In this document: positions 1-64,000 of the stretch, piece after piece | Numbering within the stretch: the stretch's first letter is position 1 | How the letters are laid out: every line of letters starts with the position of its first letter | Assembly (NCBI RefSeq): GCF_001447785.1 | Contig: NW_015167096.1 | Coordinates: forward strand, 128,304 to 192,303 | Origin: Gekko japonicus | Lineage: Eukaryota | DNA length: 64,000 nt | Direction of reading: 5' to 3' | Program-made: the position numbers and the translations under genes | The notes under the pieces: model-generated | What the model was told of the DNA's origin: nothing | The model's input: the letters and a program-made list of their open reading frames with translations, nothing else | The model's database searches: none

Positions 1-372
1 GCTCGGAGGGAGAGGTGAAAGATGAGGAAGACAAAGGAGCGGCTAGAGGGCCAAAATACAATTTAAGAGGCAAAAAAGGGAAGCACCCCAACGTTTGAGA
101 ACCAGTTCGGAAAGCGCATTAAAGACAATACTAACCCCAAAGGGACACTATTAACACACTAACTAACTGGTTTTGAAAGATATAGAAGAAAAAGGGATTG
201 TCCAGCTGCAGAAGAAAATTTTGACTTTGACTTTACTAATAAAAGATTAAAATACTAATTTTTAACATCACTCAACACTTTTCTTTATCCCTCTATATAC
301 CCTTCCTAACTTTCTGAAATGTAAAAGCAATAAAATTCCCTCCTTTTTAGGAGAGGGAAATTAAAAAAAAAA
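1..372 (+). mobile_element. 3' end of a polyadenylated retroposed sequence (L1/HAL1-like, unclassified)
   Basis: Frame 3 is open from the window start (SEGEVKDEEDKGAARGPKYNLRGKKGKHPNV*), followed by an AT-rich UTR, AATAAA at ~329, a short hairpin and an A-run at ~363-372. Confidence 0.4.
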
Positions 373-1541
373 GTTTGCCAAAAGTCTCTAAAGTCTGCAA
401 ATCGCCTGTAATTTTCTTGTAAGTTCCTTACTAGTCCCATTTGCTTTCAGTTCCATCCCCCTTTAAAAGGCATGCTTTAACTTCGTTTTTATTTCTGTGG
501 GGGGGTTCCTGCCCCCCCTCGCTTATTTTAGGGGGGGACTTTCAGCCATTTCTCTGGTTCTCATTTCAACCAAACTCACTTTCAATGTAGATCATGTAGA
601 TCTCACCATCAAATGTGTCAAACGCTCGACCTCCACACGCTTGTCCCGGTGTGCGTCTCTGAGTCCAGTACTGGAACACAGCGGCGAGACTGTCAGGGCA
701 TTGGAATGCCTCAAGCAACTGGCACCATGCCAGGGGAGAGGCGATCCTCAGCGCCCCATGTCTAGGAGCCTTTCGCAAAAGCTCCAGGGGGAGCACGTAC
801 AATCGCACCCCCTCTCATCCACTGGCTCATGGATTGCATCCTCGGGAGCTCCCGAGAGACGTGTCCGCCATTGGATCACCAAAATTGGAACCTCCTCCCC
901 ACTTCCTGTTAAGCCCAGGCCACTGAGTTATTGGGGAACTGACTGGTATGCCTTCTGTGTTAGGCTTAGTGTATGTTCTCTTGTTGTCATCTTGGCAACT
1001 GTGCTCCTTGCCTTGAGCTGCTCCACAGGGCATTCCCCCCTCTCATTCACATATAGAATTGTGTGTGAGTTTTCTCTGCTGAATGAGTTCAGCGGGTATC
1101 TGGGTGATATGGTTGGGCTGTCCTCATTTCCTTCCTTGTGGGTTTTCCTGCCAAAATAATTATGTGTTTGTAGAAGGGCATTTGAACTATCCATAGCTCT
1201 GCTTATGAATAGGAAGAACACATCCATGGTATGCTGTCGAGCCCGCAGGAGTGTTGTAGTGAGGGGTCATACCAGAACTGACTTTTTGGGGAAGGTTGAA
1301 GCAGAAGATTAAAGGTATCACTTTGGCCACTTTACTACTGTTACGCTGTACTGCTTTACTTTCCTTCTGATTGTTGTTACAGGACTTGTATTAGGCATGC
1401 CACAGCTCTAATACAGTATGGTGTGTAGTGTTTCCTATGTTCTATCTGTTGTGTTCTGTTTGTAGGTGGGGACAGAGTGACATCAACAAGGTTACTTTGT
1501 TTTGATTGGATGCTTCCATATCTGGCTGACACAGGATCATT

Positions 1542-1638
1542 GTCAAGATGCTATTCGATGATTATTGAGTATCGGCCGCTGCTCTTGCTCAGAGCTCAGC
1601 TGGTCAAGATGCTATTCCATGATTACTGAGTATCGGCA
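1542..1638. repeat. Short direct duplication (~35 bp, 61 bp apart)
   Basis: gtcaagatgctattc(g/c)atgatta(t/c)tgagtatcggc at 1542 and 1603. Confidence 0.85.
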
Positions 1639-1816
1639 GTGTTGATATGGGCTGCGGACCAGTTGCTCTGAGCTTCTTGTAGTTGTGCCTTTCTGGAAAT
1701 ATCTTTTCTCTGCTGAGGATATCACCTAACTATGCTGGTGCTGTGCTAGGTCCAGGGATTAGGATGACAGTGTTAAACAATTCACTTTATCATTTGCAAC
1801 TGCTCATGGTAAAGGT

Positions 1817-2017
1817 AAAGGTAATGGTGCTGATCAGTGGCTGCTTCCTGCACTGCAAAATGGCTGCCAGGAAATGATGTCACTATGCAACAGCATACCA
1901 TGGAGGTGTTCTTCTGTAAAGGTAATGGTGCTGATCAGTGGCTGTTTCCTGGACTTCAAAATGGCTGCCAGGAAATGATGTCACTATGCAACAGCATACC
2001 ATGGAGGTGTTCTTCTG
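1817..2017. repeat. Tandem duplication of a ~100-bp unit
   Basis: aaaggtaatggtgctgatcagtggctg...ccatggaggtgttcttctg occurs twice, back to back. Confidence 0.9.
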
Positions 2018-2754
2018 ATTCACAAGCAGAGCTTCAGGTAGTCCAGAAGATGTAAGCCTCATTTCTTTATCCTCAGCATATAGTGTGAAACAGCTCATAA
2101 AGAAATTTGGCCTCTGAGAATTTCATTATGGTCTTGTCTGATGTGGTTCAGCCCTTCCCACCATTTTTACAAAGATTTAAGTTTTTATTTAAATGATTAT
2201 GAAGCAGATGGGGAATTGGGCCCTTTGATTTCTCTGTCTCAGCTCAGAAACCGAATTTTGTGGCTAGGTTTCTGTCAGGATTATTTGCAGACAAAGACAG
2301 GTAGCTGTTTGAGCACAATACATGATCATATTAAAAAGACAATATGGTTTTTGTCAAGCTGTGTCACACAGACATGGAAGGAAGGATGCTGTTATTTTTT
2401 TTTCCAGTTGTAAACATACATAGTAGAGTCAGGGTTTTGTCCTCCACTATGAAAAAAATGATTTGACAGGTTAAAGTCATTACAGAAAAAAAGAAACTGG
2501 CATTGTAATTGTTCTTAGACACCCCATTTTCTGAAGAGCTGGCTCTGAGTCCCGTAGCACCTTAGAGACCAACAAGACTTTTGGTGTCTAAGCTATTGAG
2601 AGTCAAAGCTGCCTTTGTCCGACAGTCAAAGCTTGCTACATCTGACCCTCTGAAACTTTTTAAAACGTCCAAACTGTAAAATTTCTACCTGTGAAAATGT
2701 GATCCACTTAAAATATCTGAAGAGTCAAACGTAAAGTAAAGGAGTGCTACCTGC

Positions 2755-2960
2755 CAGTGTTCCCTCTAAGCTGAGTTAGTGTGAGCTAGCTCACAGGTTT
2801 TTAGCCTCTGGCTCACACATTTTTGTCTTAGCTCAGGAAGGATGGCTCCAGAGCAAACTAATTTATGCAGCAGCCAAATCTCCTGCTCACAATGTTAATC
2901 CCAGTAGCTCACAGAGTAGAATTTTTGCTCACAGAGCTCGATAGCTTAGAGGGAACATTG
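2755..2960 (+). mobile_element. hAT MITE, family A (TIR CAGTGTTCCCTCTAAGCT)
   Basis: TIRs cagtgttccctctaagct / agcttagagggaacattg; imperfect TSD (ctacctgc / cgtacctgc); homologous to 5621 and 10400. Confidence 0.85.
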
Positions 2961-3394
2961 CGTACCTGCAGTGGGACCTGAAATGCGCAGAGGCAGACAG
3001 GAGTATGAATATTTTAATTAAATAAAGAATTGTATATCAACATAGGGCTATATGAGTGACATACAGTAATTTTTGGAATCCAGAACTGTTCTGGATAATG
3101 GTTCTATTTACGGAATGATGTAATTTTCAGTCATAGTTCAAGCACCTTATAACTAATGAAATGATTAAAAAAACATAAAATTATCAATATTAGAATGAGA
3201 CATTATGAACAACATTGTGTGACTTACAACTGCGGTCCACAAAGCAACCCTCAAGCTAGAAGAGACCATTAAAACAACCAAAAAAGTGGAACCCTTCAGT
3301 TAAAATCCTGGGTAAAGCAATATGTTAGGGCCTAAAATAGTGAAGTCAGCCTAACAGGGGAGGGAATTCCCAAGGCAAGGTGGTGGTGGAACAT

Positions 3395-3590
3395 GCTGTC
3401 AAGTCACACCCAACTTATAGCAAACCAGGGTTTTGAAAGTGAGAGACATTCAGAGGTGATTTTTCATTGCTTGCCTCTGCATAGTGACACTCAGTGTCCT
3501 TGGTGGTCTCCCACCCAAATACTAACCAGAACTCACCCTGCTTAGCTTTTGAGATCTAATGAGACTGAGCTAACCTGGGACATCCGGGTT
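3395..3590 (-). mobile_element. 5S rRNA-derived SINE with RTE/BovB-type tail (5S-Sauria-like)
   Basis: Reverse complement of the 5S core (ggtctccc...ccctgcttagctt..gagatct) joined to the shared family tail. Confidence 0.75.
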
Positions 3591-3877
3591 GGAGTTAAGG
3601 CAAGGTACCACCACTGAAGAGCTCTGTCCCATTCACTTCACTTCTGCAGATGGGGGCACAGAAAGCATATCTTGGCAAGAAGATTGAATCAGGTGTAATA
3701 GATCTTCAAGTGTCCTGGACCCAATCCTCAACTGCCACTCTGAATTGTGACCAGAAACAAATGGGCAGCTGCTGGCCATTACAGATCTTTAACACTGATG
3801 CGTTACAATCGTGAGTCCCCAACAATAATCTAGGCTAGCTACAGCAGTTTGGATCAACTGATGTTTCCAAACGCATG

Positions 3878-3879
<2 letters not shown>

Positions 3880-3920
<41 letters not shown>

Positions 3921-5400
3921 CCTTCCTTCTCATCATGTTTTCTTTCCTAGCTCCCTGCCCTCAGCAAAGAAAATAGCATCCTGGCCTGTATAAGAGTAAA
4001 ATATTTATGCTGTGCTGTCTTCTTACTATGATCACTGTGATATTGTTAGAATTGTTCTGTCCTGTCAGCCCTGCTATGTTTGTCAGCTCTGTTGTTTAGG
4101 TGTCAGCTGCAGTTCTGATACTGAAACAGTTTGTGCCAGAGTGGAGGGGAGGGGGGAATATGTTGGCTCATATAAAATGAAAACCAGCACTGAACGGAGA
4201 CTTTCAATACATAGGTTTGTCTATACACTCCGAAGTGAGCAATTAGTGTCCCCCCCCCTCCCATCACCTGTAAGGTTTTCTGCAAAGTGACTCGAGATTT
4301 GCTCTAGGCCATGGCAACAAATATTTGCATTTGACCTGATTATTCATAGATTAAAACTTATCACCATCAAAGCCAAACAGCCTCCTCTGTGCGGATAAAG
4401 AACCTGAAGTCTTTCTCCAATCAGTAAACTCATTTAGGCCATTAGTCCAATTCCATTCTTATTTATTAACTAAACTATTTATACCTTCCCTTTCCCATAA
4501 CTCAGGGTGGCTTAACAAATTCAAATTTAAACAAATCCAAACTACAGTAAAATCCTACATAACCTTCCTCTCCCTATATTAACGTCTGCATCTCACACCC
4601 CATTAAAAACCCTAGCCAAGAGAGTAGCCTTGGCAAGCTAGAGACACCGCGAGCTAGAGACACCAGACATATATTCTACTGCACAACCCAAACTTCTCAC
4701 ATCTTATCTGTAGCCTGCTTGGATGAGAACCCTCTGGAAATCTTACTTCATCCTAGGTTTGATGCTATTTGGGAGCTGGATACTCAGATTAAATCAACAG
4801 TTTCCATCAATTCCCCCTTCCTGTTTCAGACACTCCTCATCTCATTCCTTAGCATTGGGCTTGAGAGGCAATTAGTTGTTGGACACCTTGAGGAATTTCA
4901 CATTACCCTTTTTAACCTGTTTTGAAGCCGTTTTTGATCCGTCGTAGAGTAAACTGGTATAGGGCTGCCATTTCACACATGGCTTTCCCCTTCTGGTAAA
5001 GAGCTGGATCTGAAGCGATTTGCCATTTCAGACTGCATCGCTTTCCCCCCGCCGTTTTTTGCCCACGTGGGCAATCTCCGGCTTTTTTTTTTAATGTTTG
5101 CTTTAGAGCATGCTCAGTTGTTTTTTGTGGGGAGCAGAAAGGAGAGCACACATTCTGATGTAATGTCAATGAACCCTTTTTTGAAATCAATTTGTTCAGG
5201 GCCTGTAACTGATAAATTGTAGGACCAAGTCTGGAGCTTTAGTTGCAGGTGGGCGGCGTACAGCTTTCCTGGTATGGACAACGGGCTCATTGGCCAGGGA
5301 GTGCTGTGATCCCTTCTTATATATGGTAGTAATTTTTATTATTGCTATGTTTTTTGTATTTTGTAATGGCCAATAGCTTAATACAATAAATTTACTTGTA
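3880..5400 (+). repeat. Copy 1 of a ~1.5-kb near-identical duplication (copy 2 at 7044-8548)
   Basis: 3880-4785 matches 7044-7942 and 5106-5400 matches 8254-8548 almost base for base; the middle segments differ. Confidence 0.95.
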
Positions 5401-5620
5401 TTTGTACTCCAAAATTTTAATTTTTAACAGTATCAATTTGGTTTCCAGGAAAGAAAAAATGAAAGATTATTATTTATAGGCTTTTATTTCTGAGGCATAC
5501 TAGTGACTGAAAATCACAAAACTGATGCTCTCCCATACTTTGCCACAAATTAGCTATTCATGACTTCAAAGAACTCTGAATTCTTATGAGACAATCGTTT
5601 CCTAAGGAGCTGGTCATAAG

Positions 5621-5826
5621 CAATGTTCCCTCTAAGCTGTAGAGTCTTGTGAGCAAAAATTTTACTTTGTGAGCTACTGGCATTAAGATTGTGAGTGAGC
5701 AATTTGGTTACTGCATAAATTAGTTTGCACTAGAGCCATCCTTCTTGAGCTAGGACAAAAATGTGTGAGCCGGAGGCTAAAGAACTGTGAGCTAGCTCAC
5801 ACTAACTCAGCTTAGAGGGAACACTG
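5621..5826 (-). mobile_element. hAT MITE, family A
   Basis: TIRs as at 2755; perfect 8-bp TSD gtcataag at 5613-5620 and 5827-5834. Confidence 0.95.
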
Positions 5827-6085
5827 GTCATAAGTATCATAATTAATTACAGTTTCAAGATAACTTTCATAACAATTCATGGTCACCATATTTATTTCTT
5901 TAAAAAAGAAACTGATATGAAAATATATGGAATGATAATATTCTGGGTAGCAAGAAAGTCTGCACAAAATTATGGCTTCATACATATCCATTAATATTAT
6001 TAGCAAACATAAGGAAATGAATAGTGCAATGGCTACAGTCAAAGATTTACACCAAGAGGGACAGGAATATATCTGTATCTACTGT

Positions 6086-7041
6086 NNNNNNNNNNNNNNN
6101 NNNNNNNNNNNNNNNNNNNNNNNNNNNNNNNNNNNNNNNNNNNNNNNNNNNNNNNNNNNNNNNNNNNNNNNNNNNNNNNNNNNNNNNNNNNNNNNNNNNN
6201 NNNNNNNNNNNNNNNNNNNNNNNNNNNNNNNNNNNNNNNNNNNNNNNNNNNNNNNNNNNNNNNNNNNNNNNNNNNNNNNNNNNNNNNNNNNNNNNNNNNN
6301 NNNNNNNNNNNNNNNNNNNNNNNNNNNNNNNNNNNNNNNNNNNNNNNNNNNNNNNNNNNNNNNNNNNNNNNNNNNNNNNNNNNNNNNNNNNNNNNNNNNN
6401 NNNNNNNNNNNNNNNNNNNNNNNNNNNNNNNNNNNNNNNNNNNNNNNNNNNNNNNNNNNNNNNNNNNNNNNNNNNNNNNNNNNNNNNNNNNNNNNNNNNN
6501 NNNNNNNNNNNNNNNNNNNNNNNNNNNNNNNNNNNNNNNNNNNNNNNNNNNNNNNNNNNNNNNNNNNNNNNNNNNNNNNNNNNNNNNNNNNNNNNNNNNN
6601 NNNNNNNNNNNNNNNNNNNNNNNNNNNNNNNNNNNNNNNNNNNNNNNNNNNNNNNNNNNNNNNNNNNNNNNNNNNNNNNNNNNNNNNNNNNNNNNNNNNN
6701 NNNNNNNNNNNNNNNNNNNNNNNNNNNNNNNNNNNNNNNNNNNNNNNNNNNNNNNNNNNNNNNNNNNNNNNNNNNNNNNNNNNNNNNNNNNNNNNNNNNN
6801 NNNNNNNNNNNNNNNNNNNNNNNNNNNNNNNNNNNNNNNNNNNNNNNNNNNNNNNNNNNNNNNNNNNNNNNNNNNNNNNNNNNNNNNNNNNNNNNNNNNN
6901 NNNNNNNNNNNNNNNNNNNNNNNNNNNNNNNNNNNNNNNNNNNNNNNNNNNNNNNNNNNNNNNNNNNNNNNNNNNNNNNNNNNNNNNNNNNNNNNNNNNN
7001 NNNNNNNNNNNNNNNNNNNNNNNNNNNNNNNNNNNNNNNNN
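6086..7041. other. Assembly gap
   Basis: N run. Confidence 1.
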
Positions 7042-7043
<2 letters not shown>

Positions 7044-7085
<42 letters not shown>

Positions 7086-8548
7086 CCTACCTTCTCATCA
7101 TGTTTTCTTTCCTAGCTCCCTGCCCTCAGCAAAGAAAATAGCATCCTGGCCTGTATAAGAGTAAAATATTTATGCTGTGCTGTCTTCTTACTATGATCAC
7201 TGTGATATTGTTAGAATTGTTCTGTCCTGTCAGCCCTGCTATGTTTGTCAGCTCTGTTGTTTAGGTGTCAGCTGCAGTTCTGATACTGAAACAGTTTGTG
7301 CCAGAGTGGAGGGGAGGGGGGAATATGTTGGCTCGTATAAAATGAAAACCAGCACTGAACGGAGACTTTCAATACATAGGTTTGTCTATACACTCCGAAG
7401 TGAGCAATTAGTGTCCCCCCCCTCCCGCCGCCTGTAATGTTTGCTGCGGAGTGACTCGAGATTTGCTCTAGGCCATGGCAACAAATATTTGCATTTGACC
7501 TGATGATTCATAGATTAAAACTTATCACCATCAAAGCCAAACAGCCTCCTCTGTGCGGATAAAGAACCTGAAGTCTTTCTCCAATCAGTAAACTCATTTA
7601 GGCCATTAGTCCAATTCCATTCTTATTTATTAACTAAACTATTTATACCTTCCCTTTCCCATAACTCAGGGTGGCTTAACAAATTCGAATTTAAACAAAT
7701 CCAAACTACAGTAAAATCCTACATAACCTTCCTCTCCCTATATTAACGTCTGCATCTCACACCCCATTAAAAACCCTAGCCAAGAGAGTAGCCTTGGCAA
7801 GTTAGAGACACCGCGAGCTAGAGACACCAGACATATATTCTACTGCACAACCCAAACTTCTCACATCTTATCTGTAGTCTGCTTGGATGAGAACCCTCTG
7901 GAAATCATCCTAGGTTTGATGCTATTTGGGAGCTGGATACTCGGGACTGGGAGAGGAAACTGAAGACTACTTGGAAGCGGTTGACAGGTAAAATGCTTCA
8001 GCTTCGTTTCATAAATGGGACAGAAGTGTTTGTGTGTGAAATTACAAATATATTCCAGTAGGAAACCGGTTCTAAAATGGTTCTGTCTGAAATGACAGTT
8101 TATTCTCATGTTTAAGGATAGGTATGAACTGGCTCATGAACAAAAGTTCATGATGAATTTTGGCCAGTTTGTGGTTTGCAAAGTGATGTTCCTGAACTGA
8201 AGAGCTGCCATGAACTCCCATGAATTTTAAGGCAGTTTGTGGCAGTTCACAAAGAGCATGCTCAGTTGTTTTTTGTGGGGAGCAGAAAGGAGAGCACACA
8301 TTCTGATGTAATGTCAATGAACCCTTTTTTGAAATCAATTTGTTCAGGGCCTGTAACTGATAAATTGTAGGACCAAGTCTGGAGCTTTAGTTGCAGGTGG
8401 GCGGCGTACAGCTTTCCTGGTATGGACAACGGGCTCATTGGCCAGGGAGTGCTGTGATCCCTTCTTATATATGGTAGTAATTTTTATTATTGCTATGTCT
8501 TTTGTATTTTGTAATGGCCAATAGCTTAATACAATAAATTTACTTGTA
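7044..8548 (+). repeat. Copy 2 of the duplication of 3880-5400
   Basis: Starts in the same (CT)n microsatellite directly after the gap; very few substitutions relative to copy 1. Confidence 0.95.
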
Positions 8549-8756
8549 CTATATATTAAAACTACAATAGCTTCTTGCCATTTGTCAGGGACTTGGCCAG
8601 TTGAATCAATCACAGTGAATAAACATTGTAAAATTTGTGCCCACCAGCTTCAATGGTTCTTAAAGGCAACCCTTCTTCCTTTTCCACCAGCAGAAAAACC
8701 AGTCAGATCCAACCCATGATAAGGAATAAAGCAAAAGGAAGTAGTCGATAGTTTCA

Positions 8757-8867
8757 GAGGGTAGCTGTGTTGGTATCCAGTAGAACAGCTAGAGTCCAGT
8801 CCAGTAGCATCTTAAGAGACTAACAAGACTTTTGGGGTATAAGCTTCCCTTTCGTCATATCTGATGC
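8757..8867. mobile_element. Degenerate Penelope-like pLTR fragment
   Basis: gggtagctgtgttgg...gtccagtagcatcttaagagactaacaag; homologous to 51265-51340 (similar fragments at ~2545-2620 and ~44615-44720). Confidence 0.6.
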
Positions 8868-10399
8868 TACTCCTTCAAGGCAGGGGAGCTTCAGGAATAG
8901 TTTGATGGGGGAACTGGAGGTCTTCTAAGGGAGGGGGGATCAGCTATGAATAAACACACGCACATTGGAAACACAGATGAGGGGGGGAAAGGTACAACTG
9001 AACTGGAGACACGGAACAATACAGCAAATAGTGCCTTCTCCGATTAAAGAAGGAGGCTTAGTTTTTAAAGTATTTCTGTAGCGCCCTTCTTTGCCATGGC
9101 AAACTCAGAATTTCAGAAACTCTGCTAGGTAAACTGGAATCAGAGAGGAGTGAAATGAAGCACGCAGTGAAATTGTGAAGCAGTAAAGGAATGGAACTAG
9201 GGACATCCGCTCATCCCCACGAAGAAGAAGGAAAAGGCTCGCTAAATGATTTCCCAAAAGATGGAGTGACTATTTCTGTAAAATGTTTATGAAGCATGAA
9301 GAATTTACTAAGCTGTTGGCTTCATAGTATAAAGAAATATCTGTGTATCTCCCAAAGTTCAAATGTTTCATTGCCTTGCAACTGAAACTTCTGGCACAAT
9401 TTCTACCGCACCTAGATTAAAACTGGGGCCAATTTCATCATGGATTAAATCCAGTTGGCCACCCAATATCAGATGGCCCAAGCTGTCTAAACTGCTTTCG
9501 CTCATTTACCAGGGTGCTCGAAGGCGTGACAGCATAAGGCACTGAAATGAATGCATCTGGCTGAGAACTGCAGCTACTTTCCAGAATTGCAAAAGGAGGA
9601 TTTTTCTGGAGGTCTCTTTGTGAGGGATGAACAAATCTTCCCTATTTTGGTATTTTTAAATTATCCGTATTTATATTTTTGGCTGCTGGTTTAGTTCTTC
9701 ACTTTTCATTTTGTTTTTAGTTAAAGATTAGTTTGAATTGTGTACATGTGTTGTCTGGATCAGCATTTGGCATTTATACATTTAATGTACCTATAAAGTA
9801 TAATGCTGATTTAATGATGAACAAATGATACTGAACAACACACACATCTTATGAGAAACATTTGGTGCTAGGAAATAGAAAGTGGCACAGAAATGAATAA
9901 TAAGTTCAATTCACATAAGGGGGAAGAAAAATCAAAACAGGGATTTGGGGTGCCAAACAGCAAGAATGAATCCAAAATCACCCCTCTTTTTAGCTGGAGA
10001 TTAAGCAGGGACTGAATCTGGAATCTCATACATGCAAAGCACCAGTTCAATCACCTGTTTATCTATTCATCTATTAATTCCTTTGTTTGCTTCAATATTA
10101 TTTTGGTATCCTGTTTCTGAGACTAAAATTGTCTTCCCAAAATAGCTCATGGAAATCAAAATTGAATTTAAGTTACAATTGGAAGTCAAATGACCTTTGG
10201 AGGGAGATTCTCAGCTGAGTGGCATGCAGGCATAATGGAGGGGCCTTTGGCTTCTTTTTTCCCTCTCTCACCATGGTATAAGTGATGGTAGTTGAAAACT
10301 GGGAGATGGCTGCAAGCTGGAGATGGCTGCAGCCCCAGTAGAGTGTGCTTATTTGCTTCCTGTCCTCCTACCAAAGCCCTCATTGATAAGAGTTGGAAG

Positions 10400-10604
10400 C
10401 AGTGTTCCCTCTAAACTGAGTTAGTGTGAGCTAGCTCACAGTTTTTTATCCTCCAGCTCACACATTTTTGTCTCAGTTCAGGAAGGATGGCTCCAGAGCA
10501 AACTAATTTAGGCAGTAGCCAAATTGCTCACTCACAACTTTAATTCCAGTAGCTCACAAGTAGAATTTTTGCTCACAAGACTCCACGGCTTAGAGGGAAC
10601 ACTG
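10400..10604 (+). mobile_element. hAT MITE, family A
   Basis: TIRs cagtgttccctctaa / ttagagggaacactg; full-length homology to 2755; no clean TSD. Confidence 0.9.
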
Positions 10605-12659
10605 CTGCAGGAAATGGGGATCTGAATTTAGACACCACTTCCAGTGAGTGATTCCCTACCTATACTCCTCACCCCCCTGCTGATGCTCAGTAGGACAGTG
10701 GAGGAAAAGTGGAGGGGAATGGCACTGCATGAAAAACAAAGCAAGTGGCTAAAAAATGGGAATCTCTAAAAACTCTCTAGAAGCCTCCCTGATCTCTATG
10801 TTTTTTACCACGGAGATTGAGAGGACTCCTAGAACACCATGCGATGCAGTGACATTACTTCTTTTTTCCAGCCATAAATGACATTGTGTGTCTCTGCCCC
10901 TCAGATCCTTCTGGATCAACCCTAGATCTGCATCCAATTTTACCAAACTGCATACCAAAGAAATCCACATTTTCTACCAATGCTACCCAAAGAAATGAAG
11001 AATAGTCAATGAGAAAGAAACCCCCTGGGTATATCAATGCTTGTTCTTGCTGATAAAGGGATTAACCCAGCCAGATTTTTCACTCAATCTTGCCTAGTTC
11101 CCTTCCTTACTACAGCCCCCAGCTGGCATAGCATTGGTCCATGTAGGTCACATGACCCACAGCAATAGACTTTTTTGGTAGTAAAAATAGCCTTTTTTGG
11201 TAGTTCCTTTTTTACCAGCAGAAAAGTAGGTTGGATCAAACTCAATATAGGGAGAGGTGTTTCTGGTTTTCATTATGATTTATTTGGCATTTCTGTACTC
11301 TATGGCTGAACTAGTTTCTTGACAAGGTAGAGGTGGTCCAAGGATCTGCAGCTCAAACTTGTCCTTGATTTTTTAAAAAAGAATAATGATAGAACGCACT
11401 CCTCCCCTGCAAACAATCCATCATTTCAGTTCTTAGCCCAAGAGCCCTATATTAACCCCACTTTAAAAATATGGCCGTCGGGCAAGAAACGATTGTGTTG
11501 AATTGTGCCCCACATTAGCATTTAAGGTGAAGAGAAGATGCCTTTGCTAATTTTATCTTATTCCCTCATTTAAAAAATACACGAAGTTTAAACTTTTTTT
11601 TTCATTTTTTAAAAAAAAGCTATTGCACATATGTCTGCCATTTTGAGTTACTTAACATTGAGGTTCATTTTATACCCTTCGGGGTTATTTTTCTGTTTTA
11701 ATGAAGTAACATTTATGTGGAACCCACCATAATAGACTTCCAGAAGATCCATTTTTTCAGAACATTTAAAGTTTGGAAACCTGTTTGCAGAAATATACTT
11801 TTAAATTTTCTTATTAAAAGGGACATTATATAGATAGATATATTTTATTTGGGCTTTTGATGAAATAATAAATTGGATTTGTGTCGGGGAGGAGAGGAGG
11901 ATAACCCTTCAAGCCCTCAGCTCTCCCCTATTAAGATTTTTTACTTGCAACTTGGCCTCTTTTAAACTCCCATCTCGTGAATACTCACTTCTAATCTGAT
12001 ACCTCAGTGTACATATCTAAACATGATCAGTGACAGTTTTAGCTGCGGGGTGAGGCTTTCTGTGACAGGGGCAGCGAGCTCTGATTGGAGACCATTCATT
12101 GCAAGTGACTTCAGCTGTCTCTTCGACTGACACTTGGCGACTTGAGGAACGAGGAATGACGAAAGCTCTTTGGACAGAAAACTTCCCCTGACAAGAAGGT
12201 GACAGCTCCTTCCACAGCTGGTCTCTGATAAAGCTTTGCACGGGGCCCACACGGTTGCTAATTTAAGGCAGATCGGTAGCTGCAAGCGTGGGGCAAACAA
12301 GTTCTTGTAGGCTTGAAACTCGTTGAGGAGGGATGGCAGCGAGGAGAAGGTTCCCCGGTGGTGCTCTGGGGGGCCCGTAGCATTCTCAGTAGGCCATGTT
12401 TATTTAAAGGCAAGTAAACTGAACCACCAGCAATTCCCGGACCTCATTAAGTCATCGTATGTAGCTGACTCTGGTGTATTTGGTTTATTCAAAGACACTT
12501 CCCCCCCCCTTCTAGGGCCCAAATAGTATAGCAACAGTATCCTTGGCCTTCAGACAGAACTGTCAGAAGTTAGACTGACAAGTGGGAATCGGTCTGGTGG
12601 CTTGTGGCCAGTTTGAGTCAGTACGTCCCATATCAGTGCTATTCAGGGTTGGGGCAGAG

Positions 12660-12840
12660 AGCTAGCATGGTGCACTTGCTAGATTGTCATACTAGAATCT
12701 GGGGAATTTGAGTTCTAATGCCCACACGTCTATGAAGCTTGCTGGTTGGCCTTGGACCAGTCCCATACCCTCCACCTACTTTCTCGCAAAGGGTAGTTAG
12801 GGGAAGAGAGAATGAAGTATGATGCCCTGAGTAGGAGTAA
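12660..12840 (+). mobile_element. Old tRNA-derived SINE (Squam3/MIR-like)
   Basis: Degenerate A/B-box head and a ccttggaccagtc core; similar old copies at ~21910-22125, 22370-22520, 25610-25810(-), 50340-50490(-), 57570-57750, 58205-58385(-). Confidence 0.55.
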
Positions 12841-14234
12841 GAATATGCTGGATTTATTTATTTTGAAAATATATACGACACATTTCTAGACACCTGCTCA
12901 GTAGGAGATAGAAATGTTTTTGTTTGGGTGAGTATGAGCAAGATTGCCTGTTATGCATATTTGCATAGAATGGCCCTCTACTGAATGAAAGGACACTATA
13001 GTAGGAGTGTTTAACACTTTCCTTCTTTGTTATTTGTCTACTACAAATCACCCTTTCCCCACTGGCTTCCCCTACTAAGGTGTTCCAAAATGGGCATTTG
13101 CCCTTGCAAACATTTTTCTGCTGACAGTGGGCAGTCCCTCCTTCCCTAATTACTAATTAGGGGCTGAAGGGCCAGGAAGCCAGGATGGCTAGACAGGCTT
13201 GTGAAATCTCAGTGGTTCTAGAAGACTAGTAGTATAGGACCCTGGAGGCAAGATTCAAGGCATGAGATAGACCCTTACATACAAGCCTTGGTGGCCCTAG
13301 AGATAAGAGGACCAGAATCAAGGGTGCTAGCCTGGCTCAGACTGACATAGCATGATAGAACTGGCAATGACAATTGCTGCTATGGTGGGAGACCTCCCAT
13401 TGGTAACCCTTGTGCCCATTGCTGCTCCATTGGCCACAGGGGATGGTGTAGGTAAATTTTTTAATTGCTGTTGTACCGATGGTGTCAGGTCACTTCTGGG
13501 AAAAACCTGAAAGTGATGTCAGGTTGCTGTACTGGTGTGACATCATTTCCGGGTTTTCCCTGGAAATGATGTAACACCATTGTGCTTATGAAGCCTCTCA
13601 TGTCCCCCCTGATTCCCTCCAGTTGCTAGCCACTGGTTGGCAATCCTATTAATTAACAATATTAAGTGGCCCAGAGTCTCCCCTTGCACTTCACAGTTTG
13701 AGAAGAGATTTGAATTTTGGTCTCCCTCTTCCCAGTCCGGCACTCACTCCACTGTACCACACCAGCTGTCAGAAATTCAGAAATGTACTCTATGCCACTC
13801 ACAGACGGTTAAACATGACAGATCTATTATTCATGTTGAGCTAACGGACAGAGAAAAGAATGTTGCCTGATAATAAATATTGCATGGTCAGTGACGGAAG
13901 TGGTGTAACTTGTACAGGCGATTCAGTTTATATCAAAGGCCGTCCTTTTCTTCTCCTGAACCCCATTTGTTAATGTTATGGCTGTGACCCACCAACCGGT
14001 CAGAAGTTACAGAAGAATATCCCTGCTAGGAACAATTTCCATGTCTCCCATGTGGTGTAGTTTTCTGGTGGCCATTTAAAGATGACCTGAAAAAAAGGGG
14101 GAAATTTGCATATGCTAATTTATGCCCAGAGATGCAAATATATCCATAATTACTAGAACTGAAATAGAAATACAGCCCACTGTAGCACTAGCTCTGCCTA
14201 GTATCCAGGTGTGCTCAACGGGAAGATTTTCAAG

Positions 14235-14474
14235 CAGGCCCATAGCTACAGTGGGGCATTTCGGGGCCTGCCCCCCTGACTTCCATGCAGCCCCCAGGCC
14301 GACTCCCAACTCTCTGGGCCACCTGGAGGACTCCCTACCACCACCCTTTCCCCAAGCGCAGCTTGTTTCCCCTTGTAGGCAAGCAGACTGCGAACGCTGC
14401 AAAAGTGAGTTCTTAAGGGCCCCCAGACTTATTTAAAGGTCCCCCCAAATTACAAAATCGTGGCTATGACCCTG
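14235..14474. mobile_element. hAT MITE
   Basis: Imperfect TIRs caggcccatagcta / tggctatgaccctg; perfect 8-bp TSD ttttcaag (14227-14234, 14475-14482). Confidence 0.9.
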
Positions 14475-14503
14475 TTTTCAAGGTCTCCATTCTCCCATCT
14501 TAT

Positions 14504-15646
14504 TGTTAGCCAGCAAGGAGCTTTTTGCTCTCTTATGAACTATGAAATGTGTACCAGGGTGTAAAAGGACTATGATGCCAGGTAACCGGAGTGAGATGCC
14601 AGGCACACACACCAGCAGATGCCTGAGATGATGTGCCCATGGTTTCTAAGAGGTTGCTCTGTTCCAGAGACTTTTCCTATACACACCACAAGCACTACAC
14701 AAGCAGCCAGCTTGCCATTGCTGGTTAAGCCGTGGAGTCACAACGCCAAGTGACTGTTCCAGAAAGCTGACATGTTTCCCTCCCACAACATCTTCGTTGC
14801 TGCAAAGCCTACACAAAGGAACATCTTCCACAAACCCTTAACAAAAGGATTGGCTCAGCTACCCACCTGGGGAAACTCATTCCGGCAGTTTCAAGACAAA
14901 GAGGCTAATCAGTGATAGACGATGGCTCAACGTGCCATTCAGGTGTCTCTGTTACCAACTTAATTAACATCCAAATTACCCAATCTAGACCCCCTTACTC
15001 CACTGCATATGTGACTTTTTGGAACGGACCACAGAAGGGTTTTCTTCTGGGAGGGGTCCAGCAAGACCTCCCCCCCATGTCATCCCAAGGGAGGGGACCT
15101 GCATCGCCCACCTCCTAAGGTCGCCTAATGAAAGATGACACACAGAGATGCTCTCTCTCTCTCTTCCCGCCCAATGAACTCTATACTCTCTGCTTCTTGA
15201 AACTTGTGGCTAGCTTGCCACCCACCCTTGCCTTAAGACTCTTGGTCTGTGCAGCTAGAGTCCCATGTGCTTTCTGCTGGTTCGGTCTGCACGCTCCCTT
15301 TTCCTAGCATAATCCCCATTTTTCTAGTATTTCCTTATTTTTCCATTTGGAAGACTTCATCTCTTCAGGATCAGGTAAAAGTATTGCCCAAACAACAAAT
15401 CTCCTGCTAATGCAATTGAGCTATACCAATCTCTCTAAGTTTCCTAGCCCTGTATAATTGTGTGTGTGATTGTGTAATGTCTGAATGTGCATAAAATACA
15501 GTAAAAGACTTTGATTTAAACTAATATCAGCTTGCTTGTCTGTTACTAGTGCTCTGGATAAGTGGCAGCCTCTGTATACAAAGGTGAAAGCTCCCTTTGC
15601 CGATTGCTTATTAATAATAATTCATAATTCCCCAATATTGATAACA
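14504..15646 (+). mobile_element. Probable solo LTR (~1.14 kb)
   Basis: Termini TGTTA...TAACA; LTR-like composition with a pyrimidine-rich R/U5-like region and a poly(A)-signal-like stretch at ~15490-15510; no clean TSD. Confidence 0.5.
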
Positions 15647-16245
15647 ATTTAGAGCAATCAAGCTAACATTATGACTTATCTATAATTTACCTCAGACATC
15701 CTGGCTACCTTTAGCATCCCTTCTTCCAACTGCAGGTCACTCTGGGGCCCCTGTGGTTGCTCAGGAATCTAGTCTTCACAGTCCCTTCAATCAGTCTTAC
15801 AGGACAGAACCAGAACTGGACATTTCAGAGGACAGGCCTCAAAAAAGAAGACTGCCCTCTGAAAAAGAAGATAACATTGACCCACTGTATGATACCAATT
15901 ATTAGGTCAACTCCAAGTTTTGGGAACTCCAGGGCAAGATGCCACCAGAATCTTTTCCTTCTCTACTCCTTCATCTCCAGGCAGAGAAATAAAGTGGAAG
16001 GGGTTTGGTTCTTAGTGTTTGATATCATCATGGCTCATTCACCCAATAGGGTACTAGGATAAGCAGTAGACACCCCTCAACAATCCAGAGAAAGGCAGGG
16101 AATGGCAGAAAGGTAAGGGAATGGCAGTTACTGCTTTTATTCTTCTTAGCTGCTATCACTGCTTGGAGGGGCCTCTGTAGCCCCCAGGGGTTTGATCCTG
16201 CCACATGGGGCAAGAAGGTAGCTGCTGCTACTTTGTTATAGGAAG

Positions 16246-16449
16246 TAGGCTTGCCAAGTCCCCCAGGGGGCGGGGAAAACCCCGCCCCAGAGGCCCGTTC
16301 CCCACCGCTGGTGGATCGGGCCCCAGGGGGAACTCCACCCCCATGTGCACATCACCCGGAAGTGATGCGGGTACGCTGGGCACGCTGGGGGCAGGGCCAC
16401 AGTCATTCAAGGGAAAACTCTCCGGTAAGTTTCTGACTTGGCAACCCTA
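16246..16449. mobile_element. hAT (Blackjack-like) CpG-rich MITE, TIR TAGGGTTGCCA
   Basis: taggcttgccaagtc / gacttggcaacccta; TSD ataggaag / atatgaag (7 of 8); related to 44961 and 49440. Confidence 0.9.
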
Positions 16450-17596
16450 ATATGAAGTCACCAGCCAGTGGTGGGCCCTCTTGAAATTCTTGGGCCTCAG
16501 AAGTTGCCCATCAGTGCTGCCTGCTATTGCCAGCCTGGCCACGCTTGCTTGAGACATCTGCCTACTTGCTACCCTGCCTTCTTGCTATTAAGACAAGACT
16601 TCAGCATGGATATTTCTTTCCTCTTGGTTCTGTCTCTATTTCTGGCCTGGCTTGTGCTGCAGCCACTGTTACTTGACCTGTATGTAATCTTGAACCTGAT
16701 ATGTTAATGTTTCAGATCTATATGATTATTTAGAGTGTTCAAAGCACTTCCCATGTGTTAGCCCAGTAATTTTACCACAGCCCTGTAAAGTAGGTCAGTG
16801 TTATTATTATATTACTAATGTGTGTGTGTGTGGGGGGGGAGACACTGTACCTTTAAGAGAAAAGGAAAGGAGGAAGTCATTCTGATACCCTAAGAACGCA
16901 CACAAACACACCTCGCAGTGCAGTAATTTTTTTTCACCAGTGATCAAAGTTTAATGATAAATTCATCCCTGAGTTAAAACAAAAAAGGGAAGGAAGGGAG
17001 AATCCAAGCCCACAAAGACACTTTTGGGGTCAGGGAATCCCCTAGTCATTTACAGTTACTGATTCCTTCTTATGCTCTCTCTGGCTGTTTTAAAGTTTGC
17101 CTGAATGGGAGGACACATTCTCTTGTCTTTGGAGAAGGAGGGAAAGAAAACAGAACAGAAATGGGGGTGGGAAGAACGGACGGACGGAGATCGGTGAAGC
17201 CGCATCAAGTAGTCTCTTTATTGTTCACTGCAAATTGGCAGTGGAGAGAGCAAAAGATCCAGCACAAAACCACATCCAGATAACACGGGGCAATGCCATG
17301 ATGGCTGTGGAGTCAGCCCTGAATGGCCATAAAACAATGCAGACGTTCCGAAGTAAATTGATGCATGAGGAGAGTGGGGGTGCCATGCAGTGTAGCGGGA
17401 TATTTCCCTTCCAATGTGGCTGCGGTAAAACTGTGAGAGAAAAAACAAATGTAGAATGTCCCAGTGACTAGTCCAAAGTCACCCAGAGAGCTTCCTCAGC
17501 AAAGTGAGTATTCATTGGTACCTGTCAGTAGAAACTTGGTTAATAAAGGAAATTTGGGGTAAACAATGGAAAGGAAGCCAGGAGATCTACCATCCC

Positions 17597-17909
17597 CAGG
17601 GCTCTAGTCGGGGGGGAGCTCTCAGGTACGGAGCTCCGGAAGAGAACCTCTAGGGGGCGGGGCGGTCACGTGGTGAAGCCCCGCCCCCTTCTTTACCCCG
17701 CCCTCTGCTTCGATCCTCATTCCGTTTGGGAATGAGGATGAAGCAGGAGGGTAAGTAGCCGGGCCTTCTGACACACTTCCGGTGATGTCAGGGGGTGTGG
17801 CCTTCTGTCACTTCCGGTGATGTCAGGAGGCGTGGCATATGCAAATAAGTTATGCTAATGAGTTATGCTAATGAGCTCCGGCAGCTCTTTTTCTACAACA
17901 AGACCCCTG
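17597..17909 (+). mobile_element. hAT MITE, octamer-bearing family B
   Basis: cagggct...gacccctg; perfect TSD accatccc; subterminal ATGCAAAT and ATGCTAATGAG repeats. Confidence 0.92.
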
Positions 17910-18107
17910 ACCATCCCCATTCTTTGGGTGGAGACTTTAGACTAGTCAACAGTCAGAGCCTGGCTTTTGTGGGGTTACTTCTTAAATGATGACAGCACCT
18001 TGAAACCACCTCCCCCCAGTCTCATCAGGGGAACTTGTGCAAATTCCCTTTTTGAATACAAGATTCATTTCTGCTATTTCACTGGAATATCTGAAGGCAC
18101 TCTCACA

Positions 18108-18479
18108 CAGAGGTCATTTCGGGGGGGATCGTGGGGGATCGCAGTTGCCCCGGGTGATGTACGGGGGGCGGGGCACATGACGAAGCCCCGCCCCTGCTTC
18201 CGGCTGCCCGCTTCCGGCCCTCATTCAGCCAGGTGGAGGCAGGAGAAGAGGGAGGGTAAGTTACTTCCTCCCTGACTCTCCCCCACCCCTGCCTGCCTGG
18301 GGCCAGGGAGGGCCTTCGCGAAGCTTCCTTGCACTCCCGCCGGCCTTGCAGGTCCATCGCCGGGCCCCTCGTTGGGGGCAGGGTGTGTGGCCTTATGACA
18401 CACTTCCGGTGATGTCAGGGGGTGTGGCATATGCTAATGAGTTAGTTCCCCTAGCTCCTTTTCTACGAAACGACCCCTG
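18108..18479 (+). mobile_element. hAT MITE, family B
   Basis: cagaggtcatttcg / cgaaacgacccctg; perfect TSD ctctcaca; near-identical to 42508-42936. Confidence 0.95.
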
Positions 18480-18517
18480 CTCTCACACACTGCTCTGGAG
18501 TCAGCCACTGAGAGACA

Positions 18518-18792
18518 GCCAGTTTGGTGTAGTGGTTAGGAGTGCGAACTCTAACCTGGGAGAACCGGGTTTGATTCCCCACTCCTTCACATGCAGCTTG
18601 TGACCTTGGATTAGTTACAAGTTGTTTCAGAGCTGTTCTCTCAAGAACAGTCTTTGAAAAGCTCTCTCAGCTCCACCTACTTCACAGGGTGTCTGTTGTG
18701 GGAAGGGGAAGGGAAAAGAGATTGTAAACTGCTCTGAGAATCCTTCAGGTACTGAAGGGCGGGGTATAAATCCAATATCTTCTTCTCTTCTT
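18518..18792 (+). mobile_element. Squam3-type tRNA-derived SINE (young, gecko-like subfamily)
   Basis: gccagtttggtgtagtggtt A box, gggtttgattccc B box, L2-type tail and (CTT)n end. Confidence 0.9.
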
Positions 18793-19046
18793 TTAATGCC
18801 TGCCCTTCCCCACTACACAGCAGTCCAGCATGGGATGAAGCTCTGTTTCTCAGTCTTGCTTTCAAAACTGTTAGCAACTATGGCCTACACAAAGATAGTG
18901 GAAATGCACCAGCAATGAAAGTCTTTCTCTCCTTACAAAATGCAGACATAAACCAGCTATTGCCCGTTTATGATATCCACTGACAACATATCATCTGACA
19001 AAAGGGGTTGTCCTGATCTTTCTTTTCCCTCTCAACAACCCATCCC

Positions 19047-19318
19047 AGAAGAAGAAGAGATTGGATTTATACCCCACCCTTCACTTGGAGTTTTAGAGCA
19101 GCTTACAAACTCCTTTTCCTTCCCCTCCCCACAACAGAACCCTACAAGGTAGGTGGGGCTGAGAAAGCTCTTTCCAGAACTGTCCTCGAGAGAACACCTC
19201 TGACAGAACTATGGCTTGCCCAAGGTCATCCAGCAGCTGCAAGTGGAGGAGTGAGGAATCAAACCTGGTTCTCCCAGATGAGAGTCTGTGCACTTAACCA
19301 CTACACCAAACTGGCTCT
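19047..19318 (-). mobile_element. Squam3-type SINE
   Basis: Full-length reverse-complement homologue of 18518-18792. Confidence 0.9.
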
Positions 19319-20195
19319 CCTTTTTACATATCTCATCCGTGACTTTGAATTTCTCATCTCGGCTGTTCTGGTTCCCAGGTCCTCTTTTGATTTTGCTTCT
19401 TGTTGGTATGAATTGATCTAATGATTTTTTAATTTATATACAGTTTTCTGCCCACTTACATCAGATTTCCACTATATAACTTACATGTTTCATCTGGAAT
19501 GTGCAGAAGTAAATCAGTATCAGGCATCATACAGATTATCTATCATCTATCATTTATCATGTGTGTATGAGTGTGCATTATGTATAAATACCATATGAAT
19601 TTAATTGCATATAAACCTGTATACACAATATAATCAAATCTGCAAAATCAATAGTGGAAAGCGGACAAGAGAAATGGCTGACAAAAATATGAAAATAAGG
19701 TAACTAGGGATCATTTCATCCCTAATCCAAAGCAGTAAATATACTTCAAGAGTGGGAGATGCTCTTCTGTTTTCAGAGTGTTTATCTCAGCTTCACAACA
19801 GCATCCAGTGAGATAATTTGCCCACAAGGCAAGTTTGAATTAATATCTCATCCATGTCCTTCCACATGTCATTTTGTGCTCAGCTACAGAGCCAGAGAGA
19901 ACAGAACTGAGTTTTCACAACAACACAAACTGGCTGGAAACAGCAGTATTAGACTGAATCCTTTGGAAGAGCAGTCAGCTACTCCATAGCTCATTTCAAG
20001 TTGGGACGGACTACACCAAGACAAGAACTCACTTTGGCAGAGGTAAGGGGTGAAATAACAGACAGAGCTTTGCCCACTTTTCTTGTTCTGTTTGGCTTGG
20101 AGCAATCTGGTGACTGCTATCTGAAACAAGATTTTGTTTTAGTCTTTTGCATTTGCTAGGTTTGTTTTAATTGTTGTTGTTGTTGTTGTTGCTGC

Positions 20196-20400
20196 TGCTG
20201 TCAAGTCAAAGCTGATTTATGGTGACCTGGTAGAATTTTCAAGGCAAGATATATTCAGAGGTGGTTTGCCATTGCCTGCATCTGTGTCATGACACCAGTA
20301 TTCCTTGGTGATCTCCCATCCAAATACTAGCCAGGGCTGACCCTGCTTATCTTCAGAGATCTGCTGAGATCAGACTAGCCTAGGCTATTCAGGGTAGGGC
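20196..20400 (-). mobile_element. 5S-derived SINE (5S-Sauria-like)
   Basis: ctcccatccaaatactagccagggctgaccctgcttatcttcagagatctg is the reverse complement of the 5S core; (AAC)n tail. Confidence 0.85.
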
Positions 20401-20739
20401 TTAATGGACAGTGAGAAAAATGTGTTCTGTCTTCCACCCATAGCTGTTGCCGTCTTCCTTTTTTAAAGTCTTAGTTGTTATGTAGACACTATTTCATGCA
20501 GTGACATATTTCTCGATGTATGAAATAGATGAGCCCAAATGCCTTTGAGATAAGGGGTGGGGGGGAAAGGGTAAAGCTGTAACCTGCTTGTGATGCCTCT
20601 TGGAAGACATTGTCTCTGTTGCCCTTAGTATAGCTTGACTTAAACTGCCCAGTCAAAGCACAGCACAGTGGAACGGCAGCCAAAGAAAACATCTGGTTTT
20701 GGACAGGACTTGGCTTTCCTTTTGAGCAGGAGGGCTCTA

Positions 20740-21050
20740 TAGATCAGTCCCTTGCCTTGTCTAATTTCATTAATGTGATCCCGTGTCCATCGTCTGGCAG
20801 TTTAATAGCCATTATTTGTGGCCTCCATCAAATAAAGCCCCAGCCATAAATCTCACGCCACGTAAATGAAGATATAAATGCCAATCTGCATTACCGAATA
20901 ATATTTATGATTTTAATTAAATGAAACTCATTGTGACGTTTATTAGATAGCAAGTTACTTGTTAATGGCAACCAAATGACTCTGGCTGATCTGAGTAATT
21001 CTCAGAAATGCTCTTAATAATGATTGTGTTGTATGGGCAAGTCAAATAAT
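20740..21050. promoter_or_regulatory. Candidate conserved non-coding enhancer
   Basis: Repeat-free block with dense TAAT/ATTA, CCATAAA, CGTAAA, TTTATG, TTAATTAA and ATGGCAAC motifs and retained CpGs; conservation not tested. Confidence 0.4.
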
Positions 21051-21065
21051 AATAATAACAGTCTT

Positions 21066-21119
21066 GTCCACGGGGTCGTGAAGAGTCGGACTCGACTGTG
21101 CGACTGAACAACAAAAAAA
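21066..21119 (+). mobile_element. RTE-BovB / Sauria SINE 3' tail fragment
   Basis: gtccacggggtcgtgaagagtcggactcgactgtgcgactgaacaacaa matches the BovB-type terminus. Confidence 0.8.
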
Positions 21120-21535
21120 TATGGCAACGCTTGTGTGTGTGCTTAATAAAAGACAAACTAAGGATATGCAGATTTCCCCTTGTTCCATTCCTTTATTGTT
21201 CTGGAAGTTCACTCTGTACAGTGTTCTGTCCCTCCTCAGCTCCTGTTTCACTAGAAGAATTTCTGAAATCAGTCCCAGAATTGGTGCAGGCAGAGTTTGC
21301 CCGAATTTTCAGTTCCTGTATGCTGCTAATATGTAGAAGGCGCACTCTGATAAAAACCCGGTAAGAAAGGAATCTTGATGGTGAGTGATATGATTGATCA
21401 AAATTATTTTTTGATGTGTCTTACCAATGAACACAAGTGCAAATGTATACTAGCAAAACACTACATTAATGGAAAGGAGGCAATCGTATGTGCGATTTCT
21501 GGTGAGACTGCTGTAATAGCCCAGATTAGTCTGCT

Positions 21536-21684
21536 CTTAAAGACTAACAAAATTTGTGGCAGGGTATGAGCTTTTGTGAATTACTGCTCACTTTGTGACT
21601 CATGAAAGCTCATACCCTGTCACAAATTTTGTTAGTCTTTAAGGTGCTACTGGACTCTTGCTCTTTTCTACTGCTACAGACCAA
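21536..21684. mobile_element. Fold-back Penelope-like pLTR remnant
   Basis: ~44-bp inverted arms (cttaaagactaacaaaatttgtggcagggtatgagcttt / gaaagctcataccctgtcacaaattttgttagtctttaag); same family as 51251; CUGANGA core lost. Confidence 0.8.
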
Positions 21685-22927
21685 CTGATGTGGAGTGGAA
21701 CTTCATGGTGTCGCCATAAGTCAGTTGTGTTTGGATGGTGCACTACGTGATCAGTGCCCCTGAATATGTTATGTAATGCCGACAAGAGGGAAAGGACATG
21801 AATGAATTGATAGAACCAAAAGCTCCATCAGATACTTTCTGGACAAAATGCAGAAATAAGCTCTGACTCTCACACACTTATGCTTGAATAAATATTATTT
21901 ATTTTACAGGCCCAGTGTGGTGTAGTAGTTATAGTTTCAGACTAGGATCTGGACAACCTGGGTTTGAATCCCCACTCTGCCATGGAAGCTCTCTGAGTGA
22001 CTTTGGGCCAGTCACACACTCTTAACCTAACTTACCTCACAGGTTTGTAATTCTGAGGACAAAATGATTGGAGAGCAATGTTGTAAGCCATGTTGATTCT
22101 CTATCAGGGACAAAAGCAGAATAAAAACACCTGAATATATATTATTAATCTTTATGCGCCTCTGATCTCAAGGTTTTTGTTGGCATTACAGTTCACTTAA
22201 AATGCTGAAAGGTTGATTCTATCATGGAAGTTCAAATCTCTCTCTTTGTCTAGAGATCAGGCATTGCATTCTTACCCCATTCACTGCAAAATATGTTCAT
22301 TAAACTTCTGTGTGCCCTCATTTACACAGGAGAAGTTCCTCAAATACATGACAAATTTGAAACCATGCAGGGTAGCGGTTAGTGTATCTGGCTAGGAGAC
22401 CCAGGGTCACACATTCCTCTCCATGAAACTCAAATGGTGACCTTGAGCCAGTCATTCGTTCTCAGACCTACTTCATAGGATTGTTGTGAGGATAAAGTGC
22501 AGGATGGGGAAAAGCTATGAAAAGTGAGTAGGTTAAACAAGTACTGTACTAAATAAATAACAGCATTATATAAATCTCTGTGAGGTTAATACTGGCTTAA
22601 CACAGAGAGTAGAATTTCCATCCCCCCCCCCAGAAGCATTACGTTAATTTGGACCTCAAGATTTAATTGGTAGATGAATTAGTTCAAGATTGGAGGCAAG
22701 TTTTAATTAGTGGATCTTTCAGTTAAGATAGAACACAGTTCATTTGTAAAGCTATTGCTACCTCAATAGTAAATCATAAAGATCGAGATTTGAAGCTGGG
22801 TCTTCCAGTTTATTCCAATCCTGGTTCTCCCAGAACTTTTTTCCAGTTTTTTCTTTCAAAAGGAAATCCAGAAAAAAACAACAAAGGAAAAAACTCAAAA
22901 TCCAGCAACTAAATAGAGTTAAAGGCA

Positions 22928-23546
22928 GGGAGCGGTGGCGCAGGCAGTAAAGAGCCTGCAAAGTTAAATCTATCAATGAAAAGCCATAAGGCTGTTCGAG
23001 TCCCACCACGGCCAGGGTGAGCTCCCAGCCCAAGTCCTAGCTCCCGTCCACCCAGCGGTTCGAAAGCTTGCAAGTAGATAAATGGGTACCTGCCTTAGGT
23101 GCAGGGGGGCACCCGCCTTCGGAGGAGCAGCGGCGAGAAGGAGCGGTGGTGTTGGCGACAATGGGACAACCCAATCCAGCGGAGGATGGTGGAAAGATGG
23201 CAGAAGACAGCAGCAAAAACATTGAGCAGGCGAGTGGGGACTGGTCCGAAAGGCGCGGCGACGTGACGACGCAAGCTCGGCCGGAGCCAATTAGGATGGA
23301 GGCCGGTGCAGGGATCGTCACAGAGTTGTGGGCAATGGAACCACCCAGGAGGAGCCGCTGCAAGAGCTGGGCCGAGCTGAGCCACCGCGCAGAGTCGGAG
23401 GAAGAAGAGCCGCTGGATTAACAACTAGCTGGTAGGGTGCCTGATAGGCATTCCCCTCCCCAGTACTGTATGGCCCTAGCTAGGATCATTAAATTGTACT
23501 CTGTAAACCGCTCAGAGCCTTTCGGGGGTGAGCGGTCTAGAAATTG

Positions 23547-23579
<33 letters not shown>

Positions 23580-23580
23580 A
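22928..23580 (+). mobile_element. Composite SINE: tRNA head + Sauria/RTE-type 5' motif + CpG-rich body + L2-type tail
   Basis: A box tggcgcaggcagtaa, B box gttcgagtcc (22994-23003), gcggttcgaaagc...agtagataaatgggtacc motif, stem-loop accgctc...gagcggt and (TAAA)n end. Confidence 0.75.
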
Positions 23581-23589
23581 AAGAGAAGA

Positions 23590-23835
23590 AGAAAAACAAG
23601 AAAAGGTATACAAAGAGACAAAAATGTAATAACAGCAGTGGCAGATGTACACATAGGTTTCTACAGAGGATTTCCAAGTATCTAAAAATAACTCCATCAA
23701 TTGTTGTCTATATGCTGTGTGTTCAAATATTGATAGAGTTCTAAGGTCCTCAATCCATTGATTTACCAGAGGTGGGTTATCTTTCCATTGCTGTAATATA
23801 AGTCTTTTAGCAGCTGTAATAAGGGCATGAAGGGT
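23590..23835 (-). mobile_element. L1 ORF2 C-terminal fragment and 3' UTR
   Basis: Minus strand reads ALITAAKRLILQQWKDNPPLVNQWIEDLRTLSIFEH...LDTWK, typical of non-mammalian L1 ORF2 C-termini. Confidence 0.75.
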
Positions 23836-24086
23836 CAGTTTTCATTGACCATCGGTCAATGCAGACGGTTGTCCGAGAACTGTCACATCTCTGTGTGTGG
23901 TCGATTGTCTCAATCACCATGTTGGCCATTTTTCTACAGAAGAGAAAAAGGAATCAAGAGTAGCTCATGACCAAACCATCCACAATGCTGATGGTGCAAA
24001 TGGTCGGGAGTGGTCTTGACCATGGAATGACCAGAGCAACTGTCCCAGACTGTGCGGTGGGGGTGGGTGGGTTGAATCCAGCTGCG

Positions 24087-24240
24087 AGGGTTGCCAACTC
24101 TGGGTTGGGAAATTCATGGAGTTTTGGGGGGGGAGCCTGGGGAGGGGGGGGTTTGGGGAGGGGAGAGGCCTCAGTGGGGTAGAATGCCATAGAGTTCATC
24201 CTCCAAAGCAGCCATTTCCCCCAGCAGAACTGATTTCTTT
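24087..24240. mobile_element. Partial hAT Blackjack-like MITE (33380 family, inverted)
   Basis: agggttgccaactctgggttgggaaa...; reverse-complement homology to 33450-33598. Confidence 0.75.
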
Positions 24241-26309
24241 AGTTCCTCCATAATAGTTCAGCAGATTTACCTCTATCATTTCCTTACCTATGGCAGTGGT
24301 GAAGAGAAGTGTGCAATGTGTTGATGACATTGTAAATCCGCCTATGTTTATAAAGAGTGGAGAAAAATCTGACAGGGCTTTCATTTGCAGTAGCATCCTT
24401 ATGCTGAATGTCAAAAGGAGAGATTACCTCAGTGGATGAGCACATGCTTCAAAGGGCCTCGGATAGGAAGGCTGTGAAGAACCTCTGCCTAAGGTCTTGG
24501 AGATCTGGTGGCTGAATAGACTGCTGGGCAGACAATGTAAGGTGTCCTCTTAGACCTCTGGTTTTTTTGTTTACACCCTCACACATCTCTTTACTGTCCC
24601 TTGCACAGAATCTCCAAAACTACCCTAAATAGCCATCTACTTATAATTGTAACACAGGATCAAAACCATCAGTCTCATAACTGGGTATTATTTGCTGTTC
24701 CTGTTGAGCTTTTGGTCTAAACATCATTCCAAACTTTGCAGCTGAATTTGTTTTACTTGCAGCATTGACACAAGTGAAAATTCTGGGCAGATGTCGAATG
24801 GCAGAAATCCTTCACTTGGCAGAGCGTCTGCTGTTTTAATGAGTCAAGAGGAAGGGAGGGGCAGCTTGGCAGAACGGCCATGCCTTGGGTTTCAAAGAAT
24901 CAGATTGTATCAAAATCTTGAATTTCTAACCTATTCCCTGGAGTTGAAAATACTTCCACGGAGTCAAGGAAAGTTCAAGAACGTGCCTTGCACCACTGTG
25001 GTTATAGAAGAAACGCAATGGTATTCGAAACAAAAATGATCCTTGCATTCATTTAGGGACTAGCATACCTGAGAGAAAATGTTGAGGATTTTGTTAGCAA
25101 AGCACACTGACCTTGTTTCTCTTGTCCCTTGAATCAAACCTTGCATTAACATCTACTGGGACCTTAGTGCAGTGGAAGAAAAAGAAGTCGAGACCAAAGA
25201 TTCTTTCCTTTCTCTAGGAAAATTCCGTTATCTTCTTTTTCATATTGCTTCATTCCATATTACAGGCACAGCCTTTGCTTTCCAGGACTTTCAGATATCC
25301 AAATACCTTTGTTTTGTGGTGTTCTTTTTGTTTTGATGTATACATATTGGAAACTTGGTGAATATCAACATTTAATGGTAAGTCTTGATGTTGCCTAAGG
25401 CCTGATGGGGAAAGAAAGACACCTTTTAAGATAAATCTCTCTCTCGCTCTCTTTTTTGCCATTTACACCCATGACATGGAAATGGCCTTTAATAAAACAA
25501 CACAAAATGGCTATGACATTTGAAGATTTACTGGAGGCTCTGGTAACCTGGTAAATCACACAAACAATGAGAGGGGGAGGAGATTTTAAAATGACTTTTA
25601 TTCTTTATTTATATCAAACTTTTCTCCATAATCAGGACCCAAAATAACTTATTGTTCTTCCTCCTCCACTCTGTCTTCACAACAAACACCTTTTGAGGTA
25701 GGTTAGGCTGAGAGATTGTTACAGGCCCAAGGTCACCTGCTGAGATTCCATGGCAGAAGGGGGATTTAAAACAGTTTGTCCCAGGTCCTAGTCCAATCAC
25801 TACTCCATGTCAGCCCTTAAGATGAAATCCAGAACAAAGTACATTTCTGAAGGACTCCAGTATATCGTGTGCATTGTGTGTAGCTGGGTCATTACATATG
25901 TGTATTTGTAACTATTTGTGATGTATTAAAATGATTGTTTTCTTATAACACGGAAGCCTACTTTACTTTAAAACATTTTAGCTGCTGGTAAATTCCATCT
26001 CCCTCTCTGCAAATCAAGACTTAGCACTTAATGTCAGCATTTGCCAAATTTCTGGCAACAACATAGTGCTTACTACTTATCTACGCGACCGCCTCTCCTA
26101 GTATACCCCCAGAAAAGCATTACACTCTGGAGAGAAGAACCTTCTGGTGATCCCTGGCCCAAAAGATATCTGGCTGTCCTCAACCAGAGCCAGGGCCTTT
26201 TCAGCCTTGGTGCTGGAACTCTCTGCCAAATGACATCTGTGCCCTGTGGGACTCGGCACAGTTCCGCAGGGCTGTAAGACAGAGATGTTCTGCCAGGCCT
26301 ATGGTTGAG

Positions 26310-26961
26310 CAAGTCACAAAACCAAAATAGGACCCAAGGTAAGTAGGAAATACCAAAAATCAGCAAATATCTCAAATAATTTTTATATATTTTTGTGTTA
26401 TATTTTTACAATTTATTCACTATATATTATTTATCATATAAGGCTTAATACGTAGAAAGAATCATATATCAAAACATCTAAGTATCATCTCTTAATATAT
26501 CACAAAAGATATTGCACAACCCCTTTATTAATATCAGTACTCCTTAATTATACAAAAGTTTTAAGAGGGAGGACTCCTTTAAGTCTATTTTGAATAAGTG
26601 CTCAGTCTTCCTCCAACAGAAGTCCAGATATCCTCCTGTTTCAGTGTCTTCCTCAGGAAGTTCAACAGATATTTCCAAGCACAAAGTTGCCAAATACCGA
26701 AATATTTATCCAAATTTTTTCAATGAACACTGCAAAAAGTCTCTCTTAGTGAGCTCAAAGCTTCCTCCAAAGTGAAAAGGACGTGCTTTTCTTATATTTT
26801 GTGATATATTAAGAGACGATACTTAGATGTTTTCATATATGATTCTTTCGATGTATTAAGGCTTATATGATAAATAATATATGGTGAATAAATTGTAAAA
26901 ATATAAAACAAAAATATATTTTAAAAATTGTATGTAGCACGGTATTTGCTGATTTTTGGGA
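26310..26961. mobile_element. AT-rich fold-back Penelope-like insertion
   Basis: ~160-bp inverted arms (26353-26511 vs 26793-26959); 15-bp TSD aggcctatggttgag (26295-26309, 26962-26976). Confidence 0.8.
26611..26660 (-). ncRNA. Putative type I hammerhead ribozyme
   Basis: Minus strand: CUUC CUGAGGA AG-ACA-CU GAAAC AGGAG GAUAUCUGGA CUUCU GUU GGAG; complete core, 7-bp stem III, 4-bp stem I, but only a 2-bp stem II. Confidence 0.55.
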
Positions 26962-27107
26962 AGGCCTATGGTTGAGGACAGCAACGGTTTCCATCATGCC
27001 TGGCCTCTCCCCTTTTTCTGCCCTCCTTTTGCCCTCCCTTTTGGGGTAAGGATAGGAATTGGTCTTTAAGTGCCATCTTTAAATAGCTACTGGATTTTTG
27101 ATAATTG

Positions 27108-29136
27108 CAGGCCTCATTTCTTGCCGGAGTTCACCGGAGCGACGCTCCTGCAGTAAGGAGCTCAGGGGGTGGGCACATGCAGCAAGCCCCGCCCCCTGCA
27201 CCCAGCAGCTCTCAGAAAACCTTGCGGAGCTCAGCCAAACAAGTCGAGGCCTGTGGGGAAGGAGAACCAGCCTCGCCGAGGGTGAAAAGCATTTGCAGGG
27301 TTTTATATTGCAGTGAGAGCCTGGAGGCAGTGAGTCAGTCGGAGCGGCACTTTGCTGCCTCCTCCAGGCGCTCTTCTGGAAGCACCCAAAGGCTCCAGCA
27401 GCCCTTTCCCGCTCCTTTTAGATCAGGGCACCTGCGGGGCTAAAAGACTTGTCTGAAAATGGCACACTTCGGTCTTCGGAGCCATTGTGAGGGGAAGAAG
27501 GGAACCGCCAGGGGCAAGGAGGACAGAGACTAGGGCAGTGGGAGGCAGCTGGTGTCTGCGACTGGGGCAGAGCAAGGAGGTGTGATGTGTACCCCAGTGC
27601 CCCTAAACTCCCACCACCTGCCTTGAGGGCGGGCTGCAGAGCCGTTCACCCACCACTTTCCGTTTTCTTACAGCCTTGGCCTGCCTCAGCTCTAGGTCAA
27701 GCTTTTATGAAGCACTCCTTGTCAGCTGTTCTGCTATTTGGACAAGCTCCCAAAGGAACTCCTTTGCCAGGCTTTACTGTCAGCTGCACTACCCAGCTGC
27801 CCCACTCTGCTCCAGCCTGTCTGCGTGTGCAGGTCCTTCCCCTTCCCGTCTCCAAGCAAGGAAGCGCTGCCTCCCATGGCCTGGTGGAGTGTGTTGCATG
27901 CAGGGGCTGGGCTGCAGCTGGTAGGCAGCGCTGTGCTCCTTCCATGGTAGTCACCCGGCCCATGGCTGGCATGCTGCAGCTGCCAGCGAGGTGGCATAGC
28001 AACCTGGAAACATGACAGCTGGCCCCCTGCACTGCAGTGGTTCAGCTGTGCCGGAGTGGCAGGGGTGGTGAGCCTCAGCTTGACAGCTCTGGAGGTGCTC
28101 ACCGTCCTGGCCCAAGTGGGTACTCACCAATCCTGACAGGGGATCTGGCAGACAGGGCGCGTGCATGCAGGGGTTGGGCTGCAGCTGGTAGGCAGCGCTG
28201 CGCTCCTTCCATGGTAGTCACCTGGGCCATGGCTGGCATGCTGCAGCTGCCAGTGAGGTGGCATAGCAACCTGGAAACGTGACAGCTGGCTCACTGCGCT
28301 GCATTGGTTCAGCTGTGCCGGAGTGGCACGGGTGGTGAGCCTCAGCGTGACAGCGCTGGAGGTGCTCACCATCCTGGCCCAAGTGGGTACTCGCCACTCC
28401 TGACAGGGGATCTGGCAGACAGGGCGCAGCCTATGCCAGGCCGAAGGCATCGGGGCCCTTTGGAAGGGCAACCTCACGGCCTGCTTATGTCTCTCTCCCT
28501 ACAACATCCTGCAACTCGCCTCCTACCACAGGTAAATAGGGTTTTTTGCGGGGGCAGTGTTGGCACAGCGGGGTTGGGGAACATCACCAACCAATGGCAT
28601 GGCATAGAGAAATGGTAGTGGAGGAAAGAAGACTCGTGTGTCCAATCAGATCATACCCTCTTATAATTTATTTCATTGTTTCCTCCATCCAAAAGACTTT
28701 GGTGCCTTTAACTATCTAACTGTCTGTCTATCTGTCTTTAAGCTTTCAAATATTAGCCAACAAAGAGATGGATAGAGAAGAGAGGGCCATTCAAGAGATG
28801 CTCTTCTAATCCATTTTATCTATTAAGTGGCAGGGAACACTAACAATGTGGCAAGTGTAAAATTAAGTATGGTTAACCAAAAAAAAATCAATAGCAGGCC
28901 TATGGAATGTAAAGACTAACACATTGACCTCTTCCTCAGATGCATGTCCTCGGCTGGCAGATATATACATGGTAACGGAGAACAAAATTCTAAACAGCCC
29001 AGTGGAGCCTGAGCGGTGGGTGTTGCCTTCTGACACACTTCTGGTGATGTCAGGGGGTGTGGCATATGCAAATAAGTTATGCTAATGAGTTGAGCTAATG
29101 AGCTCCTGCACCTCTTTTTCTACAAAATGACCCCTG
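27108..29136 (+). mobile_element. 2029-bp non-autonomous hAT element (family B ends) with internal cargo
   Basis: TIRs caggcctcatttc / aaaatgacccctg; perfect 8-bp TSD gataattg (27100-27107, 29137-29144); right end homologous to 17760-17909. Confidence 0.85.
27896..28427. repeat. Tandem duplication, 2 x 267 bp, inside the hAT element
   Basis: gcatgcagggg...ggcagacagggcgc at 27896-28160 and 28163-28427. Confidence 0.95.
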
Positions 29137-29242
29137 GATAATTGTAACTGTTTATTGATTCTGATTGTAATTTACTGAAATGCTGTTCACTACCCTGAGC
29201 CCTGCCTGTAGGGGAGGGCAGACTATACATTGAATAAATAAA

Positions 29243-29565
29243 TATGTTTAGGCTGGAGAAGACAAAGATGGGGGGACATGATCCTGCTGCTCAAGCTATC
29301 GAGGACCCATTATATGGAGGGGGGGTAATTCTCTGCTGCTCCTGATGGCAAGATTCTATCTAATGGGTCTGTTACAGGAGGATAATTTCAGATGAACTCA
29401 AGCTTGAACTTTCTAGTTGTGACAGTGGTTCAACTATAGAACCAATTGTTTAGTGGAATGGTAGGTTCCACCTCACTGGAGGTTTTCAAGCATCGTCTAG
29501 AATAGATAACCATCTACCAGGAATGTTGGAGCGTTGAGCTGGACTGGATCGCCTTCTTACAGGTG
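29243..29565 (+). mobile_element. Old CR1 LINE 3' fragment
   Basis: atgtttaggctggagaaga...ggggacatgat...cactggaggttttcaagca motifs characteristic of CR1 3' ends. Confidence 0.7.
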
Positions 29566-29789
29566 ATCCAGTCCAACTGAAAGCTACAACATGGTTGGAC
29601 ACTATGGGTTAGGGCTGGTAGGACTGTATGGGCCAGTGGCAGGACTAGGTATGATCCCATCAGCCTTTTGGTGACAAAGAAAGGAAGGGTTCCCTTTGGC
29701 CACCCAAAACTATGCCAGGGACCATGGAAATATGCTGGATCCAACCCTATGAAAGTGCCTGCTCTGATTTCCCATGGCCTTCCTCTGCA

Positions 29790-29903
29790 TAGCGACCCTG
29801 GGATTCCTTGGTGTTCTCTCATCCGAACTACTAACCAGGGCTGACCCTGCTTAGCTTCTGAGATCTGACAATATCAAGCTATCCTTGGCCATCCAGGTCA
29901 GGG
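29790..29903 (-). mobile_element. 5S-derived SINE (partial)
   Basis: actaaccagggctgaccctgcttagcttctgagatctgac. Confidence 0.8.
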
Positions 29904-31127
29904 GTTCTGATATATAGCTCTCCTGAATTCACAGTCAGCCACAGAGGGCCATGCTTCAGCATTCTGCTTAGGCTGAGCCCATACTGGCAACTATTAAATG
30001 CAGGGCCTTCTCCTTTCTTGCCATGGAGCTTGGACTCTCTTCTCATGTCTCTCTTCTGAGACTGCAAAATCAGTGCAGACATTTCCTTTTTTCAAATTTC
30101 CTATGAGGGTTGGCCCGATTATTTAATTCCACAATTGCTTCTGGATTGTTCATTTTTGCATTTCACTTGTCATCCCCCTTGCCCCGGCTGTATTTTATAT
30201 TTTATCAACATTTTAAAACAAATACTACACTGTCTATATTGAATTTAAAATACCCTGCTTTGAAAGAGTTTTTGAAAAGTAGTCTGATAAAAAGTAGTCT
30301 GATAAATCTGATAAATGAAGAAATCAATAGAAGGTGTAATTTTCAGGAGTGGTTTTGAACATGAGTAACCTGATCTGATGACTTTTCTATTCCTCTGCCA
30401 GAAATATCCACACCCGACAACCCTATTTAGATCCTGCAGTCTGCCCTGGACCTTTGCCTAGGAATGATGGGTGAGATCCAGGAAGCAATCAGCCAAACAA
30501 GCCAGGCCATTAGAGGGATGCTTGGCACATTACAAGAAAGCAATGAAGAGAAGGGTAGATGGGTAAGCACCCAGAAGTGGTTAAAGAAGATGCACAAGTC
30601 ATTCATACGTCTTATATCATCATTTGCTTGCGATGGGCGCCACGATTCTGAGAGCAGAAAGGCATGTCTTTGAGTTTCGAGGACTGGCTGTTTTCCAAGG
30701 GAGAACATGGTATCATGTAATCCAGAAGGAGGCTGGAGTATCTGATGAGCTCGCCATTCCCTAGCTAGAGATGTTCACAGCCAACAAGTCTGTTCGAACT
30801 TAAGGATACTATCAAGTTTTGCAAGGTTGCCAGTTCCATTCTAATATCTCCATTTTGATTTTACTTTTCTTGTTTGAACTGAATCCACCTGCCAATTTTT
30901 CCTATAAAATGTTTGCATTTCTCAGTGTTGTTTTGTGCAGTAGTTCGACATTATATATTATATTATACCTATAAATTGTGCATATATTGCAGAGACAGAC
31001 AAATCGACAGTATCGGTGACAACACTAGGCAACCCAAACCATTCACAATACAGTATACACAAAGACAAAAAAGGGCATATTAATCTATTTTTCAGTCGAC
31101 TGGGATCACTGACATGAATCTGTCAGA

Positions 31128-32369
31128 GACCATTTCCGCACAAGAGCAAACCTGTGGATCAGCGTTCTTAAATAATCAAAGTTTGTAAAACTTTCCACAT
31201 GACTTTTTGCTGCCCCAAGAGTGGATCCAGTTTTAGTGCCCCATTACCCTGTGTCTTCCGAATCTATTTTTCCTGTGATTTTCCCCCCCTTTAGATCTGA
31301 ACTCACAGTTTTCCAGTGAGGAATTCCTGATTTCAAATTTTGTTTCCCACTGTCCTTTTGTGTCATCAGTGTCATGTGTTCACCCCCCTTCCACCTCCCC
31401 TCAGGTTGTCCCATGAGCAATCTGCTAATTTTTTAAAAGTGTAATGTTGATTGCATTATGATGCAATTTCTCCCCTCATTATAGTATTGCAACATTATAA
31501 CATTGGGACAAAACAGGCAGCGAGGTTTCAGGTACATTCCTTTTTTTTTTTTGGGGGGGGAGGTTTTGACACCATATGCTTCTGTTGTTTCTTCACACAC
31601 CCCTTCCCCTATAGCTCCCGGTATGTTTTCTTTTATTTTTTTACAACGTTATGATGTTATAACATTACTACATATGAAAAAGGAGGTTCCTTTGCCGACG
31701 TACTTGAGGACACATTTAGCATGCTTCATAATTATTGAATAACACCGTTATGAATTGGTGTATCCAGTTTGACAACTGCCAGCCATTTTCTTACTTGGCG
31801 ACTAAGGAGAACCAGGGGACCTTTGAAATGGCGACAACCACACTGTTCCCCACGATATGTCCAGCCTTTTAAAAATCATGTTATAACATTACTGCATAAG
31901 CAAAACAAAGGAGGTTCCATCGCTGACAAAGTATATGATGACACATTTAGTGTGCTTCATAATGATTGAATAACTTTGTTATGAATTGGTGTCTCCATTT
32001 CGATGATTGCCAGCCATTTTCTTAGTTGGCAACTAAGGAGGAACGGTGAACCTTTGGAGTGGTGGCAACTAAGCTGTTCCCCACAATACATCCAGCCTTT
32101 TTTTTTTTTTTACAATGTTATGATGTTAATAGCGTTACTGCATGTGTCAAAAAGGAGAGGAGGTTCTGTTGCTGACGTACATGACAACATGGTGGCACAG
32201 CTCCTTTTCAAAGGAAGTGCAGAACGCACGGGGAGGATCGGATCTGAATTCGAGAAAAAATTCCCTGAAATAAACTCCCTTTTGCAGAAGGGGCACAGCA
32301 AAGTTGGAGCAAAAGCTGAGGATTCCACTCACCAGGAAACAGCAGCAACACTGAGGTATGGAAAAGGTC
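31128..32369. mobile_element. PIF/Harbinger-like non-autonomous element with an internal ~231-bp tandem repeat
   Basis: Imperfect TIRs gaccatttccgcac / gtatggaaaaggtc; 3-bp TSD aga; ~2.3 diverged copies of a 231-bp unit at ~31640-32190. Confidence 0.6.
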
Positions 32370-32828
32370 AGACTGACCAACTTATTATTATTATTTATTC
32401 CATTTGTATCCCGCCCTCCCCGTGAACAGACTCAGGGCCACTTACATTAGTCCAGTGTAAGTGTATGACCAATAGTTCACCACTGACTGGTGATTGTCCA
32501 CACCTCCAAGTTGCATGAGTCTCAACATCTTGCAGAAATAACATTTGGAGAATGTCAGTGAACTTGTCAGGACGCTAGCCCACTGTAGGGTCTAGAAATG
32601 GCAACCTGAAGGGTGGCAGGTGGATGTATCACCATCTAACTCTGATCCAAAGGAAGACTGCCAAGAAAGGCTTTACACCAAGAGGCTATGGGAGACAGTG
32701 GTATATCCTGATCAAAGATTCCTGGTCAATATTCACCCTGCTGCACCCCCAGCTTTTGTTTCATGTTCATTGCTATTCTCATCTCCATCACTCCTCTCCT
32801 AAGCTTTTGAGAAGTTCCATTGCATTCA

Positions 32829-32990
32829 CAGAATCATAGAATCATAGAATGTTAGACTTGGAAGGGACCTTGCAGGTCATCTAGTCCAACCCCCTGCATT
32901 CTGCAGGAGTATACTGAAAGCTAGCCCTATAACATACCCGAAAGATGGTTGTCCAGACTCCGCTTGAATTCCTTTATTGTTTCATAGGTC
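32829..32990 (-). mobile_element. CR1 LINE 3' end
   Basis: (ATTCTATG)n terminus as cagaatcatagaatcatagaat, then ttggaagggacc...gtcatctagtccaacccc. Confidence 0.9.
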
Positions 32991-33072
32991 TAACCTGTTC
33001 TCCATTCCACTCTACTTCGATTCCAGTTTCTAATTAGGAGGATTTCTAATATTTATTTTTATTTATTTATTT

Positions 33073-33345
33073 AGAAGAAGAAGAGAAGAGATTGGATTTA
33101 TACCCCACCCTTCACTACCCAAAGGAGTCTCAGAGTGGCTTACAAACTCCTTTCCCTTCCCCTCCCCACAACAGACACCCTGTAAGGTAGAGAGCTCTGT
33201 CAGAAATTGCTCTTTTTAAAGAACAGCTGTGCCAGAATATGGCTTGCCCAAGGTCATCCAGCATCTGCGAGTGTAGGAGTGGGGAATCAAAACCTGGTTC
33301 TCCCAGATTAGACTCTGCACACTTTACCACTACACCAAATTGGCT
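33073..33345 (-). mobile_element. Squam3-type SINE
   Basis: Reverse-complement homologue of 18518 and 49971. Confidence 0.9.
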
Positions 33346-33379
33346 CTGTGTTATTTATAGTCCGCCTTTCTCACATGGG

Positions 33380-33598
33380 TAGGGTTGCCAGCCTCCAAGT
33401 GGGGCCTGGGGATCTCCCGCTTTTACAACTGATCCCCAGCCGACAGAGATCAGCTCCCCTGGAGAAAATTGATGCTTTGAAGAGTGGACTCTATGGCATT
33501 GTATTATGTTGAGCCCTCTCTCCTCCCCAAACCACGCCCTCTCCTGGCTCCACCCCCAAAGTCTCCAGGTATTTTCCAACCCAGACTTGGCAACCCTA
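33380..33598. mobile_element. hAT Blackjack-like MITE
   Basis: tagggttgcca / tggcaacccta; perfect TSD cacatggg. Confidence 0.95.
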
Positions 33599-34914
33599 CA
33601 CATGGGCTCAAGGTGGATTACACATAAAGAGCCAGTACAATCAACAAAATGGGATATTCAATAACTGATGCATTAGGATATTAGAAGTCTAGAACCACCA
33701 GAAAGAACAGGAGCGCAGCATAAGTATGAACATGACACATTAAGCAGTACAGAAATTGCATAATAGGGAGGTACTAACAATACATTTTATGCAGCAGTAA
33801 AGACCACAAGGTCCAATCATTTGTCGAAGTAAGTTTGTGAAACCATTTTGTACTGTGCAGCCTGGAATTGGAGCATGTGGTGTTGGCTGAATTGTTCAGT
33901 TTCCTTCAGTGAGTTTTGGTTTCCCCACCACCTCAGTGTGTAAGTGTGTGCTGTCACATCACAGAAGAAAAAGAAAGCAAGTTTGATGTGATAATACACA
34001 TGACTCTATCAATATTCTTTTTCTTCAGTGTTTTGCTGGTGCATAGGTGCTCTTTCACATTAGTAAAAACACCCTGATAAAAGAGTTCTGGTACAACTGT
34101 ATGGATTATCACATCAAATTTGTTTTTTTGTTTTTTTGCAGGGAGTTGCCAGTGCACACATGCAAACTGGTAATGTATAGGGAAGAGGAAACACAGAAAT
34201 GAACTAAAGTTTTTGAAAACTGCTGTGAGATGTGCTTTCTACAAAATTCAGCAGCAATACATAAATAGCTGAAAACCCCCGAAAGACTATTTTCAATTTT
34301 GGAAACAACTATTTGGACCTCAAAATTTTTGGAGAAATTTAGATTAGGAGACGATTGACAATTCTACCATCTCACTCTCTAGGAAGAGATGAGCTGGGAA
34401 CAGATAGGAAGTTCTATTTTTTTCTGGGAAATCATAGAGTAATAGGAGTTGAGTCTTCTTGTATTGCAGCATCCAACCCAGACAGTTTTCCTCCAAAAGT
34501 TTTTGTGCCGTTACCTATGTGAATAAAATAGCATTGCTACCATAAGTGTCCCAGACATACAAAACACCATACAAAACAATCCCATCTCATCTTTTGGTTC
34601 TTTAAAGTTGGCCTCCACTCAACACCACCTTCAACCCAATCATATCAACTGTCAACACTGTTTATTTTTCTTATGCCTATCTGCAAAAGAGCTTATGAGT
34701 AAATGTGCCAACCCTAAACATTTGTGTTACAATATCTGCTTACAAGGCCAGTGGTGTTGCTGATGGAATCCAAAATACCAAATGACTGTCAACCTTTGAG
34801 CTCTTAATGACTGCATGGTAAGTAACATAGCAGGCAGGTTGCCTGCACAATTTGTTACTATCCCTTTGATTAGGAAGCTGCCTTTTGCTGAAGCAGACCA
34901 CTACATATATATGT

Positions 34915-35085
34915 ACCATCAAGTAGCAACCAACTTATGGTGACCCCGGCAAAGGACTTTCAAGGAAAATGAGCAACAGAGGTGGTTTGTCATTGCCTCT
35001 CTCTGCAGAGTCTTTCTTGTGATCCCCAGTCCAAGTACTGACCCACCTTAGCTTCTGAGATCTGATGAGATCAGGCTATACCATA
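34915..35085 (-). mobile_element. 5S-derived SINE variant
   Basis: ccaagtactgaccc..cttagcttctgagatctgatgagatcaggctataccat plus family tail. Confidence 0.75.
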
Positions 35086-35150
35086 CCTTTCCACATCCTG
35101 AAGCAGACCATTAGTCTATCTAGAACAGAACTTTCTCCTTTTATTGATAG

Positions 35151-35152
<2 letters not shown>

Positions 35153-35234
<82 letters not shown>
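35153..35234. repeat. (CT)n(CA)n compound microsatellite
   Basis: Seen directly. Confidence 0.99.
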
Positions 35235-35236
<2 letters not shown>

Positions 35237-35299
35237 GGCAGGGGCAGAGGAAAGAACAAAAGTATTGATTTTCTGCACGTAACTTTCCTCAACTTGTCA

Positions 35300-36050
35300 T
35301 TTCATATTGTACATTGATAAGCTGTGAGGTTTAAAAATTCATTAAAGTTTCTTAATATTATAATATTAGAAAGTTCATATCTTTATGTTTCTCTCTTATC
35401 CAATTATAAAATGGAGTCCATAGTCCAACAAAGTCTTCTTCCATTTGCCCTTTTAACATCAAAGTCAATTTGTCCATTTCCGCACTTTCCATAGTCTTTG
35501 CCATTAGATCATGTTCAGAAGGTGTTGATAGAAATTTCCAATAAGTTGCAAACAAGATTCTAGCAGCAGTTACTACATGAATTATAAAATATCTTTGATT
35601 TTTGTCAAAGTTCTCTGGTATACAATTCAATAAAAACAATTCTGGTCAAAAAGGTACTGAGATCTGCAAAACTGTCTGTATAAAGGTATGTACTATAACC
35701 CAAAACGTATGCACTATATCACATGTCCACCACATACAATAAAATGTACCCACATGTTTTTTTACAATTCCAACAATTATTTGACATATTTTTATACATT
35801 TTAGCTAATCTCTCTGGGTGTTGAATACTATCTATAGAACATCTTATACAGATTCTCTTTAAATGCCACCGATTTAGTTATTTTCACATTCACTTTCCAT
35901 AGTTTGCTCCACTGTGTAAGATCAGTATTATGAACCAAATTTTGCATCCATTTCACCATACAGTCTTTAACCATTTCATCTTCCATTTTCATTTGCATTA
36001 AAAATACATACATTTTCTTGGTCAACTTATCATTAGATGTGCACAACAAC
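35300..36050 (-). mobile_element. L1 ORF2 3' fragment (degraded)
   Basis: ORFs 35828-36049 (KENLYKMFYR) and 35358-35639 (TAARILFATYWK...W..FY.W) flank a frameshifted zinc-knuckle region (WWTC). Confidence 0.9.
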
Positions 36051-36058
36051 TTCTAAAA

Positions 36059-36490
36059 CAGGGGTGTTGAACTCATTTGTTATGAGGGCCAGATCTGACA
36101 TTAATGAGACCTCGTTGGGCTGGGCCATGTGTGTCATAAAATGTAATGCCAGGTAAGGGAGATATAAACTTTATAAAGGACACAAACACAAAGGGTTTTT
36201 TTTTAACTTAAAATAAAAGCATGCTTAAAACAGCACTCTTGCAATATTTTGTTTATTTAACAGTGTCTGATAACTGACACCTCTTGCTCTGAATTATTGC
36301 ATCAAAATGTCTGTGATGTTGCAGTCTTGAGTATGCTGTTCAGGTGTGGATCTGTAAGCTGCAAACCTACAATGATACTGCAGCAGCAGAACTGGAAGAA
36401 GAAGCAGAAGACAGCCGGTTCCACTGTGGGCCTGATAGAAGCCCTCCAGGGGCCTGATCCGCCCCCCAGGTCGCATGTTTGACACCTCTA
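36059..36490. mobile_element. hAT (Charlie-like) MITE
   Basis: caggggtgttgaac / gtttgacacctcta; perfect TSD ttctaaaa. Confidence 0.92.
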
Positions 36491-37059
36491 TTCTAAAATA
36501 TACTTTATTGATCATTATTCTCCAAGGTCTCAGGCAATGGCAAACCAACTCTGTTTGTCTCTTGCCTTGAAAATCCTCCAGGGTCACCATAAATTGGCTG
36601 CAACTTGACTGCACTCTCCACACCCTCCAAGGTCTAAGACCAGCCCCACAATCTGAGACCCATTAACTAGAGATGCCTGGGACTGAACATGCAAAGCACA
36701 TACTCTGCCGCTGAGTTATGGCCCAATGGTGATCAAGGATGGAAGCAAAACACAGTTCTCATTAAGAACTGAATAGCAAGTAGACAAAGATGGTGCAAAT
36801 TTCAAAAAGCCAATTTTTAATATATATATTTTTTGCTACCACTGATTGCTTCTATCCACAGCTGGAAGCTTTTGGAACAATTCCTCAATGCAAAACAAAG
36901 ACAGGTCTTTGGATGGGACCAGGATGCATGAATTGCCTTGGGCTCAAGGGGGATGGTACATCCTGTGACAGGACACATATTAGGCTAATTAAAAGCTTAC
37001 TTGTCTCAATTGAGTCCAGTTTCTTTTCTTCCCCCCCAAAAAATTGCTAGTGTGGAGTA

Positions 37060-37560
37060 GCTATAAGTGAGCATTAAAAGGCCAAATCATTCTTATCCAG
37101 ATAAACGGGATTTTGTGGTAATGTGGTCCTGACCTTTTTTATAGTGACAATCTGACATTAATTTTGAAGGATCATATATTCCCGTCAGCTGTCGTTGCGA
37201 GGCATATAATGGGATTGCAAGTAGGTCCGTGCGTTCCGAGACTCCACTTACAGCTTAACATGCTTGGTACAAATACGAGGAGGCTCCTTCTCTCACTCAC
37301 TCTCTCTCTAAAAAAAATTTTTTTTCACCAGCTTGACAGTTTTTCAAACATATTCACTGTGAGCCCCTAACAACCTGTCAACAACTGCCATTATGTGAAA
37401 ATTGCAGAAGCTGGTTTGAGCACTGTGAAAAGTGACAGACATGCCACAAGGATAAAGTTCCTCAGAAATGGAGGGCGAAAACTTTTGAAAGCTTGCCCTT
37501 CCAAGTCAAAATGAACAGTCAGATATTTGAAAAAAACATACACTTGTCATATCTGATATC
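37060..37560. promoter_or_regulatory. Candidate conserved non-coding element
   Basis: Repeat-free, CpG-retaining block with several TGACAG/CTGTCA/TGACA, GATAA and TAAT motifs; conservation not tested. Confidence 0.35.
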
Positions 37561-38726
37561 TATTTCACTCTACCCTCCCTCCCCACCCCTAACTGCCACC
37601 ACCTTACACTGAGGTGTATATGAAGGAACAGAGCATGGCTTAAGACACAGTGTTCTGGGGTGACTAGAATTTTGTGGTATGTGGTTTTATCCCCTCATCT
37701 GTTCAGTCCAACAAAATTAAATGAAGGCCAGTTGAAATTGTGTTTCATTGTGGATCAGGTTGCTAGGGATGAATGACTATTGCCCCCCCCCCCCTTTTTG
37801 TACTGTTTACCGACATCGTATGACTGTTATGTGTAGTTTGCATGGGATTGATTTTGGCATCATTTGTACATATATAAATATTGTGCTAATTTATTGGTGC
37901 ACAAATGATGCTGAACAGTGTGTATGTTTTATATGAAGAGAAAATGTTAAGGAAAATCACAGGTCCACTTTCTATGAAGAAGTGAATATTAAATGGGAAT
38001 AGTTGGCTTGAAGCAGCAAGCTTGAGAATTTCAAAATAACCTCTATTGGTTTGCTTCGTCTAGCCACCCTGGTTCATATCATCAGGGTGTATTCCAGAGG
38101 TCCTCAGCCTTATTGATCCCATTGTGTATTTTTGGAATTTTGAGAATGGGTAGTGGAGATCAGTCACAAAATGGCTGCTGTGGGATTCTGGGGCCATTCA
38201 CAAAATGCTGGATGGTTGCAAACCAAGCATCCTCCTTTGAGGGAACCTGCTGCTTCCTAATGGCCATTCCTGCAGACCCAAAGGTGATGCCTCCTGAGTT
38301 CCAGTAATGTGGAAGAAAACCAGGACTGGTCCTTTACTTTGGTGAAGAAGCAAGAGAGCACCAGGACTTTATGGGAGCCATGGAGCTGCTGGACCTCTGT
38401 GTCACTTTGTTCTCTCTTCCTCGTGACATTTAGGCACAATGTCTGATCTGACATCATTGTGCTATACATTACCACACCCTTATGGTAAAGAATGATGTCA
38501 AGTGGCAACATACAGCTCAATGACTTGTCATGTCACATATTGGGTTAGATTTATGACACCATGATTTCTTCTAATTTTGCCTACTGGGGAGATATTAGGA
38601 AGACTTAAAAAAAAGGTTAATGAGCAGATGTTCAAATTTCAGCCTGAATTGATATTTATATGTATATACAAATATTTATGCATATAATTGAAATATAATA
38701 ATTAATGTGATTTGGTGATGGTGGAG

Positions 38727-38930
38727 TGTCATCAAATCACAGCCAGCTTGGTGACCCCATAGGGTTTTCAAGGCAAGAGATGTTCAGAGATGATTTACCA
38801 TTGCCTGGCTCTGTGTCGTGACCCTGGACTTCCATGGTGGTCTCCCATCCAAGTATGAACCAGGGCTGACCTGGTCAGCTTCCAAGATCTGATGAGATAG
38901 AGCTATCCTGGATTGTCCGGGTCAGGGCAC
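38727..38930 (-). mobile_element. 5S-derived SINE
   Basis: ggtggtctcccatccaagta...agatctgatgagat. Confidence 0.8.
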
Positions 38931-39000
38931 AATGCTGATTTACTGACACACAGATAATGGTGCATACATGTTCAGGGGAAGAATTTAGTGTAAAGAGACA

Positions 39001-39340
39001 GAAAAAAAAACCCTATGTGAAATGGGGGCTACAGTGTGGAGGAGAGTTAATTGAGATTAAGAGGAAAAGCTAGTAGAATCCAACTCTTTGATTTGCACAA
39101 AGTCTACGCTTTGGGCTCAAAGTACCTTCATGAAAAAAAGCCATGTGAAATAAGGACTGCAATGAGGAGGAGAGTGAGTGAGATTAAAAGTTAATTGGCG
39201 CCAACCCTTTGATTGATACAAGGGCTAACCTGGGGCCCCAAGGACCTGCCTGAAAAAAGGTTATTTGAACTGGGAGTTGCAGGGAGGAAAGGAAGTGAGA
39301 CTAAGCTGGTTGGATCCAGCCCTTTGATTTGCACGAAGGA
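39001..39340. repeat. Degenerate tandem repeat, ~3 units of 120-130 bp
   Basis: gaaaaaa..at(g/t)tgaa...gagg...tgaga(t/c)taa...cca.c.ctttgatt recurs at ~39001, 39132, 39252. Confidence 0.65.
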
Positions 39341-40333
39341 GATGCAAAATTAAAACAGGGGTTTAGGGATTGAAAGAGCTTGTGTGAGCAATTGATGCAC
39401 TTTGGTACTAACTTCCAAACTCTGGGCAGCTGTGCTGCAGGATTCATTCTACTGCTAAATCCCCAAACCAAGAAACAAAGTGCCTTCCTCTGAAAAGCCC
39501 AGAAAACTGTGTGCCAGAATGGGACTCCCTTTCTGGAAAGCCATAAAGCAACAAGAGTTTGTCTGCAAAAACTTACACTTTGATGTGTGTTCCGATCACC
39601 TAGTTAGCCGCTCATCTCCCCTTGCACAGCTTGACTTTAACTAATCCCTCTGCGGAGTTTTCCAGTGACATGCCTAGCTTGTCTGCCGTAGCCAGTCAGA
39701 CTTTGACATGGCGTGTACTTGATCTGGGGCTGGTAGTTTCATTGCAGACATGGCTCATGCAAATGGGTCTGGCAGCTGAGAAAGTACAGGCAGGAAGAAA
39801 AGTGCACAAGCAGGGATTCTTGGTTTCTCTCTTCAAACCAGATCTATCACACGGCTCCCGCTGGCTGTTTGAAGAGTCAGAGAAGCCAAAGAGAATTTCA
39901 TTGCATTCATTGAAGGAGGGGGCCTGTGGTCACAGGAAAAATCCATAAGATTTGCCTGGGTGTACCCCTGTGATAGCACTGAATGTACAAATGGAGGCTT
40001 TCCAGATTTTAATGTGGTGTCTTTATATGAGATCATACATGATATTATTTTGATTTTCTTAGGCTGTAAGCATTGCAACTGATATTTTTTTTTGTAAGCT
40101 TCCTATATCTCCTTTTTCAGCCTTGGCCTCGAAGAATGTATTTATATTTACCTCTAACAATGTCTTCTGCTACTTTTAAATACTATGTTGGTTCTATTTT
40201 TCCCCCCTTCAACAATACAGTGGTATCGGTATCTTTTTGTCTGAAACTGAGGAGCATGAAGTCAAGAATTGTCCTGCTGGTTGACAAGGGTGATTAGTTG
40301 AGAGAATCAGAATTTTTCATTTAGTGTTTCCAT

Positions 40334-40817
40334 GGCTGCGGTCACACGGAGCATTAGGCACGCTAGAGGGACGGAAGATAGGCGGATTTTCCGGGCGCGA
40401 TCTCACCACCACATCTGGGAAGTGTCGAGCTCCCGTGGCGAACCCAAGGCTTCCTGCGGAAGATGCACGGTAAAAAGCTAGTACCTCGGAGGTACTAGTT
40501 TTCTGAAACCGCGGGGCAAGGGCGGGCGTCTGATCACGTTTCTGGTGGTATTTCCGGTGCCCGCCCATGTCCCCTCGCAAAAAGGTGTTTTTTTTCCAAA
40601 GTCTCCACGGATGCGCACAAGCACCCAAGGGAGCATGCGCACATTTGAGTTAAAAAACCCCCAACCCCATTTGCCCCGCGCCCCGCTTCTTTGCCGCACC
40701 GCAGGACTGTGGAGTGATCGGCACCTCCCCCCTACCACGGGACCTCCACGGTAGGTCTGCTCGGGGCAAACAGCCACGCTCCCCCCCCCACATTTTCCTG
40801 CCCGTGTGCCCACAGCC
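40334..40817. mobile_element. PIF/Harbinger-like MITE (same family as 59641)
   Basis: TIR ggctgcggtcacacgg / ccgtgtgcccacagcc; internal palindrome ctagtacctcggaggtactag. Confidence 0.85.
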
Positions 40818-41604
40818 ACGTTTGTTTTAGAACTCCTACTCGTTCTCCATAGACAGGCATTCATCATGATCATGAATCTACAGATGGGAAGTATGACAGC
40901 CGCATGATCAGCACACTCATAGGATGTGGACTGTACCACATTATATTGCAGCGAAGGGGGAAGAATGACCTATTTAATATTTTGCCTCTCTGGATATAGA
41001 AAACTAACTTACTGAGGACCAGGCTAGCCAGGCTAAAATAATTCTTTTTTCTGAGGAAAAATCTTTGTGGGAATTGTTTATACATGTAATCCCTTCCCCC
41101 CTGCTGTCTGATGGGGCATTCCAAGAAATTGAATGCTGATCATAGAATTTGACTGTGAGGCACCAAGAAACAAGGTCAGTTTCCAAGATGTGTGTGGCAC
41201 ATGGATGGCATGGTAGAACATGTTACATCAGCCCTAGCTATAGCTCTGCTACCCAAGAAATTTCATGGCTGAGTAGACCTTCGAACCCAGACCTTCATGG
41301 ACCAAGGCAAGCATTCTATCCAGCACTACACACTCGCCTATTTTTTTCGGCCTATCTTTTTGTTCCTGCTCACAGGGACAAGTAATAATTTTGCTGAATG
41401 ACTGTATTTTAATATTCTTCAAAGGGATGAATTATTGTGGATTTCACATTTTTAAAAAAAGTTATCACAATAGTCTTTGACTCACTAACAATGAATCATG
41501 AGCTGTATGTTCTACTCATTTTCTCTCTTTTTGTGTGTGGCAAGCCTACATTGTATCCCTCACAGTTTAAAGTGGGAGAGTCTAGATAGAGGCTTACCAC
41601 TACA

Positions 41605-41849
41605 GCTGCCAGCCTCCAGGTGGGACCAGGGGACCCCCTGGAATTACAGCTCATCTTCAGACTAGAGAGATCAGTTCCCCTGGAGAAAATGGATGCTTTG
41701 GAGGGTGGACTCGATGGCACTGTTCCCACTGAAGTCTCTGTCCTCCCCAGGCTCCATCCCCAAATCTCCAGGAGCTTCCCAACCTGGATCTGGCAACTCT
41801 CCCTGCCGGTGGCTGGGGGTGAGGTGGGGGGAGAGACCTAGCAACCCTG
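41605..41849. mobile_element. hAT Blackjack-like MITE (33380 family)
   Basis: Homology to 33380-33598; ends agcaaccctg; further fragments at ~57472-57569 and 57775-57940. Confidence 0.8.
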
Positions 41850-41953
41850 CTTAACATTTTATCTTCTATATGTTGTCGAAGGTTTTCACGGCCGGAGTTC
41901 GTTAGTTGTTGTAGATTTTCCGGGTTGTGTGAGCGTGGTCTTGGCATTGTAGA

Positions 41954-41996
41954 ACCTGACGTTTCGCCAGTAGCTGTGACTGGCATCCTCAGAGGT
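41954..41996 (-). ncRNA. Minimal type I hammerhead ribozyme (mirror copy)
   Basis: Exact reverse complement of 42074-42116. Confidence 0.85.
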
Positions 41997-42073
41997 ATAA
42001 CACAGAAAGATGGAGTACTCTCTGTGTCAAGGTGAGAAGAAGACACAGAGAATACTCCATCTTTCTGTGTTAT

Positions 42074-42116
42074 ACCTCTGAGGATGCCAGTCACAGCTAC
42101 TGGCGAAACGTCAGGT
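42074..42116 (+). ncRNA. Minimal type I hammerhead ribozyme
   Basis: ACCU CUGAGGA U GCCAGU-CACAGCU-ACUGGC GAAAC GUC AGGU: intact core, 6-bp stem II, 4-bp stem I, palindromic (ACGU) stem III; predicted cleavage after 42112. Confidence 0.85.
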
Positions 42117-42507
42117 TCTACAATGCCAAGACCTTGGCCATACAACCTGGAAAATCTACAGCAACTTTATCTTCTGCTTTTGAGAAGTAGGCTCTAATTG
42201 CTACCTTGCAAATATGGGAGAAACTGGTGAGTTTTGGCCTGAGCTCTGTCCATTTTTTGAACCATTCACAGAAATCAGAAATCTAATACCAGACTTGCAG
42301 GGACAATTTCTTCCTTCCATGGCAGTCCCCTACAGTGTTGTATCTGTGTGTGTGTGGGGGGGGGGGCTGAAATGACTTGTGAGAGGAATCAGTGACAAAA
42401 ATCCCCCCTCACCTGCAGAAAGTGTAGGCAGGATCCAAACCCATATAGATTACATAAAAGCTGTACATCATATATGCACAATGAAATGAATCTACAAAAC
42501 TTGCAGC

Positions 42508-42936
42508 CAGAGGTCATTTCGGGGGGGATTGCGGGGGATCGCAGTTCCCCCAGGTGAGGTACAGGGGGCAGGGCACATGACGAAGCCCCGCCCCTGCTTC
42601 CGGCCGCCCCGCTTCCAGCCCTCATTCAGCCAGGAGGAGGCAGGAGAAGAGGGAGGGTAAGTTGCTTCCTCCCTGCCTCTCCCCACCCCTGCCTGCCTGG
42701 GGCCAGGGAGGGCCGTTGCGGGGCTTCCTTGCACTCCCACCGGCCTTGCAGGTCCACCACCGGGCCCCTCACGGGGCTTGGCAGTGGAGCTGCAAGGCCG
42801 GCAGCGGCGGCCGGGACCGTTGGGGGCGGGGTGTGTGGCCTTATGACACACTTCCGGTGATGTCAGGGGGTGTGGCATATGCTAATGAGTTATGCTAATG
42901 AGTTCCCCTAGCTCTTTTTCTATGAAACGACCCCTG
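42508..42936 (+). mobile_element. hAT MITE, family B
   Basis: Perfect TSD cttgcagc; longer sister of 18108-18479. Confidence 0.95.
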
Positions 42937-42987
42937 CTTGCAGCAGAAAACATAGAATTAAAACTGTGGTCAAAAGTGTAAGACACA

Positions 42988-43190
42988 GCCTTGACCTGGA
43001 TAGCCCAGGCAAGCCCAATCTCGTCAGATACTCAGAAGCTAAGCAGAGCAAATACTTGGATGGGAGACCTATTTGAAATATCAGGGAATAACAGGGCCGG
43101 TGATGCAGAGGCAGGTTATCAAGCCACCTCTCTGAAATGTCCTAGCCCTTCTAGGGGTCGCCAGAAGTCACCATAACTTCCAGGCTTGCA
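42988..43190 (+). mobile_element. 5S-derived SINE
   Basis: gcccaatctcgtcagat..cagaagctaagcag...tacttggatgggagacc. Confidence 0.8.
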
Positions 43191-44391
43191 AGCAAACACA
43201 CACACAATACTCACCAAAAAAAAATTGTAAGAAACAAAATGGGGACAGTTTTTCCTTTGTGGGCTAAATGTTTCGAATGGACTTGTGCACTAAGAAAATT
43301 AGAAGTAGGGTGATTACGGCCGGTTTGTGGAATTGCCACAATGCAATAAAAATAATTGGTTTCAAATAATGATCTTTGATTTGGTACCAAAGTATCTTAA
43401 TTATCACTGTAGGTGTTCTTTTCTTCTATCCCTCCCCCCTCCCCCTAATCAGTAGTTAATTTAAGTGCAACTGAATTGAGACAGCGACTTCATATTCAGA
43501 TAATTATCTGGGCCTAACCTCAACCCCAGGATGGCATTTAGATTTTATGTCCCTCTTACAAATGATTGCACACTTCAGTTACCAGATGGAATAATCTAAG
43601 CAAGGAATTAGAAAGGACAATGGGTTGTTCTTATACAGCCTGGATACCCCTTGTGTCATTGAGTATATAAAACTCTATAAAAGTAAGGGGGAAAAATCGA
43701 TGGAAGTAGGCCATACTGGTATACTTGGTGGGCTCTGTTGTGGTGGGCTGATTGCATAAGGTATTATGTGTGAAAGTTTGGGTTCTCTTGAAGAGGTATG
43801 CTCAACAGGGCATGAGCCCAAGACTCACTCCCCATAGCTGCTCCATGAATTAACCTGCCAGAGTTAACCAGCCTTGCAATTTGGGGCAGAGGAAGAATCA
43901 ACACCTCCTGATCTGGATGAAGACAGGACATTAAAAAGTTGTCTATCTGCATGTTTACTCATAAGTAAACCCCTTTAAATCCAGTGGGTCTTAAATCTGA
44001 AGAAATGCATTTACAATTGTAGCCTCAAGTGTTAATCCGTTCATCCTGTACCTTTCATGGTACAGGAATCATTTCGGGTATATCGGAAAGGGATAAGCTA
44101 AATAAACACCCCTTGCACGTCAGTACACAATAAAGTTGTTTTGGGCTTCCTAAATATCTTTAACATCTTTTTTTTTTTGGTGAGGAAAACCTAAATATTA
44201 CTTTGCCAAGATGAAAGCATGAAATATGTAGTAATGGATTTCCAGATTCCTTTTCTATGCAACTGAATATTTGCCAAACTGAATCTTTGCTCAGCTCTAC
44301 AGCAGATTTTAGACATCAATGGGCTCTGCTACATTTAGAGGTTTCCCTGGGTTTCACAAATGTAATTTTCCAGTTAGAAGGGAAGGTGGCA

Positions 44392-44565
44392 TGATATAGC
44401 TCATTCTTGTGAGATCTCAGAAGCCAAGCAGGGTCCGTACTTGGAAGAGAAGCCACCAAGGAAGACTCTGCAGAGGAAGGCAATGGCAAACTGCTTCTCA
44501 CTTGCCTTGGAAACCCCTTGCTGGGGTCACCATAAGCTAGCTGTGACTTGATGGCAGTTTACACA
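44392..44565 (+). mobile_element. 5S-derived SINE variant
   Basis: gatctcagaagccaagcagggtccgtacttgga plus family tail. Confidence 0.7.
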
Positions 44566-44960
44566 CAGAAACATACTCTTTTAATCTGAAAGTTCCTATT
44601 TCAGCCCTGGTTTCATGTGTTGGTCTGCTATAGCCAAAATAACAAAGAGGCTTATGATACCCTAAAGACTAGCACATTGTGCCAAAAGCTTTCATAAGAC
44701 AGGGCTTGCTTCATCAGGCACATGAAGTGTCACATCCAGTTGGCAGGGTGATCAGTACCTAAAGCTACAAACAGCAGAAGGATAGGAATGTATTACAAAC
44801 AGTGGTTAGAAGGCCGCAAAAGAAATTTCAAGTTTTTAGTACACCATTTGATTTGATTTTACATTGCCAGTTCATGAACCATTGGGAGTAGACTGCACCT
44901 TCTCTGAATGGATTGTGCTCTCTTGACCAGATCTGCTGTTCATTTGTTCTCTGCTGTAAT

Positions 44961-45272
44961 TAGGGTTGCCAAGTTGAAATATCTCCTTACTGGGGGACTC
45001 CCACACCGCGGCTGGAGTGGAAGTGATGTGACGACCCGGAAGTGACGTGACATGACGACCCGGAAGTGACATGATGCCGCCGGGCACACTGAGGGCGGGG
45101 CCACGACCATCCGAGGGGAAACCCGCCCCCAGCATGCCCGGCTTGGTCGCGTCACTTCCGGGTGACGCGCACGTCGGGGTGGGGTTCCCCCTGGGGCCCG
45201 ATCCGCTGGCGGCGGGGAACAGGCCTCTGGGGCGGGGGTTTCCTCGCCCCCCGGGGGGACTTGGGAAGCCTA
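44961..45272. mobile_element. hAT Blackjack-like CpG-rich MITE
   Basis: tagggttgccaag / cttgggaagccta; perfect TSD gctgtaat; three CCGGAAGTGA motifs. Confidence 0.95.
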
Positions 45273-45565
45273 GCTGTAATGTAACACACCTTGTCTGGGG
45301 AAACAGGGCCTTCTGAACTTTATTTCTAATAATCCCCCCCACCCTTTTTCTTCTTGTGGCTTAAGTTGAAACCTTGACTATCAGTACTTCAGTACAAAAC
45401 TTGACCCTTCCCCAACTGCTGTCCTTTTCATCACTGCCTCATCTTAAAAAACAAAACAACCCCCCCCCCCAAGCACTTATCTTCTCCAGAAGTATGGAAG
45501 GGATCCACTATTGGATTTTCCCTCAGTGCCCCCCCATTTCTTTCCCTTTTTTGTGGAGTTTTATC

Positions 45566-46005
45566 TAGGTGGCAGGGGGCACCCTCCTCCTATGATGGCG
45601 TGTGGCAGGAGTGGCGGTGGCAGTGGCGGAGCAGTTGGCGACCCAGTGACGTTGGGCGGCGACTGAGGCCGGATGGAGGCGGAGCTGTGGTGGCGTGGCG
45701 GCGTGACGACGCAGCACGGCGGAGCCTGAAGGGACGAAAGCCGGAGCTGCGGTTGGTGCGCCGGAGGAATCCATCAGAAGCCCACCAGAAGAAGTCGTCA
45801 ACCCATCCTAGGGCGCCAGGAATAACATCTGAAGTCTGCCTGAATACACTAACAGAACACGCAACCTGGGTGCTGGTAGGCGGTCCCGCCCCCCATACAA
45901 AATTGTGGCCCTAGGTAGGAATTAAAAAGTATATGTAAACCGCTCAGAGACCCTTCGGGGTCAAGAGCGGTATATAAATTGAAAGTAAATAAATAAATAA
46001 ATAAA
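45566..46005 (+). mobile_element. 5'-truncated relative of the composite SINE at 22928
   Basis: Shares taggtg.cagggggcaccc, ttggcgac, cgtgacgacgca, ggagcc, gctggtagg, tggccctag.tagga and the tgtaaaccgctcagag...gagcggt...(TAAA)n tail. Confidence 0.75.
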
Positions 46006-47335
46006 ATCTATGTGCTCATGCAACATGGTAAGATAAGTAGGAGTTGAAAGCTACAGCAAACCACATACAAACTAAACATGGATGTACAAAATGGATTACC
46101 AGAGAATTCCTAGTATATTTGTGAAGGGCCGGTTCAAGGTATTTGGTTGTCTTGAGCAAGGAATACACATTCCCATCCTGGGCCCAGGCAAAGCTCTTCC
46201 TGTCCATTGGGGCCATCTTCATTGTGCTCCCCTAAGTTGTGGCTTGGGCAGCTTTGCCAGAAAACCAGCCTAGCATATTTGTTCCATTTCAGAAACAATA
46301 GGCTTCTCTATTACCCAGGCTCTCTGGAGAATTCCTTGCCCCAGCCCTAATCTTCTGCTGTTGAAAAATTGAGGAGCAATGCTCTAGGAATTTCTCCATG
46401 TCTCTGTGGTCTTTACCATAGAGAGTAGGGTAAATTCCTACTGAATCACCTGGAAGTTACATCACATCTTTTCTAAACTCCACCCTTCGCAGGCACTGCT
46501 TCTAAAACTTTTTGACATTTGCCTAGGCAGTGCTGGGGACTCTAGAAACAAGTTCTGGTAATTTGAAACTCTGGGAAGAAAATGAATTTTATAAACATCT
46601 TGACTTGGGATTGGATACTAAAAAGGTCTTTCCCAAAAATGTCATAAGGCTGGACTTTCTTAATTGTGTATTATTCAAAAACATTTTTGCACGATGAAGG
46701 ACTCTAGGAGCACAAAGTCTGGATGTTTGCAGATGTTCCTTGACACCATACAGACACAATCCCTTAGCAGTGAATTACTGAAACCAATCCTGAACTTGAG
46801 CTGAACACCCCCCCCCCTCAGTTTTCTCTTCTTGTTTGTATGCGAGCAACAGTCAACCTTGTATGGTAGAGCAGTAAACAAGACGTATGCATCTTTTTAC
46901 CTCTTTTGTAGCCCCGCAGGATAACAGCAGTGAAGCTCTCAGGACACGCGCAGCCGCTGAACAAGTCAAAGAGTATTTTAAATACCAGAACACGAAGCTT
47001 TTCAGAAAGAGATGACAGAAGCATATGTTAGGGGGTGCCCTGGGAATTCCATAAAACATCAATGGAAACCAGGTTTGAATATATTTTGTACCGCTCATTT
47101 TATTGACAGGCTGTCCTAACTGAGCAAGGGGGGGGGGGAGACATAAAACCATAAACCACAACAGCAAACCAAAATAAATTGCTGCCAGGCTACTAGGTCA
47201 ATACTAGTCTCACGATGGTCTGCTAATACACATTAGATTCCTGTAAGGACAACGAAGGGCAATCTAATTCAGAGTGGGGTCAGTTCCCACAAGCAATTTA
47301 TCCTACAGGCAAGTAGCCACAGCTGGCCTTACCCA

Positions 47336-47730
47336 CAGGGCTATTTTTGGGCAGGAACGCACAGGAACGGAGTTCCGGCTGGCTCCCAAGTTGGCCACCC
47401 CCAGCAGGAACTCATTAGCATAATAGGCCACACCCAACAGCAGAAACTCATTAGGATTGGCTACATTAGGGGTGTGTGGCCTAACATGCAAAGGAGTTCC
47501 AGCTACAAAAAAGCCCTGGGTTTTGACAACAAACAAGGTAAACAGAATAACAAGCAAAAGGTGCGTGTGGCTGGATAACCACACTTCTGGTAACATGGGG
47601 GTGTGTCCTAATGTGCTAATGAGCTGTGCCGGCAGGGGCGTGGCCTAATATGCTAATGAATTTCTGGTGTTGGGTGTGGCCTATTATGCTAATGAGTTCC
47701 TGCTGGGTTTTTTCTACAAAAAGAGCCCTG
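47336..47730 (+). mobile_element. Composite hAT MITE with two right ends
   Basis: cagggctattttt ... internal aaaaagccctg (ends 47518) ... terminal aaaaagagccctg; perfect TSD cttaccca around the whole unit. Confidence 0.85.
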
Positions 47731-48103
47731 CTTACCCATATATGTGCCCTCAAACACATGAAGAAATGTGTGATCCAGGATGTACTCATGTGCAACAGCA
47801 ACCATTCCCATGATGGTAGTGATACGATTTGTGAAATGATCGCAACCTATCAAGTGTGTTATGACCCAGTCCTTCCTCCAAGGAGCAGAAGGCACAGCAC
47901 ATGTAGTTCTTCTTTTTCAGTTTTCTTCTCCCCAAAACCCTGTGAGGTAGCTTAGGCAGGAGCAAACGAAACTGAAAGATGACAGCTACTGCTCAACTGC
48001 AAAGCTGTTCAGCGACTGCTCGAGTTGGGTCATGGCAAAGTATGGCCATTGATTTAAATGGGAAGAATGGAGCATCTCTACGCTGCACTGCCCCTGTATT
48101 CCG

Positions 48104-48226
48104 TTGCTGTAAGCATTCTGTTTTCAGCCTGTCTTTTTTCTTCTTCTGGTATTCAGCCAATGAAAACAATTGCTGTAAGCAGTCTGTTTTCAGCCTGTCT
48201 TCTTCTGGTATTCAGCCAATGAAAAC
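48104..48226. repeat. Tandem duplication (~60-bp unit)
   Basis: ttgctgtaagca(t/g)tctgttttcagcctgtc...ttctggtattcagccaatgaaaaca twice. Confidence 0.9.
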
Positions 48227-49439
48227 ACAAAGAGGCAAGGCAGGGGAGGGAGAAGGTATACATGGCTTAAACTTCCCTCAGCCACATGTTCCATTTCTGT
48301 ATGTGGCTTCTCCATGCTAATGTCTAATTTGACTGTTAATCTGCCAACTCTTTCAGCATCTTGTGTAGGACAGTTGCCATTTTGCTACAGAAAACCTTCT
48401 CCAATTGGTGACTGTATAAGTGAAGAAATATGTTTTTCCCTCCCAGATAAAGTTAGACATTTTGGAGTCAATGTCTTCTCTTTCTGTTATCTGAACATTG
48501 TTGTTAAGACACCATACAGCCCCACTCATTCTAAACCCTGCTAGAGGGCAAAAATATATTTATGGCATACTTTAAATAAAACATATTATGTGTTCGTACG
48601 AACATATGTATCATTGTCCCTGTAGCTGAAGCAGATATAATTTCTGACAAGGTGTGCTCTTGGCCTCATGAAGAATTCATGACTTGGCACTGCATAAGAA
48701 TGAAGGAGCTACTTTTGATGTTGGTTTATACCATAATAAATACTCATTTTGCTGTCCCAGAAACTGGGAGAGAGAGAAAAAATCCTTCCTGATTGTGTGA
48801 CTGTTTTGGGCAAACACTATAGATGTGAAGAGAGCTCCCCCGCCCTTTAAGTAAGCATCAGGGGACTGAGATAGAGAAACATGTCCAGCCAACTCTCCCA
48901 TCAAATTCAGTTGGATGTTTCAGTGCAAATCTGACATGAATTTTCTCTCAGGCTACTGGCAGGCCAGGTCAATAAATACGTGTCTTGAGTTATGGTAGTT
49001 GAGCTCTCTCTAGGAAAAAAAATATCCATATTAATGTCCCAATGTCAGCTTAACTCCTGGATGAACTGTTGTCCACTAGGACTGTTTTTTGGAGGGAAAA
49101 TCCAACTGTAACAAGAAGTTGAATTCTCTGTTGCCATTTCAGGTCTTTGGTGATTTTGTTTTCATATACATGTCTGTCCCACCTTGTCCCGTGCCCAGGG
49201 TTGTCTACAACAATCAGCAATCAACAATTAAGATGACAAAACAAAACACCACTCTATTAAAGGAGTGCCCTCAAAGGGCCAAGCTACATATTAGGTTTTG
49301 TCATGAGTCCAGTCAGTGCCCAGACTGACCCACATTCCCTGCAGCTGAGATCTTTCAATGGTGAAAAGGATTCCTTTTTTTAGAAAAGGAAGGTTCAGAG
49401 AGTCAAGTTCCTTGCCTCCTCTCATATCACTTCCCCAAG

Positions 49440-49756
49440 TAGGGTTGCCAAATCTCCCTTACCTTCTCGGCGGGGGATCCCTGGCCATCTCCTGGTGCGC
49501 ACGCGTGCAAAGCGCGCGTGCCACATCTACATCACCCAGATGTGACGTCACATGCTGGGGTGAGGCCACAGACATTTGAGGGGAAAACTCTATGTTGCCC
49601 CCCAAATGGCGTGGCCCCCCGCCCCAGCGTGTGACGTCACATCCGGGTGACGTGCACGCAGGGGTGGGGTTTCCCCTGGGCCCCGATTCCGCGGGGGCCG
49701 AAATTGGGGCTCGAAAGCGGGGGGAAATCTGCCCCCGGGGGCATTTGGCAACCCTA
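49440..49756. mobile_element. hAT Blackjack-like CpG-rich MITE
   Basis: tagggttgccaaat / atttggcaacccta; perfect TSD tccccaag; two GTGACGTCAC palindromes. Confidence 0.95.
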
Positions 49757-49970
49757 TCCCCAAGCAAGAATAGCCCCAAGGAAGGCCTTTTTTGCCCCCT
49801 TTTGGAGCGTAGACTACAGAACATCTCTTAAAAGGCTGTGTGAAAAAGAATCATTTCCAGAACTTCTGCCCTCAAAGGTGCCTAGTGGGTTTCCTTCAGA
49901 TATCTATTCCAAAACAACAGGTGTCTCCACTAAGGGCACCACTTGACCTGGCTAATAAAATACACACGAG

Positions 49971-50239
49971 AGCCAGTTTGGTGTAGTGGTTAAGTGTGCG
50001 GACTCTAATCTGGGTTTGATTCCCCACTCCTCCACTTGCACCTGCTGATGTGACCTTGGGTCAGTCACAAGCTCTGGCACAGCTGTTCCTAAACGAGCAG
50101 TTTATGTCAGAGTTCTCTCAGCTCCACCTACCTCACAGGGTGTCTGTTGTGGGGAGGGGAAGGGAAAGGAGTTTGTAAGCCGCTCTGAGACTCTGAGGGA
50201 AGGGCGGGGTAGAAATCCAATCTCTTCTTCTTCTTCTTC
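49971..50239 (+). mobile_element. Squam3-type SINE
   Basis: Full-length homologue of 18518 with a (CTT)n tail. Confidence 0.92.
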
Positions 50240-51250
50240 TACCATGTAAATAGAGGGCATGCTGAATGGGCCCGGCTGAATGGGCAGGTGGGTGCTTGGC
50301 AAAACCAAGGTGGGGATGCATATGGTTAGTGCCACATTCAATCTAGATTTTTTTTTTCCCAACCATTCTCCAATGATCATGAGGAGGTGGACATGGTTCT
50401 CCCATCTTCATTACATTCACCACAACAAACGTTTGAGGAAGCTCAGAGAGAGAGAGTGACTGGTCCAAGGTCACCCAGTGAGCCTTCATGGTGAGCAATT
50501 TGGCTGTGGTTGAGTGCTGGAAATAGGGAATTTTCAGTACCAGTTGGGTGGCCTCTTAAGGTGCATTAAGATACACTAGTTGCTGTTCAGCTTTTAGAAT
50601 GGAATATTAAAAAAACCTCCTGTGCCTTTATGTGGATCTATCTGTTATTTTGACATTATTTTAAGATCTAGAAAAATATATACAAGTAGAAGGCAGCTGG
50701 GACTGAGATGTGGTGCATTAAGCCTGAAGCTAAATGCTGAATCTAACTTTGCCATTTGCCACACACCCTTCCATTGAACAGTGATGCTCTGGAACATAAC
50801 ATTGTCTCTTTCTTCCTGCTTCACTATTATCTCAGAATTCACTCAGTCACATCTTGAATGCCTCCTGTGCATTTAGTGGAACAGCAATGAGGAACATACC
50901 TCCTGTTTTGATGGTCTAAAATAGCATGTAAATAAATAGCTAATAGTGTCTGTTAGTCTCTTGCCTTGAAAACCCTGTGGTTTTCATAAATTGGCTGTGA
51001 CTTGATAGCACTAACACACACAATGGTGTCACCCCACTAGGTGCTAAACTGGTAATGCATAGAGGATTGTGGTTGATTTACACCTCCTAGAATTGCCTGA
51101 CATAGTACAAGTCCATGAACACACAATGATCTAAGGCACAGCAGTCATATTAACATGGTACTGATCTCATGTTGTGGCTTAGAAGCCTGGAGACATCGAT
51201 GCTTTCCTTAACATTCATCCGTCGCACAAACAAGGTGTTCTTAGAAATGG

Positions 51251-51453
51251 CAATCGATCAAGATGGGTAGCTGTGTTAATCTGTCTGTAGCAGTAGAAAA
51301 GAGCAAGAGTTCAGTAGCATCTTAAAGACTAACACAATTTGTGACCGGGCATGAGCTTTATTTTTTCAGATCTGAAGAAGTGAGCAGTGACTCAAGAAAG
51401 TTCATACCCGGCCACAAATTTTGTTAGTCTTTAAGGTGCTACTGGACTCTTGC
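51251..51453. mobile_element. Fold-back Penelope-like pLTR insertion with a degenerate hammerhead
   Basis: Inverted arms centred on ttcagatctgaa (51365-51376); CTGAAGA (51372-51378), gtgag..ctca stem, GAAAG TTC; 12-bp TSD tcttagaaatgg (51239-51250, 51454-51465). Confidence 0.85.
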
Positions 51454-54197
51454 TCTTAGAAATGGTGATAAGTCTCAGCAATAAATCACTTAATGGTTTC
51501 TTTGAAATCAGGAAGAAAACAGGCAATCAGGTAACCTATCAGTGAACTCTGTTATACAACATGTTCTGGGCTTTCCGGAGTGACAGCCAGTTGCTATCAG
51601 AAAGAGAACAGCAAACTTTAATGACTCCATTCTGGGCAGCAAAATGGGGTCACTGTCAGGCAAGGAAGGGTTTTGTGCCCTCCCCAAATATGGAAAGGAA
51701 TATTAGTTTCTAAATTTAATTACCTTCTTGAAAGACTCTCGTGAGAATTGAGCATGATGCTAGGCCTTCATGAAGCATTGAATGCTGAGGGTAGCTGAAG
51801 AAGAAAAATGAATTTGTTCAAGTCACAGTTTATGAGATTTGAGCATCCCCCCCCCCCCGGGTATACAGAAACACCTAGCTTGTCTGAAGGGTTTTCCACA
51901 TGTTCAACTTACTCCTGATTTTCTTGTCAGTTGATCCACAAGTACTGGAATTGTTTTGGGCATGGTTCTTCCACACATCTGCCCACCCTCTGCATTTTCA
52001 CAGCTGTGAAATCAGGGTGTTTTTTTCTGCACTCACTTAAATAATCAGAATTTTCAAGGGAGGGTGTTGCCATCATTGGTGGCATCACAACCCCCCCCTT
52101 TAGTTTTTGTGCATGTTTATATCAATATATTGATACCATGGGTGCACTTTTTTAAAATAAAAGGCACTGTACTGATATATCAATCTACTGCTATAATGAT
52201 AGCTGTTGTGGAGATATGTCGTTTTCTTTATATCTCCATGAGGGAGGAGGCTGGAGACTTACTTAAAAAAAATGAAAGATGGGAATTAAGAGAACCTGCT
52301 TGACCTATCATTATAGTATATCAATATTGTAGTGCCCTAAAAACAAAATACTTGTCTTCGATATTTTTGTTGGGGGGGGGGGGGGCTTGACAACAAAAGT
52401 CCAATAATCTAAAAGTGGCCTGGAGATAGACAGCAGTGTGTGGGACAAAGAAACCTGATAGAAACATTACACACAAGGAAGAAGGTGACTCAAAGGGCGA
52501 TTCTGCATCTAGCATTCGCTCCACATTTTCTCAACTGGGAGAAAAAGGTGCAGCTCAATACCACATTCAGGTATCTTGGGGCAATGCTGTATTGATTGTA
52601 AAGTCACCCCTGAATAGCCATAAATCTATGCAGAAGGTACGATAAAATCCGATGATCAAAGAAAGTGAAAGCAGCATGCAATGCAGAGGGGAACTTCTGT
52701 TCCAATGTGGGTTTCGTAAAACAATGGAGAGAAAAGCCAATGCAGAATCACCCAAAATCAGCTTCCAGAAAAAGATCTGAACAAAAGTGGTCTTAAAAAA
52801 AAAAAACCCAGGAAAAAATGGAGGGGAAAACATAAACAGAAGTGAAAAACAAAGTCACAAAAATGTGTGTGGAAATCAGGGGATAAACTGAAGCAGTATG
52901 GGGCCAGAATGATCTCATGAGAGTAGACCTAAAACCGGTAAAACTAGTTGCAGCTTAAACATATCCTGAATTCCCCTAGTGACTACTACAGCTCCAAAGA
53001 TAATTGTATGAATCAGCACTGACATCGGTGTTATACTCTTTTATCACACAGGCCTGAACGCATACCTGACGGGCAGCTGTCTGTGCCACTGACGGGAATA
53101 CGGTAGTACATGCTTGTTACAGTGTTCTTCCAGGACGGTTGAACTGGCTGGAAACAACCTTTCGGTGCTCATAATGGTGGGTATCTCTCTTCAGATCCAT
53201 TTGTTCACAGCTAGTTGTGCACACCAAAAGCTGAGTCAGGGCAATTGTTACCCAGAAAGTGGAATTTGGCAACGACAATACAGCTGGCTCCATTTCTGTA
53301 ACATTAAACACACACACACACACAAAACACTGCCACAGTATTTCATAATGAAGATGTGTCTCTTTTATTAGCATAACTGGCTCTTTGATTTGTTTCAGGT
53401 TTTATGATGTTTAGACAAACGGATTTGGACAGTTAAAATCCCACTTAGGCTTGATACATTGTATCTGCCTGACACACAATAACATTGATTTATTAAGATG
53501 TGATGAATCTCTAATTAGATTTTGGCATGAGCGTCGCAGTCAGGAAAAGTTCCTGTAAGTGCTCCATTGGAAGGTACTGTGTTATGAAGGCCAATTTTAA
53601 TTAAGCAGTGCCCCCTCCAAAGGGCTGTAAGCAGAGGGCACTTGGGCCTCCCCCATTGCCCTGTGGCACAGCAGACTTCTCAAGCATACTTTTCCATAGC
53701 ATGATTTATAGGACATCTTTAAGAAGAAGTCATTGTAACTTGCCCGAAAACTGTAAGGTGGATACCTGATCACAAGAACACATCAGCAGGCTTTTTAGTG
53801 GGTAAATGGATGCTGTTGCAGAAGAGTAGAGCTTCAGGCTGAAAAATGAGCTTATGATTGCTCCCTCGCCTTAAGTGTTCTGTAAATTTCTACTTTTATG
53901 ACCCTCTTATTGTAAAAGCCGAATAAAGGAGACCATTAAATAAATAGAAAGAACTTGTTTTCAATCAAGTGTAACTGAAGCCGATTTCAGTGCAGATCCA
54001 GAACTGAAATGAATGGATTTGAGATGATTTTGAATTTTTCATCCCTGCTGTTTCAAGCTGAAGGGAGGAGGGAAATCAGCTTTGCTTTTTGCTCGTGCAA
54101 ACTGGATACGTTATTCTTTAGTTTCGCACCACTTTTTGTTTCCTCGTATCAAATGTTCTTATAAAATGTATGCATTTTTCAGCTTTTTGCATCCAGA

Positions 54198-54400
54198 TTG
54201 GATGACCCAGGCTAACCCAATCTCATCAGATCTTGGAAACTAAGCCAGGTCAGTCCTAGTTTATACTTGGATGGGAGACCACCAGGGAAGTCCAGGGTCA
54301 CTATCCTGAGGCAGAGAATGGCAATGTATCTCTGGTAGCTTGTCTTGAAAACCCTACAGGGTCACCATAAGTTGGTGGCAACTTGGCAGCACTTTCCACC
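54198..54400 (+). mobile_element. 5S-derived SINE
   Basis: aatctcatcagatcttggaaactaagc...tacttggatgggagaccacc. Confidence 0.8.
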
Positions 54401-54515
54401 AATCAGTATTATTCATTATATTATGAGTTGGGTTCTATCAGCTTTTCTGCTTGTTCTCACCCAAGATCTCACTTGATCTTCTTTTTCTCCTCCTCCTTCC
54501 TCCTTCCTTCTTTTT

Positions 54516-54722
54516 GCTGTCAGGTTGCAGCTGACTTATGGTGACCCTGTAGGGTTTTCAAGGCGAGAGATATTCAGAGGTGGTTTGCCATTGCCTGCCT
54601 CTGCGTAGACTGACCCCGGTGCTCCTCAGTGGTCTCCCATCCAAATACTGACAAGGGTAGAACCTGCTTAGCTTCTGAGACCTGATGATATCAGGCTAGC
54701 CTGGGCAACCCAGGGCAGGGTC
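54516..54722 (-). mobile_element. 5S-derived SINE
   Basis: gtggtctcccatccaaatact...cctgcttagcttctgaga. Confidence 0.85.
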
Positions 54723-55666
54723 AACTTTCCCATGATGATGATAGGTGAGTGTTTGCCTTCTCCAACTGAAAGAGGAACAGAACAGATACAGGGAAATGAA
54801 CATGTGAGTCTTCACCAAATCTTACGAATTATCAAGGCATTCACAGGACACCAGAGGTCTCAAGAGATTCTAGCAGTGGGACCCAAATGTTTTCGTTTCC
54901 CAACACTGAAGTGCGGAGCTGGTGGCCTGCTCTTTGCTATAGTTCAGTGCCATCATTGTGGATGGCCACAAGGCAGTACTGCAACTCATGGAATGCCATG
55001 AAGGTGGTCCACTGGAATTCAGAGGCAGCAGAACTGGGAGTGGCTCCCTGAGGCTGTTCTTGGCCCTTTATAGCACAGAAAACATGGTGATGGCATTTGG
55101 TCACCAGAGCCTTTAGGTCAAGACCCATGTCACCTCACATTCTCTACAGGAAGGCCTCTGTGCAAGAAACAACTTGCTGAAGTTGAATGGCTTGTGCCAC
55201 CATGAAGGTTGTATGCTCTGCAAACAGAGGTTGAATAAGCCATAAGTAAAGCTTTAAAAGGAGCGAAGGACAGCTGAAATCTTGCACAAGGAGTGCCCTG
55301 TCGGTGAAGCAGCTGTCACTGTTGGAGAGGAGATGTTGCTGCAACTGTTGTGCTATTTCCCAAAGTAACATTGCCAGCTCCTGAAAGGAGCCTAACAAGC
55401 ATGCTTCTCAAGGGAGCATGGGGGATGGCAGAGTGAAATTCTGCATGCCAGGGTTTTCCCCCACAGATGATGAAAACATGGATGAAAAATTAAGTGACAG
55501 GGTTGTGCTGGTTTTCAGGTCAGAATGGTAGGCTAGGCATCTTTTACTCCAAGTCCTTAGATTGTGCAAACTTTCACCTTTTAAAAAAATGCTTTGGAAG
55601 TGCTGCTGTTTCCACTCCCTTGATTTCTGCTTTCTGCTCAAGAATGGGTAGGATGATGTCATGCTA

Positions 55667-56046
55667 TCTATATATCTAATAGCCAAGTTGCCCCCTGAGT
55701 GCAGATCGCTAAATCAGCGTTCCGGGGGCACTTGGGGGGGAGGGGGAGGTTTGTGCACACGTGGGCCAGTCCCCACGTGTGCACAAAAATCGNNNNNNNN
55801 NNNNNNNNNNNNNNNNNNNNNNNNNNNNNNNNNNNNNNNNNNNNNNNNNNNNNNNNNNNNNNNNNNNNNNNNNGGAGGACCGGCCTCGCCGCCGCCGCTG
55901 TAGAGCCTGGCCGGGTCGGAGCCGGGCGGGGTGGGGGGTGGAGGACCAGTCTCGCTGCCGCCGCCACAGCCTCGGGGAGATTGAGGGGGGGATGGAGGAG
56001 ATGGAGCTCTTCTCCCCCCCCACGAGTATCGCGGGTCCCCCTCTTG
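55667..56046 (+). mobile_element. Non-autonomous Helitron-like element (spans the gap at 55793-55873)
   Basis: Begins A|TCTATATATCTAATA; subterminal hairpin cccacga-gta-tcgcggg (56019-56035); ends CTTG|T (variant of CTAG); no TSD. Confidence 0.55.
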
Positions 56047-56993
56047 TTCTCTTGTTATGTCTAATACTGATCACACTGTTGATAGTCTGTAAATAAAATC
56101 ACAACCAATCCCATTGGACTGTGTGATAATGTTAATGTAGGAGCAAAATTAGGGCAATTGAGAGCCACGACAAGAGATGGCAACCAAAAAAAAAAACACA
56201 GACTTGTGGGCAAGGGGTGTAAAAATGGGGAATGAAATATTAGTATTTTTAAATGCTGTGTAACTCTAGGTCGGTCCTTGGCTTTGATAACCTAGGGTGG
56301 CTGGAAGTCAAGCTGGTTCAGTGTACCAAGTATTGTGTTTGGCTTTGGGTTCAAATCCCCATCTCTCTAATAATTCTGTTTTCGGGTGGCAACATTCCAT
56401 GCACTTCCTCAGCCACTGGCCTGTCAGCCGCCACTCACGTGTCATTGGCCAGGTCTGCTCCTCTTCCCCGCCCACTCCCCCTTCAGCTACTGTGCCCTGT
56501 CAGAATTACTGGCAAATTACTTTCTCCCTTGATGAAGATGCTTTTCCTGCTTGCCTCCTGTGTGGGACTAACTTTCCCCTCAGTGGCTGTTGGTAGGTGT
56601 CACAAAATGGCAGTTACCTGTGTTTGTAAGATGGCTGTGGTTCTTTGTTTAAAATATTCCCCCATAAGGTTTAATTGAGCTGTAGTTCCAGAGAGGGGTC
56701 TGCAGGGATATCACTCACTGCGTTGAATGGGGCTTCCTTATTTGCTGGCCTACAGTTCCCATCTGCCCCAAAGCCAAAGAGTGTGGGAAAACAGGAACTG
56801 TCCCAAGGCAGTCTTCGTCCCTAGGAGGCAGCAGAAATTCAGCCACTCCACAGTCGGCTGGACTGGGGAATGAATGAAAGTTTCCCTGCTCTCTTGGGCA
56901 AGAGAGAGAGGCTGAAGTACAGCCAGAGGCCGGTCCAAGGAATGATCCTATCCTGAGCCCACAATCTTCAAAGGTAGAGAGTATTTTGTGTAG

Positions 56994-57471
56994 NNNNNNN
57001 NNNNNNNNNNNNNNNNNNNNNNNNNNNNNNNNNNNNNNNNNNNNNNNNNNNNNNNNNNNNNNNNNNNNNNNNNNNNNNNNNNNNNNNNNNNNNNNNNNNN
57101 NNNNNNNNNNNNNNNNNNNNNNNNNNNNNNNNNNNNNNNNNNNNNNNNNNNNNNNNNNNNNNNNNNNNNNNNNNNNNNNNNNNNNNNNNNNNNNNNNNNN
57201 NNNNNNNNNNNNNNNNNNNNNNNNNNNNNNNNNNNNNNNNNNNNNNNNNNNNNNNNNNNNNNNNNNNNNNNNNNNNNNNNNNNNNNNNNNNNNNNNNNNN
57301 NNNNNNNNNNNNNNNNNNNNNNNNNNNNNNNNNNNNNNNNNNNNNNNNNNNNNNNNNNNNNNNNNNNNNNNNNNNNNNNNNNNNNNNNNNNNNNNNNNNN
57401 NNNNNNNNNNNNNNNNNNNNNNNNNNNNNNNNNNNNNNNNNNNNNNNNNNNNNNNNNNNNNNNNNNNNNNN
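56994..57471. other. Assembly gap
   Basis: N run. Confidence 1.
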
Positions 57472-58386
57472 TTTTCTCCGGGGGGGGGGGAGAGGAGAGA
57501 TCTGTTGTCTGGAGTTCAGTTGTGATACCTGGTGATCTTCAGGCTCCACCTGGAGGTTGGCTGCCCTAGGCGTAGCATTCAGTGCTTCAGAGCAGGGTCT
57601 GCTAGATCCAGGGTCTTGCTATAGAAGCTGAGTGGGTGATTTTGGATCAGTCACAGCCTTTCAGCCTAACCTACCTCACAGGGTTGTTGTGCAAGTCAAA
57701 AGGGGGAGAGGAGAATGATGTAAACCACTTTGGTCCCCATTGCAGAGAAAGACTACTTTTCCTCATGGGAAACCATTGTTGCCAATCTCCAGGTGAAGGC
57801 CAGAGATCACTCAGAATTACAAGTGCTCTCCAGATGGCAGAGATCAGTTCCCCTGGAGAAAATGGTGGACTCTGTGGCAGTCAGTGCTTCAGAGCACGGA
57901 AAGTGGTGGACTCTGTGTCATTATACCCTGCTGAGGTCACCACAGCACATTGACACTGAGTGCCCAAGGCCTTTGCACTCTCCCAGAGCCTCTTTCTAGA
58001 GCTCATTGTATTTATTTCCACAACGAGCCTTATTCCTAGTTAGCCATAAAGCTCACTGGCTTGCTTTGAACATCATCATCTCCAAGCTTAAGATATCACA
58101 TTTGTCATTATATGCTTAACTATACAAGGCATTTTACCATTCCATTTATCTTCAAAACAACCCTGGGAAGTAAATCAGGCTGTTATTAATGTTATTCTAG
58201 CCATGTATTTATTATTGATTTATACCCTGCCTTTTTTTAACCAATGGGAACACAATGAGGCTTATAACTTTCTTCTATCCTTTTTATCCTTGCGACTTCA
58301 ACTCTGTGAAGTAGGTTAGGCTAAGAAAGAGTGATTGGCCCAAGGTCACCCAGCAATCTTCCAAAGAAGAGCAAGGATATGAACTC

Positions 58387-58875
58387 AATAGAGAGCATTT
58401 TAACATACTGTGTCTGTGTCTGGTTTGCCAGTTGTACGGCTGTGGAGAGGAAAGCACTCCAGAGAGTTATCATCACAGCCCAGAAGATTATTGGCTGTCC
58501 TCTCCCACTCATGGAGGAATTGTATAGTTCTCGATGCTTGAAAAAAGCAAAGAACATTTTGCAGGATTTGTCACACCCTGAACACTCCCTGTTTGAACTG
58601 CTGCCTTCGGGTAGAAGATATAGGACAATAAAAACAAGGACAAACAGATTAAAAAACAGTTTTTATTCGAGAGCTATTATTGCTTTAAATGCTGTATGAA
58701 TTGGAATTTGGTGGTTTTGTTGACATTGGTGGTTAAGTTGCAATGTGAACCCTAATGGTTGTGTGAGTGTATATGAGTATGGTTGTATGAGTGTATATGA
58801 GTATGCTTGTAGATCACCGAATGATTGCACCTTAATTTCGTTGTACTATGTACAATGACAATAAAGTATATTACC
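58387..58875 (+). mobile_element. Rex1/Babar LINE 3' fragment inserted into an old SINE
   Basis: IESILTYC..VWF.SCT..ERKALQRV...AQKIIG..LP...SHP.H.LFELLPSGRRYR...TNRLKNSFY and the tail aatttcgttgtac..gtacaatgacaataaag. Confidence 0.92.
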
Positions 58876-59419
58876 TTACCAGATACCAGATACCCTAACC
58901 TCTCTATCATGCTCACTCACCAGCATAAGAAATACTATGAAAGTATGGACTGCAACATACAGATACAGTACTCATCAGTATGTTTTAATTTATGTATGTA
59001 AACATTTCCCTCCTTCCTTCTCTCCTCAGACTTAAGGAGGTGCATCAACTAGGACATAAACTATGATAGTCCAATGGAATGCACACCTTCTGGACATCCC
59101 CAGAAATGGAGTTCACAGAAATCCACAGTGGGTGATAAGAAGGATGTGGAAGGCAATGCTTGACACAGAAAAACCACAAAGAAAGACAGAACAGAAGGAA
59201 CGATTTTCATCCACGTCTACAGAAATGGCCATCATTTTTTTTAAAAAAATGTTGATCTATCTTCCAACAGACAGATGTGCTTTCAGGTTCACAGTACACC
59301 CGTGTTGTACTTTTGTTTCCCTGGGCATAACCCTTCAAAGTCAATCCTAAATGCATGAAGCTGTCCAGATCAGTATTGTCTATTCTGACTCTTGGACACT
59401 CTCAGTGGCACTTTTAAAA

Positions 59420-59487
59420 TCAGAGATACTAGGGGTTGAACCTGGGATCTTCTGCATGCAAAGTAGATGCTCCACCACTGAGCTACA
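59420..59487 (-). mobile_element. tRNA-derived SINE head (Squam2-like)
   Basis: ggggttgaacctgggatcttctgcatgcaaagtagatgctccaccactgagcta; similar at ~36670-36720 and ~9995-10045. Confidence 0.65.
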
Positions 59488-59640
59488 TTTCCTTCTCAAA
59501 TGTTGCTTTCTGTAAAATTTGACCATGGTTCTTGCTCAAACCCAATGAGAGTAAAGATTATGCTAGATATCCCCAGGGATATGTTCTAAATATTAATGCC
59601 TCAGAACAGAACTAAATTGATCCTCAGCTTGTTTATCTAG

Positions 59641-60179
59641 GGCTGCGGTCACACGGAACAGAAGCCACATAAGTGAGACGGAAAACAGGCGGAGTTTCCG
59701 GGTGCGATCTCACCAGCACATCTGGGAAGCGTAGCACTCCCGTAGCACAACTGAGGCTTCCAGCCGAAACTGCGTGGCAAAAAACTAGTACCTCGGAGGT
59801 ACTAGTTTCCGGAAACTGCGGGGCAAGGGCGGGCGTCTGATCGCGTTTCCGGTGGCATCCGGCGCCCGCCCATGTCCCCTTGCAAATACGGTGGGGTTTT
59901 TTTGTCCACGTCTCTGTGGATGCGCACACGCACCCAACAGAGCATGTGCATTCGTCGTGTACACACACACACACAAAAAAAAACAGTTTGCCGCGGCGCG
60001 CGCTTCTTCGTTGCGCACCGGCTTGTCCTGTGATCAGCACCTCTCCCTTGCCATGGAACCTCCACGGTACCTCCACAGGACCTCCACGGGAGGTCTGATC
60101 GAGTAACTGCGCAGTAGTTTGCCCCAGGGCAAACAGCCACGCTTCTCCCCCACAGTTTCCTGCCCGTGTGACCGGGGCC
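59641..60179. mobile_element. PIF/Harbinger-like MITE
   Basis: TIR ggctgcggtcacacgg / ccgtgtgaccggggcc; 3-bp TSD tag; homologous to 40334. Confidence 0.9.
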
Positions 60180-61029
60180 TAGGAAAACATCTCACCCCAG
60201 CCAAAATGATTGTATCATTATATTATATGTAGACTCTTTTCACAGTACTGATAGCTTCAGATGATTCATTGGTGATGTTAGGTTGGTGCTTAGGGAACAA
60301 AACATGGGAATGACCCTGAATTAGTTTTCATATCAACATCACACCACAAATAGTTGCAAGCTGAAAGCAGATGTGAATCCCAATCCAGATCTTCCAATCT
60401 TTAGAAGAAAAGAACCAAAGAGCCTTTCATTTAAATAGAGATGCTTATGAGATTTGTTTCTCCTGAATTTCTTCCTCCAAATTGTCTTCTGAAGGTCAAC
60501 TGATCATCACTGATGTATTATTTATCTGCCATTATTTAGCCTTGGGTTTCTGGACTTCAAAAAGAAGTGTGCCTTTCTATTCCTTTATGCCATTTCCCTT
60601 TTCTCTTTAAAATCATATGCAAAAGCTGCAAGTCAGTGGACTCCTGCCACATGTCAGGAACTTCAGGTGGGTCATGGAGCCTTACCTACTAGGTCTCAGG
60701 CCACTGTTAGAGCCACCAGTTTGATGACTCTTTGGAAAGACCTACTGCTAAGGTGCAGGTGCAAGGCCAAGGGCACCATACCCCCATCCTTGTTTTCATG
60801 TGCATTGAGAAGAATCAGCAGGGCAGTGAGGTGAGGTCTTTCAATTGTGAGAAGGATTCCCTTTTTAAAAAAAAGATCAGGTAGGTTCAGAGAGTCTGGC
60901 TCCTCTTCCTGCCATCATATGATTTTGATGTCAACCAGTAACAGCTCAATGGGTCCTTCTTTCCAACTTGGGGGATAAAGTTAGGAGGAACCAGAGCTGG
61001 AATGGTTGAATGTCTGTAGTGTTAGAAAC

Positions 61030-61232
61030 TGCCATCAAAGTGCAGCCAACCAATGGTGATCCTCAGGGTTTAAAGGCATGAGATGTTCAGAGTTGGTTCA
61101 CCATTGCCTGCCTTCATGTAGTGACCCTGGACTTCCTTGTTGGCCTCCCATCCAAATAATAACCAGGGCGGGCCCTACTTAGCTTCTGAGATCTGACAAG
61201 ATAAGGCTAACCTGGACCATCCAGGTCAGGGC
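61030..61232 (-). mobile_element. 5S-derived SINE
   Basis: ctcccatccaaataataaccaggg...cttagcttctgagatctgacaagat. Confidence 0.8.
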
Positions 61233-61664
61233 AGCTGAAGCTCTATGGGATCTTTTTCTGAAATCTTGTAAAAGGATTAACTCTAAGTGAGAAGCACAAG
61301 TGTTATGTTTTTAATTGCAAGGGAGTCTCCATTTGGGCTGTCACCAGACATCATAAATCCACAAGCTTTTGTCACCATAGGTATTCTGTATCACTCAAAT
61401 TACTGCTTGAAGAAAGAGCAGAAAGGCCATCAGTCAGCAGCATGACTTCTCTGATATTAATTTTGCACTTGCAATGCAGCACTAGCCATGGATACAAAAA
61501 GGTATTTGTTCTGAAGGGTCTCCCCACCACCACCTTTTTGGTTGATAGTGACTGGTTCTGTTGTTGGCGATGCATATCTGAATGCTTATTACCATCCACA
61601 ATGTCAAGCTATAGTGGGTAGGTGCTGGGATGTTTATGTCTACCCATCCCCATCCAAACACATG

Positions 61665-62273
61665 GGGGAGTTTCACATTACCCAGTTTCACCCGGTTTCA
61701 AGACGGCAATCATCTGTTTTGAAATGAACCGGTACAGGGCTGCCATTTCACACAGGGCTTGCCCCTACCGGAAATGAGCCGGATCAGAAGCGGTTTGGCA
61801 TTTCAGACTTGCACTGCTTTGTTTTCCCGCCATTTACCTCCCGCGCGGGTGATCGGTTTTTTTAAAAAAACGTTCGATTTATAGCGCTATAGCAGTATAA
61901 CAAAACACTACATGCATTCCAATGGGAGGCAATTCCGTTATACCGTTATAGCATTATAGCGCTATAGCGCTATACCGCTATAAATCGAACGTTCAAAAAA
62001 AAAAACCAGCCGGAGATCGCCCGCGCAGGTGAAAAAAGGCAGGAAAAAAGCATATCGGAACCGGGAGAGGGCACTGGAGACCACTTGGAAGTGGATGACA
62101 GGTAAAACGCTTCAGTCCCGGTTCCTAAACAGGACTGAAGCGTTTGTGTATGAAATGGCAAATTGATTCCGGAAGGGAACCGGTTCTCAAATGGGTTCTG
62201 TCTGAAATGACAGACCAGAACCTGTTTGAGAACCAGTTCCCTTCCGGAATCTATCTCCTGTCTGAAATTCCCC
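61665..62273. mobile_element. PIF/Harbinger-like MITE with internal palindromes
   Basis: TIR ggggagtttcaca / tctgaaattcccc; 3-bp TSD atg; internal inverted repeat aacgttcgatttatagcg / cgctataaatcgaacgtt. Confidence 0.85.
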
Positions 62274-63509
62274 ATGATTTTTACTGATCTAAGAATGGAC
62301 TCATGGGCACCATTGCTTGCTTTTTTTAAAAAAACAATGTTCTTTCTATATGTGTACATAGCTTAACATCAGCTCATGTACATAGCTTAACATCAGCCCC
62401 TATTAACATCAGCAAATGGGAGGCAAACTGTGCATGCGCCAAGTCTGGAATGAATTATAAATTCTACATTAAAAAAACAAATCAAAGGAAAGACACAGTG
62501 CAACGTGAGGCTGAGCCAACCCGTGGAAGAATAAGGAAACAGAACTGGGGGAATCCATTCATCCATAAATTTAAAATAGAGCAGCTGCAAAATGTCTGTA
62601 AATTCAAGTCTTGACCTCGAACTGGTCATCTTAAAGGAATTACCTGAAATACAGTCCAATAGCATTTGGCTTAGGTTGCACAGAGTGAAACACCCATGCC
62701 CTCAAGCCCTATTGGCAATTTCAAAGATGTATTTTTGGACTCACGTATATGAAACTGGGAAACTTATTGCTGTGTCTTATTGTTAGCTAATTCAATCAGT
62801 TTAATTTTAGCTGAACACAGAGAAAATGTGCATAGTGTTCTAGAAATAATGGATATTCTGTGTTACTGTAACCCCAGCTCTGCATCCTGAATACGTTATG
62901 CAAATTAAACAAATTTGAACACATTTCCTTGACATCCAGAAATTGGCTTTGTGGCCAGTAGTGGCTGGGGTCTGGTGGCATCCAGACTAGAGTTTCTGTT
63001 AATGGAATGGGAGGTGTAATTTCCACCAGTTCCCCCTTCCTTCTGCATACTCCTAATTTGCTTCTTATGCCATTCCTAAGGGTCCTCTGTCCCCCAGGAG
63101 CAGCAGCAGTTCAGGAAGGTCAATGGGTTGCACTGGGTTCAGGGAAGGCCCAAATGTTCTTTTCTGCTGATAGAAAATGCCTTCTGTCAGCAGAAAATTT
63201 TGTCCAGATCCAGTCCAGAACTTGAAATTACTGGAAAACGTTATAAATTCCTCCTTTGGTCTCCTGAGATTTCTCCCTGCACTGCCTGCCCATTTCCAAA
63301 TTCATAAGGGCTAGCAACTTCCTTTGTAAAAAGGAAAATCAAAATTCTCTAGATGCTGAATTTGGTGTCCAATAACCCACTGCCTTATCAGACACTCAGA
63401 TTACTGCTAAGCCCCCCAGCAGGCAAATAAAACAAGCTCCTCACAGCCCCATTTTTTACTTCCCTGAAACTTGCAACATACAGATCACTTCTGTCATCCT
63501 CCCTGTAGT

Positions 63510-63771
63510 GGCCAGTTTGGTGTAGTGATTAAGTGCATGGACTCTAATCTGGGAGAACCGGGTTTGATTCCCCACTCCTCCACTCACAACTGTTGGATGA
63601 CCTTGGGCAGGTCATAGTTCTGTCAGAGATGTTCTTGAAATAGAGCAGTTTCTGTCAGAGCTCTCTCAGCCCCACCTACCTCACAGGGTGTCTGTTGTGG
63701 GGAGGGGAAGGGAAAGGAGTTTGTAAGCCACTCTGAGACTCCTTTGGGTAGTGAAGGGCAGGGTATAAATC
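63510..63771 (+). mobile_element. Squam3-type SINE (runs into the gap at 63772-63971)
   Basis: Homologue of 18518 and 49971. Confidence 0.92.
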
Positions 63772-64000
63772 NNNNNNNNNNNNNNNNNNNNNNNNNNNNN
63801 NNNNNNNNNNNNNNNNNNNNNNNNNNNNNNNNNNNNNNNNNNNNNNNNNNNNNNNNNNNNNNNNNNNNNNNNNNNNNNNNNNNNNNNNNNNNNNNNNNNN
63901 NNNNNNNNNNNNNNNNNNNNNNNNNNNNNNNNNNNNNNNNNNNNNNNNNNNNNNNNNNNNNNNNNNNNNNNAAACCAGCCTGTTTGCTGCTGTGACTGTC

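Follow-up and report, generated by a model that had tools for sequence, protein, structure and literature searches.

Intron-less pseudo-LTR copies of a Penelope-like element in Gekko japonicus and the probable origin of their inverted arms

How does a short AT-rich sequence come to combine long inverted arms, a perfect target-site duplication and a hammerhead ribozyme motif in the spacer between the arms? The question is raised by a 652-bp locus (26,310-26,961) in the window, by which we mean the whole stretch of 64,000 nucleotides of Gekko japonicus DNA analysed here. The first-pass annotation described it as a fold-back element and proposed an uncharacterised Penelope-derived or retrozyme-like family. 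The 652 bp are no fixed unit. The unit is the ~496-bp pseudo-LTR (pLTR) of a Penelope-like element (PLE) of the RT/GIY-YIG type, and the locus contains two copies of it, arranged as follows.

26295..26309, no strand: left target-site duplication (TSD, 15 bp), sitting in the 3' end of an older LINE-like repeat
26310..26313, no strand: filler of 4 nt, the gap between TSD and 3' end
26314..26352, minus strand: tail, family positions ~458-496, present only at the left end; it stops at the distal putative RT start site
26314..26784, minus strand: direct copy, a spliced pLTR, family positions 2-496
26353..26511, minus strand: within the direct copy, the portion pairing with the inverted arm
26611..26660, minus strand: type I hammerhead motif
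26696..26697, minus strand: exon-exon junction, where an 88-nt GT-AG intron sits in ORF-linked copies
26697..26784, minus strand: exon 1; its start at ~26784 is the 5' end common to short copies and the putative transcription start
26775..26792, no strand: junction of the two copies; the 5' start lies within a short imperfect palindrome
26793..26959, plus strand: inverted arm, the second, truncated copy, family positions 274-457; it has no tail and ends at the proximal putative RT start site
26960..26961, no strand: filler of 2 nt
26962..26976, no strand: right copy of the TSD

The layout reported earlier holds for this copy. The 15-bp TSD (AGGCCTATGGTTGAG) is exact at both 26295-26309 and 26962-26976, and alignment of the arms 26353-26511 and 26793-26959 over 167 columns gives 88% identity (94% across a 127-nt core). 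When both window strands were scanned strictly for hammerheads, the minus-strand motif was the sole match. The element is also unlike the rest of the window, as BLAST against it returned the element alone. The older repeat around the insertion, which we take to be L2, provides an empty site: four alignments from other copies of this host repeat cross the joined junction with the 15-mer region present once (four of 16 host-repeat matches span the junction, and two of these four are one locus). Rfam gave no match at the element coordinates at E<=1. Elsewhere in the window lie heads of 5S-rRNA-derived repeats (20284-20391, 38813-38929, 54196-54306, 54605-54712 and 61124-61220), a tRNA-like sequence (59421-59492) and two further fold-backs (51298-51458 and 61852-62008) with only sub-threshold matches to miRNA families. 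Other hammerhead-core-like motifs at 53194 (-), 44717 (-) and 32316 (+) are probably the other Penelope-type families mentioned in the first-pass annotation. The single window copy is most likely inert; it is the family that is informative.

We call the family of the window copy family A. In the 2.49 Gb of genome searched, a 25-nt hammerhead pattern has 131 exact matches and its reversed control none, so at least 131 copies exist. A DNA search with the element gave 921 candidates, the best 40 of which were scored. The family-A set consists of 113 loci, with 7 re-fetched ones removed; it is a non-random sample, 36 loci having been chosen for resemblance to the window copy, and it includes a few possible segmental duplicates (L010/L099 and L008/L027 share flanks). 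On the hammerhead strand the unit of ~496 bp shows a median substitution divergence of 3.4% (145 segments). Its 5' start is shared, as 100 of 218 segments begin at family position 14 or lower, and its 3' ends form two peaks, at 455-459 and 495-496, which amounts to an optional tail of ~40 nt. Downstream of the tails, sequence is shared only via host SINEs or duplicate loci. Two copies lying 3.2 kb apart in L061 are independent insertions with no ORF between them.

The inverted arm behaves differently. Its length varies from ~20 to ~280 bp between copies, and 42 of the 106 scored copies have none; the fold-back is not the form of the family, and the arm is a product of each insertion. This bears on another reading, that of a MITE, a DNA transposon of the fold-back kind whose terminal inverted repeats enclose a hammerhead-like motif by chance. 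The window copy alone would suit it, with long inverted arms, AT-richness, no ORF and a TSD, yet the unit is a PLE pLTR, and a spliced one. We give this reading practically no credence and rejected it, since fixed terminal inverted repeats are lacking, the arms being variable and the unit ORF-linked. Compared arm against arm, the copies share 27 derived sites in 3932 nt, 4.6 times the control, so that the arms come from a common source lineage; the comparison fits one RNA or two. The inner end of the arm recurs at family positions 274-280 with differing junction letters in six loci (L001, L003, L004, L005, L047 and L115), five of which were chosen by likeness to the window copy.

The suspected Penelope origin was borne out by a linked ORF. 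The parent was found by protein search of the family flanks with a PLE ORF from the same genome as query. In locus L102 the C-terminus of an endonuclease lies 150 nt upstream of the unit on the same strand, and a DNA search with this upstream sequence gave 64 candidates, of which the best 40 were scored, 30 fetched and 26 aligned into the pLTR. In L102 and these 26 loci, the end of the parental RT/GIY-YIG ORF is followed by ~150 nt and the same pLTR. Parent stretches contain RT, a CxxCxxC linker and the endonuclease (EN), with tblastn identities of 33-50% to a 763-aa ORF whose RVT_1 and GIY-YIG domains are above the Pfam cut-off; of the parent's own pieces, the endonuclease fragment has no match in Pfam and the RT fragment stays below the cut-off. 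In the description of PMC8557442, a CX2-5CxxC motif between RT and EN is a criterion of Neptune, with Nematis likewise having a linker motif, and by this criterion the parent would fit the Neptune clade. None of the 9 and 11 matches to the 5' region of the ORF, one of which hits an N stretch, joins a 5' pLTR to the ORF start, so we infer both the start site and the run-on of the tail into the ORF. Forty loci around GIY-YIG matches have no real DNA likeness to the pLTR unit. In L257/L264, L265 and L258 the RT frame is partly shared with a coiled-coil-like frame that lies upstream of it; a T-run is located close to the overlapping stretch, and a programmed frameshift is possible there. Another PLE family (L141-L143), with open frames of 763-785 codons and a hammerhead-like motif just upstream, is unrelated in DNA to the window's family.

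Short and ORF-linked copies differ by an intron. ORF-linked pLTRs carry 88 extra nt, from GT to AG, exactly at the window junction 26697/26696. The extra sequence is kept in 25 of 26 segments with upstream sequence and in 0 of 44 that are anchored at the start (Fisher p 4e-18, L102 counted once). From the window copy it is exactly absent, and with it the retained intron that serves as a criterion of EN+ PLEs. The 30 loci found via upstream sequence gave 24 segments with the intron and none without (one reads otherwise and the rest do not span the site), and the 84 loci found via the hammerhead pattern gave 69 segments without it and four with it. Among these 69, 44 have the start motif without upstream sequence, 24 have no readable start, and one (L043) is a spliced copy with 28 nt upstream of the start. 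The related family B is spliced in all 30 segments. Families C and D, two PLE families unrelated to A that were detected with a looser hammerhead pattern, have GT-AG introns of their own and divide in like manner: one of 66 nt in C (of 14 segments, three with it and 10 exactly without) and one of 87 nt in D (three with and 14 exactly without, of 20). The split by upstream sequence is not absolute because of L043 and three spliced family-C copies that also have upstream sequence.

Could the 88 nt be simply an insertion in ORF-linked copies, or an ordinary deletion in short ones, without any splicing? Three unstranded-like RNA runs of one study contain reads from many copies, without pile-up of read starts or ends; fifteen of the reads skip these 88 nt, but they could themselves derive from intron-less genomic copies, which leaves some room for such an event. 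Exact GT-AG ends in the sense strand of the element, in subfamilies A and B and in different sequences in C and D, speak against it. So does a tree of exon 2 with 76 rows (26 out of 76 spliced copies from family A, 29 spliced ones from B and all 22 intron-bearing, one A row being drawn twice), on which the intron state changes nine times, at least four of them forced, with rough support values. We therefore regard a mere insertion or deletion as highly improbable. That four lineages within a single genome contain exactly spliced copies points, as far as genomic copies can tell, to the sense strand as template. The literature searched contains no report of exactly spliced genomic copies of PLEs, with the reservation that earlier reviews, the first paper on the intron, entries in Repbase and supplements may bear on the matter.

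The outer ends of the insertions tell how the copies were joined to the host DNA. Geometry was scored at 106 family-A loci, 7 having been dropped for N or short flanks, and a copy was called double-ended if the 3' end of the element lies at both outer edges. In the window copy the outer ends fall at the two preferred 3' ends, and the 15-bp TSD encloses both the direct and the inverted copy. A TSD of at least 10 bp accompanies 23 of 29 double-ended copies of family A (six are without), compared with 4/42 single-ended and 7/35 other copies; none of 1500 mismatched flank pairs gave 10 bp or more. For family B, with 27 of 30 loci scored and a null of 1.1%, the corresponding figures are 7/8 double-ended versus 2/16 single-ended. 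The tail occurs on exactly one side in 28/29 (A; p 1e-7 versus 50:50) and 8/8 (B) of these copies, at a cut-off set after both 3' peaks were seen. The median TSD is 14 bp (30 TSDs). GCAG, a motif noticed post hoc, stands at most 8 nt outside the TSD at 21/60 half-sites versus a background of 4.3%; GCA is present on both sides of the TSD in 8/30, and 14/58 single-ended copies have GCAG at a distance of 12-19 nt beyond the 3' end. Taken together, the TSDs of double-ended copies, the one-sided tail and the nearby GCAG half-sites fit priming from both target strands. No report of counted one-tail and TSD rules is contained in the literature searched, where supplements and older reviews may again be relevant. 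Independent insertions at the same position were also seen in two host SINE-like repeats (L016, L183 and L202; L083, L091 and L223), which is in line with a target preference.

We consider it quite probable that such an insertion consists of an intron-less pLTR copy and a shorter inverted copy because the enzyme of the element reverse-transcribes the 5' end of the element's spliced sense message, starting from both strands of one staggered cut. A possible course of events is this. Transcription would begin at about family position 1 and the 88-nt intron would be spliced. The endonuclease, probably as a dimer near GCAG half-sites, would nick both strands ~14 nt apart. One 3'-OH would then prime at ~496, the distal internal start, which yields the tail, and the other at ~457, the proximal one. 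One cDNA would reach the 5' end while the other would stop early, followed by head-to-head joining, and fill-in would generate the TSD. A single two-strand reaction would thus account at once for the inverted arm, for the tail on one side only and for the TSD. Internal priming near the 5' end of the spliced message would mass-produce processed solo pLTRs, and starts in the downstream, read-through pLTR would yield the ORF-bearing copies, in which the intron is nearly always kept. Parts of this scheme have a biochemical counterpart: a lizard PLE protein is described as nicking and extending both strands, with two internal starts defining the tail (PMC11167929).

The inverted arm has also been explained in another way. 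In a snap-back model, proposed for rotifer Penelope elements (PMC3846280), the arm would arise by self-priming of the cDNA or from an antisense template, and the TSD by ordinary single-ended integration. Many inner junctions, that of the window copy included, contain short palindromes and short inverted pieces of the 5' end, which fit such a model. A GT-AG intron of the sense strand cannot, however, be lost from an antisense template. Snap-back alone also predicts neither outer ends at both 3' peaks, one tailed and the other not, nor TSDs that accompany double-ended copies. As an account of the whole insertion it appears unlikely to us, and it may form the inner junction only. In one insertion of a different make-up (L079:1187-2162), the inverted piece keeps the intron and is fused to part of an ORF, and it is joined to a direct piece starting at the 5' end; two templates, or a jump between templates, may lie behind it.

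Two-strand priming on a spliced sense message, as we prefer it, leaves the hammerhead to be explained. On the minus strand of the window copy, the motif comprises the CUGAGGA core (26656-26650), GAAA (26642-26639) and a GUU site with U17 at 26615; stem I has 4 bp (26660-26657/26614-26611), stem II 2 bp with a 3-nt loop, and stem III 7 bp running to 26616, with the predicted cut after 26615. The 7-bp stem III was thus correctly noted for this copy, but it is copy-specific, as it needs a C>T change found in 3/126 segments; the family consensus has 4-5 bp and a bulged extension. The CUGANGA/GAAA core is intact in the consensus of both A and B (conservation at positions 129-153 being inflated by pattern ascertainment), and stem I of the consensus has four Watson-Crick pairs. 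Between A and B the hammerhead region is 61/69 identical (88%) versus 325/433 elsewhere (75%, p 0.014), and the tail is conserved like it (36/40). Changes between A and B include a one-sided one of G-U to A-U in stem III and others in loop II. The families beyond A and B were found by a pattern fixing part of stems II-III.

The GTTG context of the cleavage site had been taken for CpG decay of GTCG, with GUC as the ancestral site. The dinucleotide in question is TG in 113/120 segments, CG in 5 and CA in 0, whereas six true CpGs stay CG in 50-74% and read CA in 7-24%, so the source had GUU already. Family B has GTT in 28/30, and intron-bearing copies have GTT in 15/22 and GTC in 0. It is still conceivable that C>T took place far earlier, in the master lineage, since family D is mostly GUC. 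GUU is cleaved at a lower rate than GUC. It fits the NUH triplet and is among the cleavable sites listed in PMC3138052.

The expectation that the ribozyme folds as a monomer found no support in the window copy, in which a second C>T (4/126) creates a competing hairpin over the core and the folding model gives stem I a probability of 0. Locally, the sequence has no extra stability over shuffles (z -0.37 and -1.64 for stretches of 81 and 56 nt). The hammerhead form stays at P <= 0.001 in every context submitted to thermodynamic folding, a weak test, as the model does not include tertiary contacts. Among 105 internal segment starts, two fall at the cleavage site versus 1.8 expected, and this lack of excess argues that the templates were uncut. 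With its GUU site and 2-bp stem II, the motif is likely to be slow or protein-dependent, and we picture the hammerhead as a passenger on an uncut template. Hammerhead cleavage of a lizard PLE is described as unneeded, and as protein-assisted (PMC11167929).

These observations also concern the retrozyme-like character suggested at first. In its fuller form, the idea is a self-propagating non-autonomous family (retrozyme- or SINE-like) that goes back to one intron-less pLTR founder and spreads through hammerhead-cut or circular RNA. The excess of short copies over ORF-linked ones (the 69 against four segments at the 84 pattern-derived loci) would be expected of it, and retrozymes are reported to derive from pLTRs (bioRxiv 10.64898/2026.07.22.740005). 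A 49-bp tandem array of the hammerhead segment in L062 can be added in its favour. No head-to-tail unit junction is found in 113 loci, though, and with neither tandem units nor a footprint of cleaved templates the family is not a retrozyme. Spliced and unspliced rows interleave on the exon-2 tree (in one subfamily they are identical), at odds with a single founder, and no back-joint of a circular RNA is listed among the reads of the three shallowly read RNA runs of one study. Such a family is largely refuted already, and we hold it to be very unlikely. The L062 array itself (G000:C6942:~11700-12160) has ~9 tandem copies of a 49-bp segment with the hammerhead core, and a 7-nt direct repeat marks its borders; its units have a disrupted stem I, and some have GUC. 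Slippage is likelier here than a retrozyme, and a tandem-repeat pipeline could miscall the array.

What do these copies say about PLEs in general? Whether introns are kept because the template is antisense or because it is unspliced sense RNA is named as an open question in PMC3846280, and PMC8557442 calls the significance of retained introns unknown. We lean, with less assurance than for the single insertion, towards the view that PLEs copy sense RNA, that intron retention depends on position, and that a dimeric endonuclease-RT acts at dyad GCAG sites with a ~14-nt stagger and a different RNA start for each strand. With spliced copies, the question of the template becomes a matter of counting in any genome rich in PLEs. 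For the in vitro system that already exists (PMC11167929), concrete predictions follow from the one-tail and TSD rules and from the target dyad. When such genomes are annotated, processed pLTRs may underlie many calls of the "MITE-like" or "monomer retrozyme" sort.

Several known systems resemble the family in part. Non-LTR retrozymes, as presented in bioRxiv 10.64898/2026.07.22.740005, are likewise non-coding, pLTR-derived and equipped with a type I hammerhead. Here, by contrast, there is no tandem and no unit junction at the cleavage site, and the copies are dispersed with two-ended insertion marks. The hammerheads of PLEs described in PMC4209133 are also of type I, lie in the pLTR and have a short stem I and an intact core, and a long stem III is known from fungal and protist PLEs. 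Ours differs from them by its 2-bp stem II, by a stem III of 4-5 bp with a bulged extension, and by the GUU site, which is kept across two subfamilies ~25% diverged.

Penelope of Drosophila virilis (as described in PMC2377424 and PMC4209133) has a 5'-UTR intron in the pLTR just past the start, of 75 nt versus 88 here, with the hammerhead downstream of it. It reportedly keeps this intron in transposition, whereas most copies of the gecko family are without it and those that have it are linked to the ORF; the end of the intron lies at stem I in D. virilis and ~35-40 nt ahead of it here. Poseidon of Anolis carolinensis (PAc), in the account of PMC11167929, shares two 3' ends ~40 nt apart, an uncut template and an implied priming on both strands. 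Our family, known from genomic copies alone, has a Neptune-type linker, starts ~330-370 nt past the hammerhead core and GCAG target flanks instead of an ATT preference.

The closest likeness is found in EN+ PLEs with an inverted pLTR, such as Pen2a_Av (PMC3846280; scheme in PMC8557442). According to these descriptions, they too have an inverted 5'-truncated copy beside a direct pLTR, a tail of 30-40 bp at one end, a TSD round the insert and a hammerhead in the pLTR. The window family differs from them by having no ORF and by a spliced unit with a fixed 5' start, and its TSDs have a median of 14 bp compared with 8-10 bp in the rotifer cases (PMC3846280). Inverted pLTR, one-sided tail and TSD are thus already known from such descriptions; what is added here is their counting over dozens of copies.

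Follow-up and report, generated by a model that had tools for sequence, protein, structure and literature searches.

In the present study, a 298-bp fold-back insertion at 41868-42165 of the window, a 64,000-nt stretch of Gekko japonicus DNA, was found to consist of two 5'-truncated ends of a Penelope-like element (PLE) placed back to back. What is established for this unit is its membership in the PLE family, its back-to-back arrangement, the presence of a long element end at +119 and of a short one at +82, and the single occurrence of its junction. We regard the unit as a dead-end PLE stub, which was likely generated by priming from both nicked strands of the target, once per internal start site. 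Moreover, the pairing of one long with one short end is a solid rule among the TSD-bounded fold-backs examined in this genome (TSD, target-site duplication).

The insert is bounded by two copies of a 10-bp target-site duplication (TSD), TTTATCTTCT, at 41858-41867 and 42166-42175. The left arm (41868-42041, minus strand) comprises a 5'-truncated pLTR and the start of the element ORF, from -55 to the long 3' end at +119, numbered with the A of the ATG as +1. The right arm (42042-42165, plus strand) has the same composition, from -42 to the short 3' end at +82, and is a subset of the left arm in this copy. Complementarity between 41905-42028 and 42042-42165 extends over 116 of 124 positions, seven of the eight mismatches lying in the outer 32 bp and one in the inner 92 bp. 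The arms are separated by a 13-nt loop (42029-42041), in which the left arm continues further 5' into the pLTR; the loose ends at 42041 run on as pLTR. At the left end, 37 nt (41868-41904, minus strand) are unpaired; they correspond to ORF positions +83 to +119, are confined to the left arm and are the known PLE tail. Two 43-mers with hammerhead motifs, at 42074-42116 (plus strand) and 41954-41996 (minus strand), are identical to each other, and 10 CpG dinucleotides are found in the insert (O/E 0.61, versus 0.28 for the window). Thus, the TSD, the 124-bp arms, the two identical minimal hammerheads, the retained CpGs and the insertion of an inverted partial pLTR, all claimed in an earlier note made from the sequence alone, hold at their coordinates. 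The term "ORF-less" used there is not quite right, since each arm contains the start of the element ORF, in the left arm its first 40 codons (41867-41986, minus strand), the final base of which lies inside the TSD.

The Penelope origin suggested by the earlier note is borne out by the proteins of the family. Translation of the left arm yields 40 residues, 19 of which (48%) are identical to residues 1-40 of P0002, an 836-aa reverse transcriptase protein of Anolis carolinensis (E 3e-10). Longer copies extend upstream into frames with RVT_1 matches and endonuclease-like YIG...R..EH motifs. The RVT_1 matches, on fragments of loci L059 (E 1e-5) and L058 (E 9e-4), are both under the curated cut-off; a 295-aa frame of L059 shows 69% identity to P0002, and PF00078 is present in most of the homologues listed for this frame (24 of 24). 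The ORF ends of L049, L058 and L059 carry VYIGT...R.KEH, CSC and H motifs, which we take to be those of a GIY-YIG endonuclease; they align at 69% to P0002, and Pfam gave only sub-threshold T5orf172 matches on the endonuclease frames. The family thus encodes a reverse transcriptase and, by motif and by the alignment to P0002, a C-terminal GIY-YIG endonuclease, its hammerhead-bearing pLTR end and its ORF start overlap, and the window copy has a 37-nt tail on one end, an inverted arm and a 10-bp TSD, which are the features of an endonuclease-bearing (EN+) PLE. A search for an autonomous partner with both enzymes had also been proposed in the earlier note. Longer copies do carry both; an uninterrupted full-length ORF was not found among the 61 matches of P0002 in this genome, the best of which covers residues 171-701 with stops, in a stricter first look at a fragmented assembly. 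The 69% identity to the Anolis protein and the hammerhead and ORF geometry shared with PAc, the Poseidon element of A. carolinensis, would place the family in the Penelope/Poseidon clade, and P0002 is presumably PAc or a close relative.

The plus-strand hammerhead consists of a 4-bp stem I, CUGAGGA at 42078-42084, an extra U at 42085, a 6-bp stem II, GAA at 42105-42107, ACGU at 42108-42111 and C17 at 42112. The cut is predicted after 42112, and after 41958 for the minus-strand motif. The start codon of the ORF coincides with A9-U-G10.1 of the hammerhead (42084-42086), and the predicted cut site lies 26 nt beyond it. Stem III is an ACGU palindrome without a loop and cannot close inside one motif, so the motif is a minimal, dimer-type hammerhead. 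The CUGANGA/GAAA core, NUH site and short helix I of the minimal type I PLE hammerhead are all present, as are the extra nucleotide before G10.1-C11.1 and the palindromic 15.2-16.2 described in PMC4209133. Only one motif occurs per strand, and a same-strand dimer partner is missing from the unit; no second copy of the family was detected within the 64-kb window. The earlier description of the hammerheads as intact holds in the sense of this minimal type. The proposed hammerhead model search returned 59 Rfam matches at E<=10, none of them to a hammerhead family and none at gathering score, the top matches being generic hairpin models.

The end rule was obtained from copies across the genome. 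The right arm gave 1105 first-look candidates, and fold-backs of the same geometry (two outward arms 55-110 nt apart) were found in at least 287 places. Among 89 loci sampled by exact hammerhead, outward inverted arms were present in 35 and both motifs were spanned in 27. The 3' ends of the element are bimodal, mostly at +79 to +93 and at +106 to +119. Among 55 outward inverted pairs, including the window copy (L001), 48 combined a long with a short end (P 5e-9 versus independent ends), and a TSD of at least 9 bp was observed in 39 of these 48 pairs and in none of the 7 others (6 of 325 shuffled flank pairs). Duplicate rows were removed from all tallies (L015, L031, L079, and L163, which duplicates the window copy), and L029 was also removed from some (variant sharing, stub, 5' end). 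Seven exceptions remain: two are mirrored into their flanks, a third has a stub of the long-end class with a TSD just beyond it, in a fourth such a stub is displaced, a fifth is located inside a larger structure, and two are without explanation. The two mirrored ones, L075 (on C57) and L110 (on C1695), are short+short fold-backs in which the flanking DNA is mirrored too, the arms of L110 being identical; both probably reflect either mirroring in the assembly or the inverted duplication of a larger stretch. A held-out set was then picked by centre only, with the prediction recorded beforehand; of the first 50 of the 287 places listed, 42 had not been sampled, and 40 of these were taken. Of these, 33 were long+short, 3 were short+short and 4 were unclassifiable, and all 30 with a TSD were long+short (shuffled control, 3 of 199). 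Over both sets, every one of the 69 TSD-bounded fold-backs (69/69) combines a long (+119) with a short (+85) end. Even inverted stubs made of a tail or an end only obey the rule: 5 of 81 non-inverted copies have a short inverted stub, and all five stubs are of the complementary end class. The TSDs of the fold-backs cluster at 11-13 bp, with 12 bp in 17 of 38. Only 20 of the 81 non-inverted copies have a TSD, which implies that other insertion routes exist, and the commonness of TSDs in fold-backs and their rarity in non-inverted copies suggests two ways of finishing insertion.

The 5' ends of the arms are also non-random. A pile-up at -48 to -41, a range chosen after inspection of the data, includes 25 of 107 arms, and 35 of 174 over all loci. 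One genomic copy has a TATA-like box at -77, with the pile-up 30 nt below it, and at -47 an A that resembles an initiator; the box is absent from the window unit. For the right arm, which begins at -42, synthesis likely continued off the 5' terminus of an RNA initiated in the pLTR, with an inferred start near -47; in the unit, this start corresponds to the A at 42033 in the loop (42029-42041, minus strand). The left arm, beginning at -55, requires a longer template. Arms starting at the hammerhead cut (+30) were also considered but are not supported, a start at +27 to +33 being found in 1 of 107 arms; because the sampling required an intact motif, such starts can be judged from partner arms only. 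A scan for bacterial promoters and terminators, unsuited to this genome, yielded nothing.

With regard to ribozyme function, folding of the whole unit is predicted to leave stems I and II with a pair probability of 0.000 on both strands, the predicted energy of the hairpin being -235 kcal/mol versus -83 for the separated halves; in a lone arm, stem I is predicted at a pair probability of only 0.002. The order proposed by the earlier note, in which the antisense arm precedes the sense ribozyme on either strand, is correct, and masking of both hammerheads by the hairpin is predicted as it proposed, both being consequences of the geometry of any outward-facing pair of arms. A working cleavage site in transcripts is not supported, since a transcript would contain one sense motif, and a single minimal hammerhead shows no detectable cleavage and dimers little (PMC4209133). 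In addition, the PAc hammerhead cleaves only with the element protein, and hammerhead cleavage is dispensable in vitro (PMC11167929). An internal promoter is known for Drosophila Penelope (PMC2377424), and a transcript with its start at 42033, within the loop, would escape masking, although it too would lack a partner for the dimer. In three RNA runs (3-12% of each sampled), depth was 0 in the unique flanks at 41400-41575 and 42192-42499, and family-level reads covered the arms on both strands. No pile-up of read ends was observed at the cut site in fragmented RNA-seq, a weak readout. A-to-I editing, a proposed check, received no support, as no RNA-only A>G changes were among the rows listed; the A>G/T>C differences derive from paralogues and are likewise present in the DNA run. 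Given no same-strand partner, full predicted masking and no sign of transcription in these few libraries, the hammerheads are probably inactive in the window unit.

Several features of the surroundings have also been recorded. Two other high-copy repeats with very high DNA depth flank the site (41576-41839, and 42500-42700 onward), and the downstream one contains a GC-rich 29-bp inverted repeat with a 4-nt loop (42740-42801). At 58325-58699 (plus strand), a 124-aa frame without a Pfam match at E<=0.001 presumably resembles the C-terminus of a LINE protein of the Rex1/Babar type. In a search for a host gene, 145 of the 302 stop-to-stop frames that are free of N and at least 62 aa long were compared with Pfam, with one sub-threshold match; short exons would escape such a search. 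Elsewhere in the genome, a different fold-back of the same family, with short ends, with a shared centre and without its own TSD, is repeated at about 18 loci (22 pattern matches; L177, L185, L191 and L204-L225, e.g. C1141:232808-233149, C2781:902901 and C2244:517828). The repeat that encloses it is at least 1.9 kb long and has a sharp end about 430 bp beyond the right arm, with a CAGGG-type terminus that we take to be hAT-like. Three of these loci are 1.17-kb, 98% palindromes centred on the fold-back and located beside an N gap, with one flank in common; they are either a real rearrangement or an assembly artefact.

The earlier note interpreted the unit as a special self-masking bidirectional ribozyme and source of dsRNA. 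That such a unit has been kept intact for a role is very improbable in our judgement, despite some features in its favour. Both motifs correspond to the family majority, the 43-mer being present in none of 44 arms sampled by protein-coding region and hence independently of the hammerhead; the inner 92 bp differ at one site, masking is predicted, and family-level RNA is found on both strands. Indeed, the window copy is unusually well preserved. However, exact copies of the 41-nt core number 401 in the genome (0 for the reversed control), at least 7 exact opposite-strand pairs within 500 bp occur among the first 100 matches listed, and the geometry is found in hundreds of copies, 17 of the 40 held-out fold-backs retaining both cores. 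The core is kept in 18 of the 44 hammerhead-independent arms and the catalytic G12 is altered in 30%, so that the hammerhead is decaying across the family through CpG loss, without a sign of selection. Selection or conversion acting on the inner arms was considered for the one inner mismatch among eight and rejected, because the outer 32 bp are more variable in all fold-backs (12% versus 4-6%). The zero RNA depth in the unique flanks in all three runs, the lack of an end pile-up at the cut site, the base differences shared with DNA and the failure of single minimal motifs to cleave (PMC4209133) argue against a role as well. It is harder still to credit a non-autonomous, retrozyme- or MITE-like unit that copies itself as a hairpin. 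Many fold-backs are of similar size, and the different fold-back that recurs inside a larger repeat might seem to be such a unit, but its loci have shared flanks and no TSD of their own. When up to 1 mismatch is allowed, the 30-nt junction of the window unit is found at a single place in the genome. The unit thus did not amplify itself, and the search for copies sharing its loop, which the earlier note proposed, detected no other at this level; the coordinates of the centre differ between copies, and the tandem units that define non-LTR retrozymes (bioRxiv 10.64898/2026.07.22.740005) are absent. Finally, mirroring of one arm by the assembly has a negligible probability. Such an artefact is conceivable in an assembly of 191,500 contigs in which L075 and L110 are mirrored into their flanks; against it, the arms of the window unit differ at eight positions, a TSD bounds them, and the flanks are not mirrored. 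Contigs of the DNA runs X1 and X2, which are possibly not independent of the assembly, cross the right junction, and one X1 contig extends 30 bases over the left. Run X12 had no coverage of the unique flanks, and no empty-site joint was among the joints listed at the window locus, where DNA depth was 1-2.

A more serious rival, which we nevertheless consider unlikely, derives the inverted arm from self-priming or copy-back of one cDNA, or from an antisense template, with trimming of one end by the endonuclease to give the one-sided tail. Self-priming has been proposed in PMC3846280 and a tail from EN-mediated resolution in PMC8557442. Variants are shared by the two arms of one insertion at 249 of 309 diagnostic sites (80.6%), far above shuffled pairs (58.3%, with a maximum of 69% in 2000); such agreement fits a common source RNA as well as copy-back or subsequent gene conversion. 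In the window copy, the short arm is contained within the long arm, so copy-back retains a place there. In 21 of the 48 long+short pairs, however, the short-ended arm extends further 5', each arm then having sequence absent from the other, and thus neither arm is a plain copy of the other. Copy-back is also at odds with the tail-only and end-only stubs that follow the same rule, and with the coincidence of both end classes with the two RT start sites published for Anolis (PMC11167929). According to that study, each of the two target strands is cut and extended by the Anolis enzyme, and PAc reverse transcription starts at two internal RNA sites, which define the tail. As a point against two-strand priming at separate sites, the start site was observed not to differ between strands in PMC11167929, and coupling of the two sites is not reported there. 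We nevertheless favour two-strand priming, a mechanism read from genomic scars. Staggered nicks in the target would give rise to the TSD; priming would occur near +119 on one target strand and near +85 on its partner; the right-arm cDNA would run to the 5' end of the pLTR-initiated RNA; and the two cDNAs would be joined at the centre to form the fold-back. The hammerheads would be carried along because they overlap the ORF start, which is always copied first. A published statement of two-sided priming in PLEs was not found among papers available without subscription. Twin priming of L1 also places an inversion inside one TSD by priming on both target strands, its two pieces being derived from neighbouring regions of one RNA that do not overlap. 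In the fold-back, by contrast, a single stretch is present in both arms, and the arms begin at fixed internal sites.

These results are consistent with what is known of related elements. In published EN+ PLE insertions, an inverted 5'-truncated copy, a 30-40 bp tail on one end and an 8-10 bp TSD have been described (PMC8557442, Fig. 2 legend; PMC3846280). The window unit resembles them, including Pen2a_Av (PMC3846280), in its inverted truncated copy, its one-end tail, its TSD and a pLTR with the first ORF codons; it differs in that both halves are under 180 bp and consist of ends only. The tail is optional in those accounts, whereas exactly one was present in every TSD-bounded fold-back examined here. 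In Schistosoma mansoni, dual minimal hammerheads on opposite strands, about 100-700 bp apart, have been ascribed to truncated PLEs (PMC4209133). The motifs share the extra nucleotide between 9 and 10.1, G10.1-C11.1 and the palindromic 15.2-16.2, but host and family are different, and helix II is 6 bp here and 7-8 bp in S. mansoni. As in PAc, the ORF starts at stem II with the cut 26 nt past the start codon, copies end at two internal sites, the far one near +111-118, and the target is AT-rich; however, PAc is a full-length active protein-coding element and the window unit is a stub, and inverted insertions are not treated in PMC11167929. Like the non-LTR retrozymes (bioRxiv 10.64898/2026.07.22.740005; PMC7229834), the unit is PLE-derived, has a type I hammerhead and gives no protein product. 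In retrozymes, units that each contain a motif are arranged in direct tandem and amplified as units, whereas the fold-back has an inverted arrangement and a junction that occurs once.

Opposite-strand hammerhead pairs and an inverted copy with a one-sided tail have thus already been published, and there is nothing unusual about the locus as such; the statistics of the family are of modest importance. Herein, we lean, by somewhat better than an even chance, towards the proposal that asymmetry is obligatory in Penelope/Poseidon integration. A single RNP, which is probably dimeric, would nick both target strands and prime one at +119 and the other at +85, never using the same site twice, and its copying would often extend to the extreme 5' end of an RNA initiated in the pLTR. 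The tail described as optional would then be a fixed signature of two-sided priming, and the hundreds of fold-backs in this genome would be a record of the process that also marks the transcript start near -47. For the origin of inverted ends and the one-sided tail in PLEs, the long+short rule, followed in 69 of 69 cases, provides a lead that is testable in the in vitro Anolis system. Moreover, opposite-strand hammerhead pairs in reptile-like genomes are to be read as routine insertion scars and not as designed RNA switches.
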